64,000 bases of DNA from a bacterium (GTDB lineage: Archaea > Thermoplasmatota > E2 > JACPAO01 > JAHFTW01): contig JAZJZE010000001.1 of assembly GCA_040390065.1 (NCBI GenBank), positions 357,769 to 421,768 on the forward strand, in the 5' to 3' direction. The notes under the pieces were generated by a model. The model had not been told where the DNA came from. It ran no database searches and was given only the letters and a program-made list of their open reading frames with translations. This document shows positions 1-64,000 of this stretch, one piece after another. A program made the position numbers and the translations under genes. Position 1 is the stretch's first letter. Each line of letters begins with the position of its first letter.

Positions 1-543
1 ACCGGCCAGCTCGCCGGCGTGTGGCACGACAACTCGGCTCTACCGCCAACGATCCCCGACCTGTGGCTGCCCGCCGAAGCAATCCGGGCCGAGGCGTACT
101 TCGGATACAGCGCGGACGCCGACTACATCATCGCGACGCCGCCGTACAGTTCCACGGCGGGCTTCGGCGCGGAATTCTGCGCCTGGCATTCGACCACGAC
201 GGACAGCCTGAGCCGCAATGTCGCGTTCACCAACCTGCCGTACATGCCGACCATGCCGGAGACCTGCGGCGCCTACTCGGTCAACGGTGGCCTGCCCTAC
301 CCGGGCCTTCTCGATGGCGTCAGCATCGTGGCAGGGCACGAGTACGCCGAGGTCGTGACGGATCCCGTGCCGGTCACCGGATGGGCCGACTCGACCGGCG
401 GCGCCGGCGAGAACGCCGACAAGTGCGCCTGGGTGACCTCTGGACCCGGCCACATGCAGAACGTCGCCTGGAGCACCGGCACGTTTGCGGTCCAGGGTCT
501 CTGGAGCAACGCCGCCAGCGGTTGTGTCATCACGTACCCGTAG
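1..543 (+). CDS. Secreted hypothetical protein with Phi-1/EXORDIUM-like C-terminal motifs (5'-partial)
   Basis: Frame open from window start; motifs GHEYAEVVTDP, GW.D..G.ENADKCAW and VQGLWSN...C. Confidence 0.55.
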   Translation, partial: TGQLAGVWHDNSALPPTIPDLWLPAEAIRAEAYFGYSADADYIIATPPYSSTAGFGAEFCAWHSTTTDSLSRNVAFTNLPYMPTMPETCGAYSVNGGLPYPGLLDGVSIVAGHEYAEVVTDPVPVTGWADSTGGAGENADKCAWVTSGPGHMQNVAWSTGTFAVQGLWSNAASGCVITYP

Positions 544-603
544 TTGCCGAGGAATGCGAAATCCATGCCAGGCTCATGAGGGCCCGGCCATGATGCGGCG
601 GCC

Positions 604-1746
604 ATGCCTTTGGGCCTGCGTCGCGTCGTGCCGGCTGCCATCCTGGTCGCCCTCCTCGCCGGGCCGTCCACGGGGCTGGCCCCGACATCGGCGTTGCAGC
701 CGCCCGACGTCGAGTCGTTCTGCGACATGCACACCAAGCACTGCGAGCCCGTGCCCCTCGACCTGAGGCAATGGCTGGTCCCGCAGAGCCAACCGATGTC
801 GCAGACGTCGGATTCCGACACACAGCGCTGGCTCGTGGCGCCGATCCGTGGCTACCTCACGCACGACGAATACCAGATCATCCAAGGCCTGGTGCCGGAC
901 ATCCCGACTGTGCCGCTCGCAGCACCGCCGGGGGCCATCAACGAGACAGTCGGGGAAAACGTGACGGTGCACAAGGAGGTTGCCGGCATCACGCTGGACG
1001 GCCAGGCCACGCTCAGCGCCACCGTGCTCGTCCCGCTGCCGCCGGAGCAAGGAGAGGCCCCCGCGGGGTCCGTCCCTTGCACCGACCCGCGCGGCTGTCC
1101 TGACCTGACGGTCGACGCCGCCCGGCTTGCCGACGGCATCCTCGAGAAGCGCACGTTCACGTCGTCGTCGTGCGCCGTCGTCGAGAACAGCACGTCGCCC
1201 GGAACGCGCCGACTCCTGCGTTTCACCTTCGCGACGCCGAACATCGGCGACGGCGACCTGCTCATCGGGGACCCCGCCGAGCATCCCTCCTGGTTCCAGT
1301 GGGGTGCGTGCCATGGCCATTGGCACTTCAGGCAGTACGCCGAGTATCGTCTTTGGACGCTGCGGGCGTACGTCGCGTGGCGCCACGCCCGCGACGCCGC
1401 CCCGACCGCCACGGCGGCGCAAGTCCTGGCGCAGCATCCGGAGCTGGCTGCGGGCTTCCTCAGTGGGCACAAGCAGGGATTCTGCGCCATCGATGTCGTG
1501 CCCTACGCGCCGCTCGAAGCCCCGCGATACCAATCGTGTGCCACCCACCAGGGGATCTCGCGCGGCTGGGCGGACGAGTATGGCTACGCGCTCGACGGCC
1601 AGTGGGTGGACATGACCGGCGTGGCGGCCGGCGCGTACGTGCTCGAAGCGGAAGTGAACCCCGCGCGCTTCTACCAAGAGACGGTGTACACGAACAATTC
1701 GGGGGCGCTGCTCGTCGTCATCCCGCCCGACACCCCTATCGTGTGA
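604..1746 (+). CDS. Lysyl oxidase (LOX)-domain secreted protein
   Basis: Signal peptide; RRLLRF..ATPNIG; Cu-binding-like WGACHGHWH; GHKQGFC (LTQ Lys); GWADEY...GQWVDMT (LTQ Tyr); EVNP...E....NN. Confidence 0.85.
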   Translation: MPLGLRRVVPAAILVALLAGPSTGLAPTSALQPPDVESFCDMHTKHCEPVPLDLRQWLVPQSQPMSQTSDSDTQRWLVAPIRGYLTHDEYQIIQGLVPDIPTVPLAAPPGAINETVGENVTVHKEVAGITLDGQATLSATVLVPLPPEQGEAPAGSVPCTDPRGCPDLTVDAARLADGILEKRTFTSSSCAVVENSTSPGTRRLLRFTFATPNIGDGDLLIGDPAEHPSWFQWGACHGHWHFRQYAEYRLWTLRAYVAWRHARDAAPTATAAQVLAQHPELAAGFLSGHKQGFCAIDVVPYAPLEAPRYQSCATHQGISRGWADEYGYALDGQWVDMTGVAAGAYVLEAEVNPARFYQETVYTNNSGALLVVIPPDTPIV

Positions 1747-1941
1747 TGGTCACCGCAAGTAGGTTCACGGACGCGCCGTTCCTCCGAGAAACATGGCAAT
1801 TGCGCGGTCGCGGCAAGCGCGGTTGGCAAATGGTTTCACGCGTTCGTTCTTGGATTTCCCACAAGTCCCGTCAATCATTATCATCGGCGCCCATTATCGA
1901 CGCCCGCCCGCCGGGACAACCTGGCGGTTGGAGACATCGAC

Positions 1942-2949
1942 ATGCACAAGAGAACACTGAGTCTGGGCCTCGCGGCCCTGTTTGCAAGCCTCGCTTTGGC
2001 GGGCCCGATCGCATCGGCCCTCCCCGGCGACAACCAAGACCTGAGCCGCACGTTCTACATCAACGCGGCCCGCGTCACCACGCCCGGTATCGGCTGGTTC
2101 CAGAACACGCCTCATCAGGTCTGTGTCATCGAGCTCTTCGGTGTCCAAGCCCCTCTCGGCGTCTTCTACTACGAGAGCCTGCGCGTCTACACCAACGCCG
2201 GCACGTCGACGACGATCCCTGCCCTCATCCCGCCGGTCCCGCTCGCTTGCCCGGCCGCCATCAATCCGGCCTGCAACAACCCGGGCCCGGTTGACCCCTG
2301 CGCCATCCAGGTCGGCGGCGTTACGCTGGCCGGTGGCCAGTTCATCAGCCAGGACGCCCTGCACTGCCTCAAGGACGCGGTCAACAACTGCTTCGCCGTC
2401 GCCGGCACGCAGGAGTGGACCCTGACGCGCTGCCCCTACGCGAGCATCGTCTACACGGCCCCCATGGCTCAGGGCAAGGGCACCTTCGCGGGCACCCCCC
2501 TCGACGGCGTCCTCATGACCCCCGCCATCCACTGCACGGCAGGCGCAGCCGGCGCGGCCAGCTTCGACGCCTCGGCCTACATCGACTTCTTCACCGACGG
2601 CGAGTCGGGAACGAGCTTCAACATCGTCCCGGTCGGCACGATCGTGCCGGCCGCCGCTGGTGACAGCTACGTCATCTCGTGCTACAACGTCGACAAGCTC
2701 ATCCTGTCCGGCGTGCCCATCTCGTCGCACACCGACCTCGGTGAGGACTCCGAGTCGCACGACTGGGCCCTCGTCCTCGACCAGAACGACGTCCCGGCCA
2801 GCCACCAGGCCGCCATCACCGCCCACCTGGGCGGCGGCAACCTGCAGGGCCTGTACGACCTCAGCGGCCAGAACGGCTGCGATGACGGCTCCAACGTCGC
2901 CTACATGGACGTCGACGACCCAGCCGGCGCGACCGTCCTGACGCCGTAG
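1942..2949 (+). CDS. Cys-rich secreted hypothetical protein
   Basis: GGAG before ATG, signal peptide, strong C/G third-position bias, many Cys. Confidence 0.8.
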   Translation: MHKRTLSLGLAALFASLALAGPIASALPGDNQDLSRTFYINAARVTTPGIGWFQNTPHQVCVIELFGVQAPLGVFYYESLRVYTNAGTSTTIPALIPPVPLACPAAINPACNNPGPVDPCAIQVGGVTLAGGQFISQDALHCLKDAVNNCFAVAGTQEWTLTRCPYASIVYTAPMAQGKGTFAGTPLDGVLMTPAIHCTAGAAGAASFDASAYIDFFTDGESGTSFNIVPVGTIVPAAAGDSYVISCYNVDKLILSGVPISSHTDLGEDSESHDWALVLDQNDVPASHQAAITAHLGGGNLQGLYDLSGQNGCDDGSNVAYMDVDDPAGATVLTP

Positions 2950-2965
2950 AGCGGTCCTGAGACCA

Positions 2966-2992
2966 TCCCTTTCCCCCTTTTCCTCCGTTTTT
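2966..2992 (+). terminator. Pyrimidine-rich archaeal-type terminator
   Basis: TCCCTTTCCCCCTTTTCCTCCGTTTTT just after the stop; similar tracts at ~41191-41216 and ~57665-57695. Confidence 0.5.
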
Positions 2993-3051
2993 CGTCGGCG
3001 AACCTGCTAGCGATGAGTGGGAAATCCAGTCAACCTTGAAGGCGGCCCCAC

Positions 3052-6000
3052 ATGTCGACGGCTGCTTTTCCCATGACCGGCCCAACGACAACCTCACGCC
3101 GGCCATCCGGCGCAATCCTCGCAGCCTTGGTTGCACTCCTCGTCCTTCCTGCACTCCCCGCCGAGGCCGCGACCCCGCAGGACGTGTGGGTCCAGGCGAC
3201 CGATGCCGTCGTGGCCCGCGCTCCCGCCAGCCTCCTCGACGAGCCGGATTTCCGTAATGCCAGCGCCCACCATGCCTACCGCACCGCCATGCTGGATGCC
3301 AGCGTTGCCCATGCCACCGCCTTGGCCCACGCGCTCTGGGAGGAAGCACAGAACGCGCCGAACCCGGCCCAGCAGTACTTGTATGAGCTGGCCAACGAGA
3401 CGCAAGCCAACGCCGGTCGCATCGACCACGCGAGCGCGCGCATGGCCGCCCTCGAGGCCGGAGACCTGCACGCAAACCAGCTCGAAATCCTCCTCACCGC
3501 GGCCAACGTCCTTGCCGATGCCGAACAGGAACACGTGCACGCCGTCGGGTACTTGATGCCCGAGCAGTCCGTCGACGTCTTCCGCTCCGAGACCGGGCGA
3601 TACTCGTTTGCCCACCCCGTCGCCATGGCCGGCGACCTCGCGGCCGCGACCGAACGCATCCTCGATCTCGTGCCGGCGCCATCCGGGCCGCGGGCCGACC
3701 TTGCGGGCATGGCCCAGCGGATCAACGGGCTCTCGCTGCCCACGTTCCAGTGGCCGGTCGCCCATCCCGGCATCGTCGAGGAGACGGCGCGTCGAATCTA
3801 TGCATACTCGGCTCTCCAGGGCAACACGACGGTCGCCGAGCTTGACGCAGTGATCCAGCAGTTGCCCGCTGAACGTCAGCGTCTGCAGGATGCCGGATAT
3901 GACGGCGTGCATATCGTCGAAGTGCAAGGTGATGCCTCCTGGTGGCTGACGCAGGCCCGGGCCGACCCCGACTCTGCAGTCACCGCTGGCGTCGTGCGCA
4001 GCCAAGCGGCGTACGCGCACGGTGCCATCCTGGAGGCCAACCTGCTCGCTGCTCCGGCCAACCGGCCGTCGTCGGCGGCCATGTGGATTGGCCTTGCGTG
4101 TGCGGGAGTTGCCCTCGTGGGCGGCCTGTGGTGGCGCGGACGCCGAAGGTCTGGCGGGCGGAAGGGCAAGGCGCTCCTTGGGCTGCTGGCACTGCTCATG
4201 GTGCTGCCACCGGTCCAGGGTGCGCTTGGAATGGCCGCCGTCAACGACCCGTCCGCCCCGCCGACCGTCGTCCCCGGCCCCGAAGGTGGAGCCTGGGGTT
4301 CTGCCGCCGCCCTTGCCAACGGCACACTGCTGTTTGCCTGGCCGTCCTGTCCCGGCACGTTCGTGGACGGGTGCTCCGACCTCTACCTGCGCATGTACGA
4401 CCCAGTGGCCGACAAATGGAGCGCGTCGTGGCGCGCCGTCGACGACCTGTACCACGTCTCGATTGCCAAAGTGTTCCTCGTTGGGGCGGACGTCCACGTC
4501 GTCTGGGAGGAACAGCTGGGCAACGCGACCGCCCCCGTCGTCCTCGTCCATTGCGTGCTGTCCGGTCGCACGTGCGGCGCCCGCGAAACGTTCACGGACA
4601 CCGCCGGAACGGCCATCATGTTCAGCGGCGCCGTCGGCGGCAACGGCCACCTGCGGATCGCCTACTTGCGCTCTGACCTGATGCAGGTGCATGTGCGCGA
4701 ATGGTCGAGTGCCGGCTGGGGAGCCGACAAACGCTTCGACACGGGCTCGTCCCTGCAGACGCGCCCCAACGTCCTATGCGGGACCGACGGCGCCTGCTAC
4801 GTCACATGGGAGGAGGGCGTGCCCGGATCCAAGGAGACGAAGGACCGGCGCGTCGAACTCGCCATCGTCGATGCCGGCGCAGATGTCGCCCGCAAAGTCA
4901 TCACGGTCCCAGCCCAGGGCTCCTTCCAGCAGATGGCCGCCGCCTTCCCCATCCCCGAGGGCGTCGGGGCCCTGTACGGCACGCAGCGGGACTTGTTCTT
5001 CGCGGTCCTCGACCCGGCCACGGGCCAATGGTCGGCGGCCACCAACGTGTCGCGCGGGCATCCGCCCACGGCCCCAGCCCTCGTGGGCGCGTACACGCTG
5101 GGCGGCGGTGACGTGCTTGCCGTGTGGCAGACCGGGACGGTCAACACGTTCCAGATGTGGGCGGCACGGCGCTCCGGCGGCTTCTGGCTCGCTCCCGAGC
5201 TGCTCGTCGGCAAACCCTACCAAGAACACATGTTCGTCCCGATGGCGCAGCCCCAAGCGTCGGGCGACCTGGTGTTGGCGTGGACCGGCAATGGGCCCGG
5301 CATCGCGGACAATATCCTGCTCACACGCCGCATCGCCGGCGGCACGGCCCCGCCCCCAGGGCCTCCGACCGTGACGTGGCGCGAGCCTCGTGCTGGCGGC
5401 TGGACGGGTTCGGCCGTCGACCTGGCAGCGCAACTCGAATTCGCCGCGACGCCGGACGCCGCCTCCGTGGTGCTCACCGTCGACGGCCGGGCGCTCGCAA
5501 CGACGTTGTCGCCCGACGGCCACGCGCACGCACGTGCGACGGGGCTTGCCGAAGGGGCGCACCACGTGACGCTGCATGCTGCAGACCGCTTGGGAGCAGC
5601 CTGCGATGAGCAATGGGATTTCGCCGTCGATGCAACGGCGCCGGCACTGAGTGTGCAGATCGTGGGTCCCGCGACATCCGCGTCTGCGCCCTGGGCAAAC
5701 CAGGTGCTGACGGTCGTCGCCTCGGCTCCACAGGATGGCGGCAGCCCCGTCCACTTGCAGGTCGACCATGATGCCGCGGGCGATTGGCGCGACGCCACGG
5801 CGGCCGGCTGGAAGGCTGTCGGGCTGGTGCCGTCGATCATTGGTGCCGCCGTGCCCGAGAACCGCCTTCTCGACGTTCGCCTTCGTGCGGTCGATGACGC
5901 GGGGAACGTTGCCCTTGGCTCGCCGATGGCCCTTGGCTGGGACGCCACCCCGCCCCTGATGCAAGGCGGGCCGGCCCCGACGACGCGGCCAGGCCGGGTT

Positions 6001-6561
6001 CCTCTCCTCTTGACGGACCAGGCCGCAGCGGGATCTCCACTCCACTACGAACTCCAGGTGTCGGGGCCCGGCGGCAACGCGCAGCAGACCTCCATGGACG
6101 GCATGGTCATCCTTCCCGCGGAAGGAACATGGCAAGTCCGTGGGCGCGCATCCGACGCCGCCGGAAATGCACAATCAATCGGCCCGTGGACCGTCGTGGT
6201 GGACGGCACGCCGCCGACGGTCTCGGTGGCGTGGCAGGGCGACGACTTCCGTCTCACCGCCAGCGACGCGGGAGGCCTCGCCCATGTGGCCATGACGGCT
6301 GGCGACGGCCGGCCCATCGAGTCGAACGCGACCGGCACCTCGGCGGCGTCGGATGGCCGCTGGGAGGGCGCCCCCATCGGGGTCAACGTCCGCGACGCGG
6401 CCGGAAACGAACTGTCGGGTTTCATTGCAGAGTCCGGCGGCCAACTCGTCGCGTCGGCGCCGGAAAAGCCGGCGGGGAAGTCGACGCCGGCACTGCCCCT
6501 CGCGCTGGTCGGCCTGGCCGTGCTGGGCCTTGCCCTAGGCCGGAGGCGCCAGGATGGCTGA
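3052..6561 (+). CDS. Large cell-surface protein: helical domain, internal TM plus second signal-like segment, propeller-like and Ig-like domains, C-terminal anchor
   Basis: 1169-aa ORF; D.AGN and VDGTPP Ig-like repeats; C-terminus KSTPALPLALVGLAVLGLALGRRR. Confidence 0.8.
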   Translation: MSTAAFPMTGPTTTSRRPSGAILAALVALLVLPALPAEAATPQDVWVQATDAVVARAPASLLDEPDFRNASAHHAYRTAMLDASVAHATALAHALWEEAQNAPNPAQQYLYELANETQANAGRIDHASARMAALEAGDLHANQLEILLTAANVLADAEQEHVHAVGYLMPEQSVDVFRSETGRYSFAHPVAMAGDLAAATERILDLVPAPSGPRADLAGMAQRINGLSLPTFQWPVAHPGIVEETARRIYAYSALQGNTTVAELDAVIQQLPAERQRLQDAGYDGVHIVEVQGDASWWLTQARADPDSAVTAGVVRSQAAYAHGAILEANLLAAPANRPSSAAMWIGLACAGVALVGGLWWRGRRRSGGRKGKALLGLLALLMVLPPVQGALGMAAVNDPSAPPTVVPGPEGGAWGSAAALANGTLLFAWPSCPGTFVDGCSDLYLRMYDPVADKWSASWRAVDDLYHVSIAKVFLVGADVHVVWEEQLGNATAPVVLVHCVLSGRTCGARETFTDTAGTAIMFSGAVGGNGHLRIAYLRSDLMQVHVREWSSAGWGADKRFDTGSSLQTRPNVLCGTDGACYVTWEEGVPGSKETKDRRVELAIVDAGADVARKVITVPAQGSFQQMAAAFPIPEGVGALYGTQRDLFFAVLDPATGQWSAATNVSRGHPPTAPALVGAYTLGGGDVLAVWQTGTVNTFQMWAARRSGGFWLAPELLVGKPYQEHMFVPMAQPQASGDLVLAWTGNGPGIADNILLTRRIAGGTAPPPGPPTVTWREPRAGGWTGSAVDLAAQLEFAATPDAASVVLTVDGRALATTLSPDGHAHARATGLAEGAHHVTLHAADRLGAACDEQWDFAVDATAPALSVQIVGPATSASAPWANQVLTVVASAPQDGGSPVHLQVDHDAAGDWRDATAAGWKAVGLVPSIIGAAVPENRLLDVRLRAVDDAGNVALGSPMALGWDATPPLMQGGPAPTTRPGRVPLLLTDQAAAGSPLHYELQVSGPGGNAQQTSMDGMVILPAEGTWQVRGRASDAAGNAQSIGPWTVVVDGTPPTVSVAWQGDDFRLTASDAGGLAHVAMTAGDGRPIESNATGTSAASDGRWEGAPIGVNVRDAAGNELSGFIAESGGQLVASAPEKPAGKSTPALPLALVGLAVLGLALGRRRQDG

Positions 6562-7234
6562 CCCCGTGGAAAACGGCAATCCAGGCAGGGCGGAAGGTCC
6601 CGGGGCGAGCCCTGGTCCCCACCATTGGACGCGACGCAACTCGCCCTCCCCCCGAAAGGCTGAAACACATGCACGCCTCTCCCGGAATGTGGTCGTGCCC
6701 GGTCTCCTGGTCCAGGATAGCGCGGGCCGGCCCTCCGCCGACGGCGAAGTGACCCGCCGACTCGCAGTCGTCGCCCGGATCCTCGCCGAGCAGCCCGGCT
6801 GCACGATCCAGGAAGTCGCACTCCAGCTGCAGTGCAGCCACACGACGGCCGCGTATCACCTCTCCAAGATGGCCGCGGCGGGCCGCGTCCTGCAGCGCCG
6901 CGAAGGAAGGGTCGTGCGCCACTACTTGGCCGGCGATGAGACGCCCGCCGCCTGGCTGCGCGCGTTTGTCGCGGAACCCAAGCGCCGCGAGCTTGCGGTC
7001 ACCCTCGGCGGCACCGAACGCCGCGAATGGCCGGTGAACAAGCTTGCCCGCCACATCGGAATGCATCACGGATGGGTCATGCGATCGCTGCGCATGCTCG
7101 AGACGCAGCGCTTCATCGTCCTCATTCGGCCCCGCGCCAGGTATTACGTGCAACGGACCGCCGCGTTGCAGCAGGCGCTGCAAGAGGCGCAAACGGTTCG
7201 CGTTGTCGTCGAAGTCGTGACGGACCCGTCGTAG
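6554..7234 (+). CDS. Tandem winged-HTH (ArsR/MarR-like) transcriptional regulator
   Basis: PGCTIQEVALQLQCSHTTAAYHLSKM and VNKLARHIGMHHGWVMRSLRMLE; start uncertain. Confidence 0.7.
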   Translation: MADPVENGNPGRAEGPGASPGPHHWTRRNSPSPRKAETHARLSRNVVVPGLLVQDSAGRPSADGEVTRRLAVVARILAEQPGCTIQEVALQLQCSHTTAAYHLSKMAAAGRVLQRREGRVVRHYLAGDETPAAWLRAFVAEPKRRELAVTLGGTERREWPVNKLARHIGMHHGWVMRSLRMLETQRFIVLIRPRARYYVQRTAALQQALQEAQTVRVVVEVVTDPS

Positions 7235-7299
7235 GGCCGGAACCGCGAGGCCGGCCGGGCCCCTGCAGAAAGTCGTGCTGACTCGAACGGAGTGCGGAC

Positions 7300-7574
7300 C
7301 TAGAGGTCATTGCATAACCTCCAGGAGGTCTGCGCGCGCCGGTTTGCAAGGAGTGCTAGGAGGTTGGGCCGACTTCGTGGCAGCGCCACGACGAGGTCCA
7401 GGCGACGACGCAATCCGCCGCAAAGCGGCGCGCCCTTGCGGGTCGTTTTCCGGCCACACACTCCTGGCGCCGGCGGTCTTGGCGGACTTCCGGCCCGCCG
7501 GCGACCGCCCCCGCCAGGATCGCGAAGGCCGGAAAACGACGCAGGCACCCTGGAAGCTATGCAATGACCTCTAG
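7300..7574. mobile_element. MITE (non-autonomous IS derivative), 275 bp
   Basis: 26-bp terminal inverted repeats CTAGAGGTCATTGCATAACCTCCAGG / CCTGGAAGCTATGCAATGACCTCTAG (2 mismatches), CTAG at both ends, internal 14-bp IR GTCGTTTTCCGGCC, no transposase. Confidence 0.85.
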
Positions 7575-9076
7575 TGTTCGCTTCGTCGTGGGCGGCGCGA
7601 CGGCCAGCCCCCAAGCAGGCTACGCAGAGCTGGATCGCCCTCTGCGTCTTCGTGGAGGGTCGGGTCATGGCGGCGAGCGATGTCCAGCCAGGCGAGCGCG
7701 TCGTCGCGCAGGTCCAATCGGGCGAAGGTGCGCGCAGCCGTCAAGGCGTTGCTTGCCATCGCCTCTCCTTCATCGGCCGGGAACCGACGCTGCGCCTCTT
7801 GGTGGTCGCGGCGGGCCAGGTCGGCCTTTCCCAAGGCGCCATGGCAGCGGGCCCGCACTGCGTACGCGTCAGCGCACGATGGATCGAGTCGGATGGCCCG
7901 CGTGGCCCAGCGCCGCGCCTGTCGCCAGGCGGAATCCTCCGCACTCGTGTGCGCGTGGGCCAATGCCCGGGAGGCGGCGGCGCGGCGGCGCGGACTCACG
8001 CGGGTCGGCAGGCGACGCCGCAGCAGGGCGGCGATTGCGATTGCCACGAGAGCGGCGCCTAGAAGGTCAAGCCATAGCCATCCAGCGGGTCCAGGCGACG
8101 TGGCCATCGTCGCTGGGGACGTGGGGCCGGCCGTCTGCCCCGAGACCGCTACCGGGATGCCCGATTGAGCGGGGCCTGCCCGCAGCTTGAGGCTGCCCTC
8201 GAGGTGGAGGGTCAGACCGCCAACCGGCCCAGCCACCCCATCGCGCACGAGCGTGCCGACCGGGTTGTGCAGGTCGAGGCGGCCTTGGACGACCATCTCT
8301 GGCTGCTGCACGTAGACGAAGGCGATGTCGCCCAACTCGCTGGGGACGGTGAGCGCGCCGTGGGTGACTTCGAGGAATGCTTCCTGGTCGCGGGTCGCCC
8401 CGGGGTCCGCGCTCGGCCCGGCAAGGGGTTGCATGCCCGTCGGAATGGAAACCCTTCCTTCCAGACTGTCGAGTTGCACGTCCCACTGCCAAAGGGCCAG
8501 GACGAAGTCTCCGGTGATGGTCGCGTTGGCAGGCGCGCACGGCTGCATGTGCACGGCTGCCTGGACGTCCGCCGTCAGCGTCGCGTGGACGCCGAGTTGG
8601 GAACTGTAGGTGAGGCTCTGGGCGTTCGTCGGCCGAGCGACGTTGCAGGTGATGGAATCGGTCCAGACTGGGGGCGCGTGGCCGGGCATCGGCTGCACGA
8701 CGAACCAGTAGCCAGGTCGGTTCACGATTCCCGTGACGCTCGCAGCGTGGTAGTCGTTCTCGCTGTGATGGCGCCCCTGGGGCTGGCTCGCGATGATGCC
8801 GTGGACGACGATGTCCGCTTCGTCCACGACCAGGTGCAGGGCGTCTGCCCGCAGGGAGAAGGGCGACGAGGCCTGGGCATTGCTTGGGGCTCCTACAGGG
8901 ACGTTGCCGCCCGAGGCCAACTCGAACGCACCCAGCGGGCCGCTTGTCGCGGTGAGGCCCGTGAGGTCGGCTTGGCTGACGGTCAGGGACCCCTGCACGT
9001 CGCTAGCCTCGGCAAGGCCGGCCATCGCAAGGACAGCACAAATCAAGGCGGCGGGGAGGAGAGCGCGGGCCGTCAC
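7571..9076 (-). CDS. Single-pass membrane protein with extracellular beta domain and cytoplasmic TPR repeats
   Basis: Signal peptide from GTG 9076; TM WLWLDLLGAALVAIAIAALLRRR; TPR-like AIRLDPSCADAYAVRARCHGALG. Confidence 0.7.
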   Translation of the reverse strand: MTARALLPAALICAVLAMAGLAEASDVQGSLTVSQADLTGLTATSGPLGAFELASGGNVPVGAPSNAQASSPFSLRADALHLVVDEADIVVHGIIASQPQGRHHSENDYHAASVTGIVNRPGYWFVVQPMPGHAPPVWTDSITCNVARPTNAQSLTYSSQLGVHATLTADVQAAVHMQPCAPANATITGDFVLALWQWDVQLDSLEGRVSIPTGMQPLAGPSADPGATRDQEAFLEVTHGALTVPSELGDIAFVYVQQPEMVVQGRLDLHNPVGTLVRDGVAGPVGGLTLHLEGSLKLRAGPAQSGIPVAVSGQTAGPTSPATMATSPGPAGWLWLDLLGAALVAIAIAALLRRRLPTRVSPRRRAAASRALAHAHTSAEDSAWRQARRWATRAIRLDPSCADAYAVRARCHGALGKADLARRDHQEAQRRFPADEGEAMASNALTAARTFARLDLRDDALAWLDIARRHDPTLHEDAEGDPALRSLLGGWPSRRPRRSEH

Positions 9077-9083
9077 GAGGCGA

Positions 9084-9581
9084 TCAGACCGGTGGCGGGA
9101 GGAGGCATTCCGTCCGGAGGTCGTAGAACGGGAAGCTCGGCAGCGAACGCACAATATTGGTGCAGTACGGGTACGGGAACAGGGTGCCGTCAATCAGGGT
9201 GGGCAGGCCGAGGGTGCCGAACACGCCGTTGTAGAGGGGTGGCGAGTGGACTACGATGGCTGCGGGGCCCTCGCCATCAGCCGTGATGGCGGCGATGCTG
9301 AAGACCGTCGGCATGGGGTCCGCCGCCGTCGTGAAGGTGAGGAGCGGGCCTTCGTAGACAATCTGGGCGTTGGCCTTGATGACGTAGCTCGTCACCGGGT
9401 TGGAGCCCGCGATGACGGGCGGGTCCCAGCGCAGCGCCACCGTGTTGGTGCTGTCGTCGTAGGCCGCGTTGACATGCGTCGGCATGCCGGGCGGCGTGTT
9501 GACTGGGTCGGCGTAGGTCGAGGCAGGAACGAGGATCATGAACAGGGCCGTCAGGAGGATGGCAGTAAAGGGTCGCGTCAC
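9084..9581 (-). CDS. Secreted fibronectin type III domain protein
   Basis: PGMPTHVNA...VALRWDPP...GSNPVTSYVI...FSIAAITADGEGP; start uncertain (ORF open to 9605). Confidence 0.7.
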   Translation of the reverse strand: MTRPFTAILLTALFMILVPASTYADPVNTPPGMPTHVNAAYDDSTNTVALRWDPPVIAGSNPVTSYVIKANAQIVYEGPLLTFTTAADPMPTVFSIAAITADGEGPAAIVVHSPPLYNGVFGTLGLPTLIDGTLFPYPYCTNIVRSLPSFPFYDLRTECLLPPPV

Positions 9582-9708
9582 GGGACAATCCACCACGGTT
9601 GGCACAGAGCCGCGGCATATAGATGGGCGCCGTTCTTTTCATTCATCCATAGAGCGATGCGATGATGCCTGGATTTGCGGTAAATCTGCATTGGCCTGAA
9701 GATGGCCG

Positions 9709-10269
9709 GTGGTCTTCGGCCGCGTGGTGGTGCCGGGACCTTCGAGTCGACATCGGCTACGCAAGCCGAACGTGAATCGCAACCGCATCGAGGACACGGT
9801 CCGGCGCAGTCCGGGTGTCACCAAGAGCGAGTTGGCGCGCCTTTTGGGGCTTGGCTGGGGGACCATCTCCCATCACTTGGCCTTCCTCGAAAGCCAGGGC
9901 ATCGTTGCGGCGTTCCCCGTCGGCAAGGGCGTACGCCTGTACCCGGCTGGGCGCCCCGAGGCCCGTCTTCTCGCCGTCCTGTCGGATGGTCCCGGCGCCG
10001 CGCTCACGGCATTGCTGGCGCACCGCCCCGGCCAGACGCTCAGCGACCTGAGCCGCGGCCTCGGAATCTCCCGCAAGATCGTCCGCCGCCACCTCGGGCA
10101 GTTGGGCCGCGAGGGACTCGTCGGCGAGGCCGGCATGCACCGGCGCCGCTACTTCCTCCATGAAGGCGCGGCCGAGCGGGCCCAAGGCCTGCCCATCGAG
10201 GCTCCGGCGCCGCGCCTCTTCGTCGTCGCGAACCAACCGGTGCTCCAGTCGGCAAGTCAGCCGGGGTAA
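9709..10269 (+). CDS. Tandem winged-HTH transcriptional regulator
   Basis: PGVTKSELARLLGLGWGTISHHLAFLE and PGQTLSDLSRGLGISRKIVRRHLGQL. Confidence 0.8.
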   Translation: MVFGRVVVPGPSSRHRLRKPNVNRNRIEDTVRRSPGVTKSELARLLGLGWGTISHHLAFLESQGIVAAFPVGKGVRLYPAGRPEARLLAVLSDGPGAALTALLAHRPGQTLSDLSRGLGISRKIVRRHLGQLGREGLVGEAGMHRRRYFLHEGAAERAQGLPIEAPAPRLFVVANQPVLQSASQPG

Positions 10270-10272
10270 GGT

Positions 10273-11673
10273 CTACGCTTCGTCGACGGCGTCGCCAACG
10301 CGGCCGGCCGCGACGCCGCCACCGCCCATCTGCGCGCCCGTCTTCGAGGTCTTCACGAAGACGCGCGGCTTGCGCAGCACGAACTCATCGAAGAACGCTG
10401 CCCAGGCGACGATGCTCAGCATGGTGTAATACACGGGGAGGAAGGGCAGGGCGGCCACTTCGCGCCATTCGTGGCGGACACCGTCGATGGCATCGCGCAC
10501 CATCATCGTGGCCCAGGACACAAACGGCGCCACGGCGGCCGCCGTCCAGATCCAAGTCCATTGCGACGGCAAGGCCCCCACGTCGTACCCGAAGCGCCCA
10601 AGGATGCCAAGCGGCAGCAGCAGGATCAGCGCCATCGGGATGAAGACGTATACGAACGTGAGGTACAGGTCGAGGCGCGGCAGGGCACGCACGCGCAGGC
10701 GATGGATGCGCGGCAAGTAGTGGGCTGCAACCTGGAACCAGCCGCGCGCCCAGCGCTTGCGTTGCGCCCACCAGGCCGCAAGGCGGGCGGGGTTCTCCTC
10801 GTGGGTCTGGATGCCCGGGTCGACGCGCAGGCGGCCGCCGCTGGCGTGGATGCGCACCGAGTAGTCGATGTCCTCGACGAGCTGCTCCTCCGAGTAGCCG
10901 CCGACGCGGTCGAACACCGACCGCCGGAAGAACACCTGGCCACCGCCGAAGAACGTGAAGCCGGAGGCCAGCTGTCGGGCGTAGATGTCGCCGCGTTCCA
11001 GGATGTCGCGCTCGATGCGCATCATGAGCGCCAGGGGCGATTCGCGGCCGTTCAGCCCAATGGCGCGTCCCTTGATGCAGTCGAGCTTCGGGTCGGCGAG
11101 GAACCAGCGGGCGGCGCGCTGCACGGCGTCGGGCTTGAGGACTTGGTCGGCGTCGAGGCCAACGAGGATGTCGCCGTGGCACTGCGCCACACCGTCGTTG
11201 AAGGCAGCGGACTTGCCCGGCCGGCCGCCGGAGCGCTCGAACACGCGGAAGCGCGGGTCGCGTTCGGCCTGGTCGCGAAGGAGTTGCTGCGTGCCGTCGT
11301 TCGAGCGCGATTCGCAGACGTACAGGAACTCGATGCGGTCACGCGGATAGTCGACGTGGGCGAGGGCCGCCATGGACCGCGGCAGGACGTTGGCCTCGTT
11401 GTACGTGGGGATGAGGATGGTGACGCGCGGCCATTCGGCGCCGTCGGGCTTGGCGGGCGGTTCCGGGTTGCGGCGCAGCCCCGCGATGCACGAGCCGTAG
11501 GTCCGCACGAGGGGGAACGCCATGAGGGCCACGAGGACCACGCCGACCACGGCGAAGTAGTGGGGCACGAAGAAGCCGGGGACGAGCAGCAGGAGCGTGC
11601 AAGCCAGCATGGCGAGCGTGGTGGCGACGATCTCGCCCCAGTCCGGGCGGTCGCGGTGCAGGCTCACTTCCAT
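10273..11673 (-). CDS. Processive glycosyltransferase family 2 (cellulose/PNAG synthase-like)
   Basis: IPTYNE, LDAD, EDID and QRKRW motifs; N- and C-terminal TM helices. Confidence 0.9.
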   Translation of the reverse strand: MEVSLHRDRPDWGEIVATTLAMLACTLLLLVPGFFVPHYFAVVGVVLVALMAFPLVRTYGSCIAGLRRNPEPPAKPDGAEWPRVTILIPTYNEANVLPRSMAALAHVDYPRDRIEFLYVCESRSNDGTQQLLRDQAERDPRFRVFERSGGRPGKSAAFNDGVAQCHGDILVGLDADQVLKPDAVQRAARWFLADPKLDCIKGRAIGLNGRESPLALMMRIERDILERGDIYARQLASGFTFFGGGQVFFRRSVFDRVGGYSEEQLVEDIDYSVRIHASGGRLRVDPGIQTHEENPARLAAWWAQRKRWARGWFQVAAHYLPRIHRLRVRALPRLDLYLTFVYVFIPMALILLLPLGILGRFGYDVGALPSQWTWIWTAAAVAPFVSWATMMVRDAIDGVRHEWREVAALPFLPVYYTMLSIVAWAAFFDEFVLRKPRVFVKTSKTGAQMGGGGVAAGRVGDAVDEA

Positions 11674-13094
11674 GGCATGGCCTCTTCGAGGATGGACTCC
11701 GCCCGGACGGGCGCGACGGCGGGGGCGGCGGGCAAGGCGGGCTCCGCGCCGGTTTTGGACGTCTTCACGTACACCGGCTTCGTCCGCAGCACGAACTCGT
11801 CGAGGAAGGCGCTTGCGAACACGGCGCCCTGCAGGACAAGGTAGGGCCAAAGGAGCGGCACGGCCAACCACTCGACGGCCGCGTGCTTCACGCCGTCGCG
11901 CCGGTCGTGCCACCACATGCCGATCCAGGCCACGGTGGGCATCGCCGCGAAGAAGATGCCGCCGAAGGTCTCGACGGCTTGCGGGAAGAACGTGCGGACG
12001 TGGATGCCGAGGAAGGGCATGATGACGAACGGCAGCGTCATCAGCAGCACGACCGGCAGGAGCGAGAACGCGAGGTTGTAGAACAGGTCGGCGCGCATGC
12101 CAAGCGGTGCGCGGTTCATGGTCGACAGGTGCGGCAGGTAGCGCTCCACCAGTTGCATGCCGCCGCGCGTCCAGCGCGTGCGCTGCGCCCACCACGCCGA
12201 CCAGTTGGCCGGGTGCTCCTCATGGCTAATCACGAACGGGTCGACGACAAGGCGGTAGCCGGCCTGGTGGATGCGCACCGAGAAGTCGATGTCCTCGATC
12301 AGGACCTCCTCGTCGAAGCGGCCGATCTGCTCGAACAGGCTGCGGCGGAAGAACGCCTGGCCGCCGCCGAAGAACGTGAAGCCGCCGACGACCTCGCGGA
12401 AGTAGGTCTCGCCGCGCTCGACGACGTCGCGTTCGAGCGTCGTGCACAGGGCCAGCGTCGACTCCGTCGCGTTCACGGCCATGGGGCGACCCTTCACGCA
12501 GGCGATGTTCGGGTCCGACAGGAACCAGCGCACGGCGCGCTCGATGGCGTCCGGCTTGAGGGCGTGGTCCGCGTCCAAGGAGACCAGGATTTCGCCCGTG
12601 CAGTGGTCGAGGCCGAAGTTGCACGCCGCCGCCTTGCCGCCGCGCTTGTCGTTTCGTTCGACCGGCACGATGCGCGCGTCGCGTTCGGCAAAGGAGCGGA
12701 TGATCGCGGCCGTCGCGTCGGTGCTGCGCTTCTCGTAGACGTACACGAACTCGATGCGGTCGCGGGGGTAGCGCACATGCTCCATCGCAGCCATCGTGCG
12801 TGGCAGGACCGCCGCCTCGTTGTAGGCGACGATGAGGACGGACACGGTCGGCCACTCGATGCCGTCGGGCTTTGCCGGGGGGTCCACGGGGCGTCGACCG
12901 GTCAGGATCGTGGCCGCCAGGGTGCGCACGCCGAGGATGGCCAGGCCGACGAAGCCGGCGGTGGCAAGCACGCGGAAGTAGCCGTCGACGTACAGGCCGG
13001 GGGCGAGGGCCAGGAGGAGCAGGCCGAGGCCGATGCCGAGCTTGCGCGCCACGTCGCGTGGCCGTGCGCGCCTGCCCGACAGCTTGACCTCCAT
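11664..13094 (-). CDS. Processive glycosyltransferase family 2 (paralog)
   Basis: IVAYNE, LDAD, EDID and QRTRW motifs; TM helices. Confidence 0.9.
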   Translation of the reverse strand: MEVKLSGRRARPRDVARKLGIGLGLLLLALAPGLYVDGYFRVLATAGFVGLAILGVRTLAATILTGRRPVDPPAKPDGIEWPTVSVLIVAYNEAAVLPRTMAAMEHVRYPRDRIEFVYVYEKRSTDATAAIIRSFAERDARIVPVERNDKRGGKAAACNFGLDHCTGEILVSLDADHALKPDAIERAVRWFLSDPNIACVKGRPMAVNATESTLALCTTLERDVVERGETYFREVVGGFTFFGGGQAFFRRSLFEQIGRFDEEVLIEDIDFSVRIHQAGYRLVVDPFVISHEEHPANWSAWWAQRTRWTRGGMQLVERYLPHLSTMNRAPLGMRADLFYNLAFSLLPVVLLMTLPFVIMPFLGIHVRTFFPQAVETFGGIFFAAMPTVAWIGMWWHDRRDGVKHAAVEWLAVPLLWPYLVLQGAVFASAFLDEFVLRTKPVYVKTSKTGAEPALPAAPAVAPVRAESILEEAMPWK

Positions 13095-13212
13095 CGCATT
13101 GTCTCCCGGGCAGGCCCCACCGGACCCGCCGCACCCTCGCACGACCTCCCCACATTCATGAAGGTATGGGTTGACTTCCTTCCTGGGGCGAGGAAAAAAG
13201 GCGGCGTTGCGG

Positions 13213-14973
13213 CTACCGGTGGTAGGCCGCGTCGAAGTCCTTGCGGGCCGTTGCATCCTTCAGGATGGTCGCGGCGTAGACGTCGGATCCGGCCAGCCGG
13301 CCCGCCTCGCCCGTGTGCCGTGTGTCCGCCCAGAAGACCGTGGCCGATTCCTTGCTCGTGTCCAGCCCGATGTAGTCGCCGATGAAGGGCGCGCCGCTCT
13401 GGTGGTGGCCGAGGTCGCCATCGAACGAGCGCTCCGTCACGCGCACGTTGGGGTGGAAACTGTCGCCGCCGTTGTCCGAATAGGCGTAGTACACGTCGAG
13501 CAGGCGGTTGTCCGGCGAGTTGCGCCGGTCGTACCACGCGACGTGCACCCCGCCCAGCGGGTCGACGTCGACCCAGGGCACGAATTGGTCGCCCTTCTCC
13601 GTGTCGCTGACGCGCACCGGTGCACTCCAGGCCATGCCATCGTCGGAGTGCCGCATCATGAGCTGCACGTCCGTGTTGACGCGCCCGGTCTGCTCGGCGT
13701 AGACGACGTAGCGCCGGCCATCGTGGGCCCCGCCGGATGTATCGATGGCGAGCACCGGGTACGTGGCGACGCGGAAATGGCTGGGTCCGGTTCCGTCGCG
13801 CGGGCCGACGCTTGGGTCGGACTTGATGGGCGAGATGGTGAACGTCGACATGACGGGGGCGAAAACGGTGCCGCCGGGTGTGACCGTCCCTTCCGTGTAC
13901 GACAGTTGGTCGCCGTTCGGGTGGACGCCCACGGGCAGGGTTCCGTCGGTGTCGGCCGCCCAGATGACAGCGACGCGCGGCATGCCGCCGGGACCGTTGG
14001 GCAGATACTGCGGCATGGAGAATTGCGAATCGAGGCCGCTCGACGTGCCGGGGGCGAACGTGTGCTGCGGGCCCCAGGTCTTGCCACCGTCCATGCTCTC
14101 GCAATAACTGATGACGCTCGTCGACTGCGCGAGCAGGCCGGTCGGGTCGGGGACGCCGCTGGGCAGCGGCGGCGTCGAGTAGTACGGTGTCCACGTCACG
14201 ATCGCATGGTCGCCGCCCGGCTGCAACGCGAACCACTGCTTGTCATTGAATTGGATGCCGTTGTCGCCGACACCGCAGAACGAGATGGCGCCGAAGGTCT
14301 TGCCGCCGTCCGTGCTGGTTGCGAAGTAGATCTGTGTTGCCGTGGTGGCGTCCGTCGACCCCGGATAGACCGGGTTGGGCTGGCTCGGAACCTGACCGGC
14401 ATGCGCACCGCCGTAGTTGAGGCCCGAGAACACGAAGGTGCCATCGTCGTCGAACGCCACGACCGGGTCCGTGTTGCAGGTGTTTCCAGAGATGGCGCTT
14501 GGACGCTTGTCGCCGGGGAAGCCAGGCATGAGGTCGTCGTTCCACGTCAGGCCGCCGTCCAGGCTGGAGAACGTGCCCATCCACACGTTGTATTTCCCGC
14601 AACCTGCGCCGCCCCCGAGGTAGGAGACCGTGTAGTCCTTCGCGCCGCCCGCGACGTTGAGCGGGTTCGTCGGATTCACGGCGACGGACACCTCGTTGCC
14701 CGGCCCATGCTGCGTCGTCCAGTCCATCGTGTGGTTGTCGACGAGCGGATGCGTCACGCGATGGTTGCACTCGTCGATGCCGGCCTGCGACGCCGCCGCC
14801 CCGATGCGGTAGCCGGCATTGCACAGGAAGATGGTGTACGGTGCGGCGCCCGCCAGGTCGGAGTCGGTCGCCGTCGGGGGCAACGCCGGCCCCGTGTCGT
14901 CGCTGCCGCCGAAACAGCCGGCCAGCAAGGGGACCAGAAACGCCGCCAGGGCAAGTGCGGGCTTTGCCTTCAT
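13213..14973 (-). CDS. Lipoprotein with BNR/Asp-box repeats (sialidase-like beta-propeller)
   Basis: Lipobox LAGC; Asp-boxes SLDGGLTW, STDGGKTF, SMDGGKTW, SDNGGDSF; FIGDY motif. Confidence 0.85.
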   Translation of the reverse strand: MKAKPALALAAFLVPLLAGCFGGSDDTGPALPPTATDSDLAGAAPYTIFLCNAGYRIGAAASQAGIDECNHRVTHPLVDNHTMDWTTQHGPGNEVSVAVNPTNPLNVAGGAKDYTVSYLGGGAGCGKYNVWMGTFSSLDGGLTWNDDLMPGFPGDKRPSAISGNTCNTDPVVAFDDDGTFVFSGLNYGGAHAGQVPSQPNPVYPGSTDATTATQIYFATSTDGGKTFGAISFCGVGDNGIQFNDKQWFALQPGGDHAIVTWTPYYSTPPLPSGVPDPTGLLAQSTSVISYCESMDGGKTWGPQHTFAPGTSSGLDSQFSMPQYLPNGPGGMPRVAVIWAADTDGTLPVGVHPNGDQLSYTEGTVTPGGTVFAPVMSTFTISPIKSDPSVGPRDGTGPSHFRVATYPVLAIDTSGGAHDGRRYVVYAEQTGRVNTDVQLMMRHSDDGMAWSAPVRVSDTEKGDQFVPWVDVDPLGGVHVAWYDRRNSPDNRLLDVYYAYSDNGGDSFHPNVRVTERSFDGDLGHHQSGAPFIGDYIGLDTSKESATVFWADTRHTGEAGRLAGSDVYAATILKDATARKDFDAAYHR

Positions 14974-15040
14974 GCTGCAACGGCACTGGCCTGCGCTTCA
15001 TCACGTTTGGGGCATTGGTGCGGATGGAGCCGGCCTTCCG

Positions 15041-16384
15041 TCAGTACGATTCCAAGGTACGCTGCAGGCGGCACCGGGCCAGGAGGTCCGCATGGGCCTG
15101 CCACGTCTTGAACTGGCAGTGCCGGTCGATGTGGCGCAGTGCGGATTCGACGTCTTCGAAGACGAGCGGCCGAGCGGCCATCGTCAAGCGGGACACTTCG
15201 CGCACGACCCAGACGCCAAGCGGTGTCGTGTAGTCGTCGGTAATCTCGCGTAGGACGATTGCGGTCGCCTGGCGGCCAGTCGCAATCATGTGTTCGAGGA
15301 CGGCCAGTCGCGTGGCGTAGTATCCCCCCGCGGTGGCGGCGTACGTCGTGCGGCCCGCGTGGTCTTCCCAGTCCGCCTCCACGATCCCGGATGCCCCCTC
15401 GGCCAGGGGCATGCCAGAGCTGGCCCAAAAACTCCCCTTCAGCCAGGCCTCGATGGATTCGAACCCCCAAACGCGCGGCAGCAGAAGCGCGAAAAAGCGG
15501 TTGCCGAAGCGCTCGCCGACGTGCAGAATCGGTTTGTCGATGGTCGGCAGGTCACGCACCTTCTCGATCAAGGCCTTGCCGACCTGGTCGTCCGTCGCCG
15601 TGATGGCCCAACGCGTCGGCACGAGCTTGCGGTTCTGCCCGAGGCCGAGCAGGCCCGCCGAGAGCACCCGTTCCAATTGGTACACCGAGGTGCCGCCGGC
15701 GTACAGGCCCGCGATGGCTTCGCCGGCCCGCAAGTCGGTGTCGCCCGCCGCGCGTTCGAGGGGCCGCTCGACGCGCACGTTCTCGGCAAGTGTGGCGCGC
15801 TCCACTTCGGCGCTCGGCCCGTGCGGTGGGGCAAAGTCGCCCACGGTCGGGGCACCGAAACGCGGGGCTTTTGCCAGATGCACCTCGGTGTCGATGGGCC
15901 GGGCGGCGAGCGCGAGCTCTTGGCTGAGGCGGGTGATGCGGTCGGGGGAGAACACGTCGCCGGCAAGCCGCGCCACGTCGCGCACGGCCACTTTGTGCGT
16001 GGTGCGCAGCAGGCTCGAGCGCAGGCCCACGATGTCCGGGATGGTCATGCCAAGCCACTCTGCGGGCGAGTCGAGGCGGCGCGCGGCGTCGGCCTCGCGG
16101 TGCTCGGGGGGCAACATCGGGCCGATTGCCACATTGGGGTATCCATGGCGGCCGACGAACAGGCTCGGCGGCGAACTGCCAAACACGTCGCGCCCCAGAT
16201 GTCCCCCCTCGCGCACGACCTTGGGCATCTGCGAGCGGATCTTCTGCAACAGCGGGCAGGGGTCGTAGCCGCAGAGCATTCTCGCCCCCTTGCACGAGAC
16301 GCAGAGCCTCGGGTCGATGGTGGCGAGGACCTGATCCAGCTCCGTGCCGTCGCCATGGCCACCACACGCTTTAAGAATCCCCAA
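15041..16384 (-). CDS. nreA: Nre family DNA repair protein
   Basis: CxxC-K-G...CG...CP Zn site, GSSPPSLFVG..GYP, LVPTRWAITATDD, C-terminal PIP-like QRTLESY; start uncertain. Confidence 0.9.
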   Translation of the reverse strand: MGILKACGGHGDGTELDQVLATIDPRLCVSCKGARMLCGYDPCPLLQKIRSQMPKVVREGGHLGRDVFGSSPPSLFVGRHGYPNVAIGPMLPPEHREADAARRLDSPAEWLGMTIPDIVGLRSSLLRTTHKVAVRDVARLAGDVFSPDRITRLSQELALAARPIDTEVHLAKAPRFGAPTVGDFAPPHGPSAEVERATLAENVRVERPLERAAGDTDLRAGEAIAGLYAGGTSVYQLERVLSAGLLGLGQNRKLVPTRWAITATDDQVGKALIEKVRDLPTIDKPILHVGERFGNRFFALLLPRVWGFESIEAWLKGSFWASSGMPLAEGASGIVEADWEDHAGRTTYAATAGGYYATRLAVLEHMIATGRQATAIVLREITDDYTTPLGVWVVREVSRLTMAARPLVFEDVESALRHIDRHCQFKTWQAHADLLARCRLQRTLESY

Positions 16385-16398
16385 GGGGAGGCCGACAC

Positions 16399-17820
16399 AT
16401 GGGCAGGGCCACCGTCGCAGTCGCCGTCTTGGCGCTGTTTGCCGCGGGGTGCGCCGTGCCCGCGCCGACCCATCTGCCCGGTCGGACGCCGCCCGAGACG
16501 CCGCTCGAGATCCCGACCGTGGGCGTCATGGAAGGCGCCTTCGCGGTCATGCATCGTGGCGGCACCTTGTCCTTCGGCTTGTCCGCAGGCGCAGCCAACC
16601 TCACGCTCTTTGCGCCCGACGACCACCGCGTCGCCGGCTTCCGACTCGATACGATCCACGCACGCCTCGACATGCAGGCGGCCGCGGGTGAATACGTCAT
16701 GGTCGCCGTGCCGCAGAGGCAGGTCGCCATCGGGTTCTGGGTCGCGTCGGCGGGGGAAACGCTGCCCGTGCTGCGCAAGTTGCCGTGGGTGTCCGGATTC
16801 GCCGTGCTCGCCGATGACAACTCCTTGCCGACCGAAGGCATGCTGCCGGGCGCCGGCCCATCGGTCCGCCAAGTGAACGTGACCGTGGAGGCGCCCCCTG
16901 TGTGGGCCGTGGCACTCGTCGCCGCCGGCGAATACCAGGACCTTGAAGTCGAGTTGCACACCGACGCGGGCGCCCTCCTCGAGGCCAGCAGTGCCGGGAG
17001 CCCGTTCGGCCTGCTCGTGCCCCTGCCCGCCCTGCAAGGCCATCAGGAGTGGAGCGTGCCTGCAAAGACCTACCTCGGCAGCGCCTCGGGCCACGTGGTG
17101 GCTGGCGTCGTGCGCTACACGGCCCTCGACGGCGCCATTCTGCTGACCTGGACGACGTACAGCCGGGCGGGTCACCTCTCCGCGGTCGCCACGGAGCCCT
17201 CCCCGACCGGCTTCTCGTACGGTCCGCTCGGGCCTCGCCCGCTCTTGGCCCACGTCAGCGGCGACGCCGCGAAGCTGACCCTTGCAGCGCCGGACCCCAT
17301 GGCCGGCCCCGGCATCGTGCAAGTGTGGGACCCGGACGATCACCCCCTCGGGCCGTTTCGCGTCCCTGCGGGTGCCAACGTCAGCCTGCCCGTGCACCGT
17401 GGCGGCGCCTACATCTTCCTCGTCCTCAACGGCACGGTCGAACTCGGGGCCGACGACGCCCCGGCGGACCAGTCCCTGTACACGTTGCCGGTGGAGGCAC
17501 AGCAATTCCCCCTCCGCCGCAGCAGCGTGAGCGGCCGCTTCGTCGAGGAGACGCAACCCATGGCCGTGGCAACGGGCGCAGTCCCCTTCGGCTTGCAGGC
17601 ATCCGTCATTTCGCCCTCCACGGCAATCGGATTCTGCTCCGACGACGTCCACCTCCAGGTCTTGCAGGGGAACGCGACGATCGGCTCGAACGGCCCGGGC
17701 GACTGGTGGCAGGCGGCCATTTTCATGGACGGGCAGCCACTGCAGATCCATTCGACGGGCTTCGGCGAGGACAGCTGCGAGCAAGCCGGCGTCGACCTCT
17801 TGTCCTTTTCCCGCCCGTAG
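16399..17820 (+). CDS. Hypothetical lipoprotein
   Basis: Lipobox AAGC; TATA-like TTTAAG ~25 nt upstream. Confidence 0.7.
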   Translation: MGRATVAVAVLALFAAGCAVPAPTHLPGRTPPETPLEIPTVGVMEGAFAVMHRGGTLSFGLSAGAANLTLFAPDDHRVAGFRLDTIHARLDMQAAAGEYVMVAVPQRQVAIGFWVASAGETLPVLRKLPWVSGFAVLADDNSLPTEGMLPGAGPSVRQVNVTVEAPPVWAVALVAAGEYQDLEVELHTDAGALLEASSAGSPFGLLVPLPALQGHQEWSVPAKTYLGSASGHVVAGVVRYTALDGAILLTWTTYSRAGHLSAVATEPSPTGFSYGPLGPRPLLAHVSGDAAKLTLAAPDPMAGPGIVQVWDPDDHPLGPFRVPAGANVSLPVHRGGAYIFLVLNGTVELGADDAPADQSLYTLPVEAQQFPLRRSSVSGRFVEETQPMAVATGAVPFGLQASVISPSTAIGFCSDDVHLQVLQGNATIGSNGPGDWWQAAIFMDGQPLQIHSTGFGEDSCEQAGVDLLSFSRP

Positions 17821-17865
17821 CCGCACGGCCCCGGGCCTTATGAGTCGCCGGACCTTGGCGCCCGC

Positions 17866-19215
17866 GTGGACCTCGTCTGCCCCCTCGATTTCCGCTACGG
17901 CCGCCCGGAGATGAAGGCCCTGTGGACGGAAGAGCGGCGCCTGCGGTACCTGCTGCAAGTCGAGGCGGCACTCGCCCACGCCCACGCCGCCACGGGCACC
18001 ATCCCGAAGGACGCGGCCAAGCGCCTGCAGAAGGTCGCCGATTCGGGCAAGGTCAAGGCGGACCGCGTCAAGGCCATCGAGGCCGAGATCAAGCACGACC
18101 TCATGGCGGTCGTCAAGGCGATGACGGAGGTCGCGGGCGCCGCCGATGGCAAGTACATCCACCTCGGGGCGACGAGTTACGACATCATCGACACGGCCAA
18201 CTCGCTGCAGTTCCGCGACGCCATCGCCGTGCTTCGCGGCGGCCTGCGCGCTCTTCGCGACGCCCTCCTCAAGCAGGCCGATGCCCACCGGCACACGACC
18301 ATGCTCGGCCGCACACACGGACAAGCCGCCGTCCCCATCACATTCGGTCTCAAGATGGCCGTGTTCGCAAGCGAAGTCGGGCGCCACCTCGAGCGCCTCG
18401 CCGAGGTCGAACCCCGCGTCGCCGTCGGCATGATGAGCGGCGCCACGGGCAGCATGGCGGCCTTCCGCGGCAAGGGCATCCAGGTCCAAGCCGCCGTGTG
18501 CGCCAAACTCGGCCTTCGGCCCGTGACGGCGTCGACCCAGATCATCCAGCGCGACCGCTACATCGAACTCTTTGGCCTCATCGCGAACATCGCGACCAGC
18601 CTTGAGAAGTTCAGCACCGAAGTGCGCACCCTGCAGCGCAGCGAGATCGGCGAAGTGGCCGAGGGCTTCGACGCCAAGAAGCAGGTCGGCAGCTCCACCA
18701 TGCCGCACAAGCAGAACCCCATCACCTCGGAACAAGTCACAGGACTTGCCCGCCTCGTTCGCTCGATGGTCTTGCCTGTGTGGGAGAACGCCGTGCAATG
18801 GAACGAGCGCGACTTGGCCAACTCGGCGCCAGAGCGCTTCCTGCACCCGCACGCCTTCATCCTCCTCGACCACATCACGCACCAGATGGCCAAAGTCTTC
18901 CGTGAACTGCGGGTCCGCCCAGACCGGATGCAGGACAACATGGACCGCGCCCAGGGCCTCATGATGGCCGAATCGGTCATGATCTCGTTGACCGAGAAGG
19001 GCGTCGGCCGGCAGGAAGCCCACGAGATGTCGCGCGCAGCCTCGATGAAGGCCATCGCCAAGAACGTCCACCTGCGCGTCGCCCTCGCCGCCGACAAGCG
19101 CATCGTCAAGCTGCTTGGCAAGAAAGGCCTCGCCGACGCGATGGACCCGGCCAAGTACGTCGGCCCCGTCGACGCCATCATCGACCAGGTCATCGCCGAG
19201 ACGAAGTCGTTGTGA
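17866..19215 (+). CDS. purB: Adenylosuccinate lyase
   Basis: HLGATSYD, GRTHGQ, GSSTMPHKQNP. Confidence 0.97.
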   Translation: MDLVCPLDFRYGRPEMKALWTEERRLRYLLQVEAALAHAHAATGTIPKDAAKRLQKVADSGKVKADRVKAIEAEIKHDLMAVVKAMTEVAGAADGKYIHLGATSYDIIDTANSLQFRDAIAVLRGGLRALRDALLKQADAHRHTTMLGRTHGQAAVPITFGLKMAVFASEVGRHLERLAEVEPRVAVGMMSGATGSMAAFRGKGIQVQAAVCAKLGLRPVTASTQIIQRDRYIELFGLIANIATSLEKFSTEVRTLQRSEIGEVAEGFDAKKQVGSSTMPHKQNPITSEQVTGLARLVRSMVLPVWENAVQWNERDLANSAPERFLHPHAFILLDHITHQMAKVFRELRVRPDRMQDNMDRAQGLMMAESVMISLTEKGVGRQEAHEMSRAASMKAIAKNVHLRVALAADKRIVKLLGKKGLADAMDPAKYVGPVDAIIDQVIAETKSL

Positions 19216-19298
19216 ATCCGCGGGACCGGCGGGCCGCCTGGGCCTGTCGTAGCCACAAGGGATAACCTCCCGTTGCATCGTCTGCGACCAGGATTCCC

Positions 19299-20666
19299 AT
19301 GGCCGTCCGACCTCGCACCTACCTCATGTTCGCCGCTGTCCTGCTGGTCCTGGCGACGCTTGCCTCAACCGCTCCCGGATTTGCCACAGCCCAGCCCTCG
19401 CCGACCGGCCAGGTCGAGAAAGCCGCAGGCGACCTCGTGCCGACGACGGACCTGGCAATGACGTTCGCCTCGGGCACCGTCACGCCCGCCGTGGGCGTCT
19501 TGCAGGACCTCTACGAGCCGACCGTCACGGTTTCCGGGACGGGAGCCATCTATGTGGCTGGCCACGTCATCGGCGCCTACTCGACCGGCACGCCCGCCTA
19601 CGTGAGCAACAACAACGGCGTGTCGTGGACGCAACTGCCCGCCGTCTCCAGCGTGTCCACCGCGCCCGTCCAGGGCTCGGCCCAGCCCGGCGGCGACGAG
19701 GGCATCGTCGTCGCGGACGGCACCGGTCGCGCGTGGCTCGTCGACATGGGCGCCCAGGGCATGTCCGTCACCGGGTATTGCGGCAATGGCGCCAACGTGT
19801 GCTACACGCTGCCTGACGCGTGGAGTCCGAACCAGTCGGTGGCCTCCGGATGCGGTGTGGCCTCGGTCGCGACCGACAGGCCTTGGGCAGCCTACGCCAA
19901 CAACCAACTCCTGCTCGTGAACAACGGGTACCTCGGGACAGCTGGAAACCGCGTCCAGTTGAGCCTGCTGAACGTCGCCCCCGGCGTTGCGCCCCCTGTC
20001 ACGCCGCCGTTCTGGAACGGCTGCGCCAGCGCCGCTGGCTTCATTCCTGGCGTGCCTGCCTTGCGGGGCTCCGATGGCCGGTACGTGATTCCGCACGTCC
20101 AAGGCGCCAACTTGCGCGTCATCACGGGAACGACGCTTGTCCCCAGCGCAACCACGACCGACTTCGCCGTCGCCTCGACGGACCTTGCGTGCCCAGGCAG
20201 CGGCTACGGCGCCAACTGGGGTTTCTCCACAGTCAGTCAGCCCGGCACGTTCTATGTCACGGCCGCGAAGGACGCCACACACTTCAGTGTCTCGGCCACC
20301 ACGACCGGCACCACGTTCAAGACGGGAACGTTCGCGACGGTCGCGGGCAACATCGCGTTCCTGTGGATCTCGGGCTCGCAGCTCGCGGAGGGCGCCCTCG
20401 TGAGTTGGGCGGAGGACAACGGGTCCTGCTTCAACCCGACTTTCTACGCAGCGCACATCAAGCTTGACGCCACCGGCACGCCCGTCATCAGTGACATCAC
20501 GACGATCGGCGCCGTCAACGGCGCATGCGGCGACCTCATGGGCTCCAGCCTGAGCCCGAGCGGCAACGCCTACGTCGTGGTCTTCGCGCAGCCCAACGGA
20601 TGCACTGACTTCCCCTTGGTGACGCCGCTGCGGGTGTACAAGCAGACGGCCGGCCCCATCCTGTAG
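19299..20666 (+). CDS. Secreted beta-propeller (BNR-like) protein
   Basis: Signal peptide, SNNNGVSW Asp-box, DRPW motif. Confidence 0.7.
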   Translation: MAVRPRTYLMFAAVLLVLATLASTAPGFATAQPSPTGQVEKAAGDLVPTTDLAMTFASGTVTPAVGVLQDLYEPTVTVSGTGAIYVAGHVIGAYSTGTPAYVSNNNGVSWTQLPAVSSVSTAPVQGSAQPGGDEGIVVADGTGRAWLVDMGAQGMSVTGYCGNGANVCYTLPDAWSPNQSVASGCGVASVATDRPWAAYANNQLLLVNNGYLGTAGNRVQLSLLNVAPGVAPPVTPPFWNGCASAAGFIPGVPALRGSDGRYVIPHVQGANLRVITGTTLVPSATTTDFAVASTDLACPGSGYGANWGFSTVSQPGTFYVTAAKDATHFSVSATTTGTTFKTGTFATVAGNIAFLWISGSQLAEGALVSWAEDNGSCFNPTFYAAHIKLDATGTPVISDITTIGAVNGACGDLMGSSLSPSGNAYVVVFAQPNGCTDFPLVTPLRVYKQTAGPIL

Positions 20667-20719
20667 ACCGACGCGACGCGGGGCGCTAGGCCTAAGGGCG
20701 CGTTGCACGTCCGACGCGC

Positions 20720-22057
20720 GTGGACAACCAGCCCGCCCGGGAAATCCAGCGCCCCCGCGGCACCCGCGACTTCGCCCCGGCCGAGATGGCCGTGCGTCGT
20801 CACGTGGCCGACCAGATGCGCGGCGTGTTTGCGCGTTTCGGGTACCGCGAGGTGCAGACGCCGGCCTTCGAGGAACTCGGTTTGTTCACGGCGAAATCTG
20901 GCGAGGGCATCGTCGAGGAATTGTACAACTTCAAGGACAAGGGCGAGCGCGACATGTGCCTGCGGCCGGAACTGACGGCTCCCGTCATGCGCATGTATTT
21001 CCAGGAACACTTCAACGACCCGAAGCCCATCAAGTGGTTCTACCACGGCGCGTGCTACCGCTACGACCGGCCGCAGGCAGGGCGCTACCGAGAATTCTGG
21101 CAGTTCGGCTGCGAGCAGATTGGTGCGGGAACGCCGTTGGCCTACGCCGAGCTGCTGGCCTTGGCGGACGCTGTCATGCGCGAAGTCGGGCTCGTCGAGC
21201 GCGAGTTCTTCGTCGGCCATGTCAAGATCCTGAAGCACTGCGTGGACACCTTCGGCTTCGACGCCGCCACGCGCGGCAAGCTCATGCGCGCCATCGACAA
21301 GGGCGACCGGGCCGAGGTGCAGCGGCTCGCGGATGCGAAGGGCGGATGCGAAGCGGCGCTCGACCGGCTCTTCCTCATCATGGACGCGCCGACGGTCGCG
21401 GCCGCGCGCCACGCTCTGCTGATCGACGCGACGTCCGTGTCGGAGGACGACGCTGAACTGCGGGCTGACCTCGCCGACCTCGATGCGGCGCTTCGCTTCC
21501 TCGACGGGTTCGGTGTGAAGGGCGTGCGGCTCAACCTCGGCATCGCCCGCGGCCTCGACTACTACACGGGCATCGTCTTCGAGATGCATTGCCCCATCCT
21601 CGGCGCCGAGAAGCAACTCCTGGGAGGCGGCGGCTACGACCTCTCGGCCGTCTTTGGCGGCCAGCCGACGCCCACGATGGGCTTCGGGCTCGGGTTCGAC
21701 CGCACGATCGTCGCACTCGAGAAACAGGCGGAACTCGCCGGCCAGAAGACTGCCTTCCCCGCGCACGCCGGACCTGCCGCGTACTTTGCCGCCCTCTCGG
21801 ACGCCGCCGCCGCGAAGGTGCTGCCAATCGTCTCGGGGCTGCGCGCAAACGGCCTCGTCGTGGAGCTGGACCTCGCTGGCCGCAAGCCAGGCGCCGTGGC
21901 CAAGCACGCCGACGCGGTTGGGGCACGGACCCTTGTCATCCTAGGCGACCGCGACCTCGAAGCCGGCAAGGCGCAGGTCAAGGACCTCGCCACGGGGAAC
22001 ACCGAGGACGTGGCAATCGATGCCCTGCCTGCCTGGTTCGTTCGGCACCGTACCTGA
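20720..22057 (+). CDS. hisS: Histidine--tRNA ligase
   Basis: PRGTRDF, LRPELTAP, RYDRPQAGRYREFWQ, RGLDYYTG, GGGGYD. Confidence 0.97.
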   Translation: MDNQPAREIQRPRGTRDFAPAEMAVRRHVADQMRGVFARFGYREVQTPAFEELGLFTAKSGEGIVEELYNFKDKGERDMCLRPELTAPVMRMYFQEHFNDPKPIKWFYHGACYRYDRPQAGRYREFWQFGCEQIGAGTPLAYAELLALADAVMREVGLVEREFFVGHVKILKHCVDTFGFDAATRGKLMRAIDKGDRAEVQRLADAKGGCEAALDRLFLIMDAPTVAAARHALLIDATSVSEDDAELRADLADLDAALRFLDGFGVKGVRLNLGIARGLDYYTGIVFEMHCPILGAEKQLLGGGGYDLSAVFGGQPTPTMGFGLGFDRTIVALEKQAELAGQKTAFPAHAGPAAYFAALSDAAAAKVLPIVSGLRANGLVVELDLAGRKPGAVAKHADAVGARTLVILGDRDLEAGKAQVKDLATGNTEDVAIDALPAWFVRHRT

Positions 22058-22151
22058 CCGCGAGGTGTATGCCCGCGCGCGGCGTTTCGTGCGCATGGCC
22101 CCTCTTGCCGCGATGCGGTGCCTGAAGCGACGCCCCGATCGTCCGGCCGCC

Positions 22152-22898
22152 ATGGGACTGCGTGTCCTTGCCGTCTGCGTCGTTCTGTTGCTGGCCGGCT
22201 GCTCCGGCTCGTCCAAGCAGGATTCCTCGTCGCCATCCGCCGCGCGCCCCGCCACGTCCTCGTCGGCAGCCCCTCCACCGCCGCCTCCACCTCTGGCGCC
22301 GATGCCGCCGCCTCCGCAGGCGCAGCCCGAGCAGCCGCCGCAGACGTACCGCGTCCTCAAGGTGGACTTGTGGCTGAACGGGACCGGGCCGCCAGCGCCG
22401 CCGCCCGCCAACCCGGTGCCTTGCGACGACGACGGTTCGGCCCAGGCCGACTTCGGGACGCAGATGCTGCACTTGCGCGGCGACGGACACGATTTCGTCG
22501 TGGGCCAGACGGCGCTTGTCACATACGTTGTCCCCCGGCTGCACGACCCATCCGTCCCGCTTGGCGAATGCCCGCCGGAAGGCGAGCCCCAGTTCGACGC
22601 ATGGGACGCTGGCAACCAAACGTTCGCCTACGTCCTGCACGGCCACCGGGAACGCGTCGCCATCGAACCGACCGGTTTCGGCGTCCGCGCCGACGGTGTG
22701 GCGCTCGCGGCGGGCAAGTCGACGGAGCGAGCCGTGCGCTTCGATTGGACCCAGCCGTCCGACGGCGCGCACTACCGCTACGTTGGCCTCCTGCGTGTGA
22801 CGTTCGTCGGCTTCTGGTCCTACACCAAGGTGAACGAGGCCTTCAGCTCGAACGGCCCAGGCTACGACGCGGGCGAAGGAAACTGGCACGTTGGCTGA
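22152..22898 (+). CDS. Hypothetical lipoprotein with Pro-rich linker
   Basis: MGLRVLAVCVVLLLAGC lipobox. Confidence 0.7.
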   Translation: MGLRVLAVCVVLLLAGCSGSSKQDSSSPSAARPATSSSAAPPPPPPPLAPMPPPPQAQPEQPPQTYRVLKVDLWLNGTGPPAPPPANPVPCDDDGSAQADFGTQMLHLRGDGHDFVVGQTALVTYVVPRLHDPSVPLGECPPEGEPQFDAWDAGNQTFAYVLHGHRERVAIEPTGFGVRADGVALAAGKSTERAVRFDWTQPSDGAHYRYVGLLRVTFVGFWSYTKVNEAFSSNGPGYDAGEGNWHVG

Positions 22899-22930
22899 GC
22901 TTGGCCAGCGCGCAGGTGGGGGCGCGCCCG

Positions 22931-23140
22931 TCAACCGCCACTGAACGCCGACAGCAGGACAAGGGTCTCGCCATCGACGACGGGCTCGTCCTCGGGGACC
23001 GGCGTCGAGCCGCGAATGGCAAGCGTGTGGTCCGGCGATTGACCGACGGCGCGAAGCACGTCCCCAACCGTCGCACCGGGCGACAAGGCGACGTCGCGGG
23101 GCGGCTCTCGGGCGGGTCGGAAGACAATGCGGACCTGCAA
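22931..23140 (-). CDS. Ubiquitin-like small archaeal modifier (SAMP/ThiS/MoaD family)
   Basis: 69 aa, TVGDVL...VPED..V.DG...LLSAFSGG with C-terminal di-Gly. Confidence 0.85.
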   Translation of the reverse strand: MQVRIVFRPAREPPRDVALSPGATVGDVLRAVGQSPDHTLAIRGSTPVPEDEPVVDGETLVLLSAFSGG

Positions 23141-23141
23141 G

Positions 23142-23224
23142 CGCCGAGGGCAGGATTTGAACCTGCAAATCCAGGGGACACTGGTTTTCGAGACCAGCGC
23201 AATACCGGGTTATGCGACCTCGGC
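23142..23224 (-). tRNA. tRNA-Ser(CGA)
   Basis: GCCGAGG...CTGGT-CTCGAAA-ACCAG, long variable arm, GTTCAAATC, CCTCGGC-G. Confidence 0.93.
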
Positions 23225-23640
23225 AGGTAAGTCGGCCGACTTGTGGCCGCTATTTCCAGGTTTCGTGCCGTGCGAGCGCGACGCGCGAGCCATCAGGGGG
23301 TCGCGGGGGGCGGTAAGCCCCCCCGCAGGTCCGCGGGGCCGCAGGCCCCGCTGCCCAAATGATCGACCTGTTTGCAGGTCGAGGGACACTGGTTTTCGAG
23401 ACCAGCGCAATACCGGGTTATGCGACCTCGGCAGGTAAGTCGGCCGACTTGTGGCCGCTATTTCCAGGTTTCGTGCCGTGCGAGCGCGACGCGCGAGCCA
23501 TCAGGGGGTCGCGGGGGGCGGTAAGCCCCCCCGCAGGTCCGCGGGGCCGCAGGCCCCGCTGCCCAAATGATCGACCTGTTTGCAGGTCGAGGGACACTGG
23601 TTTTCGAGACCAGCGCAATACCGGGTCATGCGACCTCGGC
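23175..23640 (-). repeat. 208-bp tandem repeat: 3 copies of the tRNA-Ser 5' 50 nt separated by 2 identical 158-bp hairpin cassettes
   Basis: GGGACACTGG...CGACCTCGGC starts at 23175, 23383 and 23591; third copy carries one SNP. Confidence 0.95.
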
Positions 23641-23745
23641 AGAAGGGCGCTGGGGCGGAGGCCAGGGCTCGCCTATATTCCCATTTCGAGGGGCCGCAGG
23701 TCGACCCACCCAAACCTCATGTGGGCGGCGCCGATAGGATACGCC

Positions 23746-24753
23746 GTGCGCAAGCGCCTGGCCATGGCCGCCCTCGTCCTCATGCTTCTGCCGGCCGTTC
23801 CGGCCCGCGCCGCCGACCCTGGCGACGGCATCGTGATCGCCGTTCTCGACACGGGCGTCGACTCGAGCCACCCGGAACTGAAGGACCGCGTCGAGCGCAT
23901 GAGTTTCTACCGATCCCCCATCCCGCCGGTTCCCGGCTTGCCAGACCCGACGACGCTTCAGCCGGACCCCGATGGCCACGGCACGGCGGCGGCGAGCGTC
24001 GCGGCGGCCAAGTCGTTCGGCGTCGCCTCCGGCGCCCGCATCCTGGACATGCAGGTCAGCGCCCGCTACACGCAAGGCGCCCTCGACCCGACGGCGGAGG
24101 AAGCGGCCACGCGTGCGATGGATGAACTGCTGCGCCACCACGGCGGCAACGGCACGGCGGGACCGCGCGTCGTGCTGCTGTCCTTCGCGAACAACTTGAC
24201 GGCATCCGGGGCCGCGACCTTGGCCGCGCAGGCGCACGACCTGTGGGATGCGGGCGTCCTTGTCATCGTGCCTGCGGGCAGCCACTCGCCGCTTCACGAC
24301 AGCCCATACGTCGTCACCGTCGGCGACCGCGACGCTACGTGTGCAGCGGGCGTTCCGGCGGCCGGCGTCCTCAAGCCCGACCTGGCGGCCGCGGCTCGCA
24401 ACGTCAAGGTGGCGACGCCTGGAACGCCCACGGGCGGCCAAGGCCAGGCGTCGGGCACCGCGTTTGCATCGGCGTCCGTCGCCGGGGCCGCGGCCCTCAT
24501 GTGGCAGGCCCGTCCTGGACTTCCCGTCGCCGCGCTCGCCGCCATCATGCGTGACACGGCGGCCGACAAGGCCGCAGCCGGTCCCGACGGGTGCACCGGT
24601 TTCGGCGCCTTGGACGCGGAGGCGGCCGTCGTCGCCGCGAAAGCCTGGAGCGATCCCGTTCCGCCGGGCACCCCATCAGCGGCCAAGTCGCCGATGCCGA
24701 TCGGCCCCTTGGTCGCGCTGGTCCTGTTGGCCTTGGCGGCTCGTCGGAGGTAG
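23746..24753 (+). CDS. Subtilisin-like (S8) surface protein, probably catalytically inactive
   Basis: AVLDTG, HGT, KPDLAA; GTAFA in place of GTSMA; C-terminal KSP-TM-RRR anchor. Confidence 0.8.
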   Translation: MRKRLAMAALVLMLLPAVPARAADPGDGIVIAVLDTGVDSSHPELKDRVERMSFYRSPIPPVPGLPDPTTLQPDPDGHGTAAASVAAAKSFGVASGARILDMQVSARYTQGALDPTAEEAATRAMDELLRHHGGNGTAGPRVVLLSFANNLTASGAATLAAQAHDLWDAGVLVIVPAGSHSPLHDSPYVVTVGDRDATCAAGVPAAGVLKPDLAAAARNVKVATPGTPTGGQGQASGTAFASASVAGAAALMWQARPGLPVAALAAIMRDTAADKAAAGPDGCTGFGALDAEAAVVAAKAWSDPVPPGTPSAAKSPMPIGPLVALVLLALAARRR

Positions 24754-24754
24754 C

Positions 24755-24946
24755 ATGACGGCCGATGCCGAAGAGTGCCAGACCTGCCAGGCGCCGCTGT
24801 CATGGGTCGACGCCGCCTACTCCTGCGCCCTCGACTGCACGTTCTGCCCTGATTGCGCGGAGCAATACGGCCACGTCTGCCCCAATTGCTCCGGCGAGCT
24901 GACCATGCGGGCCCGCAAGACGCAGCCAGTAGGCCCTCGGCGATGA
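24755..24946 (+). CDS. DUF1272-like small Cys-rich protein
   Basis: CQTC...C..DCTFCPDCA...CPNCSGEL. Confidence 0.8.
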   Translation: MTADAEECQTCQAPLSWVDAAYSCALDCTFCPDCAEQYGHVCPNCSGELTMRARKTQPVGPRR

Positions 24947-25467
24947 CGGTGTCCGTCTTCGTCGGCGTCAGCGTCGACGGCTTCCTGGCGCGCCCCGACG
25001 GCGGCCTCGATTGGCTCCCCTCGCCTGGCGGCGATGACGCAGGCTATGCCGACTTCATGGCCGGCATCGACGCCCTCGTCATGGGACGAAAGACGTTCGA
25101 GACCGCCCTTGGATTCGGCAAGTGGCCGTACACCGGCAAGCGCGTCGTGGTCCTGAGCAGCAAGCCCGTCGACCTCGCGGCCGTACGCGGCCACCGCGTC
25201 GAAGCGATGGCGGGCACGCCCGCCGACATCGTGGAGCGCCTTGCGTTGACGGGGGCCCGGAACTTGTACGTCGATGGCGGAGCGACCATCCAGGGCTTCC
25301 TGCGCGACGGCCTCGTCGACCGGCTCATCGTCACGCGCGTCCCCGTCCTCATCGGCCAAGGCATCCCCCTGTTCGGGCCGCTTGCCAACGACGTCCGACT
25401 GCGGCAGGTGGCGACGCGCACGTTTTCCGGTGGCTTGGTCCAGACCGAATATGCAGTCGTCCGCTGA
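24943..25467 (+). CDS. Dihydrofolate reductase / RibD C-terminal family protein
   Basis: SVDGFLA..DG.LDWL, MGRKTFE, YVDGG, PVLIGQGIPLF. Confidence 0.9.
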   Translation: MTVSVFVGVSVDGFLARPDGGLDWLPSPGGDDAGYADFMAGIDALVMGRKTFETALGFGKWPYTGKRVVVLSSKPVDLAAVRGHRVEAMAGTPADIVERLALTGARNLYVDGGATIQGFLRDGLVDRLIVTRVPVLIGQGIPLFGPLANDVRLRQVATRTFSGGLVQTEYAVVR

Positions 25468-25490
25468 CCCTGGAAGGCGCCCCATCACCT

Positions 25491-25778
25491 CTTTATACCC
25501 CCCCTCCGTCGCCGCGTTTAGCAGCTTCACCAGACGCTGTCGGGCAATGCCTTGTGCAACCCGGTGCGGCAAGTCCGCCTTCCAGTGATGGAGGGCCCCC
25601 TTGGACATGCAGCAGGCGTCACGGTGGAACCGCGTCGAAGTCCTTCGGGACCTCGGCAGTCATCCGTCTTGGGCGATAGGGGCTCTTCCACGATCTCGTG
25701 GTGGAACCACCCGTTCCAAACACCAGGCGCGACGGCGGCATAGGGGCCGCCTGACCGTCAGCACAGGAGACACATCAC
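25491..25778 (+). promoter_or_regulatory. TATA box and long structured 5' leader of the rpl3 operon
   Basis: CTTTATA at 25491; hairpins CCTTCCA-GTGA-TGGAGG and GTCC-TTCG-GGAC; SD AGGAG before ATG. Confidence 0.55.
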
Positions 25779-26780
25779 ATGGGCAAACGTTCTCACCCGC
25801 GACAGGGCTCGATGGGGTTCTACCCCCGCAAGCGCGCGCGCTCCACCGTCCCGCACGTCAAGGCCTGGGCCGCTGACGCCGGACAACCGAAACTGCAGGG
25901 CTTCGCCGGCTACAAGGCCGGCATGACGCACGCCTTGGTCATCGACTACCGGCCGACCTCCGACACGTCGGGCCAGGAAGTCCGCATGCCCGTCACCGTC
26001 ATCGAGACGCCGCCCATGGGCGTCGTCGCGGTCCGCCTGTACGAGAACACCCCGTACGGCCTCAAGACCATCACCGAGATCTGGGCCGACAAGGTCGACC
26101 AGCGCCTCGACAACCGCCAGCCCCTCGGCAAGCAGGCCGACGTCGCCGCGAACTGGAAACTCGTGAGCGAGTCCGTCATCGCCGATGTCCGCGTCCTGGC
26201 CCACACGCAGCCCGTCGAAGTGACCGGCGTCGACTCGAAGATCCCCGAGATCATGGAGATCCGCGTCGGCGGCGGCGACCTCAAGGCCCGCGTCGAATAC
26301 GCCAAGTCCATCCTGGGCAAGACCATCTCGGTCGACCAGGCACTCAAGTCCGGCCAGATGATGGACGCCCTTGCCATCACGAAGGGCTACGGGTTCGAGT
26401 CGCGCGTCGTGCGCTTCCACACCAAGTTGCTCTCGCACAAGAACTCCAAGCACCGCCGCATGATCGGCACCCAGGGCTCCTGGCACCCGAACTGGGTCCA
26501 GAGCACGGTCCCGAACGACGGCCAGCGCGGCTTCCACCAGCGCACGGAGTACAACAAGCGCGTCCTCAAGATCGGCACCGATGGCGCCGAGATCACGCCT
26601 GCCGGCGGCTTCCCGCACTACGGCGTCGTGCGCAACGGCTACATCATCGTGCACGGCAGCATCCCGGGCCCGACGCGCCGCCTCATCCGCATGCGCGACG
26701 CCGTCCGCTACACGCGCGGCATCGAGGTCCAGCAGGCCGACATCCGCTACGTCTCCACCGCCAGCAAGCAGGGGGCCTGA
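25779..26780 (+). CDS. rpl3: 50S ribosomal protein L3
   Basis: PRQGSMGFYPRKRA, GYKAGMTH, GFHQRTEYNK. Confidence 0.97.
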   Translation: MGKRSHPRQGSMGFYPRKRARSTVPHVKAWAADAGQPKLQGFAGYKAGMTHALVIDYRPTSDTSGQEVRMPVTVIETPPMGVVAVRLYENTPYGLKTITEIWADKVDQRLDNRQPLGKQADVAANWKLVSESVIADVRVLAHTQPVEVTGVDSKIPEIMEIRVGGGDLKARVEYAKSILGKTISVDQALKSGQMMDALAITKGYGFESRVVRFHTKLLSHKNSKHRRMIGTQGSWHPNWVQSTVPNDGQRGFHQRTEYNKRVLKIGTDGAEITPAGGFPHYGVVRNGYIIVHGSIPGPTRRLIRMRDAVRYTRGIEVQQADIRYVSTASKQGA

Positions 26781-26782
26781 AG

Positions 26783-27544
26783 ATGACGAAGATCACGATC
26801 CATAACAAGGAAGGCAAGTCGGCCGGCTCGGTCGAACTGCCCGCCGTCTTCGACACGCCGCTGCGCATCGACCTCATCCGCAAGGCCGTCAACGTGGCCC
26901 AAGCCAACCGCCGCCAGCGCTACGGCGCCATGCCGGTGGCCGGCGAGCGCCCGTCCGTCGAGTGGCCCGGCAAGGGCAAGGGCATGGCCCGCACGCCGCG
27001 CATGAAGCAGGCCGACGGCGCAGCCTTCGTGCCCAACGCGTACCACGGCCGCCGCGCCCACCCGCCCGAGTCGCGCCACTTCTGGACCGAGAAGATCAAC
27101 ACGAAGGAGCGCCGCCTCGCCATCGCGTCGGCCCTCGCGGCGACCGCCAACGGCGCCATCGTGCGCGCCCGCGGCCACAAGGTCGACGACAAGCTCGCCC
27201 TCCCCGTCATCGTGACGGACGACGCCATCGGCGCCGCGAAGACCAGCGACCTCGCCGACATCTTCGGCAAGCTAGGACTCGCCGGCGACCTCGAGCGCGC
27301 CAAGAACGGCGTGCACGTGCGCGCCGGCATGGGCAAACTCCGCGGCCGCCGCTACAGGACCCCGAAGTCGGTCCTCCTCGTCACGGCCGACGGCAAGGCC
27401 CCGGGCGCACGCAACCTTGCTGGCGTCGAGGTCGTCGCGGCCCGCAACCTGTCGGCCGAACACCTCGCCCCCGGCGGCGACGCCGGCCGCCTCACGGTCT
27501 TCACGCAAGGCGCCATCGCCGCCATCCAGGAGGCCTTCCAATGA
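26783..27544 (+). CDS. rpl4: 50S ribosomal protein L4
   Basis: LPAVF...R.DLI, GRRAHPP, KINTKERRLA, HLAPGG.AGRL. Confidence 0.97.
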   Translation: MTKITIHNKEGKSAGSVELPAVFDTPLRIDLIRKAVNVAQANRRQRYGAMPVAGERPSVEWPGKGKGMARTPRMKQADGAAFVPNAYHGRRAHPPESRHFWTEKINTKERRLAIASALAATANGAIVRARGHKVDDKLALPVIVTDDAIGAAKTSDLADIFGKLGLAGDLERAKNGVHVRAGMGKLRGRRYRTPKSVLLVTADGKAPGARNLAGVEVVAARNLSAEHLAPGGDAGRLTVFTQGAIAAIQEAFQ

Positions 27545-27801
27545 TTGACCCGCACGACGTCCTCCTGCACCCGATGGTGACGGAGAAGACCATGATGCTC
27601 ATGGACCGCAACAACTCGCTCGAGTTCCTGGTGCGCCGCACCGCGAACAAGCCCGAGATCAAGTCGGCCATCGAGCAGCTCTTCGACTGCAAGGTCGCGA
27701 CCGTCAACACCCGCATCACGAAGGACGGCAAGCGCGCCATCGTCAAGTTCGCGGGCGAGACGACTGCTGAGGACATCGGCATGCGCATCGGGGTGTTCTA
27801 A
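27541..27801 (+). CDS. rpl23: 50S ribosomal protein L23
   Basis: HPMVTEK...ANKPEIKSAIEQLF...VNT. Confidence 0.95.
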   Translation: MIDPHDVLLHPMVTEKTMMLMDRNNSLEFLVRRTANKPEIKSAIEQLFDCKVATVNTRITKDGKRAIVKFAGETTAEDIGMRIGVF

Positions 27802-27858
27802 GTGAGCATTCCACAGATTGCCAATGGGAACTCACCGACAATCCAGGGGGGTTTCTAG

Positions 27859-28566
27859 ATGGGAAAGCGCATCCTGACACGCCGCCGCGGAGCCATGGCC
27901 CCGCGCATGCTGTCGCCCAGCCACCGCCACTCCGGCAACGTCAGCTACCCGGTCAACTTCACGGGCAGCGGCACGGTCGAGAAGCTCGACCACGCCCCGG
28001 GCCGCACCTGCATCCTCGCCACCCTGAAGCTCTCGGACGGCAAGGAGCTCCTGCACATCGCGAGCGAAGGCATGTCGGTCGGGCAGGTCGTGACCTTCAC
28101 GGCCACGACGCAGATCCTCCCCGGCAACGTCACCATCGTCTCCAAGATTCCGGAAGGCACCCCGATCTACAACATCGAGGCGCGCCCCAACGACGGCGGC
28201 AAGTTCGTCCGCACCGCCGGCACGGCCGCCGAGATCGTCACGCACGCGGAGGGCCGCACGGTCATCCGCATGCCTTCGGGCAAGTTCCGTGACTGCCACC
28301 CGCTGGCCCGCGCCACCATCGGCCTCATCGCCGGCGGCGGCCGCGGCGACAAACCGTTCCTCAAGGCCGGCAAAGTGTACCACCACATGCGCGCCCGTGG
28401 CCAACGCTGGCCCCGCGTGCGCGGTGTCGCCATGAACCCCGTGGACCACCCCCACGGCGGCGGCGCACACAACTTCCGTGGCGGTCAGACCTCGGTGGCT
28501 CGCGGGGCACCCCCGGGCCGCAAGGTCGGCAAGATCGCACCCAGCCGAACCGGCATGAGGAGGTAA
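27859..28566 (+). CDS. rpl2: 50S ribosomal protein L2
   Basis: WPRVRGVAMNPVDHPHGGG. Confidence 0.97.
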   Translation: MGKRILTRRRGAMAPRMLSPSHRHSGNVSYPVNFTGSGTVEKLDHAPGRTCILATLKLSDGKELLHIASEGMSVGQVVTFTATTQILPGNVTIVSKIPEGTPIYNIEARPNDGGKFVRTAGTAAEIVTHAEGRTVIRMPSGKFRDCHPLARATIGLIAGGGRGDKPFLKAGKVYHHMRARGQRWPRVRGVAMNPVDHPHGGGAHNFRGGQTSVARGAPPGRKVGKIAPSRTGMRR

Positions 28567-28570
28567 TTCC

Positions 28571-29035
28571 ATGGCAAAACGCGTCATCGTCAACGTCGGC
28601 GCCGCCCGCCGCAAGCTGCGCAAGGCAAAGGCGGTCATCGAGACCCGCTCCAAGAAGGAGTTCCTGTACCGTGGCAAGAGCCTCGCAGAGTTGCAGGCCA
28701 TGCCCCTGGACCAGGTGCTGCCCCTGCTGCCGAGCCGCACCCGCCGCCTCTACACCCGCGGTGTGAAGCCGGAGGAGAAGCGCTTCCTCGAGAAGGTCGA
28801 GGCCGCCAAGCCCGGCGAGGTCGTGCGCACGCACTACCGCCACATGGGCATCCTGCCGCGCTTTGTCGGCAAGATCGTCGCCGTGCACAACGGCCACGAG
28901 TTCCAGAACGTGACGGTCCAGCCGGAGATGATCGGCCACCGCCTCGGCGAGTTCGCGATCACCACGAAGGCCTGCATCCACTCGGGTGTGGGTGTCGGTG
29001 CGACACGGTCGAGCAAGCATGTCCCCCTGAAGTGA
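28571..29035 (+). CDS. rps19: 30S ribosomal protein S19
   Basis: RTHYRHM.ILP, PEMIGHRLGEF, GATRSSKHVPLK. Confidence 0.97.
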   Translation: MAKRVIVNVGAARRKLRKAKAVIETRSKKEFLYRGKSLAELQAMPLDQVLPLLPSRTRRLYTRGVKPEEKRFLEKVEAAKPGEVVRTHYRHMGILPRFVGKIVAVHNGHEFQNVTVQPEMIGHRLGEFAITTKACIHSGVGVGATRSSKHVPLK

Positions 29036-29040
29036 TTGCC

Positions 29041-29655
29041 ATGGCGACCTACTACTCCACCGTCAGCGATTCCGAAACCACCGCTCGCGCCTATGGCCGC
29101 GACCTGGACTGCTCCCCGAAGAGCGGCCGCAACGTCGCCCGCGCCATCAAGGGCATGCCCGTCGCGCGCGCCAAGACCTTCCTGCAGGAAGTTGCCGAGC
29201 TCAAGACGCCGGTCCCCTTCAAGGTCCGCAACCGCAAGATCCACCACCGGCGCGGCCAGGGCTTCGGCCCCGGCAAGTACCCGGTCGGCACGGTCACGCG
29301 TATGCTCAAGGTGCTCGAGTCCGCCGAGGCGAACGCCGAATACAAGGGGCTCGACAAGGAGCGCCTCGTCATCACGCACGCCACGGCCTACCAAGGCACC
29401 GTGAACCAGGCGTTCACGCCGCGCGCCCAGGGCCGCGCAACGCCGCACTACAACCGCAAGTGCAACTTCGAGGTCATCGTCAGCGTCATCGAGGAGGACG
29501 AGGAGTCGGCGTCGCCCCGCAAGGGCCGCGCCGCCAAGTCCGCCAAGACCGCGAAGCCGAAGGCAGAGAAGGGCGAGAAGGCCGAGGCCAAGGGCGCCAA
29601 GGCCGACAAGCCGGCCCCGAAGGCCACGAAGGAGTCCAAGGGAGCTGAGAACTGA
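29041..29655 (+). CDS. rpl22: 50S ribosomal protein L22 with Lys/Ala-rich C-tail
   Basis: AIKGM, GKYP, AEANAEYKGLD, PRAQGRATP. Confidence 0.95.
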   Translation: MATYYSTVSDSETTARAYGRDLDCSPKSGRNVARAIKGMPVARAKTFLQEVAELKTPVPFKVRNRKIHHRRGQGFGPGKYPVGTVTRMLKVLESAEANAEYKGLDKERLVITHATAYQGTVNQAFTPRAQGRATPHYNRKCNFEVIVSVIEEDEESASPRKGRAAKSAKTAKPKAEKGEKAEAKGAKADKPAPKATKESKGAEN

Positions 29656-30524
29656 TGGCAGTCGAACGCAAATTCATCAAGGAATCCGTCAACCGCCTCC
29701 TGGTCAAGGATTTCGTCAAGAAGGAGACCGAGCGCGCCGGCTACGGCGGCATGGACATCCAGCGCACGCCGCTCGGTACCCGCGTCAACATCGTCGCCGA
29801 GCGCCCGGGCATGGTCATCGGCCGCCGCGGCGAGACCATCAACAAGCTCACCTCCCGCCTGCACGGCGAGTTCGGCCTCGAGAACCCGCAGATCTCCGTC
29901 GAAGAGCCGAACTACAACCCCGGCTTGAACGCGCAGATCATGGCCATCAAGGTCGCCGAGTCCCTGGAGCGCGGCTGGCACTTCCGCCGCGTCGGCCACA
30001 GCACCGTCCAGCGCGTCATGGCATCCGGCGCCCAGGGCGTCATCGTCGAGATCGCCGGCAAGCTCACGGGCCAGCGCAAGCGCCGCGAGAAATTCATCGC
30101 CGGCCACGTCAAGTACTGCGGCGAGACGGCCCTCACCCTGATGGACGTCGGCTACGCCCAGTGCAAGAAGAAGCTCGGCATCATCGGCTGCACCGTCCGC
30201 ATCATGAAGAAGGACGCCCACCTGCCCGACGAAGTCAAGATCTTCGCGCCCGGCGAGAAGGATGCCGCAGAGGCAGCCCGCAAGGCCCGCGTCGCCCAGC
30301 AGGCCGCTGGCGTCCAGACCGTGGCACCCGACTTCGGCGGCGGCGCCGCAGCCGGAGCCAGCCCGCAGACCGGCACGGCATCCCCCGCCCCGGCAGCGCC
30401 GGCGGCCCCGGCCGGCCCCCGCATGCCCGCATCGTCGGGACCGGTGGAGCCGCCCTCGAAGACGGGCGACCGCCGCGAGCGCAAGTCCTTTACCGTCGGC
30501 GGCACCTCGGGAGGTAGCCAATAA
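29655..30524 (+). CDS. rps3: 30S ribosomal protein S3 with C-terminal extension
   Basis: AGYGG, RPGMVIGRRG, GKLTGQR. Confidence 0.97.
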   Translation: MAVERKFIKESVNRLLVKDFVKKETERAGYGGMDIQRTPLGTRVNIVAERPGMVIGRRGETINKLTSRLHGEFGLENPQISVEEPNYNPGLNAQIMAIKVAESLERGWHFRRVGHSTVQRVMASGAQGVIVEIAGKLTGQRKRREKFIAGHVKYCGETALTLMDVGYAQCKKKLGIIGCTVRIMKKDAHLPDEVKIFAPGEKDAAEAARKARVAQQAAGVQTVAPDFGGGAAAGASPQTGTASPAPAAPAAPAGPRMPASSGPVEPPSKTGDRRERKSFTVGGTSGGSQ

Positions 30525-30778
30525 TGCTCAAGGCCAACGAAGTCCGCGCCATGCCCAAGGAAGACCGCAAGTCCCGTCTGTCGGAACTGCGCCGGGAACT
30601 CATGCAGGAGCGCGGCATCCAGGCCATGGGCGGCTCGACGCCGAACCCCGGCAAGATTCGCACGCTGCGCCGCGAGATTGCGCGCATCCTGACCATCCAA
30701 AACGAAGATGTCCATGGTATCAAGCGTGGCCCGGCGGTCGTCGTCGCCGGCCGCGCCAAGAAGGAGTCCGCGAAGTGA
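30524..30778 (+). CDS. rpl29: 50S ribosomal protein L29
   Basis: NPGKIRTLRREIARILT. Confidence 0.95.
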   Translation: MLKANEVRAMPKEDRKSRLSELRRELMQERGIQAMGGSTPNPGKIRTLRREIARILTIQNEDVHGIKRGPAVVVAGRAKKESAK

Positions 30779-30815
30779 ATTCCGACGTCTCCCGGGCAGC
30801 CCGCGGAGGCCCGCA

Positions 30816-31109
30816 GTGATCTGCGACACCTGTGGCCTTCCCAAGGAGATTTGCGTGTGCGAGGACATCGCACGCGAGCAGCAGGAGATCCGCATCACGA
30901 CGGACTCGCGCCGCTACGGCAAGAAGATGACGATCGTCGACGGCATCGTCGACAGCACCATCAGCCTGGACAACCTCCTCTCGACCCTGAAGTCGAAGTG
31001 CGCTTGCGGTGGCACCATCAAGGAAGGCGCCATCGAGTTGCAGGGCGACCACGCCAAGAAGGTCCAGAAAGTGCTTCTCGAGATGGGATTCCAGGCCCGC
31101 GTTGAGTGA
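30816..31109 (+). CDS. sui1: Translation initiation factor SUI1 (aIF1)
   Basis: C..CGLPKEICVCE, RRYGK.MT, CACGGT, IELQGDH. Confidence 0.95.
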   Translation: MICDTCGLPKEICVCEDIAREQQEIRITTDSRRYGKKMTIVDGIVDSTISLDNLLSTLKSKCACGGTIKEGAIELQGDHAKKVQKVLLEMGFQARVE

Positions 31110-31349
31110 GCATTTCGCAGAATCCCTTCGGTCCGTCATCCATCTGGATGCCTCGCAGATTGACCAAACCGGGAAAAAACAATCCGTGGAATCTGCTCCC
31201 AGTCCGCGCCATTGCAAGACGTGCAAGAGCTCACCAGGGGGATACCTGAGATCTCGGGGGAATCTGTGGATTGGTGGCGGGTACTCCGCAACGAGCGCAC
31301 CAAGGCCTGTTCGACGGCGTTCAGGAACGTCGGCTGCCTCGGCTCTCCC

Positions 31350-31745
31350 ATGACCCGCTCGCGGCCGCAAGACTCGCCTGAGACGCAGACCATCCTCCAA
31401 GCCGCAGTCGGCATCCACAACTGGCTCGGCGGCGGCCACCCGTGGGCAGCGTACCGCGAAGCGTTGGCATGCGAGTTCGCGCTGCGCGCCATCCCGTTCT
31501 GGCGCGAGCCGTTTCGTCCCGGCCACGCCGTCGACTTCCTCTGCTCTCCGGGAATCGTCGTGGACGTGCAGCGCGACGTGGACGACGGCCGCGAACGCGA
31601 CGTGCACGAGGTGCTGCAGGAGACCGGCCTGGCGTTCGGGCTTCGCCTGGATTTCGCGGGCCCATGCCTCGAAGTGCACCAGATCTGCCTCCGTCACGGG
31701 CCCAACCTGGTTTTTCAACGGCCGGCGCCCTCGGCCGCGTCGTGA
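31350..31745 (+). CDS. Divergent GxxExxY (PD-(D/E)XK-like) protein
   Basis: ILQAAVGIHNWLGGG...YREALACEF..R.IPF, VDFLC...IVVDV, GLRLDF. Confidence 0.6.
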   Translation: MTRSRPQDSPETQTILQAAVGIHNWLGGGHPWAAYREALACEFALRAIPFWREPFRPGHAVDFLCSPGIVVDVQRDVDDGRERDVHEVLQETGLAFGLRLDFAGPCLEVHQICLRHGPNLVFQRPAPSAAS

Positions 31746-32035
31746 AGCGCACCATCCCCCGGCTCGAGGGGGCCGCGCGGGCCGTCGCCCGGGGCGAACT
31801 CATTGGCCTTGCCGTGGCCGTCGTGGAGTCGACCGACCCCGGGCTGGTGGGCTTGGCCGGCGTCGTCGTGGACGAAACCCTCCGGACCCTGGTGGTTCGG
31901 CGTGGCGATGGGCGCGAAATGCGCGTCGGCAAACCCGGGACCACCTTCGAATTCGCTTCAGCCGGCGGTCGTGTTCGTATCCCCGGCGCTGCCATCGAGT
32001 TCCGCCCCGAGGACAGGACCAAGAAGGTCCGGTAG
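31742..32035 (+). CDS. rnp1: Ribonuclease P protein subunit p29 (Rpp29/POP4)
   Basis: ELIGL.V.V..S.DP.LVG..G.VVDET..TL, RPEDR. Confidence 0.9.
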   Translation: MKRTIPRLEGAARAVARGELIGLAVAVVESTDPGLVGLAGVVVDETLRTLVVRRGDGREMRVGKPGTTFEFASAGGRVRIPGAAIEFRPEDRTKKVR

Positions 32036-32356
32036 GGGAAAACCGTCCTTGTCTGCGTGGTCGTGGTGTCGGTGGTGGTGGGCTCCGCCGTCGCCGGTGG
32101 GCGCGCCGTCGTCCGGCGCGGCGGCGTCCGCCTTGTCGCCCTGCTTCAAGGTTTGGGGCTCGATTGGCGCCGAGGCCACGGGTTGCGGCCCCTCGGCGTG
32201 GGCGCTTCCCGGGACCAAGGACTGCTGCAGGGCGGTCGGCGCGGCAAACGGCCGGCCAACCTTCCCCAGGTCCGCACGGTCGGGAAAGGCGACGACGGGG
32301 GCAAGGAGGACGAACGCCATGAGCGCGCCCAAGATGGGACTTGACAGGTCCCTCAA
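31958..32356 (-). CDS. Possible small secreted protein with His-rich segment
   Basis: Signal-like hydrophobic N-terminus and HHHRHHDH; overlaps the rnp1 3' end, so uncertain. Confidence 0.3.
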   Translation of the reverse strand: MRDLSSPILGALMAFVLLAPVVAFPDRADLGKVGRPFAAPTALQQSLVPGSAHAEGPQPVASAPIEPQTLKQGDKADAAAPDDGAPTGDGGAHHHRHHDHADKDGFPLPDLLGPVLGAELDGSAGDTNTTAG

Positions 32357-32498
32357 GGTTGCCCCTCACGACGGCGGCACGCGCGCATGCCCACGCTCTT
32401 GGCGCGGTGGGGCCAGATACCTTGCGACAAAATTGCCCGCATGGGGCCAGCGACCCCTGACCTGCAAGCTTATCGCGGGGCCCACCCTGGACGCAGCC

Positions 32499-32714
32499 AT
32501 GCCTGGAACGTATGCGGTCACGAAGCGGGGCCTCAAGGGCGAACCCCTCGAGATCCGCTGCGAGTCGCACGAGGGTTGCACCTGGACCATGAAATCCACC
32601 GGCCCCAAGTCCGACCGCGACCCCATCTTCGAGGCGCAGTGGAAGAACCACATGATGGAGGCCAAGACACCCGACGTGCAGGCCTTCGGCCACCTGCGCC
32701 GCTCCCGCAAGTAG
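32499..32714 (+). CDS. Small hypothetical protein, possibly metal-binding (C..H..C...H)
   Basis: TATA-like CTTAT ~28 nt upstream, coding-like codon bias. Confidence 0.6.
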   Translation: MPGTYAVTKRGLKGEPLEIRCESHEGCTWTMKSTGPKSDRDPIFEAQWKNHMMEAKTPDVQAFGHLRRSRK

Positions 32715-32721
32715 GTGCCCC

Positions 32722-32943
32722 GTGGACCAGCACAAGCGCATCGCCCACCTCAAGGATCTGCAGAACGAGAACGACATCCTGCTGCACCAGATGCAGGACC
32801 ACTTGGCGAAACTGCAGCGCCACCACGCCTCCCGGGAACGCGACCGCGGCATGCTGCACGCCACCAAGGCCATCGCGCGCGCCGAGAAGGAGAAGCGCTG
32901 GCTGGACAGGCAGATGCGCAACGAGTCGAAGCGTTCGAGCTGA
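32722..32943 (+). CDS. Small helical/coiled-coil hypothetical protein
   Basis: AGGTG SD-like before GTG, coding-like codon bias. Confidence 0.6.
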   Translation: MDQHKRIAHLKDLQNENDILLHQMQDHLAKLQRHHASRERDRGMLHATKAIARAEKEKRWLDRQMRNESKRSS

Positions 32944-33135
32944 TCCGCTTCACAAGGGGCCGCCGGGGCGAAGCAACGCAGTGACCGGCTACCAAATCGT
33001 GCGACGGTGGCGACGCGAATGGGGTGCCCGCATGGCCGGATTCGGGCCCTACGGAATCACCGATGACACCGATGAAACCGAGACGACCTTTGGGTGGGCC
33101 GGTGAAGCTCGCGTTTCTTCAGGCTTGCAAGGACG

Positions 33136-33219
33136 GGCGGCCTGGGAGAACAGGAACTTCGTAGAGAGAAGGAGAACGGGTTCCGGTTCTCCGGTCGTCT
33201 CCTGTTCTCCCAGGCCGCC
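33136..33219. repeat. Perfect 20-bp inverted repeat enclosing an inner hairpin
   Basis: GGCGGCCTGGGAGAACAGGA (33136-33155) / TCCTGTTCTCCCAGGCCGCC (33200-33219). Confidence 0.85.
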
Positions 33220-33310
33220 GTTGCCCGAAAGACCAGGAACCCGTGGAAAACCGGGAAAAAGCGGTTCGCTTTCTTCGGGGGCTTCCCGATCTTTCAGGCC
33301 CCCCGAAGCG

Positions 33311-33511
33311 CTTATATCCAACGGGGAGTCCCCGACTCCTAGCAACAGGTGCTGTGGCGTCTCCCGCCGCAATGCCTGGGACCGTATCTAGCCCGACAAA
33401 CGGCCGGGTCGCAGTCGTCGAGGATTCGTTACCCTCGGAGGCTGCTAAGGCAACGGAATCTTCCTCCTGGAAGACACCCGTTTCCGCCGCAACACAGGAG
33501 AAGTCAATCCC
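33311..33511 (+). promoter_or_regulatory. Internal promoter and ~170-nt leader of the rps17-rpl15 segment
   Basis: CTTATATC TATA box at 33311; CACAGGAGA SD context identical to that of rpl3. Confidence 0.55.
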
Positions 33512-33997
33512 ATGCCCAACCGCGACATCGGCATCGACGTCAAGGCTCCCGCGCGCGAGCCGGCCCCAGGCGACCGCCTGAACCCATTCAACGGCAGCCT
33601 GCCCATCCGCGGCAGCGTCATCGTCGGCACCGTCGTGTCGGCCAAGATGCAAGGCACCGCCATCGTCGAGAAGCAGCACCAGCGCCTCGTCGAGAAGTTC
33701 GAGAGGTACGAGAAGCGCACCCGCCGCTACGCTGCCCACGTCCCCTCCAACATCGACGTCCACGAGGGCGATGAGGTCTCCATCGCGGAATGCCGCCCCA
33801 TCTCCAAGACCGTGACCTTCGTCGTCGTCGAGAACCGCGGCAACCCGGCCGCCGTCCGCGCCGTCCCGGCCCGCAACGTCCCCGCCAAGCCGGAGCCCAA
33901 GGCCAAGCCCATCCCCGCGTCGGCCGAGAAGCCGGCCGCCGGCAAGGCCGCCGCCCCCGCCGCCAAGCCCGCGAAGGCCCCCAAGAAGGAGGCCTAG
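33512..33997 (+). CDS. rps17: 30S ribosomal protein S17 with Lys/Ala/Pro-rich tail
   Basis: G.VVSAKM..T, RYEKR, IAECRPISKT. Confidence 0.96.
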   Translation: MPNRDIGIDVKAPAREPAPGDRLNPFNGSLPIRGSVIVGTVVSAKMQGTAIVEKQHQRLVEKFERYEKRTRRYAAHVPSNIDVHEGDEVSIAECRPISKTVTFVVVENRGNPAAVRAVPARNVPAKPEPKAKPIPASAEKPAAGKAAAPAAKPAKAPKKEA

Positions 33998-34000
33998 GAC

Positions 34001-34402
34001 ATGCGTGGAATCCCCGGCAACGTCACGCGTGGCCTGCCCCGCGGCGCCCGCATGGAAGTCATCGACAACACGGGCGCCAAGGAAGTCGAGATCGTCATGG
34101 TCCCCAAGCTGGGCGGCGTCATGAAGCGCTACCCGGCCGCCGGTGTCGGCGACATGATCATCGTCTCCGTCAAGAAGGGTACGCCCGAGATGCGTCGCCA
34201 GATTCTCTACGCCGTCGTCGTCCGCCAGCGCCGCCCCTACAAGCGCGCCGACGGCACCACCGTCCAGTTCGAGGACAACGCGTGCGTCATCATCAACGAG
34301 GAGGACGGCGAAGTGAAGGGTTCCCAGATCAAGGGGCCCGTCGCGAAGGAAGCCGCTGCCCGCTGGCCCCGCATCGCCGCAACCGCGGCCACGATCATCT
34401 GA
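34001..34402 (+). CDS. rpl14: 50S ribosomal protein L14
   Basis: DNTGAK, FEDNACV, KGPVAKEAA.RWP. Confidence 0.97.
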   Translation: MRGIPGNVTRGLPRGARMEVIDNTGAKEVEIVMVPKLGGVMKRYPAAGVGDMIIVSVKKGTPEMRRQILYAVVVRQRRPYKRADGTTVQFEDNACVIINEEDGEVKGSQIKGPVAKEAAARWPRIAATAATII

Positions 34403-34411
34403 GGTGACACC

Positions 34412-34939
34412 ATGTTCCGCTCCCGCTCCGTCCAGAACCGCAAATTCCGCACCGCCTCCACGCAGCCCCGAAAGCAGCGCAAGGCGATGTACGACGCGCC
34501 GCAGCACATTGCCCGCAAGGCGCTGGCCAGCCACCTCTCCGAGGAGTTGCTGCTGAAGTACAACCGCCGCAGCCTCACCGTCATCAAGGGCGACGAGGTC
34601 AAGGTCCTGCGCGGCGACTTTGCCGGCAAGTCGGGCAAGATTATTGGCATCGATGTCCCGGCTCGCCGCGTCACCGTCGACGGTGTCGTGAACAAGAAGG
34701 CGGACGGCACCGAGGTCGCCCGCTCCATCCACCCGTCCAACCTGCTCCTGGTCAAGCTCAACCTCGAGGACAACCGCCGCCGCGAGAAACTCGCCGAGGC
34801 CGAAGAGTCCACGAAGATGGGCACCTCCAAGAAGGCGGCCAAGCAGCCGTCCAACAAGGGCAAGCCCGCCAAGAAGGAGGCCCCCGCCAAGGCGGAGGCC
34901 AAGCCTGAGCCGAAGAAAGAAGTGGAAGTGAAGGTATGA
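34412..34939 (+). CDS. rpl24: 50S ribosomal protein L24
   Basis: STQPRKQRK, GDEVKVLRG, IHPSN. Confidence 0.96.
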   Translation: MFRSRSVQNRKFRTASTQPRKQRKAMYDAPQHIARKALASHLSEELLLKYNRRSLTVIKGDEVKVLRGDFAGKSGKIIGIDVPARRVTVDGVVNKKADGTEVARSIHPSNLLLVKLNLEDNRRREKLAEAEESTKMGTSKKAAKQPSNKGKPAKKEAPAKAEAKPEPKKEVEVKV

Positions 34940-35658
34940 GCAAGCACCTGAAGCGCCTGGCAAGCCCGCGTTCGTGGGCGATCCCGCGCAAGACCAACGT
35001 CTACACGACGAAGCCCCGCCCCGGCGCGCACCCCATCGAGCGCGCCCTGCCCCTGGCGACCATCGTGCGCGACGTCCTCCAGCTCACCACCACGGGCCGC
35101 GAAGCCCGCCGCGTCATCGGCGCCGGCGAGGTCATGGTCGACGGCCGCGTCGTCAAGGAACCCAAGTTCGCCGTCGGCTTCATGGACGTCGTCACCGTCG
35201 TGAAGCTCGGCAAGTCCTGGCGCGTCGTCGTCGACGAAAAGGCCCGCCTCCGCCTGGCCCCCATCGAGTCGGCCCAGGCCGCGTGGAAGCTCGTCCAGAT
35301 CGACGACAAGACGACCGTCTCCGGCGGCCGCACCCAACTCAACTTCCACGACGGGCGCAACCTGCTAGTCAAGAAGGACGATTACAAGACCGGCGACGTC
35401 CTGCGCATGGAGCTCCCGTCGCAGAAGATCCTCGGCCACTTCCCCTTGAAGGAAGGCGCCCAGGTCTTCATCACGTCCGGCCGCCACGCCGGCGAAGTGG
35501 CGCCCGTCAAGGCCATCGAGGTCACGCGCAGCCACAAGCCCAACCTCATCCACCTCGCCGTCGGCGACGTCGCGTTCACGACCATCAAGCCGTACGCGTT
35601 CCCCATCGGCGACAAGTCCAACATGCCCTCCAGCACGGCGGTGAAGACGATTGTCTAA
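34936..35658 (+). CDS. rps4e: 30S ribosomal protein S4e
   Basis: KHLKRLASPRSW, QLNFHDGRN. Confidence 0.97.
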   Translation: MSKHLKRLASPRSWAIPRKTNVYTTKPRPGAHPIERALPLATIVRDVLQLTTTGREARRVIGAGEVMVDGRVVKEPKFAVGFMDVVTVVKLGKSWRVVVDEKARLRLAPIESAQAAWKLVQIDDKTTVSGGRTQLNFHDGRNLLVKKDDYKTGDVLRMELPSQKILGHFPLKEGAQVFITSGRHAGEVAPVKAIEVTRSHKPNLIHLAVGDVAFTTIKPYAFPIGDKSNMPSSTAVKTIV

Positions 35659-36364
35659 GAATGAAAACAAGGGCGAGAACACCCGCGAGAACAAGTCCGG
35701 CAAGGACGCGCAGGGCTTCACGATCAAGGCCGAGAAGGCCGACAAGCCCGCCGCCAAGCCGGGCGCCAAGAACCCGTTGGCCACCGTGTACCCGGACCGC
35801 AAGCGCGCGGCCAAGGTCGCCAGGCCGGTCCTCACCAAGATGGCCGCGGGCGCCACGAACCCGATGACGGTGCCCCGCATCGCCAAGGTCACCGTCAACA
35901 TCGGTGTCGGCGACTCCGGCGAGAAGCTGGAGAAGGCCGAGAAGGTCCTGGCCAAGCTCACCGGCTGCAAGCCCGTGCGCACGCTCGGCCGCGAGATGAA
36001 CCGCGAACTGAACGTCCGCCTCGGCCAGCCCATCGGCTGCAAGGTCACCCTGCGCGGCGAGGACGCCGACTCGTTCGTCAAGCGCGCCCTCTACACGCGC
36101 AAGAACAAGGTGTACGAGTACTCCTTCGACAACCAGGGCAACCTGCAGTTCGGCGTCACCGACTACACGAACTTCGAGGGCGAGCGCTACGACCCCGAGA
36201 TCGGCGTCTTCGGCATGGACGTCTGCATCACGCTCGAGAAGCCGGGCTTCCGCGTCAAGCGCCGCCGCATGGTCGCGGCCAAGATCCCGGCCCAGCACCG
36301 CGTCACCCGCGACGAGGCCAAGGCCTTCCTGTCCAAGAAATTCGCCATCGAGGTGGTTGGATGA
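35651..36364 (+). CDS. rpl5: 50S ribosomal protein L5 with N-terminal extension
   Basis: [35 protein letters not shown]. Confidence 0.96.
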
Positions 36365-36522
36365 CACTGCAAATGAAGACACGCAAGGTGTACAAGGGCG
36401 TCTACGAAGGCTGCCGCCGCTGCGGCCAGATGCGCTCCATGGTCCGCCGCTACGGACTGCGCCTGTGCCGCCACTGCTTCCGCGAATCTGCGCGTGACCT
36501 GGGCTTCAAGAAGTACTCCTAG
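36361..36522 (+). CDS. rps14: 30S ribosomal protein S14 (Zn-binding type)
   Basis: Hand-translated: ...GCRRCG...[14 protein letters not shown]...LGFKKYS. Confidence 0.95.
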
Positions 36523-36533
36523 GAGGAAATGAC

Positions 36534-36923
36534 ATGCAAAACGATCCTCTCGCCGACGCTCTGACCGTTCTTCGCAACGCCGAGCGCGCATCCAAGACCG
36601 AAGCCACCATCACCCCGGCCAGCAAGCTGGTCGGCCGCGTCCTCAAGGTCATGCAGGAGCAGGGCTACATCGGCCCCTTCGAGTACCAAGACGACGGCAA
36701 GGGCGGCCTGTACAAGGTCACGCTCGTGGGCGCCATCAACAACTGTGGCGTCATCAAGCCCCGCTACGCCATCAAGGTCGGGGAGTTCGACCACTGGGAG
36801 TCGCGCTTCCTTCCGGCGCGCGACTTCGGTTCGCTCATCCTCACCACCACGGGTGGCGTGATCGACCAATACAAGGCCAAGGAGGCCGGCACCGGCGGAC
36901 GGTTGCTGGCGTACGTTTACTGA
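36534..36923 (+). CDS. rps8: 30S ribosomal protein S8
   Basis: DPLADAL..LRNAE, FLPARDFG, GGRLLAYVY. Confidence 0.97.
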   Translation: MQNDPLADALTVLRNAERASKTEATITPASKLVGRVLKVMQEQGYIGPFEYQDDGKGGLYKVTLVGAINNCGVIKPRYAIKVGEFDHWESRFLPARDFGSLILTTTGGVIDQYKAKEAGTGGRLLAYVY

Positions 36924-36932
36924 GGTGAATGG

Positions 36933-37478
36933 ATGTCCAAAGTCGCTGAAACCATCCACAAGATCCCCGTCCCCGCCGGTGTCACCGTCACGGTCGGGCC
37001 GAACAACAACAAGACCGTCGTGAAGGGCCCCAAGGGGACCCTGCAGCGGCCGTTCCGCAGCCTTTCCGTGAAGGTCCGTATGGACGGCGCCACGGTCGTC
37101 GTATCCAAGGAATTGCCCCGGCGCAAGGAGAAGGCCATGGCCGGAACCTACGCGGCGCACATCCAGAACATGATCAAGGGAGTCACGAACGGCTGGACCT
37201 ACCAGATGAAGGCCGTGTTCAACCACTTTCCCATCAAGATGACCATCCACGGCGATGCGTTCCACGTCGAGAACTTCCTCGGGGAGCGCTCGCCGCGCGT
37301 CGCACGCATCGAGCCGGGCGTCAAGATCACCGTGAAGGGCGCCGACGTCACGCTCGAGGGCGTCGACCTCACCGCGGTCTCGCAGACCGCCGCCAACATC
37401 GAAGGCTGCACCAAGATCCGCAACAAGGACATCCGCGTCTTCCAGGACGGCGTGTACATCACGAACAAGGGGGCCTAA
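36933..37478 (+). CDS. rpl6: 50S ribosomal protein L6
   Basis: VKGPKG, HFPI, NFLGE, DIRVFQDGVYI. Confidence 0.97.
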   Translation: MSKVAETIHKIPVPAGVTVTVGPNNNKTVVKGPKGTLQRPFRSLSVKVRMDGATVVVSKELPRRKEKAMAGTYAAHIQNMIKGVTNGWTYQMKAVFNHFPIKMTIHGDAFHVENFLGERSPRVARIEPGVKITVKGADVTLEGVDLTAVSQTAANIEGCTKIRNKDIRVFQDGVYITNKGA

Positions 37479-37480
37479 GC

Positions 37481-38038
37481 ATGACTCCGGACAAGAAGAA
37501 GGAATCCGCCGCCAAGAAGGCCGGCGAGAAGGCCCGCGCGAAGGCCGCAGCCAAGAAGGACACCAAGGAGCACAAGCCGGCCGCCACCGACGGCAAGCCG
37601 GAACCCAAGGCCGAGTCCTACAAGGCCCGCGCCAAGCCCAAGCTCACCGCCGACCAGAGCCAGGCCCTCGGCCTGCGCCGCGAGAAGCAGTCCAAGCGCC
37701 CAGCGTTCCGCCGCCACGAATGGTGGCGCTACGTCAAGCTCGGCGGCAAGAACGCCCCGTGGCGCGTCCCGAGCGGCATCCACTCCAAGGTGCGCCGCCA
37801 CTTCAAGTACCGTCCGCCGGTCGTCTCGATTGGCTACCGCGGCCCCGCCGACGTGCGCGGGCTGCACCCGTCGGGCTTCGAGGAAGTGCTCGTGTACAAC
37901 CCCGAGCAGCTCGCGAAGATCGACAAGACCACGCAGGCGGCCCGCATCGGCGGCACCGTCGGCGGCCGCAAGGCCAAGCTCATCGTGGAGGCCGCCGACA
38001 AGGCCGGCATCCGCGTCCTCAACCGAGGTGAGAACTGA
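37481..38038 (+). CDS. rpl32e: 50S ribosomal protein L32e with Lys-rich N-extension
   Basis: P.FRRHEW, WRVPSGIHSK.R, RGLHPSG. Confidence 0.96.
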   Translation: MTPDKKKESAAKKAGEKARAKAAAKKDTKEHKPAATDGKPEPKAESYKARAKPKLTADQSQALGLRREKQSKRPAFRRHEWWRYVKLGGKNAPWRVPSGIHSKVRRHFKYRPPVVSIGYRGPADVRGLHPSGFEEVLVYNPEQLAKIDKTTQAARIGGTVGGRKAKLIVEAADKAGIRVLNRGEN

Positions 38039-38502
38039 TGGCCGATCTGCGCAACCAGAAGCGCCTGGCAGCCTCCGTCATGAAGGTGGGCGCCAGCCGC
38101 ATCCGCATCGACCCTGACCGCAACGACGAGGTCGCGACGGCGGTGACCCGCGGCGACGTGCGCAAGCTCGTCTCCGGCGGCGTCATCACGGCCGTCCAGA
38201 AGACCGGCGTCTCACGCGGCCGCGGCCGCAAGATCGCATCCCAGAAGGCCAAGGGCCGCCGCACCGGCCCCGGCTCCCGCAAGGGCGCCGCCAACGCCCG
38301 CACGCCGCGCAAGGCGACGTGGGTCGGCCGCATCCGGGCGCTGCGCGACGAGCTGCGTGTCCTTCGCGAGAAGGGCGCCATCGACGCCGCCGCGTACCGC
38401 GACTACTATGTGCGCGCGAAGGGCGGACAGTTCCGCTCCCGCGCCCACTTGCGCACCCACATGAAGACTGAAGGCGCCCTCTCCGAAGAGGTGGCAATCT
38501 AA
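38038..38502 (+). CDS. rpl19e: 50S ribosomal protein L19e
   Basis: QKRLAA, GSRKG..NAR, KGGQF. Confidence 0.97.
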   Translation: MADLRNQKRLAASVMKVGASRIRIDPDRNDEVATAVTRGDVRKLVSGGVITAVQKTGVSRGRGRKIASQKAKGRRTGPGSRKGAANARTPRKATWVGRIRALRDELRVLREKGAIDAAAYRDYYVRAKGGQFRSRAHLRTHMKTEGALSEEVAI

Positions 38503-39098
38503 TGGCAACCTCACCCCGCACCCGCGTCCCGTTCCGCCGCCGCCGCCAAGGCAAGACCGACTACCGCCGCCGCCTGGCCCTGCTGCGCTCCGAGGAGACC
38601 CGCCTGGTCGTCCGCCGCACCAGCGCCAACGTCATCGTGCAGTTCGTCGACTGGGACCAGAACGGCGACCTCGTGAAGGCCACCGCCGTCGCCCAGGAAC
38701 TCGCCAAGCTCGGCTGGGAAGGATCCAGCAAGAACACTCCCGCAGCGTACCTGACCGGTCTCCTGGCCGGCAAGCGCGCTGCTGCCGCCGGCGTCTCGTC
38801 GGCGGTCCTCGACATCGGCCGCCGCCCGCCCACGAAGGGCTCGCGCGTCTTTGCCGCCCTCAAGGGCGTCCTGGACGCCGGCATCGACGTGCCACACGGC
38901 GAGGATGGCATCTACCCCAGTGAAGAGCGCCTGAACGGGGCGTTCCTGGACCTGGAAACGAACTTCAACGCTGTCAAGGCCAAGATTGGGTCTGGAGACC
39001 AGAAGGGCTCTGGACCCGCGAGCGCTGCCCACAAGGGCAGTGCGGTCGGCGCCACGCCGAAGGCATCGGCAGCTAAGTCCAACGACGAGGAAGAATAA
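38502..39098 (+). CDS. rpl18: 50S ribosomal protein L18
   Basis: RRRRQGKTDY, NTPAAYLTG. Confidence 0.97.
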   Translation: MATSPRTRVPFRRRRQGKTDYRRRLALLRSEETRLVVRRTSANVIVQFVDWDQNGDLVKATAVAQELAKLGWEGSSKNTPAAYLTGLLAGKRAAAAGVSSAVLDIGRRPPTKGSRVFAALKGVLDAGIDVPHGEDGIYPSEERLNGAFLDLETNFNAVKAKIGSGDQKGSGPASAAHKGSAVGATPKASAAKSNDEEE

Positions 39099-39099
39099 C

Positions 39100-40011
39100 A
39101 TGGCCGACGCTCCAAGCAGTCCAGCCCCCCGCGCGCCGCGTGCCGCGGGCGAAGCGCCCCGCTCCGGCGGATTCGGTGGCCCCCGCGGCGGCGGAGGCGG
39201 CTTCGGCGGCCCCCGCCCCGGCGTGCGCCCAGACGGCCGCCGCTCCGCCCCGCGTGGCGGCTCGCGCGATGGCGCCCCGCGCCGCCGCCGCGACGACGAC
39301 GCACCCAAGCTGCCGTGGGTCCCCAAGACCCGCCTTGGCAAGATGGTCAAGTCCGGCGACGTGAAGTCGATGAGCGAGGCACTGGCCACGAAGCTGCCGC
39401 TTCGCGAACCCGAGATCGTCGACGCACTCCTCCCGGAACTCGCCGATGAAGTCCTCAACATCAACATGGTCCAACGCATGACCGACTCCGGCCGCCGCGT
39501 CCGCTTCAGCATCACCGCTGTCACGGGCAACAAGGACGGCTTCGTCGGCCTCGGCATGGCGAAGGGCAAGGAAGTCGGCCCCACGATCAAGCGCGCCATC
39601 GACCGCGCGAAGATCAACATGATCGAAGTCAAGCGCGGCTCCGGCTCGTGGCAGTCGGGCGCCGGCGCCCCCGCCAACTCGGTGCCGTTCAAGCTGTTCG
39701 GCAAGTGCGCCTCGACCGAAGTCACCATCAAGCCGGCGCCGCAGGGCACCGGCCTCGTCGGCGGCAAGACCGCCCGCGCCGTCCTCGGACTCGCGGGCGT
39801 GCACGACGCGTGGATCTACACGCGCGGCCAGACCGGCACGACCACGAACTACGCCAAGGCACTGTTTGCGGCTCTGAAGAACGTCGAGGACATGGAGATG
39901 ACGCCAGCCCAGCGCTCGCGCATCCAGATGGTCTCTGGCGCCCAGAAGGCCATCGCACCGCGCCCGGTCGAGCAGCCGCCGGTGGCGGCCCCTGAAGGAG
40001 GCGCGGCATGA
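39100..40011 (+). CDS. rps5: 30S ribosomal protein S5 with Gly/Arg-rich N-extension
   Basis: WVPKTRLG, VQRMTDSGRR, PAPQGTGL. Confidence 0.97.
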   Translation: MADAPSSPAPRAPRAAGEAPRSGGFGGPRGGGGGFGGPRPGVRPDGRRSAPRGGSRDGAPRRRRDDDAPKLPWVPKTRLGKMVKSGDVKSMSEALATKLPLREPEIVDALLPELADEVLNINMVQRMTDSGRRVRFSITAVTGNKDGFVGLGMAKGKEVGPTIKRAIDRAKINMIEVKRGSGSWQSGAGAPANSVPFKLFGKCASTEVTIKPAPQGTGLVGGKTARAVLGLAGVHDAWIYTRGQTGTTTNYAKALFAALKNVEDMEMTPAQRSRIQMVSGAQKAIAPRPVEQPPVAAPEGGAA

Positions 40012-40631
40012 GCACGGCCCGCCCCCCGATGGCGCACCGCGTCGGCTCCAAGACGGGAGCCTTCACCATCATCCGCCTGCGCGGCACGCAGAACCTCAAC
40101 CCCAAGACGAAGGACACGCTGCGCTACCTGCGCCTCAACCGCGTCAACCACGCCGTCGTCCTGCCGCAGAACGAGACGACCATCGGCATGCTCCAGGTCG
40201 CCAAGGACTACGTCACTTGGGGCGAGGTCGACGCTGCAACGTTGTCCAGCGTCATCAAGTCGCGCGGCCGCGTCGTCGGCAACGGTCCCCTCACGGAGGC
40301 CCACGTCGCGAAGCACACGCCGTTCAAGACCATCGACGCACTGGCCTCGGCCATCGTCGAGGGCAAGTTCCGCTACCAGGACGTGCCCGAGGTCAAGCCC
40401 CTGTTCCGCCTGCACCCGGCCCGCAACGGCCTGGAAGGCATCAAGCGCTCCGTCCAGGTGGGCGGCGCGCTCGGCTACCGCGGCCCGGCCATCAACAAGC
40501 TGCTTGGCAAGATGATCCACAGCGACAACGAGGGCACGGGCTCGACGGCGCCGAAACAGACCGTCAAGCAGCCCGCGAAGGTCGCCGCCACCTCCGTCCG
40601 CGCGGGCGCCCAGACATCGGGAGGTGCCTGA
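40008..40631 (+). CDS. rpl30: 50S ribosomal protein L30
   Basis: IRLRG, DTL..LRL, KDYVTWGE, RLHPAR.G. Confidence 0.95.
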   Translation: MSTARPPMAHRVGSKTGAFTIIRLRGTQNLNPKTKDTLRYLRLNRVNHAVVLPQNETTIGMLQVAKDYVTWGEVDAATLSSVIKSRGRVVGNGPLTEAHVAKHTPFKTIDALASAIVEGKFRYQDVPEVKPLFRLHPARNGLEGIKRSVQVGGALGYRGPAINKLLGKMIHSDNEGTGSTAPKQTVKQPAKVAATSVRAGAQTSGGA

Positions 40632-40632
40632 G

Positions 40633-41178
40633 ATGGCATCGGGTGGCAAAGCCAAGAAGATGCGCGGCAACCACACGCACGGACGCGGCAAGAAGGCCGG
40701 CCGTGGCGCGGGTCTGCAGGGCGGCCGCGGCCGCGCCGGCGCCAACAAGCACCGCTACCTCATGTTGCAGGTGCTCGGCGGCAAGCACGCCCACATGGCG
40801 GCCAAGCCGTGGGGCCGCATCGGCTTCAAGTACCGCAGCCGCGACGGCAACCCGAAGCCGGAGTCGCTCAACGTCGGTGACCTCGCCCTGGTCTTCCCGG
40901 GCAAGTCCGACATCGACCTGACGCTCGCGGGCTACGGCAAGTTGCTGGGTTCCGGCGACGTCGCTGGCAAGTTCACGGTCAAGGTGGAGTCGGCCTCGGC
41001 CGGCGCCATCGCGAAGGTCAAGAAGGCCGGCGGCAACGTCGTCCTCCCGGCCGGCGCCTCCCCAGAGGAGAAGGCCGCAGCGGCGAAGGCAGCCCAATCC
41101 AAGGCCGCGGCCGCCAAGCCCGCAGCAAAGGGTGCCCCCGCCAAGCCGGCGGACAAGCCCGCTCCGGCCAAGCCGTAG
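40633..41178 (+). CDS. rpl15: 50S ribosomal protein L15
   Basis: RG..THGRG, GGRGRAG, KLLGSG, AIAKVKKAGG. Confidence 0.95.
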   Translation: MASGGKAKKMRGNHTHGRGKKAGRGAGLQGGRGRAGANKHRYLMLQVLGGKHAHMAAKPWGRIGFKYRSRDGNPKPESLNVGDLALVFPGKSDIDLTLAGYGKLLGSGDVAGKFTVKVESASAGAIAKVKKAGGNVVLPAGASPEEKAAAAKAAQSKAAAAKPAAKGAPAKPADKPAPAKP

Positions 41179-41277
41179 ATAGGTCAGGCCCGTTTTCCCC
41201 TTCTTTCCCTTCCTTCAAGTCCGAGCCCTTAAGAGGGAACCCTCTTTGGGCGCAACAATCCCCGGCTGGTCCCACAC

Positions 41278-42870
41278 ATGGCAGACACGGAGAAACGCAG
41301 TTCCCTCTACGCACTGGAGCCCCTCATCAAGAGGTGGCCTGCGGTCACGAAGCCTGAGGGTCACGTCTCGTTCAAGACGAAGCTCCTCTGGACGACCATT
41401 TGTCTCCTGCTGTACTTCGCGCTGTCGAACATCCCGCTCTTCGGGGTGTCGAACCAGCAGCTCGACATCTTTGCGAGCTTCCGCGCCGTCTTGGCCGGCC
41501 AGTCCGGCACTTTGATGCACCTGGGCATCGGCCCCATCGTCACCGGGTCCATCGTGATGCAGCTCTTCACGGGCGCCAAGATCATCAAGCTCGACCTCAC
41601 GAAGGACGAGGACAAGGCGATCTACCAGGGCGCCCAGAAGATCATGGTCCTGCTGTTCATCTTCATCGAAGCCATCCCGCAAGTGTACGGCTTCCTCAAC
41701 CCGGACCCGAAGTTCATCTCCTGGTTTGGCAGCCACAACATCGGCGGCGGCGAGGCCTGGTCCCGCAGTGTCATCATCGCGCAGTTGGCTCTCGGCGCCA
41801 TCATCGTCTTCCTGATGGACGAACTCATCTCCAAGTGGGGTATCGGTTCGGGCATTTCGCTCTTCATCGCGGCCGGTGTGAGCCAGTCGCTGTTCCAAGG
41901 CACCTTGTCTTGGCAGCCGTCGAACGCGGGCCTTGGCAACCACTACAACCCCATCACGAACCCGCCCGTCGGGGCCATTCCCATGGCGGGATACGTGTTC
42001 TGGAACCGTGACTTGCAAAGCATGGTGCATGGGCAAGGCTTCGAGAACGTCTTCATCGGCGGCGGCAACTTCCCCAACCCACTCATCGCCTTCTTCGGCA
42101 CGATCATGATCTTCATGTTCGTGGTCTACGCGGAAGCAAGCCGCATCGAGTTGCCCCTCGCGCACGGCAAGGTCCGCGGCGCCCGCGGCCGCTACCCGCT
42201 GCGCCTCATCTACGCCTCGAACATCCCGGTCATCCTGATGGCCGCGCTGCTCGCGAACATCAACATCTTCAGCCTGCTTCTCTGGCAGCACCCAACGTTC
42301 AGTCACATCCCCGGCATCGGCCACTCCTGGTGGGTCGGCACGTACGAGACCGGCGGCGGCTCGACGCAGCCCATCGCCGGCGGCGCCTGGTACCTGCAGC
42401 AGTTCCGAGGATTGTCCGATTGGTTCCTGCCCCTGTTCGACCCGCGCTACAGTGGGCTTGCCCACGGCCACGTGTGGTGGCAGATCCTCATCAAGATCAC
42501 GTTGTTCCTGGGCCTCTTCATCGGCGGCTCCATCATGTTCGCCAAGTTCTGGGTCGACACGACGAACATGGGCCCCCATGACGTGGCCAAGCAGATCGAG
42601 AAATCCGGCATGCAGATTCCCGGCTTCCGCCGTGACCCGCGCGTGCTGGAGAAGGTCCTCGAACGCTACATTCCAACTCTTACCATCATCGGTGGTGCGA
42701 CGGTCGGTGCTCTGGCAGCCGTTGCCGACATGATCGGTACCGTCGGCCAGGCGTCCGGTACTGGATTGCTGCTCTGCGTCGGCATTTTCATGAGGATGTA
42801 CGAGCAGATTGCGAAGGAACAGGTCATGGAAATGCACCCCGTGCTCCGTGGCTTCTTCGGCGCGGAATAG
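41278..42870 (+). CDS. secY: Preprotein translocase subunit SecY
   Basis: LGIGPIVT, KWGIGSGISLFI, YASNIP, QIPGFR, GTGLLL. Confidence 0.97.
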   Translation: MADTEKRSSLYALEPLIKRWPAVTKPEGHVSFKTKLLWTTICLLLYFALSNIPLFGVSNQQLDIFASFRAVLAGQSGTLMHLGIGPIVTGSIVMQLFTGAKIIKLDLTKDEDKAIYQGAQKIMVLLFIFIEAIPQVYGFLNPDPKFISWFGSHNIGGGEAWSRSVIIAQLALGAIIVFLMDELISKWGIGSGISLFIAAGVSQSLFQGTLSWQPSNAGLGNHYNPITNPPVGAIPMAGYVFWNRDLQSMVHGQGFENVFIGGGNFPNPLIAFFGTIMIFMFVVYAEASRIELPLAHGKVRGARGRYPLRLIYASNIPVILMAALLANINIFSLLLWQHPTFSHIPGIGHSWWVGTYETGGGSTQPIAGGAWYLQQFRGLSDWFLPLFDPRYSGLAHGHVWWQILIKITLFLGLFIGGSIMFAKFWVDTTNMGPHDVAKQIEKSGMQIPGFRRDPRVLEKVLERYIPTLTIIGGATVGALAAVADMIGTVGQASGTGLLLCVGIFMRMYEQIAKEQVMEMHPVLRGFFGAE

Positions 42871-43248
42871 CGCGCAGCGCGTTCCGCCGACGGGAGCCGG
42901 AGCCGGGCGCATCCAGGCCAGGTTCCCGCAATGTGCTCGCAGCGAGGCCCGCAGGGCCGAGCGGACCTACGGCTGCGCCTCAGCGCGGCCGTAGGGCACG
43001 AAGGGCGACGCCGCAGCGTCGCCCGACAGCAGATTGCGAAGGAACAGGTCATGGAGATGCATCCGGTTCTGCGCGGCTTCTTCGGGGCCGAATAGCGCGC
43101 AGCGCTTCGGCCTTCGAAGGCCGTGCAGAACAGCGCGCCCGAGCGATGCGAAGCGAGCGTGGGCAAGCGGACCCTGCGGTTGCGCTTCAGCGCGACCGCA
43201 GGGGTGGCGAGCGACGCCGCAGCGTCGCGAGCCGTGCTCCGTGGCTTC
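42803..43248 (+). repeat. secY 3'-end duplications interleaved with two homologous hairpin cassettes
   Basis: 42803-42880 repeated at 43028-43105 (8 synonymous differences); CCGTGCTCCGTGGCTTC at 42839 and 43232. Confidence 0.9.
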
Positions 43249-43298
43249 ACCCGACCCTGCGCAACATTCAGGAAAGCCCGGGTTGGTCAGGCGAAACC

Positions 43299-43871
43299 TT
43301 GTCGGCCCTCAACGTCGGCCAGCCCCGCCGCTCGTACGCCCACCCCGAGCCCTACCAGCGGTACCGCCAGCCCCTGCAGGCCAAGTGGAGGCCATTCATC
43401 CTGGAGCGTGACAAACGGCGCTGCCGCGTGTGCGGTGGCCGGGACGACTTGGAGATGGCGCACATCACGGATGCCGTCGCGTTCGTCCGCGCCGCCGGGT
43501 CGCACCGCGGCGTGACCTTCTCCTACCGCTGGGACAACCTCATGACGCTCTGCGATGGGTGCCACGCCGTGAGCCATTCGCATCGATGGAGGGCGGAGGA
43601 CGTGCCCCGCCGGGAGGCCGTGGCCGCGCTCCAGGAACAATTGCGCGGGCTGCGCGGTTGGTCGTCGCCGTTTGCGGTCTTGCCCCCTGCCCTCGTCCCA
43701 CCCGCCATGGCACCGCGCCGCAGCTTCCACGACACCATCCGGCTGTCGCCGCTGCTGCCCTTCCCGACCTTCGCCCGTTACGCCGCGGATGGCGGGCTCG
43801 TATTCGGGGATGCGGAGGCCTCTCCCGGGCAAGGCCATCTTCCCCTAGTGGCCGGGCCCTCGGGCTTTTGA
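43299..43871 (+). CDS. HNH endonuclease
   Basis: ILERDKRRCRVCG...LEMAHI...DNLMTLCDGCH; TTG start inferred (frame open from 42933). Confidence 0.85.
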   Translation: MSALNVGQPRRSYAHPEPYQRYRQPLQAKWRPFILERDKRRCRVCGGRDDLEMAHITDAVAFVRAAGSHRGVTFSYRWDNLMTLCDGCHAVSHSHRWRAEDVPRREAVAALQEQLRGLRGWSSPFAVLPPALVPPAMAPRRSFHDTIRLSPLLPFPTFARYAADGGLVFGDAEASPGQGHLPLVAGPSGF

Positions 43872-43874
43872 GGG

Positions 43875-45674
43875 ATGCTGGCGTTTGCCCGACCCGTGTT
43901 GATGGGTCGGCGGTTCACTGTCCTGAACCTTGCCGCCGTTGCCGTCGGCGCGGTCGCTGGGCTCGCCGCAGTCGGCCTGCGCTATGCCATCAGTTGGGTG
44001 CAGCGCGTCGCGTTCCAGGGTGATGCAGGGGCCGCGACACCGCGCGAGGAGAACACGTTCGTGGTGTCCCGCTGGGGCTGGCTCGTCATCCTCGTGCCAG
44101 CCCTGGGCGGCCTCGCCATCGCAGCCATCCGCCGGTACTGGCCCGCCATCCGCCAACACGGCGTCACGGAGGTCATGGCGGCCGTGCAGGCCAAGGGCGG
44201 CATCCTGCGTGCGCGTTCCAGCGTCGGCCATGCACTCCTGTCCGCCATCACCGTCGGCACGGGGGGCTCGACGGGGCGCGAGGGCCCCATCGGCTACATC
44301 GGCGCGACCTTGGGCTCCAGTGTGGCGCGCCGCCTCGGCCTGACTCCACGCGACATCAAGATCCTGCTCGGCTGCGGTTTCTCCGCTGGCATCGCCGCGA
44401 GCTTCAATGCCCCGCTTGGCGCCGTCCTCATGGCCCTCGAGCTCATCGTCCCCGAGTTCTCCACGCACGCGTTCATCCCGTTGGTCGGCGCCACCGTCGT
44501 CGGTGTCACCATAGGCAACATGCTGCTTGCCGGCCACGCCACGTTTGCCGTGCCCGCCTTCGTCTTCCATTCCTCGTGGGAACTCATCCTGTACGTCGTC
44601 GTTGGCATCGTCTGCGGCTTCGCCGCCGTGGCCTTCATCCGCCTCATCGCCTGGACTTACTACGCCTGGGCCAAGTCGCGTATGGCCGATTTCGCCAAGC
44701 CGGTCCTCGGAGGTCTGCTCGTCGGCATCCTCGGCTTCACCATGTTCTGGGCCACGTCGCGCAGTTCCACCATGCATGACTACCACGTCTTTGGTACGGG
44801 CTATGCCACGATGACGAACGTGCTGGCCACCCCGGCCGACGCGTACGCCCCATTGTTGCCGATCCTGGCCATCCTCGTCTTGGCCAAGCCGATTGCGACT
44901 GCGATCACCATCGGCTCCGGTGGCGCCGGCGGCATGTTCTCCGTCAGCCTCTACCAAGGCGCATTGTGGGGCGGCCTCATCGGCATTGCAGGGCATGCAA
45001 TCGCCCCGTCCATCGTCGTCAACCCGGCCTCGTATGCCCTCGTGGGGATGGGCGCCTTCTATGCTGCCTCGACGCGCGCCACCTTGACAGCCATCGTCAT
45101 GATCACGGAACTGACGCGCGACTACGCCATCGTGGCGCCCCTCATGCTTGCCGCCGTCACCGCCGACGCAGTCTCCGTCCGCCTCTCCAAGGAGACCGTG
45201 TACACCCTGAAGCTCACGCAGACCGGCGTCATCTACGAGCACGACCGGGTACAGAGTCCGTTGGACTTCCTCGTCGTGCGCGACGTCATGACCAAGGAGG
45301 TGCACGGACTCCCCTCCGACCTGTCGGTGGGCGAAGCCTTCAACCGCATGATTGACTTGGGCCACACGGGATACCCTGTTCTGGGCCCCGACGGGAAGCT
45401 GAAAGGTGTGGTGACCAGGCGAGACCTCTCCAAGCAGCTGCATGCCGGAAAGGGGGCGGAATCGCTTGGAAACGTCATTTCGGGCCTCACCATCACAGCC
45501 CTTGCCGGCGAGACGTTGTACCGCGCCCGCGACCGGCTGCACCGCGAAGGCATCGGCCGCCTCGTCGTCGTCGACGCCGTCGACCGCACGCAGATCGTCG
45601 GCATCCTGACCCGGAGCGACCTCCTGCGCGCCGAGGCCGAACGCGGCGTCGAGCACGAGGACGAGTGGTCGTGA
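43875..45674 (+). CDS. CLC voltage-gated chloride channel/antiporter with CBS domains
   Basis: GGSTGREGP, FNAPL, GSGGAGGMF, GTGY, two C-terminal CBS domains. Confidence 0.95.
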   Translation: MLAFARPVLMGRRFTVLNLAAVAVGAVAGLAAVGLRYAISWVQRVAFQGDAGAATPREENTFVVSRWGWLVILVPALGGLAIAAIRRYWPAIRQHGVTEVMAAVQAKGGILRARSSVGHALLSAITVGTGGSTGREGPIGYIGATLGSSVARRLGLTPRDIKILLGCGFSAGIAASFNAPLGAVLMALELIVPEFSTHAFIPLVGATVVGVTIGNMLLAGHATFAVPAFVFHSSWELILYVVVGIVCGFAAVAFIRLIAWTYYAWAKSRMADFAKPVLGGLLVGILGFTMFWATSRSSTMHDYHVFGTGYATMTNVLATPADAYAPLLPILAILVLAKPIATAITIGSGGAGGMFSVSLYQGALWGGLIGIAGHAIAPSIVVNPASYALVGMGAFYAASTRATLTAIVMITELTRDYAIVAPLMLAAVTADAVSVRLSKETVYTLKLTQTGVIYEHDRVQSPLDFLVVRDVMTKEVHGLPSDLSVGEAFNRMIDLGHTGYPVLGPDGKLKGVVTRRDLSKQLHAGKGAESLGNVISGLTITALAGETLYRARDRLHREGIGRLVVVDAVDRTQIVGILTRSDLLRAEAERGVEHEDEWS

Positions 45675-46165
45675 TGATCCGCCACCCATCCCTGCAGGAC
45701 CTGTCGCGCGACCACCACGCGATGCTCCTGCATGCCCAGCGCCTCGCGCACGCCGCCGACCGCACGCCGCAGGACGCCCTCAACGCCAGCCGCTCGTTCC
45801 TGTCGTTCTGGACGGGGTCGCTTCTCGACCACGTGGAGGAGGAGCAGTTCCACGCCGTCGAGTCCGCGACGGAGACGGCCATCCAGGGTCGCTACGCGCA
45901 GATCCACGAGGTGCTGCGTGGCGCCGTCGACCAGTTGCGCATCACGCTCATGGACCCGCAGTATTTCCGCGCCACCGTGCGCGCCGTCTCGGACGCCCTC
46001 AAGGCCCACGTCTCCTTCTGCGAGGCGACACTGTTCTTCGACCTTCAGACCAACGTCCCGGAAGGCGAGCTCAAGCGCCTCGGCGCCGAGATGACGAGCT
46101 ACCGGCGCAAGCGCCGACCCAACTCCATCGGTCCCAACGCCACCGAGAACTGCTATCTCGGCTGA
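45674..46165 (+). CDS. Hemerythrin-like domain protein
   Basis: RHPSL..LSRDHH, HVEEE, H...E..LF. Confidence 0.7.
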   Translation: MIRHPSLQDLSRDHHAMLLHAQRLAHAADRTPQDALNASRSFLSFWTGSLLDHVEEEQFHAVESATETAIQGRYAQIHEVLRGAVDQLRITLMDPQYFRATVRAVSDALKAHVSFCEATLFFDLQTNVPEGELKRLGAEMTSYRRKRRPNSIGPNATENCYLG

Positions 46166-49100
46166 GTGCGCTTGCCGCGCAGCAGTACCAGCAGGATGAG
46201 TGCGACGAGGACCGCGCCCACGATGGCGGCCACCGCGAGCGTCGTGCCCGCCGGCCAGGAACTTCCCGCCGTCGCCTCGACAGGGCGCGACCGGCTCGTG
46301 TCGCCGACATCGAAGGAGCGTTGCACATGCTGCGTCGCGTCTTCGCCCGTAACCGCCAGGTCGGCCGTGTAGCGCGCGCCCGGGGCGTAGCGGTGAACGA
46401 CCGGCTTTGCGGAGTCAAGGACCACATGCGGCGAGCCGTCGCCGAAGTCCCATTCGTACGACGCGCCGGCCGCGGTCGGCGTCAGGGTCACCGTGCCGTC
46501 GACCAGGACCGCCACCGTGAAGGCCGGTGCCGGCGCAGCCCCGGCTAGTGCGACGACCTTCGTCACGGCGACCGTGGAGGCGCGGCCGTCCGACACCTCG
46601 AGGGCGAACTCGAGTTCAGCGCCAGGCGGCGCATCGGGCATGACGAAGGTGGGCTTGTCCGACGTGGCGGCTTCGAGGGCCACGGGAGGGCCGCGCCATT
46701 GCGTCCAGCGATAGGTGATGGCATCGCCGTCCGCATCGCCCGAGCCTCGCGCGTCGAGCGTCACGACGGTGCCCGGGATGGCCTCGCCGCCGCTTGCCTT
46801 CGCGGTCGGGTCGTGGTTGGCCGAGAGGACCGTGACGCGCGCCATGGCGGCTTCAGAGTCCTTTCCGTCCTTCGACACGACCAGCGTGAAGTAGAGGTAT
46901 TCAGCATCGTTCCCGTCGGGCGCAGGCGCCGTAAACGAGGGCTTTGCCTTGTCGGAGCCGGCGAGGTTGACCGTGGGGCCGAAGAACTGCGTCCAGCGGA
47001 AGGTCACGCCGGCCGTCGGGCTCGAAGCGGACAACGTGACGGAGGCGCCGGCATCGACGGTCTGGGCAGGTCCCGCGTCGGCGACGAGCGGCTGCTCGAC
47101 GGGTGGGTCGGTCGGGGCCGGCGGCGGTGGCGGTGGGGGCGTCGGTGGCGGCAGGGGCTGCGGCTGTTGGCCCGCGACGACGGTGACCTGCTGGACGACG
47201 CTTGCCCAGCCGCACTGGTCGTCCTGCACGGAGAGGCGCACGGGGAACGAACCCACGGAGTGGAAGGTGTGCACGATGATGGGGCCGGCGCCGCCGGATG
47301 CATCGCCGAAGTCCCAGAGCCATGCCGTCATGCCGCCTTCTGCGTCCGTCGACGTGTCATGCAATAGGACGGGTTCGCCGACGGCGGCGGTCTGCGGGTT
47401 TGCCTGGAAGTGCGCGACTGGCGGCGTGTTGGCCCCGACCGTCAGTGTGACGGCGACGGGCGCGGAGTCGTAGGTCCCGTCATTGTCGCGATACGTGAAC
47501 GTGTCCGTGCCGGTGAAGCCGTTGGGAGGTGTGTATGTGAAAGCGCCCGAGGAGAGCAGGTTCACGGAGCCGCCCTGGCCGGTTGCTCCCGCGAATGCAT
47601 TGGCAGTATACGACATGCCCGTCGGCATTGCATCGTTGCCAAGCACGCCCGACGCGGGGACCGTCTTGGGGCAATTCTTGTAGGCGGCGACGCTGTCCGG
47701 GGACGCCACGGGCGCGTTGCCGTCCGCGATCGTCACGGTCCCGGCACCTGGGCTGCCTACGACGTAACTCGTTCCGGCGCTGGCGGTGGCGATGACGGTT
47801 TCCGCGGCCTCGTCGGCGAGGTCCACGGCGGGGACGATGGTGTACGTCGTGGAGGTCTGGCCGACGGGGATCGTGATCGTCGCGGGTGGGCTCGGGTAAT
47901 CCGTGCCCCCCGTTGCCGTCCCGGTGAACGTCACGGTGACGACGAGGGCGGGGCCGATCTTGTCGCGCGTGAGCGTGAAGACGCCCGATACGGGTCCGAC
48001 TTCGGAGGCGCTCGCCGTGGTTGCATCCAACGTCACACTGTAGTCGTCGTCGGCGATGGTGACAGTCGCGGCATCGTCGGGCGAGGCCGCCAGGAAGAAC
48101 GCGGCATCCGTCTGCAGCGTCACGGTGACGCTCTCATCGGTTTCCACTGTGCTGTCATCGATGGGAGCGATGGTCACGTCGACGAAGGTGTTGCCGGCGA
48201 GGATGGTGGCGGACGTCCCGAGACTGGCGTAATCCGTGCCGGGCGTCGCCGTGCCGGACACGACGAACGTCACGACCTGGGCCGCAGACGTGTCCCCTCC
48301 CGTCCGCGAGATGCGAACGGTGCCATCCGTGGGGCCTGTCTCGCTGGCTGCGGCGACGAGGGCCGCAATGGAGACGGTGGGCAGGTCGTCGTCCACGATG
48401 GACACGGTTGCCGCATCATCCGGCGCGGCGGCCACGGTGTATCCGGTCCCGGCGGTCAGCGTCAACATGACCGTCTCGGAGGATTCGTCGAGCAGGTCGT
48501 CGACGGGAGTCGCCTTGACTTGGACTGTGGCTTCGCCTGCATTGAAGTGCACGGGCGACGCGAGTGAGGTGTAGTCAACACCGCCGCCCGTTGCCGCCCC
48601 GGAAAGAGCGTAGTCGACGTCGAGGGCGAGGTCCGCGTTGCTGCGTGTCAGCGTGAAGACGCCGTCGACGAGGCCGGCCTCCGCTGCGTCCGCGGTGTTG
48701 GCCACAGAGACGGTCGGGTCGTCGTCGTCGAGGAGGTCCACGCTCGCCGAAGCCGTGGGCCCCGCCGTGTAGGGCTCAGACGTGTCCGTGAGGACCAGGA
48801 CGATCGTCTCGGTCGACTCGTCGTCCGCGTCGTCCAAGGCGGCTACGCTGAGCGTCGCGCTCGCCGACCCCGCGGGAATCGTCAAGGTGCCGCTCGTACC
48901 GGCGTACGGCATAGTGAAGTCGCTGCCGGCCGAGGCCGTCCCGCCGTCGATGGTGTAGTCCACGTCGACATCGTACGTGAGATCGGGTCCGCGCGTGAAC
49001 GTGAAGACGCCACTTACCGGACCGTTCTCGTCGGCATCCGTCGTCCCGGCCACCGTCACGACGGGATCGTTGTCCTTGATCACGACATCCACGTCGGAGA

Positions 49101-50622
49101 ACGTGGCGCCCGTGTACGCCGAGGAGGGAAGGTTGCTGGAGACGGTTCCGCTCACGTGGGCCGTGCTGGGGTTCGCCTCGTCGACCGAATCGTCGACCAC
49201 CGTGACGACCACGGGTTTGCTAAGCGGCCCCAGATTGTCGAAGGTCAAGACGTTCTGGTCGCCGACCATGACCGGGTCGGTGTCCACGGTTTCCTGCCCA
49301 TCGGGGCTGAGCGTCACGGTGACCGTCTCGCCGGGAGCCGGTGTGGAGCCCAACTTGACGTCGAACGTCGCCGTCGTCGCGGGCGTTGCCTCGCTGAGGT
49401 CGACGCTATCGGGGTCGGCGCTGACGCCGGACACGTCGTCGTCGTGCACCGTGACGCTCGTCGACGGAACCGTCATGCTCGAGTACTGCGACGTCAGGCT
49501 GGTGCTCGAGACCGTGTGCCGGATGGTCGTCGTGATCGGGTCCGCTTCGGCGATCGTGTCGTCGATGGCCTGGACGGTGATGGGTTGCGCCGTCTGCCAG
49601 TTGCCATCGTCGAACTGGACGCTGGTTGGGGAAATCGACAACTGCGAGCTCCCAGAGCCCGGGTCCTCGCTGATGGTGACCGTCACGATCTCGCCAGGCG
49701 CCGGAGAACCGGACAAGCGGATGCCGTAGCCGTCGTCCGGCCCGCCCTCGGTCACGGTGAGCGTGGCAGCACCCTGCAGAAGGACGCCGTCGGAGTTCTG
49801 CATGAGGAGCGAGAAGTCGTCGAGGTAGATGTGCACCCCGCTCGGCCAGTCGGGGTAGTCGGGGGCGGCGTCCCAATCCCGGTGGAAGACCTGGATGTAC
49901 AGGTTCAGGATGCGCGCGGTCGGGTACTTGTTCTGCACGTCGCTTTGCAGGAGGGCGTTGCACGGCGGCACGCACGTGCTGCACTGGGCGTCCGTGTCAT
50001 GGAACTTGATGGACGGGTCTGTCGATGAGAAGACGATCTGTTGCCAGCCTCCGGTGTTGGCGGGCCAGGAGGGAATCAACGGGAAGCCTTCGGCCTGCAC
50101 GATGCATGCGTCAGGCTGGGAATCCTCGTTGATATCGATGCGGTAGAAGAACTGGTAGCCGGCGTTCTCCTGGGCCCCGGGTCCGGTGGGCACGTTGTGC
50201 CAGGCCGAGAACGATTGCATATCGGCGAGCTTGCCGCCAAGCGCGCTTGGCCACAGCTTGATGGATTCGACGGCCGACCAACTTGTCGTTGGGCCGGGGA
50301 CGCCGAGGTCGACGGCGCACGAGTCCCCGTGGACCTGGCCGTCGTCCGGGGCAGGGCCCGAGCCGGTGTTGCAAGCCGGGCCAAGCGTGGCTTGCGTCTG
50401 GTGCCCCACCGTGGTGGTCCAGTCGTCGATGCTTGGAACGATGCCGAGTTCGAAGCCGTAATCCGGCCCGGCCGGGCCTTCCACCTGGCCATTGACCAGC
50501 CCTTCGTAGACCGCCTGCGCGGAGGGGGCGAGGGTGGCGAGGACAGCCGCTGCCGTGATGGCGATGAGCGCCCTGGAGAGGAGGCGGCTCATCGGCATGG
50601 GGGTCGGGCGGGGGGTCGTCAT
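46153..50622 (-). CDS. Large surface adhesin-like protein (Calx-beta repeats, Ig/cadherin-like, PKD domains, C-terminal TM)
   Basis: Repeated GTA..G.DY / DD..E..ET / ATV.I.DDD; WDFGD PKD motifs; VADAG; signal peptide. Confidence 0.9.
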   Translation of the reverse strand: MTTPRPTPMPMSRLLSRALIAITAAAVLATLAPSAQAVYEGLVNGQVEGPAGPDYGFELGIVPSIDDWTTTVGHQTQATLGPACNTGSGPAPDDGQVHGDSCAVDLGVPGPTTSWSAVESIKLWPSALGGKLADMQSFSAWHNVPTGPGAQENAGYQFFYRIDINEDSQPDACIVQAEGFPLIPSWPANTGGWQQIVFSSTDPSIKFHDTDAQCSTCVPPCNALLQSDVQNKYPTARILNLYIQVFHRDWDAAPDYPDWPSGVHIYLDDFSLLMQNSDGVLLQGAATLTVTEGGPDDGYGIRLSGSPAPGEIVTVTISEDPGSGSSQLSISPTSVQFDDGNWQTAQPITVQAIDDTIAEADPITTTIRHTVSSTSLTSQYSSMTVPSTSVTVHDDDVSGVSADPDSVDLSEATPATTATFDVKLGSTPAPGETVTVTLSPDGQETVDTDPVMVGDQNVLTFDNLGPLSKPVVVTVVDDSVDEANPSTAHVSGTVSSNLPSSAYTGATFSDVDVVIKDNDPVVTVAGTTDADENGPVSGVFTFTRGPDLTYDVDVDYTIDGGTASAGSDFTMPYAGTSGTLTIPAGSASATLSVAALDDADDESTETIVLVLTDTSEPYTAGPTASASVDLLDDDDPTVSVANTADAAEAGLVDGVFTLTRSNADLALDVDYALSGAATGGGVDYTSLASPVHFNAGEATVQVKATPVDDLLDESSETVMLTLTAGTGYTVAAAPDDAATVSIVDDDLPTVSIAALVAAASETGPTDGTVRISRTGGDTSAAQVVTFVVSGTATPGTDYASLGTSATILAGNTFVDVTIAPIDDSTVETDESVTVTLQTDAAFFLAASPDDAATVTIADDDYSVTLDATTASASEVGPVSGVFTLTRDKIGPALVVTVTFTGTATGGTDYPSPPATITIPVGQTSTTYTIVPAVDLADEAAETVIATASAGTSYVVGSPGAGTVTIADGNAPVASPDSVAAYKNCPKTVPASGVLGNDAMPTGMSYTANAFAGATGQGGSVNLLSSGAFTYTPPNGFTGTDTFTYRDNDGTYDSAPVAVTLTVGANTPPVAHFQANPQTAAVGEPVLLHDTSTDAEGGMTAWLWDFGDASGGAGPIIVHTFHSVGSFPVRLSVQDDQCGWASVVQQVTVVAGQQPQPLPPPTPPPPPPPAPTDPPVEQPLVADAGPAQTVDAGASVTLSASSPTAGVTFRWTQFFGPTVNLAGSDKAKPSFTAPAPDGNDAEYLYFTLVVSKDGKDSEAAMARVTVLSANHDPTAKASGGEAIPGTVVTLDARGSGDADGDAITYRWTQWRGPPVALEAATSDKPTFVMPDAPPGAELEFALEVSDGRASTVAVTKVVALAGAAPAPAFTVAVLVDGTVTLTPTAAGASYEWDFGDGSPHVVLDSAKPVVHRYAPGARYTADLAVTGEDATQHVQRSFDVGDTSRSRPVEATAGSSWPAGTTLAVAAIVGAVLVALILLVLLRGKRTQPR

Positions 50623-50882
50623 TCAGTCACCATCGCTGGGCCGAGGCTGGCATCGGTGCCCGCCTTCAGGTCCCAGCCCATAAAGGCTTGCAACCATATA
50701 CCATTTTTGGGCCGACCCGTCAGTTTCCCAAGCCAAGCATCGACGCAACGTTCCGGGATTGCGCCTTTTCGGGCATTCATGAGGTCCGAGACCAGCTTCC
50801 ATCCAACTCGCAGTCGATGCCGGCCGCCCGTCCGGGGGAATGCGGCGTCCAGGTTTACAACGGGGGGCGCCGTGCCCACTGC

Positions 50883-52430
50883 ATGGCCAAGCCCGCCACC
50901 CGGCGCGAACCCAAGGAACTGCTCGCGTCCTGTGGCATTCGCGAAGCGACCGTCGCCGGCTCCTCCGACGGCAAGTCCTGGTTCGCCCATGGCCCATTGC
51001 ACGAGGTGCGTTCGCCGATCGATGGCGTCCTGCTGGCCAAGGTGCGGGAATCGTCTGCGGCGGACTACGAGAAGACCGTGCGCTCGCTCCACAAGGCGTT
51101 CGATGCGTGGCGGACGGTGCCGGCGCCGCAGCGGGGCGAAGTGGTCCGTCTCTGGGGTCAACTGCTGCGCGAACGCAAGGAACCGCTCGGTCGCCTCGTC
51201 TCCCTCGAGATGGGCAAGTCTCTCCAGGAAGGCCTCGGGGAGGTCCAGGAGGTCATCGACATCTGCGACTTCGCGCTTGGCCTGTCCCGTACGCTGGGCG
51301 GCCGGACGATGCCGTCGGAGCGGCCGCAGCACCGCATGATGGAGCAATGGCATCCCCTTGGCGTCGTCGGCATCATCACGGCCTACAACTTCCCCATGGC
51401 CGTCCACGGATGGAATGCCGCACTTGCCCTCGTCTGTGGCGACACCGTGCTGTGGAAGCCGTCCGAGAAGGTGCCGCTGTCCGCCATCGCCCTCCACAAG
51501 GTCCTCATGGAGGCATGCAAGAAGGCCGGCCATCCTGGAGTCGCAGGCCTCGTCGTCGGCCGCCGCGACCCGATCGGCCACCTCATGGTCAACGACAAGC
51601 GCATCCCTCTCATCTCTGCCACGGGCTCGTGCCGCATGGGCCGCGAAATCGGCAAGGCCGTGGCGGACCGCTTCGGCCGCACCATCCTCGAACTCGGCGG
51701 CAACAACCCCGTCATCGTCGCCCCCTCGGCAGACCTCGGCATCGCCTTGCGCGCCGTGCTGTTCGGCGCCGTCGGCACGGCCGGGCAACGCTGCACGAGC
51801 ACGCGGCGCCTCATCCTGCACAAGTCCATCGCCGCGGAATTCAGGAAGCGCCTGCTTGCCGCCTACGGGCAGGTCAAGGTCGGCGACCCCCTCGACCCCA
51901 AGAACCAGATGGGACCGCTCATCGACCAAGCAACCGTCAAGATCTTCCTGGCCGCCGTCGCGCAAGCCAAGAAGGAGGGGGGCAAGGTTCTCGCCGGAGG
52001 CAGCGCCATCCCTGGCCTCGGCCCGTGCTACGTACAGCCCACCATCGTGCAGGCACCCAAGGGCAAGTTCCCGCTAGCGCAGGAGGAGACCTTCGCGCCG
52101 GTCCTGTACGTCTTCGAGTACGGCGCCTTCGACGAGGCCCTTGCCATCCACAACGGCGTGCGGCAGGGACTCAGTTCCGCCATCTTCACGAACGACGTGC
52201 GCGAGATGGAGACCTACCTCTCCGTCGTCGGCTCCGACTGCGGCATCGCAAACGTCAACCTCGGCACCTCGGGCGCAGAAATCGGCGGCGCCTTCGGGGG
52301 CGAGAAGGAGACGGGCGGCGGTCGCGAATCCGGCAGCGACTCATGGAAGCAGTACATGCGGCGCCAGACGAACACCGTGAATTACGGCAAGACGCTTCCA
52401 CTGGCGCAGGGAATCAAGTTTGAGGTGTGA
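50883..52430 (+). CDS. Aldehyde dehydrogenase (ALDH7/antiquitin-like)
   Basis: AYNFP, ELGGNN, GTAGQRCT, GAEIGGAFGGEKETGGGRESGSD. Confidence 0.95.
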   Translation: MAKPATRREPKELLASCGIREATVAGSSDGKSWFAHGPLHEVRSPIDGVLLAKVRESSAADYEKTVRSLHKAFDAWRTVPAPQRGEVVRLWGQLLRERKEPLGRLVSLEMGKSLQEGLGEVQEVIDICDFALGLSRTLGGRTMPSERPQHRMMEQWHPLGVVGIITAYNFPMAVHGWNAALALVCGDTVLWKPSEKVPLSAIALHKVLMEACKKAGHPGVAGLVVGRRDPIGHLMVNDKRIPLISATGSCRMGREIGKAVADRFGRTILELGGNNPVIVAPSADLGIALRAVLFGAVGTAGQRCTSTRRLILHKSIAAEFRKRLLAAYGQVKVGDPLDPKNQMGPLIDQATVKIFLAAVAQAKKEGGKVLAGGSAIPGLGPCYVQPTIVQAPKGKFPLAQEETFAPVLYVFEYGAFDEALAIHNGVRQGLSSAIFTNDVREMETYLSVVGSDCGIANVNLGTSGAEIGGAFGGEKETGGGRESGSDSWKQYMRRQTNTVNYGKTLPLAQGIKFEV

Positions 52431-52478
52431 ACTGGCATCTGCCGTTTCTGGTCTTCCCCGCGTTCCTGGTCTTCCAGG

Positions 52479-52874
52479 TTAAGCCGTCGTCGCTGCATCC
52501 GTCTTCGTCGGCAATTCGCAGAATTCGGCTTCCTTGTCCTCGACGTAGATCTCGACGTGCCCGAACTCTTTCGTCTCGACGGTGATGTGGATGCGGTTGC
52601 CGCCCCGCATGAGGCGGCCCGGAAAGTGGAGGGTTGCTTCCTGGCCCTTGCGGAAGACGAAGGGCTTCGACTCCGCAATGGAGGACAGGTCGAGGTGGTC
52701 CATGCCGATGTCACTGGGCTTGTATGAGATGCCGTTGACGACGACGTGGGGAGGGGCAAGGATGGTGGCGACCCGCAGCGGGTTCTGCAGGGTGAAGGCA
52801 AAGCGGCCGTCGCCTGTCTCACGGAGGCTCCCGCGCTTGTAGAGGCGGCGCAGCAGGAACTCCGGGACAATCAC
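52479..52874 (-). CDS. Conserved hypothetical protein
   Basis: VPEFLLRRLY.RGSL...F.F.L.NP; coding-like codon bias. Confidence 0.65.
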   Translation of the reverse strand: MIVPEFLLRRLYKRGSLRETGDGRFAFTLQNPLRVATILAPPHVVVNGISYKPSDIGMDHLDLSSIAESKPFVFRKGQEATLHFPGRLMRGGNRIHITVETKEFGHVEIYVEDKEAEFCELPTKTDAATTA

Positions 52875-52926
52875 GCCCTAGAATGGACGCGCGAAATGAT
52901 AGGCATTGCCTTTGGGGTACGGGCCG

Positions 52927-53313
52927 CTACTGCAATTGCGCGCCGGTCAGCACGACCTTGCCACGCAGGGCCCCCGTGTCCAGCGTGAGGCGGAACCAGT
53001 ACGTGCCCGGTCCGACGACGTTGCAGTTGGTCGACGTCTGGGGGTTCCCGAGGTTGATGCCGGCGGCGCCGTAGGCTGTGAGGTGCAAGTCCATGCATCG
53101 GACGCCGTTTCCGCCCGTCACGTGCAGTCCCTGGCCGTAGCCTCCGTCGACGGTGAAGTCGACCTTGACCTCGCGCCGCTGGTCGACGTGGAAGTAGAAG
53201 GTGGCGCCGCGACCCGACGCGAGTGTGAACGTGGACGCATCGTACACGTGGTTGTTGGCTGCCGCAAGCGGGGTGACCATCAGGCAAAGGGCGAGGGCAA
53301 CGAAGAGCCGCAT
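52927..53313 (-). CDS. Small secreted protein
   Basis: Signal peptide MRLFVALALCLMVTPLAAA; TATA ~28 nt upstream. Confidence 0.7.
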   Translation of the reverse strand: MRLFVALALCLMVTPLAAANNHVYDASTFTLASGRGATFYFHVDQRREVKVDFTVDGGYGQGLHVTGGNGVRCMDLHLTAYGAAGINLGNPQTSTNCNVVGPGTYWFRLTLDTGALRGKVVLTGAQLQ

Positions 53314-53425
53314 GCCCTCTGCTCCGTTTGTGCCGGGGTATAACCTGATTGGCGGACGCGCACAAAATTAGTGGGCTCGATGAAATCTTCAGCGACGCGA
53401 CCAAGCGCGCGGCCCAATGGTCGAT

Positions 53426-55162
53426 TCAACCCTGTTGCGGCGTCATCTCGCCAGCGGTCTGCGGGCTTTGGAAGTCGACGAGGGTGCCGCGTAGGGTCTG
53501 CAAGTCGATGAGAGGCATCCTGCACGGGTCCGGCGTGAAGTTGAGCATCTTCTGGTACGACGTCTGGCTCTGCCACGTGCCGCAGTTGACCATCTGCACG
53601 CCGCGGTACATCTCGATGCCTGGGACGTGCACGTGGCCGGTGACGAACAGGTCCGGGACTTCCGAGATGACGAGGTAATCGTGGTGTTCCGGCGCCACCG
53701 GTGTTTTGTCGCCGTAGATGGGGGCCAGGTGGCGACTCTGCAGCATCTGCTTCATGGTGGCAAGCGGCTTGTTGAACTCCAGGTGCCGCGTCGCGACGGC
53801 GAAGTCGATGAGGCTGTTGCCGTGGTAGCCCAGGGTGGTGACCCCGTGCAAGCGGAACGTGGCAGGATTCGCCACGAAGCGCGCCTTGTGGTGGTCGAAG
53901 CGGTTGCGCACCTCGGCGGCGAAGGCGGGCTGCGGTTCCGCGGGTCGGCTTGCGTCGTGGTTCCCAGGTTGGACGACGATCTCGACGTGGTCGGGGACGG
54001 CGGCCATCCAGTCACCGAAGGCGCCGTACTGGTCGTAGATGTCCGGGATGGAGAGTTCGTGTTGTTGCCCGGGGTAGATGCCGACGCCGTCGACGAGGTC
54101 GCCCGGGATGACGAGGTACTTGACGCGGCCCGCGGCATCGCGTTCGCGCTTCGAGCCGCCATGCCCCGACAGCCAGCGCAGCATGCGGGTCCAGTTCTCG
54201 GCGAGGAATGTCTTGCTGCCGACGTGGATGTCGGACAGGAACGCCGCCATGACGGGCACCTCGGCGCCGCGCTTGCGATCGTGGTCAGGGATGGGGACGT
54301 CGGGGCGCAGGATGGCCTCGATGTAGAGCATGTCGCCTTTCGCGCTGGCCGAGCCCTGCACGCCGATGACCTCGTCGGGGACGAGCGTGTCGGCCATGGC
54401 CATGAGGGCCTCGTCGCTGTTGCGCACCAAGCCGAGGATGGCGCCCGTCTCGTCCTCCAGTTCGACGCGCTTGTGGCCGCTCTTCGTGGTACCGACTTCG
54501 ACGACCATGCCGATGACCTGCACGTCGCGTGCCCCCGCACGGATGCGTTCGACTGCCGTGGCGTTGCGCATCTCGCGGCGGCCGCGCAGCATCTTGGCGA
54601 TCTGCCGGTAGCGGTCCTGGAAGTAGGCGGTGAAGTCTGCCGTCGTCCCCTCGCATGTCGACGAGCCGGTCATGTCGGCCACGACCTCCAGCCGGCCGGC
54701 ATACTCGGCGGCCACGGGGCGCCAATCGCCACGCGGTTCGATGCGCATCGGCTGGCGAGGCGCCGGCGCTTGCGGTGCAGGGGTCATGTCGGCGTCATCG
54801 TCGGTTTCGTCGCCGTCGGACTCCTCGGAGGGTGCGTTGTCGTACACTAGGCCAGCGGCGCGGCGGAGTGCGTCCTTGCGGGCCCGTTCGGCCTCGGGGT
54901 CTGCCGTCCGGGGCGGCGGGGGAGGGCCGGTCCTTTCGCGCTGCTGCTCCTCGATGCGGTTCCACATCTCGCGGTCGAAGTGGAACGGCACTTCGCGCAG
55001 GCCAGAGAGGACGGCCTGCGCCCGCACCGGCCCGTCGGGGGATGCGCCCAACTCGGCCAGAAGCGCCGGTTCCGCAAGGGCGCCGTGCGACTCGAAGAGG
55101 GCCACGAGGTCGACGGCGCGTCGGCCTGCGGCCTGCGGCTCAAGGCTCGCCGTGGCATCCAT
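53426..55162 (-). CDS. polB: DNA polymerase D small subunit DP1
   Basis: OB fold, then phosphoesterase motifs SDIHVGS, GDLVDG, PGNHD, YHG, RHLAP, GHVH, WQSQT. Confidence 0.95.
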   Translation of the reverse strand: MDATASLEPQAAGRRAVDLVALFESHGALAEPALLAELGASPDGPVRAQAVLSGLREVPFHFDREMWNRIEEQQRERTGPPPPPRTADPEAERARKDALRRAAGLVYDNAPSEESDGDETDDDADMTPAPQAPAPRQPMRIEPRGDWRPVAAEYAGRLEVVADMTGSSTCEGTTADFTAYFQDRYRQIAKMLRGRREMRNATAVERIRAGARDVQVIGMVVEVGTTKSGHKRVELEDETGAILGLVRNSDEALMAMADTLVPDEVIGVQGSASAKGDMLYIEAILRPDVPIPDHDRKRGAEVPVMAAFLSDIHVGSKTFLAENWTRMLRWLSGHGGSKRERDAAGRVKYLVIPGDLVDGVGIYPGQQHELSIPDIYDQYGAFGDWMAAVPDHVEIVVQPGNHDASRPAEPQPAFAAEVRNRFDHHKARFVANPATFRLHGVTTLGYHGNSLIDFAVATRHLEFNKPLATMKQMLQSRHLAPIYGDKTPVAPEHHDYLVISEVPDLFVTGHVHVPGIEMYRGVQMVNCGTWQSQTSYQKMLNFTPDPCRMPLIDLQTLRGTLVDFQSPQTAGEMTPQQG

Positions 55163-55196
55163 CCCATTGCGTCCAAGTGCCGCCGCGCGGAAAAGC

Positions 55197-55835
55197 CTAC
55201 TCCAGGCCGGCGAGGATTGTCGCGACCGCGGCGACGGCCTGCTCGTTGTGGCTTGGCTCGAGGAAGTGGCCGGCGCCCTCGATGACGGCGACGTGCGCCG
55301 GGCGCGAAAAGGCGGCCGCCAACGTCTGCGCATCGGCAAGCGGCACGAAGCCGTCGCGGTCGCCGACGACGATGTCCGTCCGAGCGGCCACGCGGGGGGC
55401 GTCGTCGACGGGGCGCAACTTGGATTCGGACAGCGCAAGGGGCGTGCCGATGAGGACGAGGCGCAGGGGCTTGCGCAGCGTGGCAAGGCGGCATGCGACG
55501 GCGCCGCCGAACGAGTAGCCCACGACGATGGGGACCTTGCCTGTCTCTGCCGCCATGGCGTCGAACACTGCAGCCGCGTCGTCGACCTCGCCTGGACCCG
55601 AAGCGTATGCCCCCTCGCTGCGGCCGACCCCACGGAAGTTGAACCGCACGACGCGGAAGCCGGCCTCGGCCAGCCCCTGCGCTACGTCATGCACGAGACG
55701 GCTGCCCATGGTGCCGCCCCACTGCGGATGCGGATGGAGGAGGAGGACCGGCTGCCCGTCTTCCGGCCCGTCGAAGCGAGCATCGAGACGCCCCGCAGGC
55801 CCTTCCACGAAGCGGGACTGCGTTGCATGCGCCAC
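55197..55835 (-). CDS. Alpha/beta hydrolase
   Basis: HPHP..GGTM, FNFRGVG.S.G, GYSFG, GAGHF. Confidence 0.92.
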   Translation of the reverse strand: MAHATQSRFVEGPAGRLDARFDGPEDGQPVLLLHPHPQWGGTMGSRLVHDVAQGLAEAGFRVVRFNFRGVGRSEGAYASGPGEVDDAAAVFDAMAAETGKVPIVVGYSFGGAVACRLATLRKPLRLVLIGTPLALSESKLRPVDDAPRVAARTDIVVGDRDGFVPLADAQTLAAAFSRPAHVAVIEGAGHFLEPSHNEQAVAAVATILAGLE

Positions 55836-55915
55836 AGGGCGTCCACCGGGGGTTGGCGGTCAAGCGTTGCGGCCTTGTCGGACAGGATTATGCATGGCTG
55901 GGCCCATGGCGGTGC

Positions 55916-56137
55916 GTGCAATGTTTTCGTTGTGCAAGCGCAGCGCGCGCCACCTGTTGCTTCTGCGGCAACGCCGTGTGCGGCGACCATCGACAGAACA
56001 GCCGCATGGTGTACGGCTGGATGGCAACCGGTTCGGGCGGCTGGGGCCGCGTGCCGCGGACGCAGTACGACCTGATCACGGTCCCTGACGCCGCGTGGTG
56101 CGGCGCGTGCCACCCCGAGGCAGCGACGAAGGAGTGA
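55916..56137 (+). CDS. Small Cys-rich zinc-finger protein
   Basis: CFRC...CCFCG..VC.DH...WCGACH; TATA-like ATTAT ~27 nt upstream. Confidence 0.6.
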   Translation: MQCFRCASAARATCCFCGNAVCGDHRQNSRMVYGWMATGSGGWGRVPRTQYDLITVPDAAWCGACHPEAATKE

Positions 56138-56169
56138 GCAACGGTCGGGCCGATGGTTTCGCTGGATGA

Positions 56170-56244
56170 CGGGCATGGTGCGATTCGAACGCACGACAGT
56201 CGGCTTAGAAGTCCGGTGCCTTATCCTGGCTAGGCTACATGCCC
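56170..56244 (-). tRNA. tRNA-Arg(UCU), atypical anticodon stem
   Basis: GGGCATG TA GCCT AGCCAGGATA AGGC A CCGGA-CTTCTAA-GCCGA ... GTTCGAATC ... CATGCCC-G. Confidence 0.85.
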
Positions 56245-56348
56245 AAGGGGAAGTGCAGACTTCTCATCTTCTGGGCACGAGGCTTTCGGCCATGGGCAGG
56301 CATCCATCCGGCGCCGGGGATTTGGCATTGCCGTTCCCGCGCCTCGAG

Positions 56349-56422
56349 TGGGCTCGCTCGGATTCGAACCGAGGACCTCCCGGTTATCAGCCGGGTGCTC
56401 TACCAGTCTAAGCTACGAGCCC
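56349..56422 (-). tRNA. tRNA-Ile(GAU)
   Basis: GGGCTCG...CCCGG-CTGATAA-CCGGG...GTTCGAATC...CGAGCCC-A; TATA CTTATAA upstream. Confidence 0.96.
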
Positions 56423-56522
56423 GCGGGTCGGGCGACTTAGGGGTGGATTATAAGCGGTTCGACCCCCGGCCTCCAGTTGCCCCAAGCATACCGTTATGCC
56501 CCCCTCCCAGTGTGGAGGTGCA

Positions 56523-57242
56523 ATGGCCACCTCGAAGAACGAGCCCACCAGCACGCCGCGCAACCTGACCTCCTCCGGATCGACCCGGATGTTCATCCTG
56601 CTCCTCGGTGTCGCGGTCGTCATCGGCGCCTTCGTCGCCCCCTGGTGGACGCGCGGCGTCACCCTGAACCATGACTGCGCCTACAACGAGGCCGCGCAGG
56701 ACTGCCCGCGCTCGTCCGGCGGAGTGTCCTTCGGCGGCGCAGGCGTCCCCGGCATCGAGGGCCTGTTCCTCAACTACGGGCCGTTCCACACCCCGACGGC
56801 CAGTGGCATCGGCACCGATGCGAGCCGCGAGACGGCGACGAGCGTCCTCGGCATCGGCGCCGTCACCGCGACCCTCTTCGCAGTGGCCGGCCTCGTCGTG
56901 CGTGGCCTCACGGCGACGGGTCGCATCACCACCAGCGCCAACCTGCCCGTCCGCCTCGCCATCGTCGCCTTCAGCGCCGGTCTCTTCACCGTGCTTTGGG
57001 CGACGTTCTTCCTGCCGCTTCTTGGCAACGGGCCCGGCATGCTGTGGGGCAGCAACTTCAGCGGCAGCCAGAACCTCGGCATCTTCTACGACTCGCGGTT
57101 CGCCAACGTCGGCTACTACCTCGGCATCATCGGCTTCGTGGGCCTCCCCGCCTACCTCTGGGTCGACGCCGTCGCCGCCCGCAACGCCACCGGCGTCTCG
57201 ACGGGCAACTGGCAAGCCGGCGACGCATCCCCCATGGCGTGA
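56523..57242 (+). CDS. Multi-pass membrane protein (about 4 TM)
   Basis: GGAGGTG SD; four hydrophobic segments. Confidence 0.75.
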   Translation: MATSKNEPTSTPRNLTSSGSTRMFILLLGVAVVIGAFVAPWWTRGVTLNHDCAYNEAAQDCPRSSGGVSFGGAGVPGIEGLFLNYGPFHTPTASGIGTDASRETATSVLGIGAVTATLFAVAGLVVRGLTATGRITTSANLPVRLAIVAFSAGLFTVLWATFFLPLLGNGPGMLWGSNFSGSQNLGIFYDSRFANVGYYLGIIGFVGLPAYLWVDAVAARNATGVSTGNWQAGDASPMA

Positions 57243-57299
57243 AGCCAACCTTCATTCGTTCCCGGCCGTGTCGCCTCACGGGCCCCGCCCAGTGACACC

Positions 57300-57659
57300 A
57301 TGAGCCGAACCCTGCGCATCGCCGCCCTTGCGGCCGCCATCCTCGCATTGTACATGCTGCAGCCAGCAGCCGCCAACCCGCTGCCGTACACCATCACCAC
57401 CAACACCAGCGACACGAACGGCGATGGCATCCCCGACCCCTCTGCCGGCATCGCCGGAGGCATGACGTGCGGCTGCTACTGCGCCGTCACGACGACGACC
57501 GTCGACCTGCAGGCCGTCGGCCAGGACGTCTACGTGTACAACCAGGACGGCGGCTGCACCATGGACCGCAGCGCCACCGTCACCTCCGGCGACGTCGACC
57601 CCTACGCGACTCCAAGCGTGACGTACTCCAGCACGTGCTGGGGCCCCTGCCCAGAGTAG
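57300..57659 (+). CDS. Small secreted Cys/Thr-rich protein
   Basis: Signal peptide; DTNGDGIPD Ca-binding-like loop; CGCYC; followed by pyrimidine tract. Confidence 0.7.
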   Translation: MSRTLRIAALAAAILALYMLQPAAANPLPYTITTNTSDTNGDGIPDPSAGIAGGMTCGCYCAVTTTTVDLQAVGQDVYVYNQDGGCTMDRSATVTSGDVDPYATPSVTYSSTCWGPCPE

Positions 57660-57722
57660 TCGTACCACCCTTTCCCCCTTCTCCAAACCCTTTTCATGCA
57701 CTCCCATGTCGCGCAGCCTACC

Positions 57723-57795
57723 GGGCGAGTAGATCAGCTGGTAGATCGCTGCCTTCGCAAGGCAGAGGCCGGGGGTTCAAATCCCTCCTCGTCCA
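57723..57795 (+). tRNA. tRNA-Ala(CGC)
   Basis: GGGCGAG...CTGCC-TTCGCAA-GGCAG...GTTCAAATC...CTCGTCC-A with G3:U70 identity pair. Confidence 0.95.
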
Positions 57796-58028
57796 CCTTT
57801 GCAGTCAAGGAGGCGCGAAGCGCCCTTGCTGCCAAATGGTGGCGAGGAGGGTTTGCCTGGGGCCGAAGGCGCTGGGTGACGGGGCACTCGGGCATGCCGG
57901 GCCGCGCCGGCGGATTCGTCCTCTCTTGGAGATTTGGTCCTCCGGCGCCCTAGCCTCGAAATCCGTGGGCCAGCCCGTGGCCATGCCGATACGGCTTTGG
58001 CCGACCTCCCCTTGGCTTGGCCGTAGCC

Positions 58029-58433
58029 ATGGCCAGCCTGGAACGCTTCCTCATCGTCGATGACGCGCCCGCGGTGCGTCTCTTGCTGCGGCGCCTGCTC
58101 AACAAGTACGGCGTCAACGACGGCCAGATCCGCGAGGTTGGCGACGGCAAGGACGTGGAGGCGGCCATGAAGTCGTTCCGCCCCACGGTCGTGCTCATGG
58201 ACATGGAGATGCCCGGAATGGGCGGCGAGGAGGCCGGCTCGAAGGTGCTCTCCGGCGGCGAGGCCGTCCGCGTCGTCATCGTGAGCGGCTATGACAAGCA
58301 GGATCCCCGCGTGCGCCGCCTGGTCCAGATGGGCGCATTCGACGTGCTCACGAAGCCCGTCCATGCATCCGATGTCGAGCGCTTGCTTGCGCAACTGGCC
58401 CGTGACGAACCGGGCCTCGGCCGCATCGCCTAA
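58029..58433 (+). CDS. Single-domain response regulator (CheY-like)
   Basis: LIVDD, LMDMEMPGM.G, VSG, LTKP. Confidence 0.92.
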   Translation: MASLERFLIVDDAPAVRLLLRRLLNKYGVNDGQIREVGDGKDVEAAMKSFRPTVVLMDMEMPGMGGEEAGSKVLSGGEAVRVVIVSGYDKQDPRVRRLVQMGAFDVLTKPVHASDVERLLAQLARDEPGLGRIA

Positions 58434-58434
58434 G

Positions 58435-61515
<3,081 letters not shown>

Positions 61516-61657
61516 GCGACGGTGGCGCAAGGGGCGTCATCCAGAAGAAGCCGCCGCCTCGGAACGCGCACGATGCTATGCGAAGGGGCAAGCCCGGGTG
61601 GCCCTGCTCGGGCGCGCCACACGGTCCGCCTGACTGTTTGCCCTTTGTTCGGCTCCG

Positions 61658-62107
61658 CTAGACGAAGGGGCAAACGGACTGCTCGCGGCGGCTGCGCAGG
61701 TGCAGCAGGGCCAGCCCGGCGGTGTGCAGGGCCCAGATGGCAAAGAGCGCGCCCCAGAACACGTTGCTGGACAGGTCGTGGTCCTTGAGTCCGCTGGCCG
61801 CGAGCCAGATGAGGAGGACAAGGATGGTGAGGCCGGCGAGGCGGATGATCATGCCGCGGCGGTCTGGGGCGATCTGGTGGCGCTTGACGCCGATTGCGAT
61901 GATGATGCCACCCGCAATGTGCGCCACGATGAGGAGCGAAACGGCGATGACCGCGGCCATTTCGGACTTGTAAAGCAGGATGGGGATGAAGGCGACCGTG
62001 GTGACCGCGATGAGGATGGTCTTGAGCAGGAATTGGCGACGCTGGTAGAACAGCCATGCCGGCGTGGGGGGCGCCGTCGTCGGGGCGGTCTGGTCCAGGT
62101 CGGCCAC
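61658..62107 (-). CDS. Small membrane protein (about 4 TM)
   Basis: Four hydrophobic segments, coding-like codon bias. Confidence 0.7.
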
Positions 62108-62322
62108 GGCGCCGGCTGGGGGTCGCGGTTATTTCACGGCTTTCCTGGGCGGGCATTGACATGTCAGAGCCGCGTCGCGCTTCGGTTCAGCATGGCCCAA
62201 AGCCAACCCCTTTACACGGCCGGTCGTTCTCCCAGCTAGGAACGCTCCTGAGCGTCCCTTTCAGGCCAAAGCCAGCCACTTTTTATAGAAGTGCTGACCA
62301 ATGCCTGTTCCGGAGTCACCCC

Positions 62323-64000
62323 ATGGTGAAGACCGAAGCCACCCTGCGTGTCGTTGAAGCCCTGCAGCAGGACGTCTCGTTCGGGCGCGCCCGACTAGAC
62401 GGCCAAACGCGCGTCGAGCTGAACCTCAGCCCCGGCGACATCATCGAGATCAAGGGCCACAAGACGACGGCCGCCGTCGTCTGGCGCTCGCACCCCGGCG
62501 ACGAGGGCAAGGGCATCATCCACATCGACAACCTGACGCGCAAGAACGCAGGCGTGTCCATTGGCGATAAGGTCGCGATCAAGAAGGCCGAAGTGAAGGC
62601 CGCCAAGCAAGTCACTCTCGCCCCCGCCATCAGCCAGGACCAGCAGATCCAGTTCGGCGACGGCATCGACCAGCTGGCCAAGCGCGGACTCCTCAAGCGC
62701 CCGTGCGTGCAAGGCGACGTCGTCGTCGTGCCCAACATCGCGCTCTTCGGCAACGCATTGCCGTTCAGCATCATCAGCACGAACCCCAAGGGCATCGTGC
62801 TCATCAACGAGGAGACCCAGATCAAGGTCAACGAGGAAGCCGCCGCACAAGCGGGCCAGGCGGTCTCGCAGATCAGCTACGAGGACATCGGTGGTCTACG
62901 CGAAGCCCTGACAAACGTCCGCGAGATGATCGAACTGCCGCTCAAGCACCCCGAGCTCTTCGAGCGCCTCGGCATCGACCCGCCCAAGGGCGTCCTTCTG
63001 CACGGCCCACCTGGCACGGGCAAGACGATGATCGCCAAGGCGGTCGCCAACGAGTCCGGCGCCCAGTTCTACACCATCAATGGCCCCGAGATCATGAGCA
63101 AGTTCTACGGCCAGTCCGAAGAGAACCTGCGCAAGACCTTCGAGGAGGCCGAGAAGAATGCGCCCAGCATCATCTTCATCGACGAGATGGACGCCATCGC
63201 CCCGAAGCGCGACGAAGTGCAAGGCGAAGTCGAGCGCCGCGTCGTGTCGCAGATGCTCACCCTGATGGACGGCCTCAAGGGCCGCGGCAAGATCATCGTC
63301 ATCGGTGCAACGAATCGCCCCGACTCGGTCGACCCCGCGCTGCGCCGCCCCGGCCGCTTCGACCGTGAAGTCGAGATTGGCGTGCCGGACAAGACCGGCC
63401 GCCTCGAGATCCTGCAGATCCAGACGCGCAACATGCCGAAGGCCGAGGACGTAGACCTGGAAGAGTTGGCCGACATGACCTACGGGTTCGTCGGCGCCGA
63501 CCTCATGGCCCTCGCCCGCGAAGCCGCCATGAAGGCATTGCGCCGCTACTTGCCCGAGATCGACCTCGAACTCCCCGTCCCCGTCGAACTGCTGGAGCGC
63601 ATGCAGGTCAAGTCCGAGGACTTCAAGAACGCCCTCAAGACCATCGACCCGAGCGCCCTGCGCGAGTTCCTGGTGGAAGTCCCCAACGTCACGTGGGACA
63701 CCGTTGGAGGCCTCGCCGAGGTCAAGCAGCAACTCAAGGAAGCCGTCGAATGGCCGCTCGAAGACCCCGCGTCGTTCGAACGCATGGGCATCAAGCCGCC
63801 GCGTGGCATCCTGCTGTATGGCCCGCCCGGCACGGGAAAGACGCTGCTGGCCAAGGCCGTCGCCAACCAGAGCGGCGCCAACTTCCTGAGCGTCAAGGGC
63901 CCCGAAGTCCTGTCCAAGTGGGTCGGCGAATCCGAGAAGGCCGTACGCGAGATCTTCAAGAAGGCCAAGCAGAGCAGCCCGTCCATCGTCTTCCTCGACG
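62323..64000 (+). CDS. cdc48: CDC48/VAT family AAA+ ATPase (3'-partial)
   Basis: Hand-read frame: N domain, [14 protein letters not shown] (twice), FIDEMD, RRPGRFD; TTTTATA promoter at ~62281. Confidence 0.95.

Follow-up and report, generated by a model that had tools for sequence, protein, structure and literature searches.

Displaced gene ends behind hairpin-ended non-coding inserts at secY and other loci of an uncultured Thermoplasmatota archaeon, a probable case of insertion with long target duplication

The window analyzed here, a stretch of 64,000 nucleotides in the Thermoplasmatota genome assembly GCA_040390065.1 (contig JAZJZE010000001.1, positions 357,769 to 421,768 of the forward strand; genome G000 below), contains secY as the closing gene of an archaeal ribosomal-protein operon (41278..42870, + strand, from the list of open reading frames; Pfam SecY, 4.3e-70, and Plug_translocon). 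The working 3' end of secY, denoted type A (42803..42880, + strand; repeat D1; stop codon 42868-42870), is followed on the same strand by non-coding cassette 1 (42881..43027), a displaced second secY 3' end of type B (43028..43105; stop codon 43093-43095), non-coding cassette 2 (43106..43231), and A', a remnant of a type-A end that is identical at 17/17 positions to 42839-42855 (43232..43248; repeat D8). The gene for a stand-alone HNH protein of 190 aa with a conserved C-terminal domain comes next, also on the + strand (43299..43871; likely start TTG at 43299); its reading frame is open throughout, with the stop at 43871. A sequence-only reading of the window had described an HNH gene behind two hairpin-ended cassettes with secY-derived ends and a 17-nt fragment; when the sequence was re-read, A, cassette 1, B, cassette 2 and A' were all present, and each of these statements holds.

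The two complete ends form a 78-nt repeat (42803-42880 and 43028-43105) with 90% identity, and the 8 differences between B and A are all synonymous (8/8); random placement of 8 substitutions produced a zero-nonsynonymous outcome in 0 of 20,000 trials. End A differs at a single site in its last 48 nt from the working end of the congener G008, and displaced end B differs from the working end of the congener G009 at three sites and in the stop codon. The secY cassettes, 126-147 nt long here, share a common plan. Cassette 1 contains a small hairpin (42946-42958), a GCGGAC box (42961-42966), and, as seen in sequence and fold, hairpin 1 (42966-42995) and hairpin 2 (43005-43022); in cassette 2, the GCGGAC box (43168-43173) is likewise followed by hairpin 1 (43172-43203) and hairpin 2 (43211-43228). 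Hairpin 1 is common to both cassettes, with two compensatory pair changes between them; hairpin 2, 18 nt long, is identical in both, and secY-like sequence resumes 5 nt (cassette 1) and 3 nt (cassette 2) beyond it. Between adjacent units, divergence is far greater in the cassettes than in the secY ends. A related copy of the hairpin part of cassette 2 lies 3' of the thermosome gene of G000 (C3:33425-33483).

The start of each cassette carries, in inverted orientation, a partial copy of the secY end before it; the two base-pair, so that the stop codon is enclosed in a hairpin. The hairpin around the secY stop codon (42846..42900, approximate limits, + strand; RNA fold z = -4.5) has end A and the inverted partial copy that opens cassette 1 as its arms, and the pairing is compensated in unit 2, where a long hairpin surrounds the copy-B stop codon (43066..43131, + strand; inverted repeat I15; fold z = -6.6; arms 43066-43077 and 43120-43131, with inner pairs besides). 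At the 3' junction of the array, the final 6 nt of the A' 17-mer, GGCTTC, coincide with native sequence 5' of the HNH gene in relatives, as judged from an alignment of HNH upstream regions. Because of this shared hexamer, the junction looks like a microhomology deletion and A' like a truncated remnant. An Rfam scan of 41000-45000 by E-value yielded three chance-level matches only, none of them to HEARO.

In run X1, a 12254-nt Logan contig covers 42300-44000 with 0 differences. Among sequencing runs, the stretch is present in one DNA run only, X1, with no RNA run listed; this run is probably the source sample, and the Logan contig thus amounts to a second assembly rather than independent data. 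All genomes compared are metagenome assemblies, G000 being 89% complete; that such arrays recur in seven other assemblies speaks against an artefact of assembly.

Extra copies of the secY end behind hairpin cassettes of 73-150 nt are present in 8 of the 17 genomes read in detail (G000, G001, G004, G006, G007, G020, G022 and G026), with breakpoints and cassette sequences that vary among the eight. In the other nine, secY has a single end, so that the comparison of sister genomes called for by the sequence-only reading did reveal empty sites. An extra secY match in G021 was rejected as a duplication, being two overlapping contig ends. Seven comparisons of working and displaced secY ends in six of the eight genomes yielded 45 synonymous and 2 nonsynonymous codon differences, the former including the serine codon switches AGC/TCC and TCG/AGC, as well as 3 replacements of one stop codon by another. 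In the native state, a pyrimidine-rich tract comes after a cassette-free secY, and the same kind of tract follows the most downstream displaced secY copies in G006, G020, G022 and G026. In G000, G006, G007 and G022, the terminal fragment A' shares the allele type of the working end, which requires that the donors were conspecific or that the target was truly duplicated; the evidence thus does not establish one uniform history for all arrays.

The arrangement is not confined to secY. A scan of all ORF ends in G000 found a working end, a hairpin-ended insert and a displaced end at nine other protein genes, with inserts of 44-835 nt and, in total, 36 synonymous, 8 nonsynonymous and 4 stop-to-stop differences; the scan required 9/12 identical residues and is thus biased towards conserved, synonymous pairs. 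One scan match, C1:19103, was set aside as a displaced end, since it is presumably a C-terminus shared by two neighboring ribosomal stalk proteins. Inserts of 44-308 nt are non-coding or carry unrelated small ORFs, and two cargo-carrying duplications (C9 rc460145 and C1:130412) have no evident terminal hairpin. The working end at C3:89854 agrees with G003 in 43/45 positions, the displaced end is of the AGC-Ser type of G005, G009 and G012, and all 12 of 12 congeners have an empty site, with the gene end present once and the insert absent; as at secY, the flanking repeats are thus single-copy at the empty sites of relatives. The layout also occurs at three tRNAs, where the duplicated segments include anticodon-arm-to-3'-end and T-arm-to-3'-end stretches, and at one intergenic site with a 39/39 duplication. 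Identical tandem units are found at tRNA-Ser, C5:296832 and C43. The first of these lies in the window: tRNA-Ser(CGA) (23141..23224, - strand; ARAGORN, Rfam tRNA and sequence) has its 5' half in three copies (23175-23226, 23383-23434 and 23591-23642), separated by tandem hairpin elements on the + strand, unit 1 (23227..23381; the displaced tRNA 5' half begins 1 nt past its terminal hairpin) and unit 2 (23435..23589). An Rfam scan of 23050-23750 returned only a tRNA and chance-level matches.

These two units belong to a family of 27 inserts in G000 that have a precise terminal hairpin in common. In 15 of the 27, a duplication of 19-89 nt of upstream DNA begins 0-7 nt past the terminal hairpin (55 nt in one compound copy); it is present in 13 of the 15 copies without the canonical 5' part and in 2 of the 12 full-length ones. 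The element motif is found in 14/24 family genomes (0-1 matches with a reversed control pattern), forming lineage-specific subfamilies with co-varying stems. In G008, at most 2 of 19 element copies have a flanking duplication, so movement of the element does not by itself necessarily produce the duplication. Overall, the duplications span 17-89 nt, most exceeding 30 nt, with the 17-nt A' of G000 as a truncated remnant, and the duplicated segments are unrelated between loci in both sequence and length. Searching the genome with whole cassettes by BLAST gave one further partial copy only; the cassette families became visible with motif-plus-hairpin scans. A loose GCGGAC-plus-hairpin scan (238 matches, mostly spurious, from 3510 boxes) was replaced with a stricter one that gave 53 matches, about 12-15 of them convincing by eye. 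The sequence-only reading had named, as grounds for abandoning a link to the HNH gene, that the cassettes be abundant genome-wide repeats unrelated to HNH position; this is nearly what was found, the repeats being dispersed and only moderately abundant.

The HNH gene looks like a conserved neighbor and a bystander to the arrays. Its product matches Pfam HNH at 17.9 bits, below the cut-off of 21.4, and PHROG HNH families down to 2e-8, HNH being the sole domain matched. Single-copy, syntenic homologs, 59-75% identical and mostly 3' of secY, are present in 19/24 family genomes and in 11 of 12 congeners, the lone genome without one being 65% complete. Such conservation departs from the patchy distribution among close relatives expected of a free-standing homing endonuclease, which in principle could cut sensitive secY-end alleles, with donor repair bringing in an end made resistant by synonymous recoding, along with its cassette, and with the old end left behind by untidy repair of the exchange with an HNH-bearing donor. 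The position of the HNH gene 3' of secY in 14 linked genomes fits this scenario, and immunity of the target site would be expected to look like the observed alternation of allele types that differ only synonymously; still, we consider it quite improbable, because G001, G004 and G026 have secY arrays without an adjoining HNH gene (in G026, no homolog was found by either protein or HNH-profile search) and because the layout occurs at no fewer than nine other protein genes and three tRNAs of a genome with a single HNH-domain match. The further proposal that the array is a scaffold-plus-guide set for the HNH protein, analogous to IscB/HEARO (OMEGA) systems, in which the cassettes would be scaffolds and the secY stretches behind them guides, appears barely conceivable. 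It does draw on the likeness of an HNH domain with structured non-coding DNA 5' of it abutting target-like sequence, secY-matching sequence starting 3-5 nt past the last hairpin, and guided_IscB is the best NCBIfam match of the HNH domain, albeit a weak one (26.6 bits, where the cut-off is 175, and confined to positions 179-240 of the 314-position profile). Yet the 190-aa protein has no detected RuvC or bridge-helix part, whereas IscB proteins have about 400-500 aa with a split RuvC, a bridge helix and HNH; no HEARO or omega RNA was recognized 5' of the gene in Rfam; and the cassettes are not kept linked to the nuclease gene across genomes, arrays being found in 5 of the 14 genomes with linked secY and HNH genes. 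The check suggested by the sequence-only reading, whether HNH homologs have cassettes upstream, thus came out against the association (none in 9/14, and three genomes with arrays apart from HNH). Moreover, each putative guide is an entire gene end that includes its stop codon and has its own pairing partner, and such stretches occur at HNH-free loci as well.

Two further explanations dispense with the HNH protein. Prophages and islands (e14 and phage 21 at icd; tRNA-gene islands) replace the 3' end of their target gene, and the array could consist of tandem site-specific integrative elements with a replacement secY end in attP, either decayed or mobilized in trans as miniature elements. As in such integration, incoming DNA supplies the working end and the old end is displaced, and replacement ends with synonymous differences together with downstream displaced fragments are the classical signature; the tRNA targets with duplications reaching the 3' end and six tyrosine-recombinase matches in G000 point in the same direction. 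In contrast to prophages and islands, however, the inserts are about 100 nt long and have many unrelated targets, no recombinase ORF was found in the secY inserts of the eight array-bearing genomes, the duplicated segments vary from locus to locus in both sequence and length and hence offer no common att core, one tRNA is duplicated in its 5' half, and none of the six recombinase matches is on the contig of the window; we regard this explanation as unlikely. Very improbable, in our assessment, is a purely local origin, in which slippage or unequal exchange at the GC-rich hairpins would have duplicated the units in tandem, with later decay and without any input of foreign or mobile DNA. Replication forks can stall at hairpins, and such an origin could still explain the identical tandem units; but decay predicts mostly nonsynonymous changes and indels, contrary to the 45 synonymous and 2 nonsynonymous differences at secY, both allele types match working alleles of other species, and the cassettes of adjacent units have diverged much more than the gene ends.

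As for an enzyme that could move the inserts, the statement of the sequence-only reading that no integrase, transposase or reverse transcriptase lies nearby can be extended to the contig and the genome for RVT_1 (PF00078), Y1_Tnp (PF01797), IS110 and TnpB (0 matches in G000, 89% complete), with the qualification that the six tyrosine-recombinase matches lie elsewhere. ORFs overlapping the secY cassettes have no Pfam match, and thus no transposase or integrase was found within these inserts. An exact 3' end, truncation at the 5' side and a target duplication of variable length reproduce the pattern of SINE-like retroelements, which move by target-primed reverse transcription; a reverse transcriptase, which such elements require in the cell, was not found in G000, PF00078 being matched in 1 of 41 genomes searched. 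REP/BIME (RAYT) and IS200/IS605-derived palindromes are modular, dispersed, often located after genes, and present in hundreds of copies, and are not known to make long duplications. The inserts resemble them in these first three respects and in having a short conserved box (GCGGAC) followed by a variable, co-varying hairpin, but number in the tens, and the Y1 HUH transposase of such systems was found neither in G000 nor in any of the 24 family genomes (PF01797, 0/24; the control search was positive in 6/14 known genomes).

The closest known precedent is the "insertion with long target duplication" described by Furuta, Abe and Kobayashi (2010; PMC2853133), and credited there also to Nobusato et al. 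2000. According to that paper, the inserts lack a transposase and lie between direct repeats of 30 to over 400 bp that are long, variable and single-copy in the genome with the empty site; the repeats often span stop or start codons, so that the target gene stays intact, and permit tandem amplification. The cases presented there are bacterial and involve restriction-modification genes, the screen having retained no archaeal case. The inserts described here share the long, variable repeats (most above the 30 bp of that screen), the lack of a transposase in the insert, the intact gene, and the tandem amplification, but differ in their archaeal host, in being mostly non-coding hairpin DNA of 44-175 nt with a precise hairpin terminus, and in having 17-89-nt duplications, arrays of three or four copies, and synonymous differences. 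A limited literature search, together with the statement in PMC2853133, revealed no archaeal case of this phenomenon. The same paper cites IS1630 (IS30 family, Mycoplasma), with variable duplications of 19-26 bp, an encoded DDE transposase and inverted-repeat ends; the long variable target duplications are alike, whereas no terminal inverted repeats or transposase were seen here.

We therefore favor, as the probable explanation, that the secY array is the local outcome of "insertion with long target duplication" operating repeatedly and genome-wide on non-coding hairpin DNA. The inserts, short, rich in GC and ending in a hairpin, would enter at the end of a functional sequence, leaving a complete end upstream of the insert and displacing the old end downstream; at secY, at least two such rounds would have produced the order A, cassette 1, B, cassette 2, A'. 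Because the working and displaced ends are alleles functional in sister species, we infer that at least part of each unit, gene end plus cassette, came from related genomes. The left join would most likely be formed by homologous recombination within the conserved gene, and the right join at the base of the terminal hairpin of the insert, with A' shortened afterwards by microhomology deletion. The stop-codon hairpins probably function at the 3' end of the RNA, each moving together with its own gene end, and the HNH gene would be inherited vertically as a conserved neighbor. The earlier suggestion that repeated insertions, each restoring the secY end, left the array as their footprint is thereby upheld in substance, minus its specificity: the process is not limited to secY and does not need an element that targets this gene. 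Several points count against this explanation: recombination across stretches of 17-80 nt with 85-90% identity should be inefficient; no enzyme, circle or donor was seen; flanking duplications are rare around the G008 copies of the element; the two cargo-carrying duplications of G000 have no evident terminal hairpin; and A' matches the working end in type in four genomes. A bolder and rather doubtful version would see in the hairpin-ended inserts a novel class of mobile DNA in archaea, one that moves by a one-ended, homology-assisted route with no known transposase and is cut by a nuclease exactly at the base of the hairpin; the element would depart with a captured flank, which would guide its re-insertion into the same conserved gene end in other chromosomes or species and so generate the order of working end, insert and displaced end, and the family-restricted HNH protein, the product of the only HNH-domain match in G000, could cut in trans.

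In annotation, displaced ends and cassettes should not be read as guide arrays, small ORFs or assembly errors, and they break assemblies, as in G007. If insertion with long target duplication is the correct explanation, uncultured Thermoplasmatota would show in a frequent and tidy form a route of gene mobility known, in PMC2853133, only from bacteria and restriction-modification genes; the precise hairpin junctions, truncated copies and silent-only differences would provide handles on its mechanism, and even the end of the essential secY gene would be swapped between species.

The secY gene (41278-42870), recognized from the ORF list and by family search, is the last gene of the ribosomal-protein operon in this high-GC window of an uncultured Thermoplasmatota archaeon (genome G000; 67% GC genome-wide). 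Its working 3' end, A (42803-42880, the last 78 nt of secY), is followed by the non-coding cassette 1 (42881-43027); B, a displaced secY-end copy 90% identical to A (43028-43105); cassette 2 (43106-43231); A', a 17-nt exact fragment of A (43232-43248); and, behind A', an ORF with an HNH motif, most likely running from TTG 43299 to 43871. The coordinates of the secY ends, cassettes, A' and HNH ORF in the sequence-only reading all proved correct. A and B differ at 8 positions, all synonymous, an outcome that random placement of 8 substitutions yielded in 0 of 20000 trials. Hairpin 1 occurs in both cassettes, its pairing kept by compensatory changes at two pairs, and an 18-nt hairpin 2 is identical in the two. 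Each cassette starts with an inverted partial copy of the preceding secY end, the pairing of which produces a long hairpin around the stop codon. Units 1 and 2 both keep this self-pairing through compensating changes, and each secY end together with the beginning of its cassette (A with cassette 1, B with cassette 2) therefore looks like a unit that co-evolved as a working gene end.

The final six bases of A' are GGCTTC, and a motif starting GGCTTCAC is common to the regions upstream of the HNH gene in relatives; the most plausible reading of A' is accordingly that a displaced end, once longer, was trimmed when DNA between two copies of GGCTTC was deleted. In the same sample (sequencing run X1), a low-depth contig of 180 nt matches cassette 2 and A' (43171-43248) with 7 differences and, beyond A', runs on into further secY-end-like sequence, which suggests that a related strain may keep a longer displaced end.

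The secY 3' flank was read in 17 genomes; in 8 of these, additional secY-end copies follow hairpin cassettes. The array is A-B-A' in G000 and also in G006 (in G006, A' and A are 26/27 identical), A-B-C-A' in G007 (A' and A 39/39 identical) and A-A' in G022 (29/29 identical, then TAG to TGA). The G007 array contains TAG, TGA and TAA stop codons, and copies B and C are fully synonymous, with a Ser AGC/TCC switch among the differences; the assembly of this genome is split at the array (contigs C5 and C8). The copy in G020 is decayed, and that in G001 is 48 nt long and has 7 synonymous differences; G004 has an extra copy, and in G026, from another family, the extra end differs synonymously at 7 codons, among them a Ser TCG/AGC switch. 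Over seven comparisons, working and displaced ends differ by 45 synonymous, 2 nonsynonymous and 3 stop-to-stop codon changes. In the other nine genomes, secY has a single end and is separated from the HNH gene by unrelated ORFs or by a tract rich in pyrimidines. Spacers without the duplication (G002, G009, G005, G008, G011, G013, G015, G024; L044-L054) span 0.6-1.6 kb, and their small ORFs vary by genome, one being common to G002 and G009; thus, the site is variable in gene content, too.

The HNH gene encodes a stand-alone 190-aa protein with a conserved C-terminal half, and is the only HNH-domain match in G000. A large protein collection contains 88 close relatives (at least 56% identity), the named ones coming from Thermoplasmatota MAGs apart from one labelled Halobacteriales. 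In a search of 41 genomes, single-copy homologs with 59-75% identity were found in 19 of 24 family members and in 0 of 16 genomes outside the family. In 12 genomes, G000 included, a single contig carries both genes, the HNH gene 0.3-3 kb 3' of secY; in G021 and G007, the linkage to secY runs through contigs that overlap or are broken at a repeat. Such a distribution is what is seen for a conserved neighbour gene inherited vertically. The G004 homolog (C7:84305-84834, L058), on a different contig from secY, is matched as two overlapping pieces in different frames, suggesting a frameshift, and the G007 frame (C8:4009-4545; L019, L055) holds one TGA. The proposal that the cassettes form a guide array for the HNH protein does not hold: the IscB model matches only the HNH segment, and weakly (26.6 bits against a cut-off of 175), arrays in G001 and G004 lack a following HNH gene, and neither protein search nor a ten-homolog profile detected one in the array-bearing G026 (90% complete).

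The alternative proposal, repeated insertion of a small element that targets and restores the secY end, fails as a secY-specific explanation because the same layout of working end, insert and displaced end occurs at nine further protein genes (inserts of 44-835 nt) and three tRNA genes of G000. A genome scan of all ORF ends, asking whether the last 12 residues reappear within 900 nt ahead of a stop codon, gave 39 matches, 14 of which were read at the DNA level. The nine non-secY loci together show 36 synonymous, 8 nonsynonymous and 4 stop-to-stop differences, counts biased by the preference of the scan for conserved pairs. At C3:89854, 9 of 14 sense codons differ between the ends, all silently, and the insert contains a GCGGAC box and hairpins as in the secY cassettes. 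One intergenic site has a 39/39 duplication. Within the window, the 5' half of tRNA-Ser(CGA) (23141-23224, minus strand) is present three times (to 23642), with two identical tandem 155-nt hairpin elements between. The upstream (promoter) region of the working copy is supplied by the hairpin element; the third copy of the half, 1 nt different, retains an apparently native TATA-like upstream region. At C43:31336-32288 (L088), the gene end '...IFDRYLFREV' occurs three times at a spacing of 125-128 nt, each copy behind a GCGGAC/CCGGAC-box hairpin. At C9:147433-148967 (L086), an 835-nt insert between identical 33-nt gene-end duplications carries a complete lipoprotein-like ORF, its right junction without an evident terminal hairpin.

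The inserts belong to more than one family. Elements of ~175 nt, with four or five GC hairpins, a constant terminal hairpin and subfamilies with co-varying stems (e.g. CCTG...CAGG vs CCTTC...GAAGG), are present in 14 of 24 family genomes: 27 copies in G000, 20 in G008 and 7-9 in four other congeners (reversed-pattern control, 0-1 matches). At 15 of the 27 G000 copies, a 19-89-nt stretch from upstream of the insert is repeated downstream, starting 0-7 nt after the terminal hairpin (55 nt in one compound tRNA copy). These duplications accompany 13 of 15 copies without the canonical 5' part as against 2 of 12 full-length copies; in G008, they flank at most 2 of 19 copies, so duplication does not automatically follow when the element itself moves. 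The cassettes at secY form a looser family, defined by a GCGGAC box that runs straight into an 11-14-bp hairpin whose sequence varies; of 53 matches, about 12-15 were convincing copies, one of them 3' of the thermosome gene, and inverted GCGGAC-box hairpins also occur within the 27-copy elements. A further dispersed repeat (~100-260 nt), 3' of an acyl-CoA-dehydrogenase-like gene end (L084:560-819; C9:217886-218145, minus strand), is matched by BLAST roughly 30 times in G000 and roughly 20 times in G004, and adjoins several 27-copy elements. Searches of G000 (89% complete) for reverse transcriptase, Y1 transposase, IS110 and TnpB genes found none; elsewhere, reverse transcriptase was found in 1 of 41 genomes, and Y1 transposase in 0 of 24 family genomes. 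Tyrosine recombinases gave six matches in G000, none on the contig of the window.

Over its final 48 nt, the working secY end of G000 differs at one position from the working end of G008; upstream of this stretch, G009, G004 and others are the closer matches to G000. From the G009 working end, copy B differs at 3 sites and the stop codon. The C3:89854 working end matches G003 at 43 of 45 positions, the displaced end has the serine codon type of G005, G009 and G012, and the site is empty in 12 of 12 congeners. By these matches, both ends of a pair are real functional alleles of the genus, an allele pattern that rules out a decaying local duplicate; on this reasoning, DNA of related species must have entered, or left, the duplicated sites. 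The secY array would arise by successive events, in each of which a segment comprising a gene end and hairpin DNA would come from a conspecific or related chromosome. The left junction would form by homologous recombination within secY, and the right by joining of the base of the terminal hairpin 17-78 nt before the resident stop, leaving the resident end behind, displaced. That A and A' are identical in four genomes would be expected equally from donors of the same species and from a genuine duplication produced by the insertion. Tandem units of identical sequence are accounted for by unequal exchange between copies.

The geometry is that of 'insertion with long target duplication'. Furuta et al. 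(PMC2853133) describe the same geometry for restriction-modification genes in bacteria, with flanking repeats of 30 to over 400 bp that often span stop or start codons, insertion without a transposase by a mechanism left unknown, and amplification via the repeats. Their screen yielded no archaeal case. The secY structure is real and unusual, but neither a guide array for the HNH protein nor a homing element specific to secY; it is clearly a variant, archaeal and non-coding, of a type of insertion that is already known though mechanistically unsolved, and comes with an associated family of hairpin elements.

Follow-up and report, generated by a model that had tools for sequence, protein, structure and literature searches.

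The doubled 3' end of an archaeal secY gene as a probable trace of miniature non-coding cassettes that replace gene ends

In a 64,000-nt stretch of a Thermoplasmatota genome (hereafter, the window), the last part of the secY gene is found a second time a short distance downstream, and the question arises which of the two copies was there originally and how the other one came to lie beside it. The gene (41278-42870; here and below all features are on the plus strand), defined by its ORF and translation, encodes 530 amino acids, and its product matches the NCBIfam SecY model NF006341 (E=1e-102, 344.8 bits at a cut-off of 300); the genes of ribosomal proteins L30 and L15 are situated upstream. 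A repeat search yields two copies of 78 nt, 225 nt apart and 90% identical. Copy 1 (42803-42880) is the working secY end with the stop codon at 42868-42870 followed by 10 nt, and copy 2 (43028-43105) is a displaced secY end with the stop codon at 43093-43095, so that the stop codon and the next 10 bases are retained in both.

The initial 28 nt of the copies are identical, and the eight differences (positions 42831, 42837, 42840, 42843, 42846, 42849, 42861 and 42864; A/G, C/T, C/G, G/T, C/G, T/C, C/G and G/C, respectively) all fall in the third codon position in the secY frame. The 21 codons compared contain 8 synonymous and 0 non-synonymous differences; were the differences distributed randomly over codon positions, the probability of this pattern would be (1/3)^8, or about 1.5e-4. 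The 78-nt copies, their eight exclusively synonymous third-position differences and the identical 28-nt opening block, all listed in the preliminary description, are thus confirmed. Absent from that description was copy 3 (43232-43248), the oldest displaced secY piece, identical to 42839-42855 and cut after 17 nt. In a low-depth contig from the same sample secY-like letters continue beyond 43248, with a loose end there. A separate assembly (a Logan contig of 12,254 nt, depth 13.5, possibly from the source sample) covers 42300-43700 with 0 differences, hence the arrangement is not an artefact of one assembler; as the pattern also recurs in other genomes, an assembly artefact was ruled out.

The inserts at secY, 206 and 225 nt long, are made of repeats and hairpins. 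Unit 1 has copy 1 as its sense arm, and thus includes the final 68 nt of the secY coding sequence. Right after the stop there is an apex mini-hairpin (42870-42880; a 4-bp stem with a 3-nt loop in both RNA and DNA folds), which is the turning point to the antisense arm (42881-42943), an imperfect antisense copy of 42801-42880 with 59 matches in the local alignment with the secY end. The region of both arms (42796-42945) has a predicted RNA folding energy of -87.3 kcal/mol (z = -6.1; for DNA, z = -4.5). Then follow hairpin P1 (42946-42958; 5 bp, 3-nt loop, seen in folds and in the alignment), the conserved motif GAGCGGACC with hairpin P2 (together 42959-42995; P2 arms 42966-42978 and 42983-42995), and hairpin P3 (43003-43024; 9 bp, loop CGCA), which abuts copy 2. 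The first 18 nt of copy 2 pair with 42922-42937, forming stem S0, and the fold predicted for 42915-43045 is a four-way junction (z = -6.2 for RNA and -6.7 for DNA).

The older unit 2 uses the last approximately 45 nt of copy 2 as its sense arm. Its antisense arm (43106-43131) is complementary to 43066-43095 of copy 2 (z = -4.0 for the fold of 43015-43135, containing the arms), and its hairpin module (43163-43230) comprises P2 (43172-43185 with 43190-43203) and P3 (43211-43228). A covariance-type model, R1, has its best match at this module (61.5 bits) and scores 55.3 bits at the P2 region of unit 1 (42959-42995), covariation being detected as well. An Rfam scan of 42600-43400 at E up to 10 yielded chance-level matches alone, far below gathering scores. 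The plus strand is predicted to fold at -49.2 kcal/mol versus -42.0 kcal/mol for the minus strand, which is suggestive of a strand preference of unit folding.

We conclude that the doubled secY end probably records two insertion events, one after the other, of a non-coding miniature cassette that integrates site-specifically. Such a cassette would contain a coding-competent target end, a turning hairpin, an imperfect antisense copy and a hairpin block (two or three GC-rich hairpins). The cassette copy is now the working secY end, and the resident end has been pushed downstream, behind the hairpin block; from the oldest to the youngest, the order is copy 3, unit 2, unit 1.

Could the same arrangement have arisen without any mobility? 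If replication switched templates at small hairpins, a local sense-antisense-sense triplication would form beside pre-existing extragenic palindromes; tandem-inversion-duplication, to which this scenario belongs, is a known rearrangement type. The observed order of sense, antisense and sense segments is the one expected from it, and hairpins are present at both turning points, that is, the hairpin with the 3-nt loop after the stop and the hairpin block. In this case, however, newly made copies should start out identical, with random decay of whichever is not in use, whereas the observed differences are synonymous only. The antisense arm would not be expected to track one copy only, but that of unit 1 sides with copy 1 against copy 2 at all four differing sites that are informative. 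Moreover, the hairpin block contains no secY sequence and recurs in conserved form at different loci and in different genomes, and the start point varies between genomes at one and the same gene. We therefore consider template switching distinctly improbable. The earlier suggestion that the gene end had been replaced by a foreign allele is, vice versa, supported by the same agreement of the antisense arm with copy 1, by the coding sequence preserved in both copies, and by the same architecture with synonymous-only differences at many other genes.

Indeed, secY is only one case of a family of non-coding units of approximately 100-225 nt, arranged in the order: sense copy of a gene or tRNA end, mini-hairpin, imperfect antisense copy, and a block of two or three GC-rich hairpins directly abutting the displaced older copy. 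In this genome units flank at least 12 protein-gene ends, and for these 12 ends (187 codons) we observed 66 synonymous versus 8 non-synonymous differences. A partial copy is present at most 700 nt away for 23 of the 52 tRNAs, the nearest copy of at least 16 nt being 88-208 nt off; such copies are often tandem, and some units replace the 5' side of the tRNA.

With the unit set defined from direct repeats alone, the displaced copy is preceded, at a distance of at most 12 nt, by the end of a strong hairpin in 22 of 44 units, compared to 4.9% of 1499 random positions. The best antisense match begins within 2 nt of the first base of the repeat in 20 of 41 non-redundant units, whereas among 1624 mismatched body/target pairs this is so for 16.7% (binomial p 2e-6). 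In the P2 hairpin 95.8% of cells are paired versus 73.3% in shuffles (0 of 500 shuffles reach the observed value), although the R1 seed hairpins had been selected by a hairpin finder and the pairedness is partly built in; cells with changes on both sides number 30 versus 11.1 expected.

The affinity of the antisense arm could be compared for the upstream and the displaced copies. Among the 12 protein units the scores (upstream vs displaced) are 48 vs 36 at secY, 33 vs 10 at C1:326693, 27 vs 17 at C3:89852, 28 vs 16 at C5:75132, 19 vs 16 at C5:87488 and 24 vs 23 at C5:300020; three more units are tied, and in another three the displaced copy is ahead by one point. When all 43 units are counted, the arm is nearer to the upstream copy in 16 and to the displaced copy in 16, with 11 ties, the tRNA copies being mostly identical and hence uninformative in this respect. 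In the unit common to genomes G000 and G004, a synonymous G/A difference in the working copy is matched by C/T in the antisense arm. The mismatches of the arms comprise mainly transversions (116, compared to 30 of the wobble type and 14 of the A-C type), which points to weak selection for arm-wide pairing. Like the folding energies of the two strands, the excess of the wobble type over the A-C type is no more than suggestive of a strand preference.

The preliminary description had proposed the 28-bp block as an att-like core. It is a putative core at secY, and other units lack such a block: in the KH-type gene end at C1:326693, 7 of 8 codons differ from the displaced copy and the shared block comprises at most a few nucleotides, and at secY itself the displaced piece starts 24-66 nt ahead of the stop, depending on the genome. 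As a junction-identical block is not a general feature, the units are not easily reconciled either with an ordinary integrase core or with simple homologous recombination.

Alternatively, the units could be decayed stumps of large integrative elements, viruses or plasmids with an integrase of their own, which left behind arrays of att sites, similarly to cis-mobilizable elements built by accretion. The genome does contain six tyrosine recombinases, the only classical recombinases detected in it (at 89% completeness), and a 12.5-kb island at a tRNA-Lys gene, whose integrase is adjacent to the tRNA and which has a 17-nt tRNA end in displaced position. A scan for displaced C-termini at 0.45-15 kb yielded eight rows, two of which are gene-carrying insertions (643 and 835 nt) with the same gene-end duplication, and the DNA downstream of secY also varies from genome to genome. 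On the other hand, random deletions would produce a broad range of spacings, whereas the observed 88-208 nt is tight, and one ordered architecture recurs at unrelated targets. The classical island at tRNA-Lys is followed by a small unit at this same target, as the cassette reading would have it. The ends of the island have, as judged by eye, neither an antisense arm nor an R1-type hairpin, and exact tandem copies (208 nt twice and 120 nt three times) suggest recent amplification of a small unit. Hence, an origin of the units as decayed stumps seems unlikely. None of the eight rows of the scan contains a recognisable recombinase, the 129-aa ORF found in the scan of gene-carrying insertions has no family match, and the Phage_integrase matches nearest to the secY units are on other contigs.

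Another possibility is homing directed by a guide: the hairpin block together with the target piece, or the antisense segment as an "address", would guide a nuclease, to which the recoded end would be immune. The antisense segment has its anchor precisely at the junction, and an HNH-like ORF (43299-43871) is located 200 nt downstream, outside the units, with the HNH part of IscB as its best NCBIfam match (26.6 bits, well below the cut-off of 175). In the sample of the class, neither this gene nor the R1 module is found outside family f1. But the 28 nt following the junction are the same in both secY copies and would confer no immunity there, and the TnpB domain and the Y1 transposase were not found in the genome (89% complete). 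As a single-copy gene, the HNH-like ORF keeps its place beside secY in 10 relatives, with or without units; it is present in 24 of 31 other f1 genomes and does not track the R1 module (both in 16 genomes, R1 alone in 4, the HNH-like gene alone in 8, neither in 3). Guide-directed homing is thus very unlikely, and the escape from a sequence-specific nuclease, suggested earlier, finds no support, given the identical junction-adjacent bases, the lack of TnpB domain matches and the unit-independent HNH-like neighbour. A free-standing HNH homing endonuclease was likewise rejected, this gene being a conserved single-copy neighbour of secY rather than patchy inserted DNA.

The end of secY also differs from the rest of the gene in codon usage. 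In 30-codon windows GC3 is 0.63 and 0.60 at codons 451-495 (42628-42762) and 0.77-1.00 in all others; the synonymous difference from 11 relatives reaches 0.56 at codons 451-480, the highest window value across all 12 genomes, compared to approximately 0.13-0.45 over the remaining gene. In codons 451-507, 27 of 54 degenerate codons depart from the genus majority (28/139, 33/129 and 32/137 in the three earlier thirds of secY), and of these 27 departures 12 are C>T and two G>A changes at position 3. The fraction of A/T-ending codons in the 60 codons preceding the repeat is 0.29; a value of at least 0.28 at codons -80 to -20 is reached by only 1.7% of 718 long ORFs, taken as a measure of the end-of-gene variation in this genome. 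Thus, the codon shift noted in the preliminary description is real, but it starts at about 42628 rather than 42660. Since this stretch is situated upstream of the repeat, the present unit does not account for it. As a family feature, an excess of T-ending codons upstream was rejected: among 10 targets it was observed at secY (0.22) and C5:87488 (0.18) only. A/T-ending codons are also commoner in cassette-supplied ends (approximately 37 of 161), but gene ends are generally richer in them (mean 0.157 in the last 20 codons of 718 ORFs), and we read nothing into this enrichment.

All genomes compared are metagenome bins. Displaced secY ends occur in 8 of 20 loci of the taxonomic family, with at least three in one genome (G007). 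The R1 model matches 20 of 31 other f1 genomes and none of 119 genomes from nine other families of the class. In the contigs of one sample (those from two further runs of this study covering just scattered parts) no joint across the units was observed, nor did we see an excised form or an empty-filled pair from the same species.

The cassette is best read as non-autonomous and bringing its own allele of the gene end. Its mobile form would be either a small circle or folded single-stranded DNA, with the sequence of its closing stem equal to that of the chromosomal target at the exact insertion point. Insertion would then proceed by recombination at the foot of the closing stem, catalysed by a trans-acting enzyme, most likely a tyrosine recombinase, as at integron attC sites. 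Both copies would have been working gene ends in separate lineages before they met, which would explain why the differences are exclusively synonymous. It is also conceivable, but in our opinion somewhat unlikely, that the units are programmable insertion cassettes with an antisense "address" of 12-18 nt pairing with the first bases of their own copy of the gene end. In that case, the folded single-stranded cassette would present a double-stranded mimic of the target at the cut point, beside the hairpin block, to a recombinase reading structure, no sequence-specific att site would be needed, and a change in the arms would amount to retargeting. If true, such programmability would account for the ability of a single family to target tRNAs from either side as well as many unrelated protein genes, the gene being restored in every case.

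If the proposed cassette insertion is correct, essential genes of these archaea, among them secY, the gene of a ribosomal stalk protein and nearly half of the tRNA genes, carry ends derived from tiny selfish cassettes. Gene ends would then be mosaics of alleles from different lineages, distorting dS, codon-usage and phylogenetic analyses of marker genes, including secY. An element of approximately 100-225 nt would be capable of target-restoring site-specific insertion at many addresses, and its foldback and hairpin design would imply recombination dependent on structure and homology instead of a fixed att sequence, which would be of interest to genome engineering.

A word-matching search of open-access text revealed no description of such units, and several known classes were rejected. 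In a MITE the inverted repeat would be the ends of the element, whereas here it is target sequence, and in place of a short identical target-site duplication there are flanking copies of 17-78 nt with synonymous differences. Unlike in diversity-generating retroelements, the differences are not at adenines, and RVT_1 has no match in the genome. An IS200/IS605-derived element or a TnpB guide RNA was rejected, as Y1 transposase (PF01797) and TnpB (PF07282) had 0 matches with positive controls run (genome 89% complete). Searches of the genome for IS110 DEDD and Cas1 (casposase) also gave 0 matches; those for Viral_Rep (run without a positive control) and Y2_Tnp of IS91 (control below the cut-off) gave 0 as well and have little weight.

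The units share with target-regenerating integrative elements a working target accompanied by displaced direct copies (78 nt and 17 nt at secY), but have no integrase of their own. Phage 21 replaces the end of E. coli icd in the same way as prophage e14. The latter supplies a new 3' end to this housekeeping gene, the old C-terminal piece, icdC, being left at the far side, and the icd end differs from icdC mainly by synonymous changes (PMC13626634). However, e14 is a prophage of approximately 15 kb with its own recombination functions, whereas the secY inserts are non-coding, 206-225 nt long, carry an antisense gene end and a hairpin block, and belong to a family with dozens of targets. In tRNA and tmRNA islands of the Islander type, a regenerated target and a displaced direct fragment mark the ends (PMC4383910). 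The 12.5-kb island at tRNA-Lys is similar to these, but such islands are kilobases long and encode an integrase, while the units are 88-225 nt long and some are located at the 5' side of tRNAs.

CIMEs resemble the units in having att-like flanking repeats, no recombinase of their own and tandem arrays, but are not known to show either the foldback architecture or the multitude of targets. A CIME is the kilobase-sized remnant of a decayed ICE or IME and occupies a single site. REP/BIME palindromes are also many-copy GC-rich hairpins just 3' of genes; however, REPs neither carry nor displace gene ends, and a Y1 (RAYT-type) transposase was not found in this genome. Integron cassettes are small promoterless tandem units with a hairpin at the 3' edge, conserved in structure and variable in sequence, and the closing stem of attC needs the opening bases of the following unit to be complete. 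The units are not themselves integron cassettes with attC sites: the conserved R''/R' core (GTTRRRY) is absent from the consensus of alignment A1, there is no attI platform, the closing stem is target-specific and insertion is into gene ends. Nevertheless, the layout of the integron cassette, that is, the tandem arrangement, the hairpin at the 3' edge and the closing stem completed by the neighbour, matches that of the units described here.

The window lies at the end of the first contig (C1) of a 2.68-Mb genome bin (50 contigs, approximately 68% G+C). Its secY gene (41278-42870, plus strand; NCBIfam NF006341, E=1e-102, above the cut-off) is preceded by the genes for ribosomal proteins L30 and L15. 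A repeat search recovered the duplication of the secY 3' end claimed in the preliminary description, 42803-42880 (copy 1, the working end) matching 43028-43105 (copy 2) over 78 nt with 8 mismatches, and added a third, 17-nt copy at 43232-43248. All eight mismatches between copies 1 and 2 are synonymous and fall at third codon positions, again as described. The region 42300-43700 is covered without differences by one Logan contig, from what is possibly the source sample. A 180-nt contig of the same sample, of low depth (3.8), matches 43171-43248 with 7 changes and continues with secY-like sequence where copy 3 is cut in our genome, which points to a related strain whose third copy is more complete.

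The interval between copies 1 and 2 is structured. Just past the stop codon, at the end of copy 1, there is an apex hairpin (4-bp stem, 3-nt loop), followed by an antisense arm (42881-42943), which is an imperfect reverse complement of 42801-42880; the predicted fold of 42796-42945 has an energy of -87.3 kcal/mol (z -6.1). Then come hairpin P1 (42946-42958), the conserved motif GAGCGGACC with hairpin P2 (42966-42995), and hairpin P3 (43003-43024), after which copy 2 starts. In an alternative predicted fold, nucleotides 42922-42937, towards the 3' end of the antisense arm, pair with the initial 18 nt of copy 2, closing a four-way junction (z -6.2 as RNA, -6.7 as DNA). A second, older unit (43106-43231) repeats this order of parts, with a shorter antisense arm matching copy 2. 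At the sites differing between copies 1 and 2, the antisense arm of the first unit agrees with copy 1 (four of four informative sites), hence the sense arm, the antisense arm and the hairpins form a single unit. This unit provides the working secY end, with the older end sitting behind it.

Units of this kind form a family. The P2 hairpin was aligned over 16 segments, of which 10 belong to this genome and the other 6 to the secY loci of relatives, and compensatory changes were observed in 7 of 9 pairs; pairing reached 95.8% vs 73.3% in shuffles, a difference partly built in, as the seeds were chosen by a hairpin finder. A covariance model of the P2-containing module, R1, has 16 matches in this genome at E<=1. 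At E<=0.001 it is positive in 22 of 38 genomes of the order, all from the same family, f1; at E<=1e-4, matches occur in 20 of the 31 other genomes of this family and in none of 119 genomes from nine other families of the class.

Scanning the genome for C-terminal peptides recurring downstream ahead of a stop yielded 44 rows, of which 12 read as protein-gene ends, among them those of secY and of the KH-type, ribosomal stalk P1-like, acyl-CoA dehydrogenase-like and copper-protein-like genes. The other 32 were excluded as tRNA-linked repeats, their other frames or strands, internally repetitive proteins of contig C6, or low-complexity matches. Codon differences in the 12 ends are mainly synonymous (66 vs 8 non-synonymous over 187 codons), a ratio biased by the scan demanding near-identity of the last 8 residues. 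For units delimited by repeats alone, a strong hairpin ends no more than 12 nt from the displaced copy in 22 of 44 cases, vs 4.9% of random positions, and the best antisense match in the unit body starts within 2 nt of the first base of the repeat in 20 of 41, vs 16.7% of mismatched pairs (p 2e-6).

The tRNA genes show similar repeats, detected without recourse to hairpins. With aragorn and blastn-short, partial copies within 700 nt were found for 23 of 52 tRNAs (39 copies in total), counting tRNA-Tyr, which has two full genes, and one match of only 12 nt. Among matches of at least 16 nt, the nearest copy is 88-208 nt away; the copies are frequently exact tandems and occur on either flank of the tRNA. 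Within the window, a second example is found at tRNA-Ser(cga) (23141-23224, minus strand), with two exact 208-nt units. Past these, within 23141-23642, there is a third copy, a 52-nt partial one of the tRNA 5' half. Here, the displaced copy adjoins a hairpin of another module, with an 8-bp stem and a TTTG loop, which was also seen at tRNA-Met and at C5:78882. The tRNA-Leu(tag) array (C1:249835-250222) contains an assembly N run between repeated units. Arrays of this type are probably under-assembled in these bins, and therefore the unit counts are lower bounds.

Displaced secY ends were observed in 8 of 20 loci examined in the family (this genome, G000, and relatives G004, G001, G006, G007, G019, G022 and G020), beginning 24 to 66 nt ahead of the stop; in G007 there are three or more, which differ from one another in stop codon and in synonymous codon choice. 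Four members of the genus (G008, G005, G011, G012) show no displaced secY end. For 11 of 20 further R1 matches from relatives, the best direct repeat is spaced by 89-152 nt, and several of these matches lie at the KH-type and stalk-protein genes that are targets in our genome too. The KH-type unit is orthologous between G000 and G004: a synonymous change in the working copy has its counterpart in the antisense arm, and the displaced copy is conserved (1 change in 27 nt).

Upstream of the repeat, the described shift of secY towards A/T-ending codons is borne out. Codons 451-495 have a GC3 of 0.60-0.63, compared to 0.77-1.00 in the remaining windows, and the synonymous difference from 11 genus relatives in codons 451-480 (0.56) is the top window among all genomes compared. 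In codons 451-507 (42628-42798), 27 of 54 degenerate codons depart from the genus majority, including 12 third-position C>T and 2 G>A changes. Equal third-position A/T richness in codons -80 to -20 is seen in only 1.7% of 718 long ORFs, and of 10 genes bearing units, only 2 have the C>T-rich, strand-asymmetric pattern upstream. As a guess, this stretch could be a larger, older replacement, or could have come in through homologous recombination with an unsampled, lower-GC3 lineage.

The genome (89% complete) encodes six tyrosine recombinases; no Y1 transposase, TnpB domain, reverse transcriptase, IS110 transposase or Cas1 was found in it, nor a Y2 transposase (the Y2_Tnp control scored below its cut-off) or a viral Rep (searched with no positive control). 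A 309-aa tyrosine recombinase adjoins tRNA-Lys(ctt) in a classical 12.5-kb island (C4:105117-117855) with a displaced tRNA end of 17 nt, followed in turn by a small unit and another displaced end of the same target. The gene end is also duplicated around two insertions of 643 and 835 nt, situated between the end and its displaced copy (C9:136409-137239, locus L058, and C9:147620-148640). Each has one ORF, for a 129-aa protein without family and a lipoprotein-like protein, respectively, and the two insertions resemble variants of the same scheme that carry genes. A dispersed repeat of approximately 150-200 nt (C2:21050-21350, C17:31850-32150, C9:217881-218100) has the motif GCGAAGCGAGCGG in common with the units, with a different hairpin; one copy is directly upstream of an integrase gene (C2:19728-21002). 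Downstream of secY, a 190-aa ORF (43299-43871, plus strand) has weak HNH similarity, and its top NCBIfam match, to the HNH portion of IscB, scores far below the cut-off. It is single-copy, adjoins secY in 10 relatives, and is present in 24 of the 31 other genomes of the family and essentially absent outside it. As it does not co-vary with R1 within the family, we regard it as a neighbour.

The observations fit a miniature integrative cassette bringing with it an allele of the end of its target. In that case, both copies would be coding-like because each served as the working end in some lineage, and tandem arrays would arise because every insertion regenerates the target. Integron attC sites and CTX phage suggest, by analogy, that the cassette may act in folded form, through a single-strand intermediate, with a tyrosine recombinase as the putative enzyme. 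The model does not explain why some targets lack the identity block, and it accounts neither for the low-GC3 stretch of secY nor for the conservation of the displaced KH-type copy in G000 and G004.

Word matching in the open-access literature revealed no account of units like these. The closest known case is prophage e14 in icd, where the icdC pseudogene carries synonymous differences (PMC13626634); next come tRNA islands (PMC4383910) and cis-mobilizable elements. None of the three is a foldback unit of 100-225 nt.
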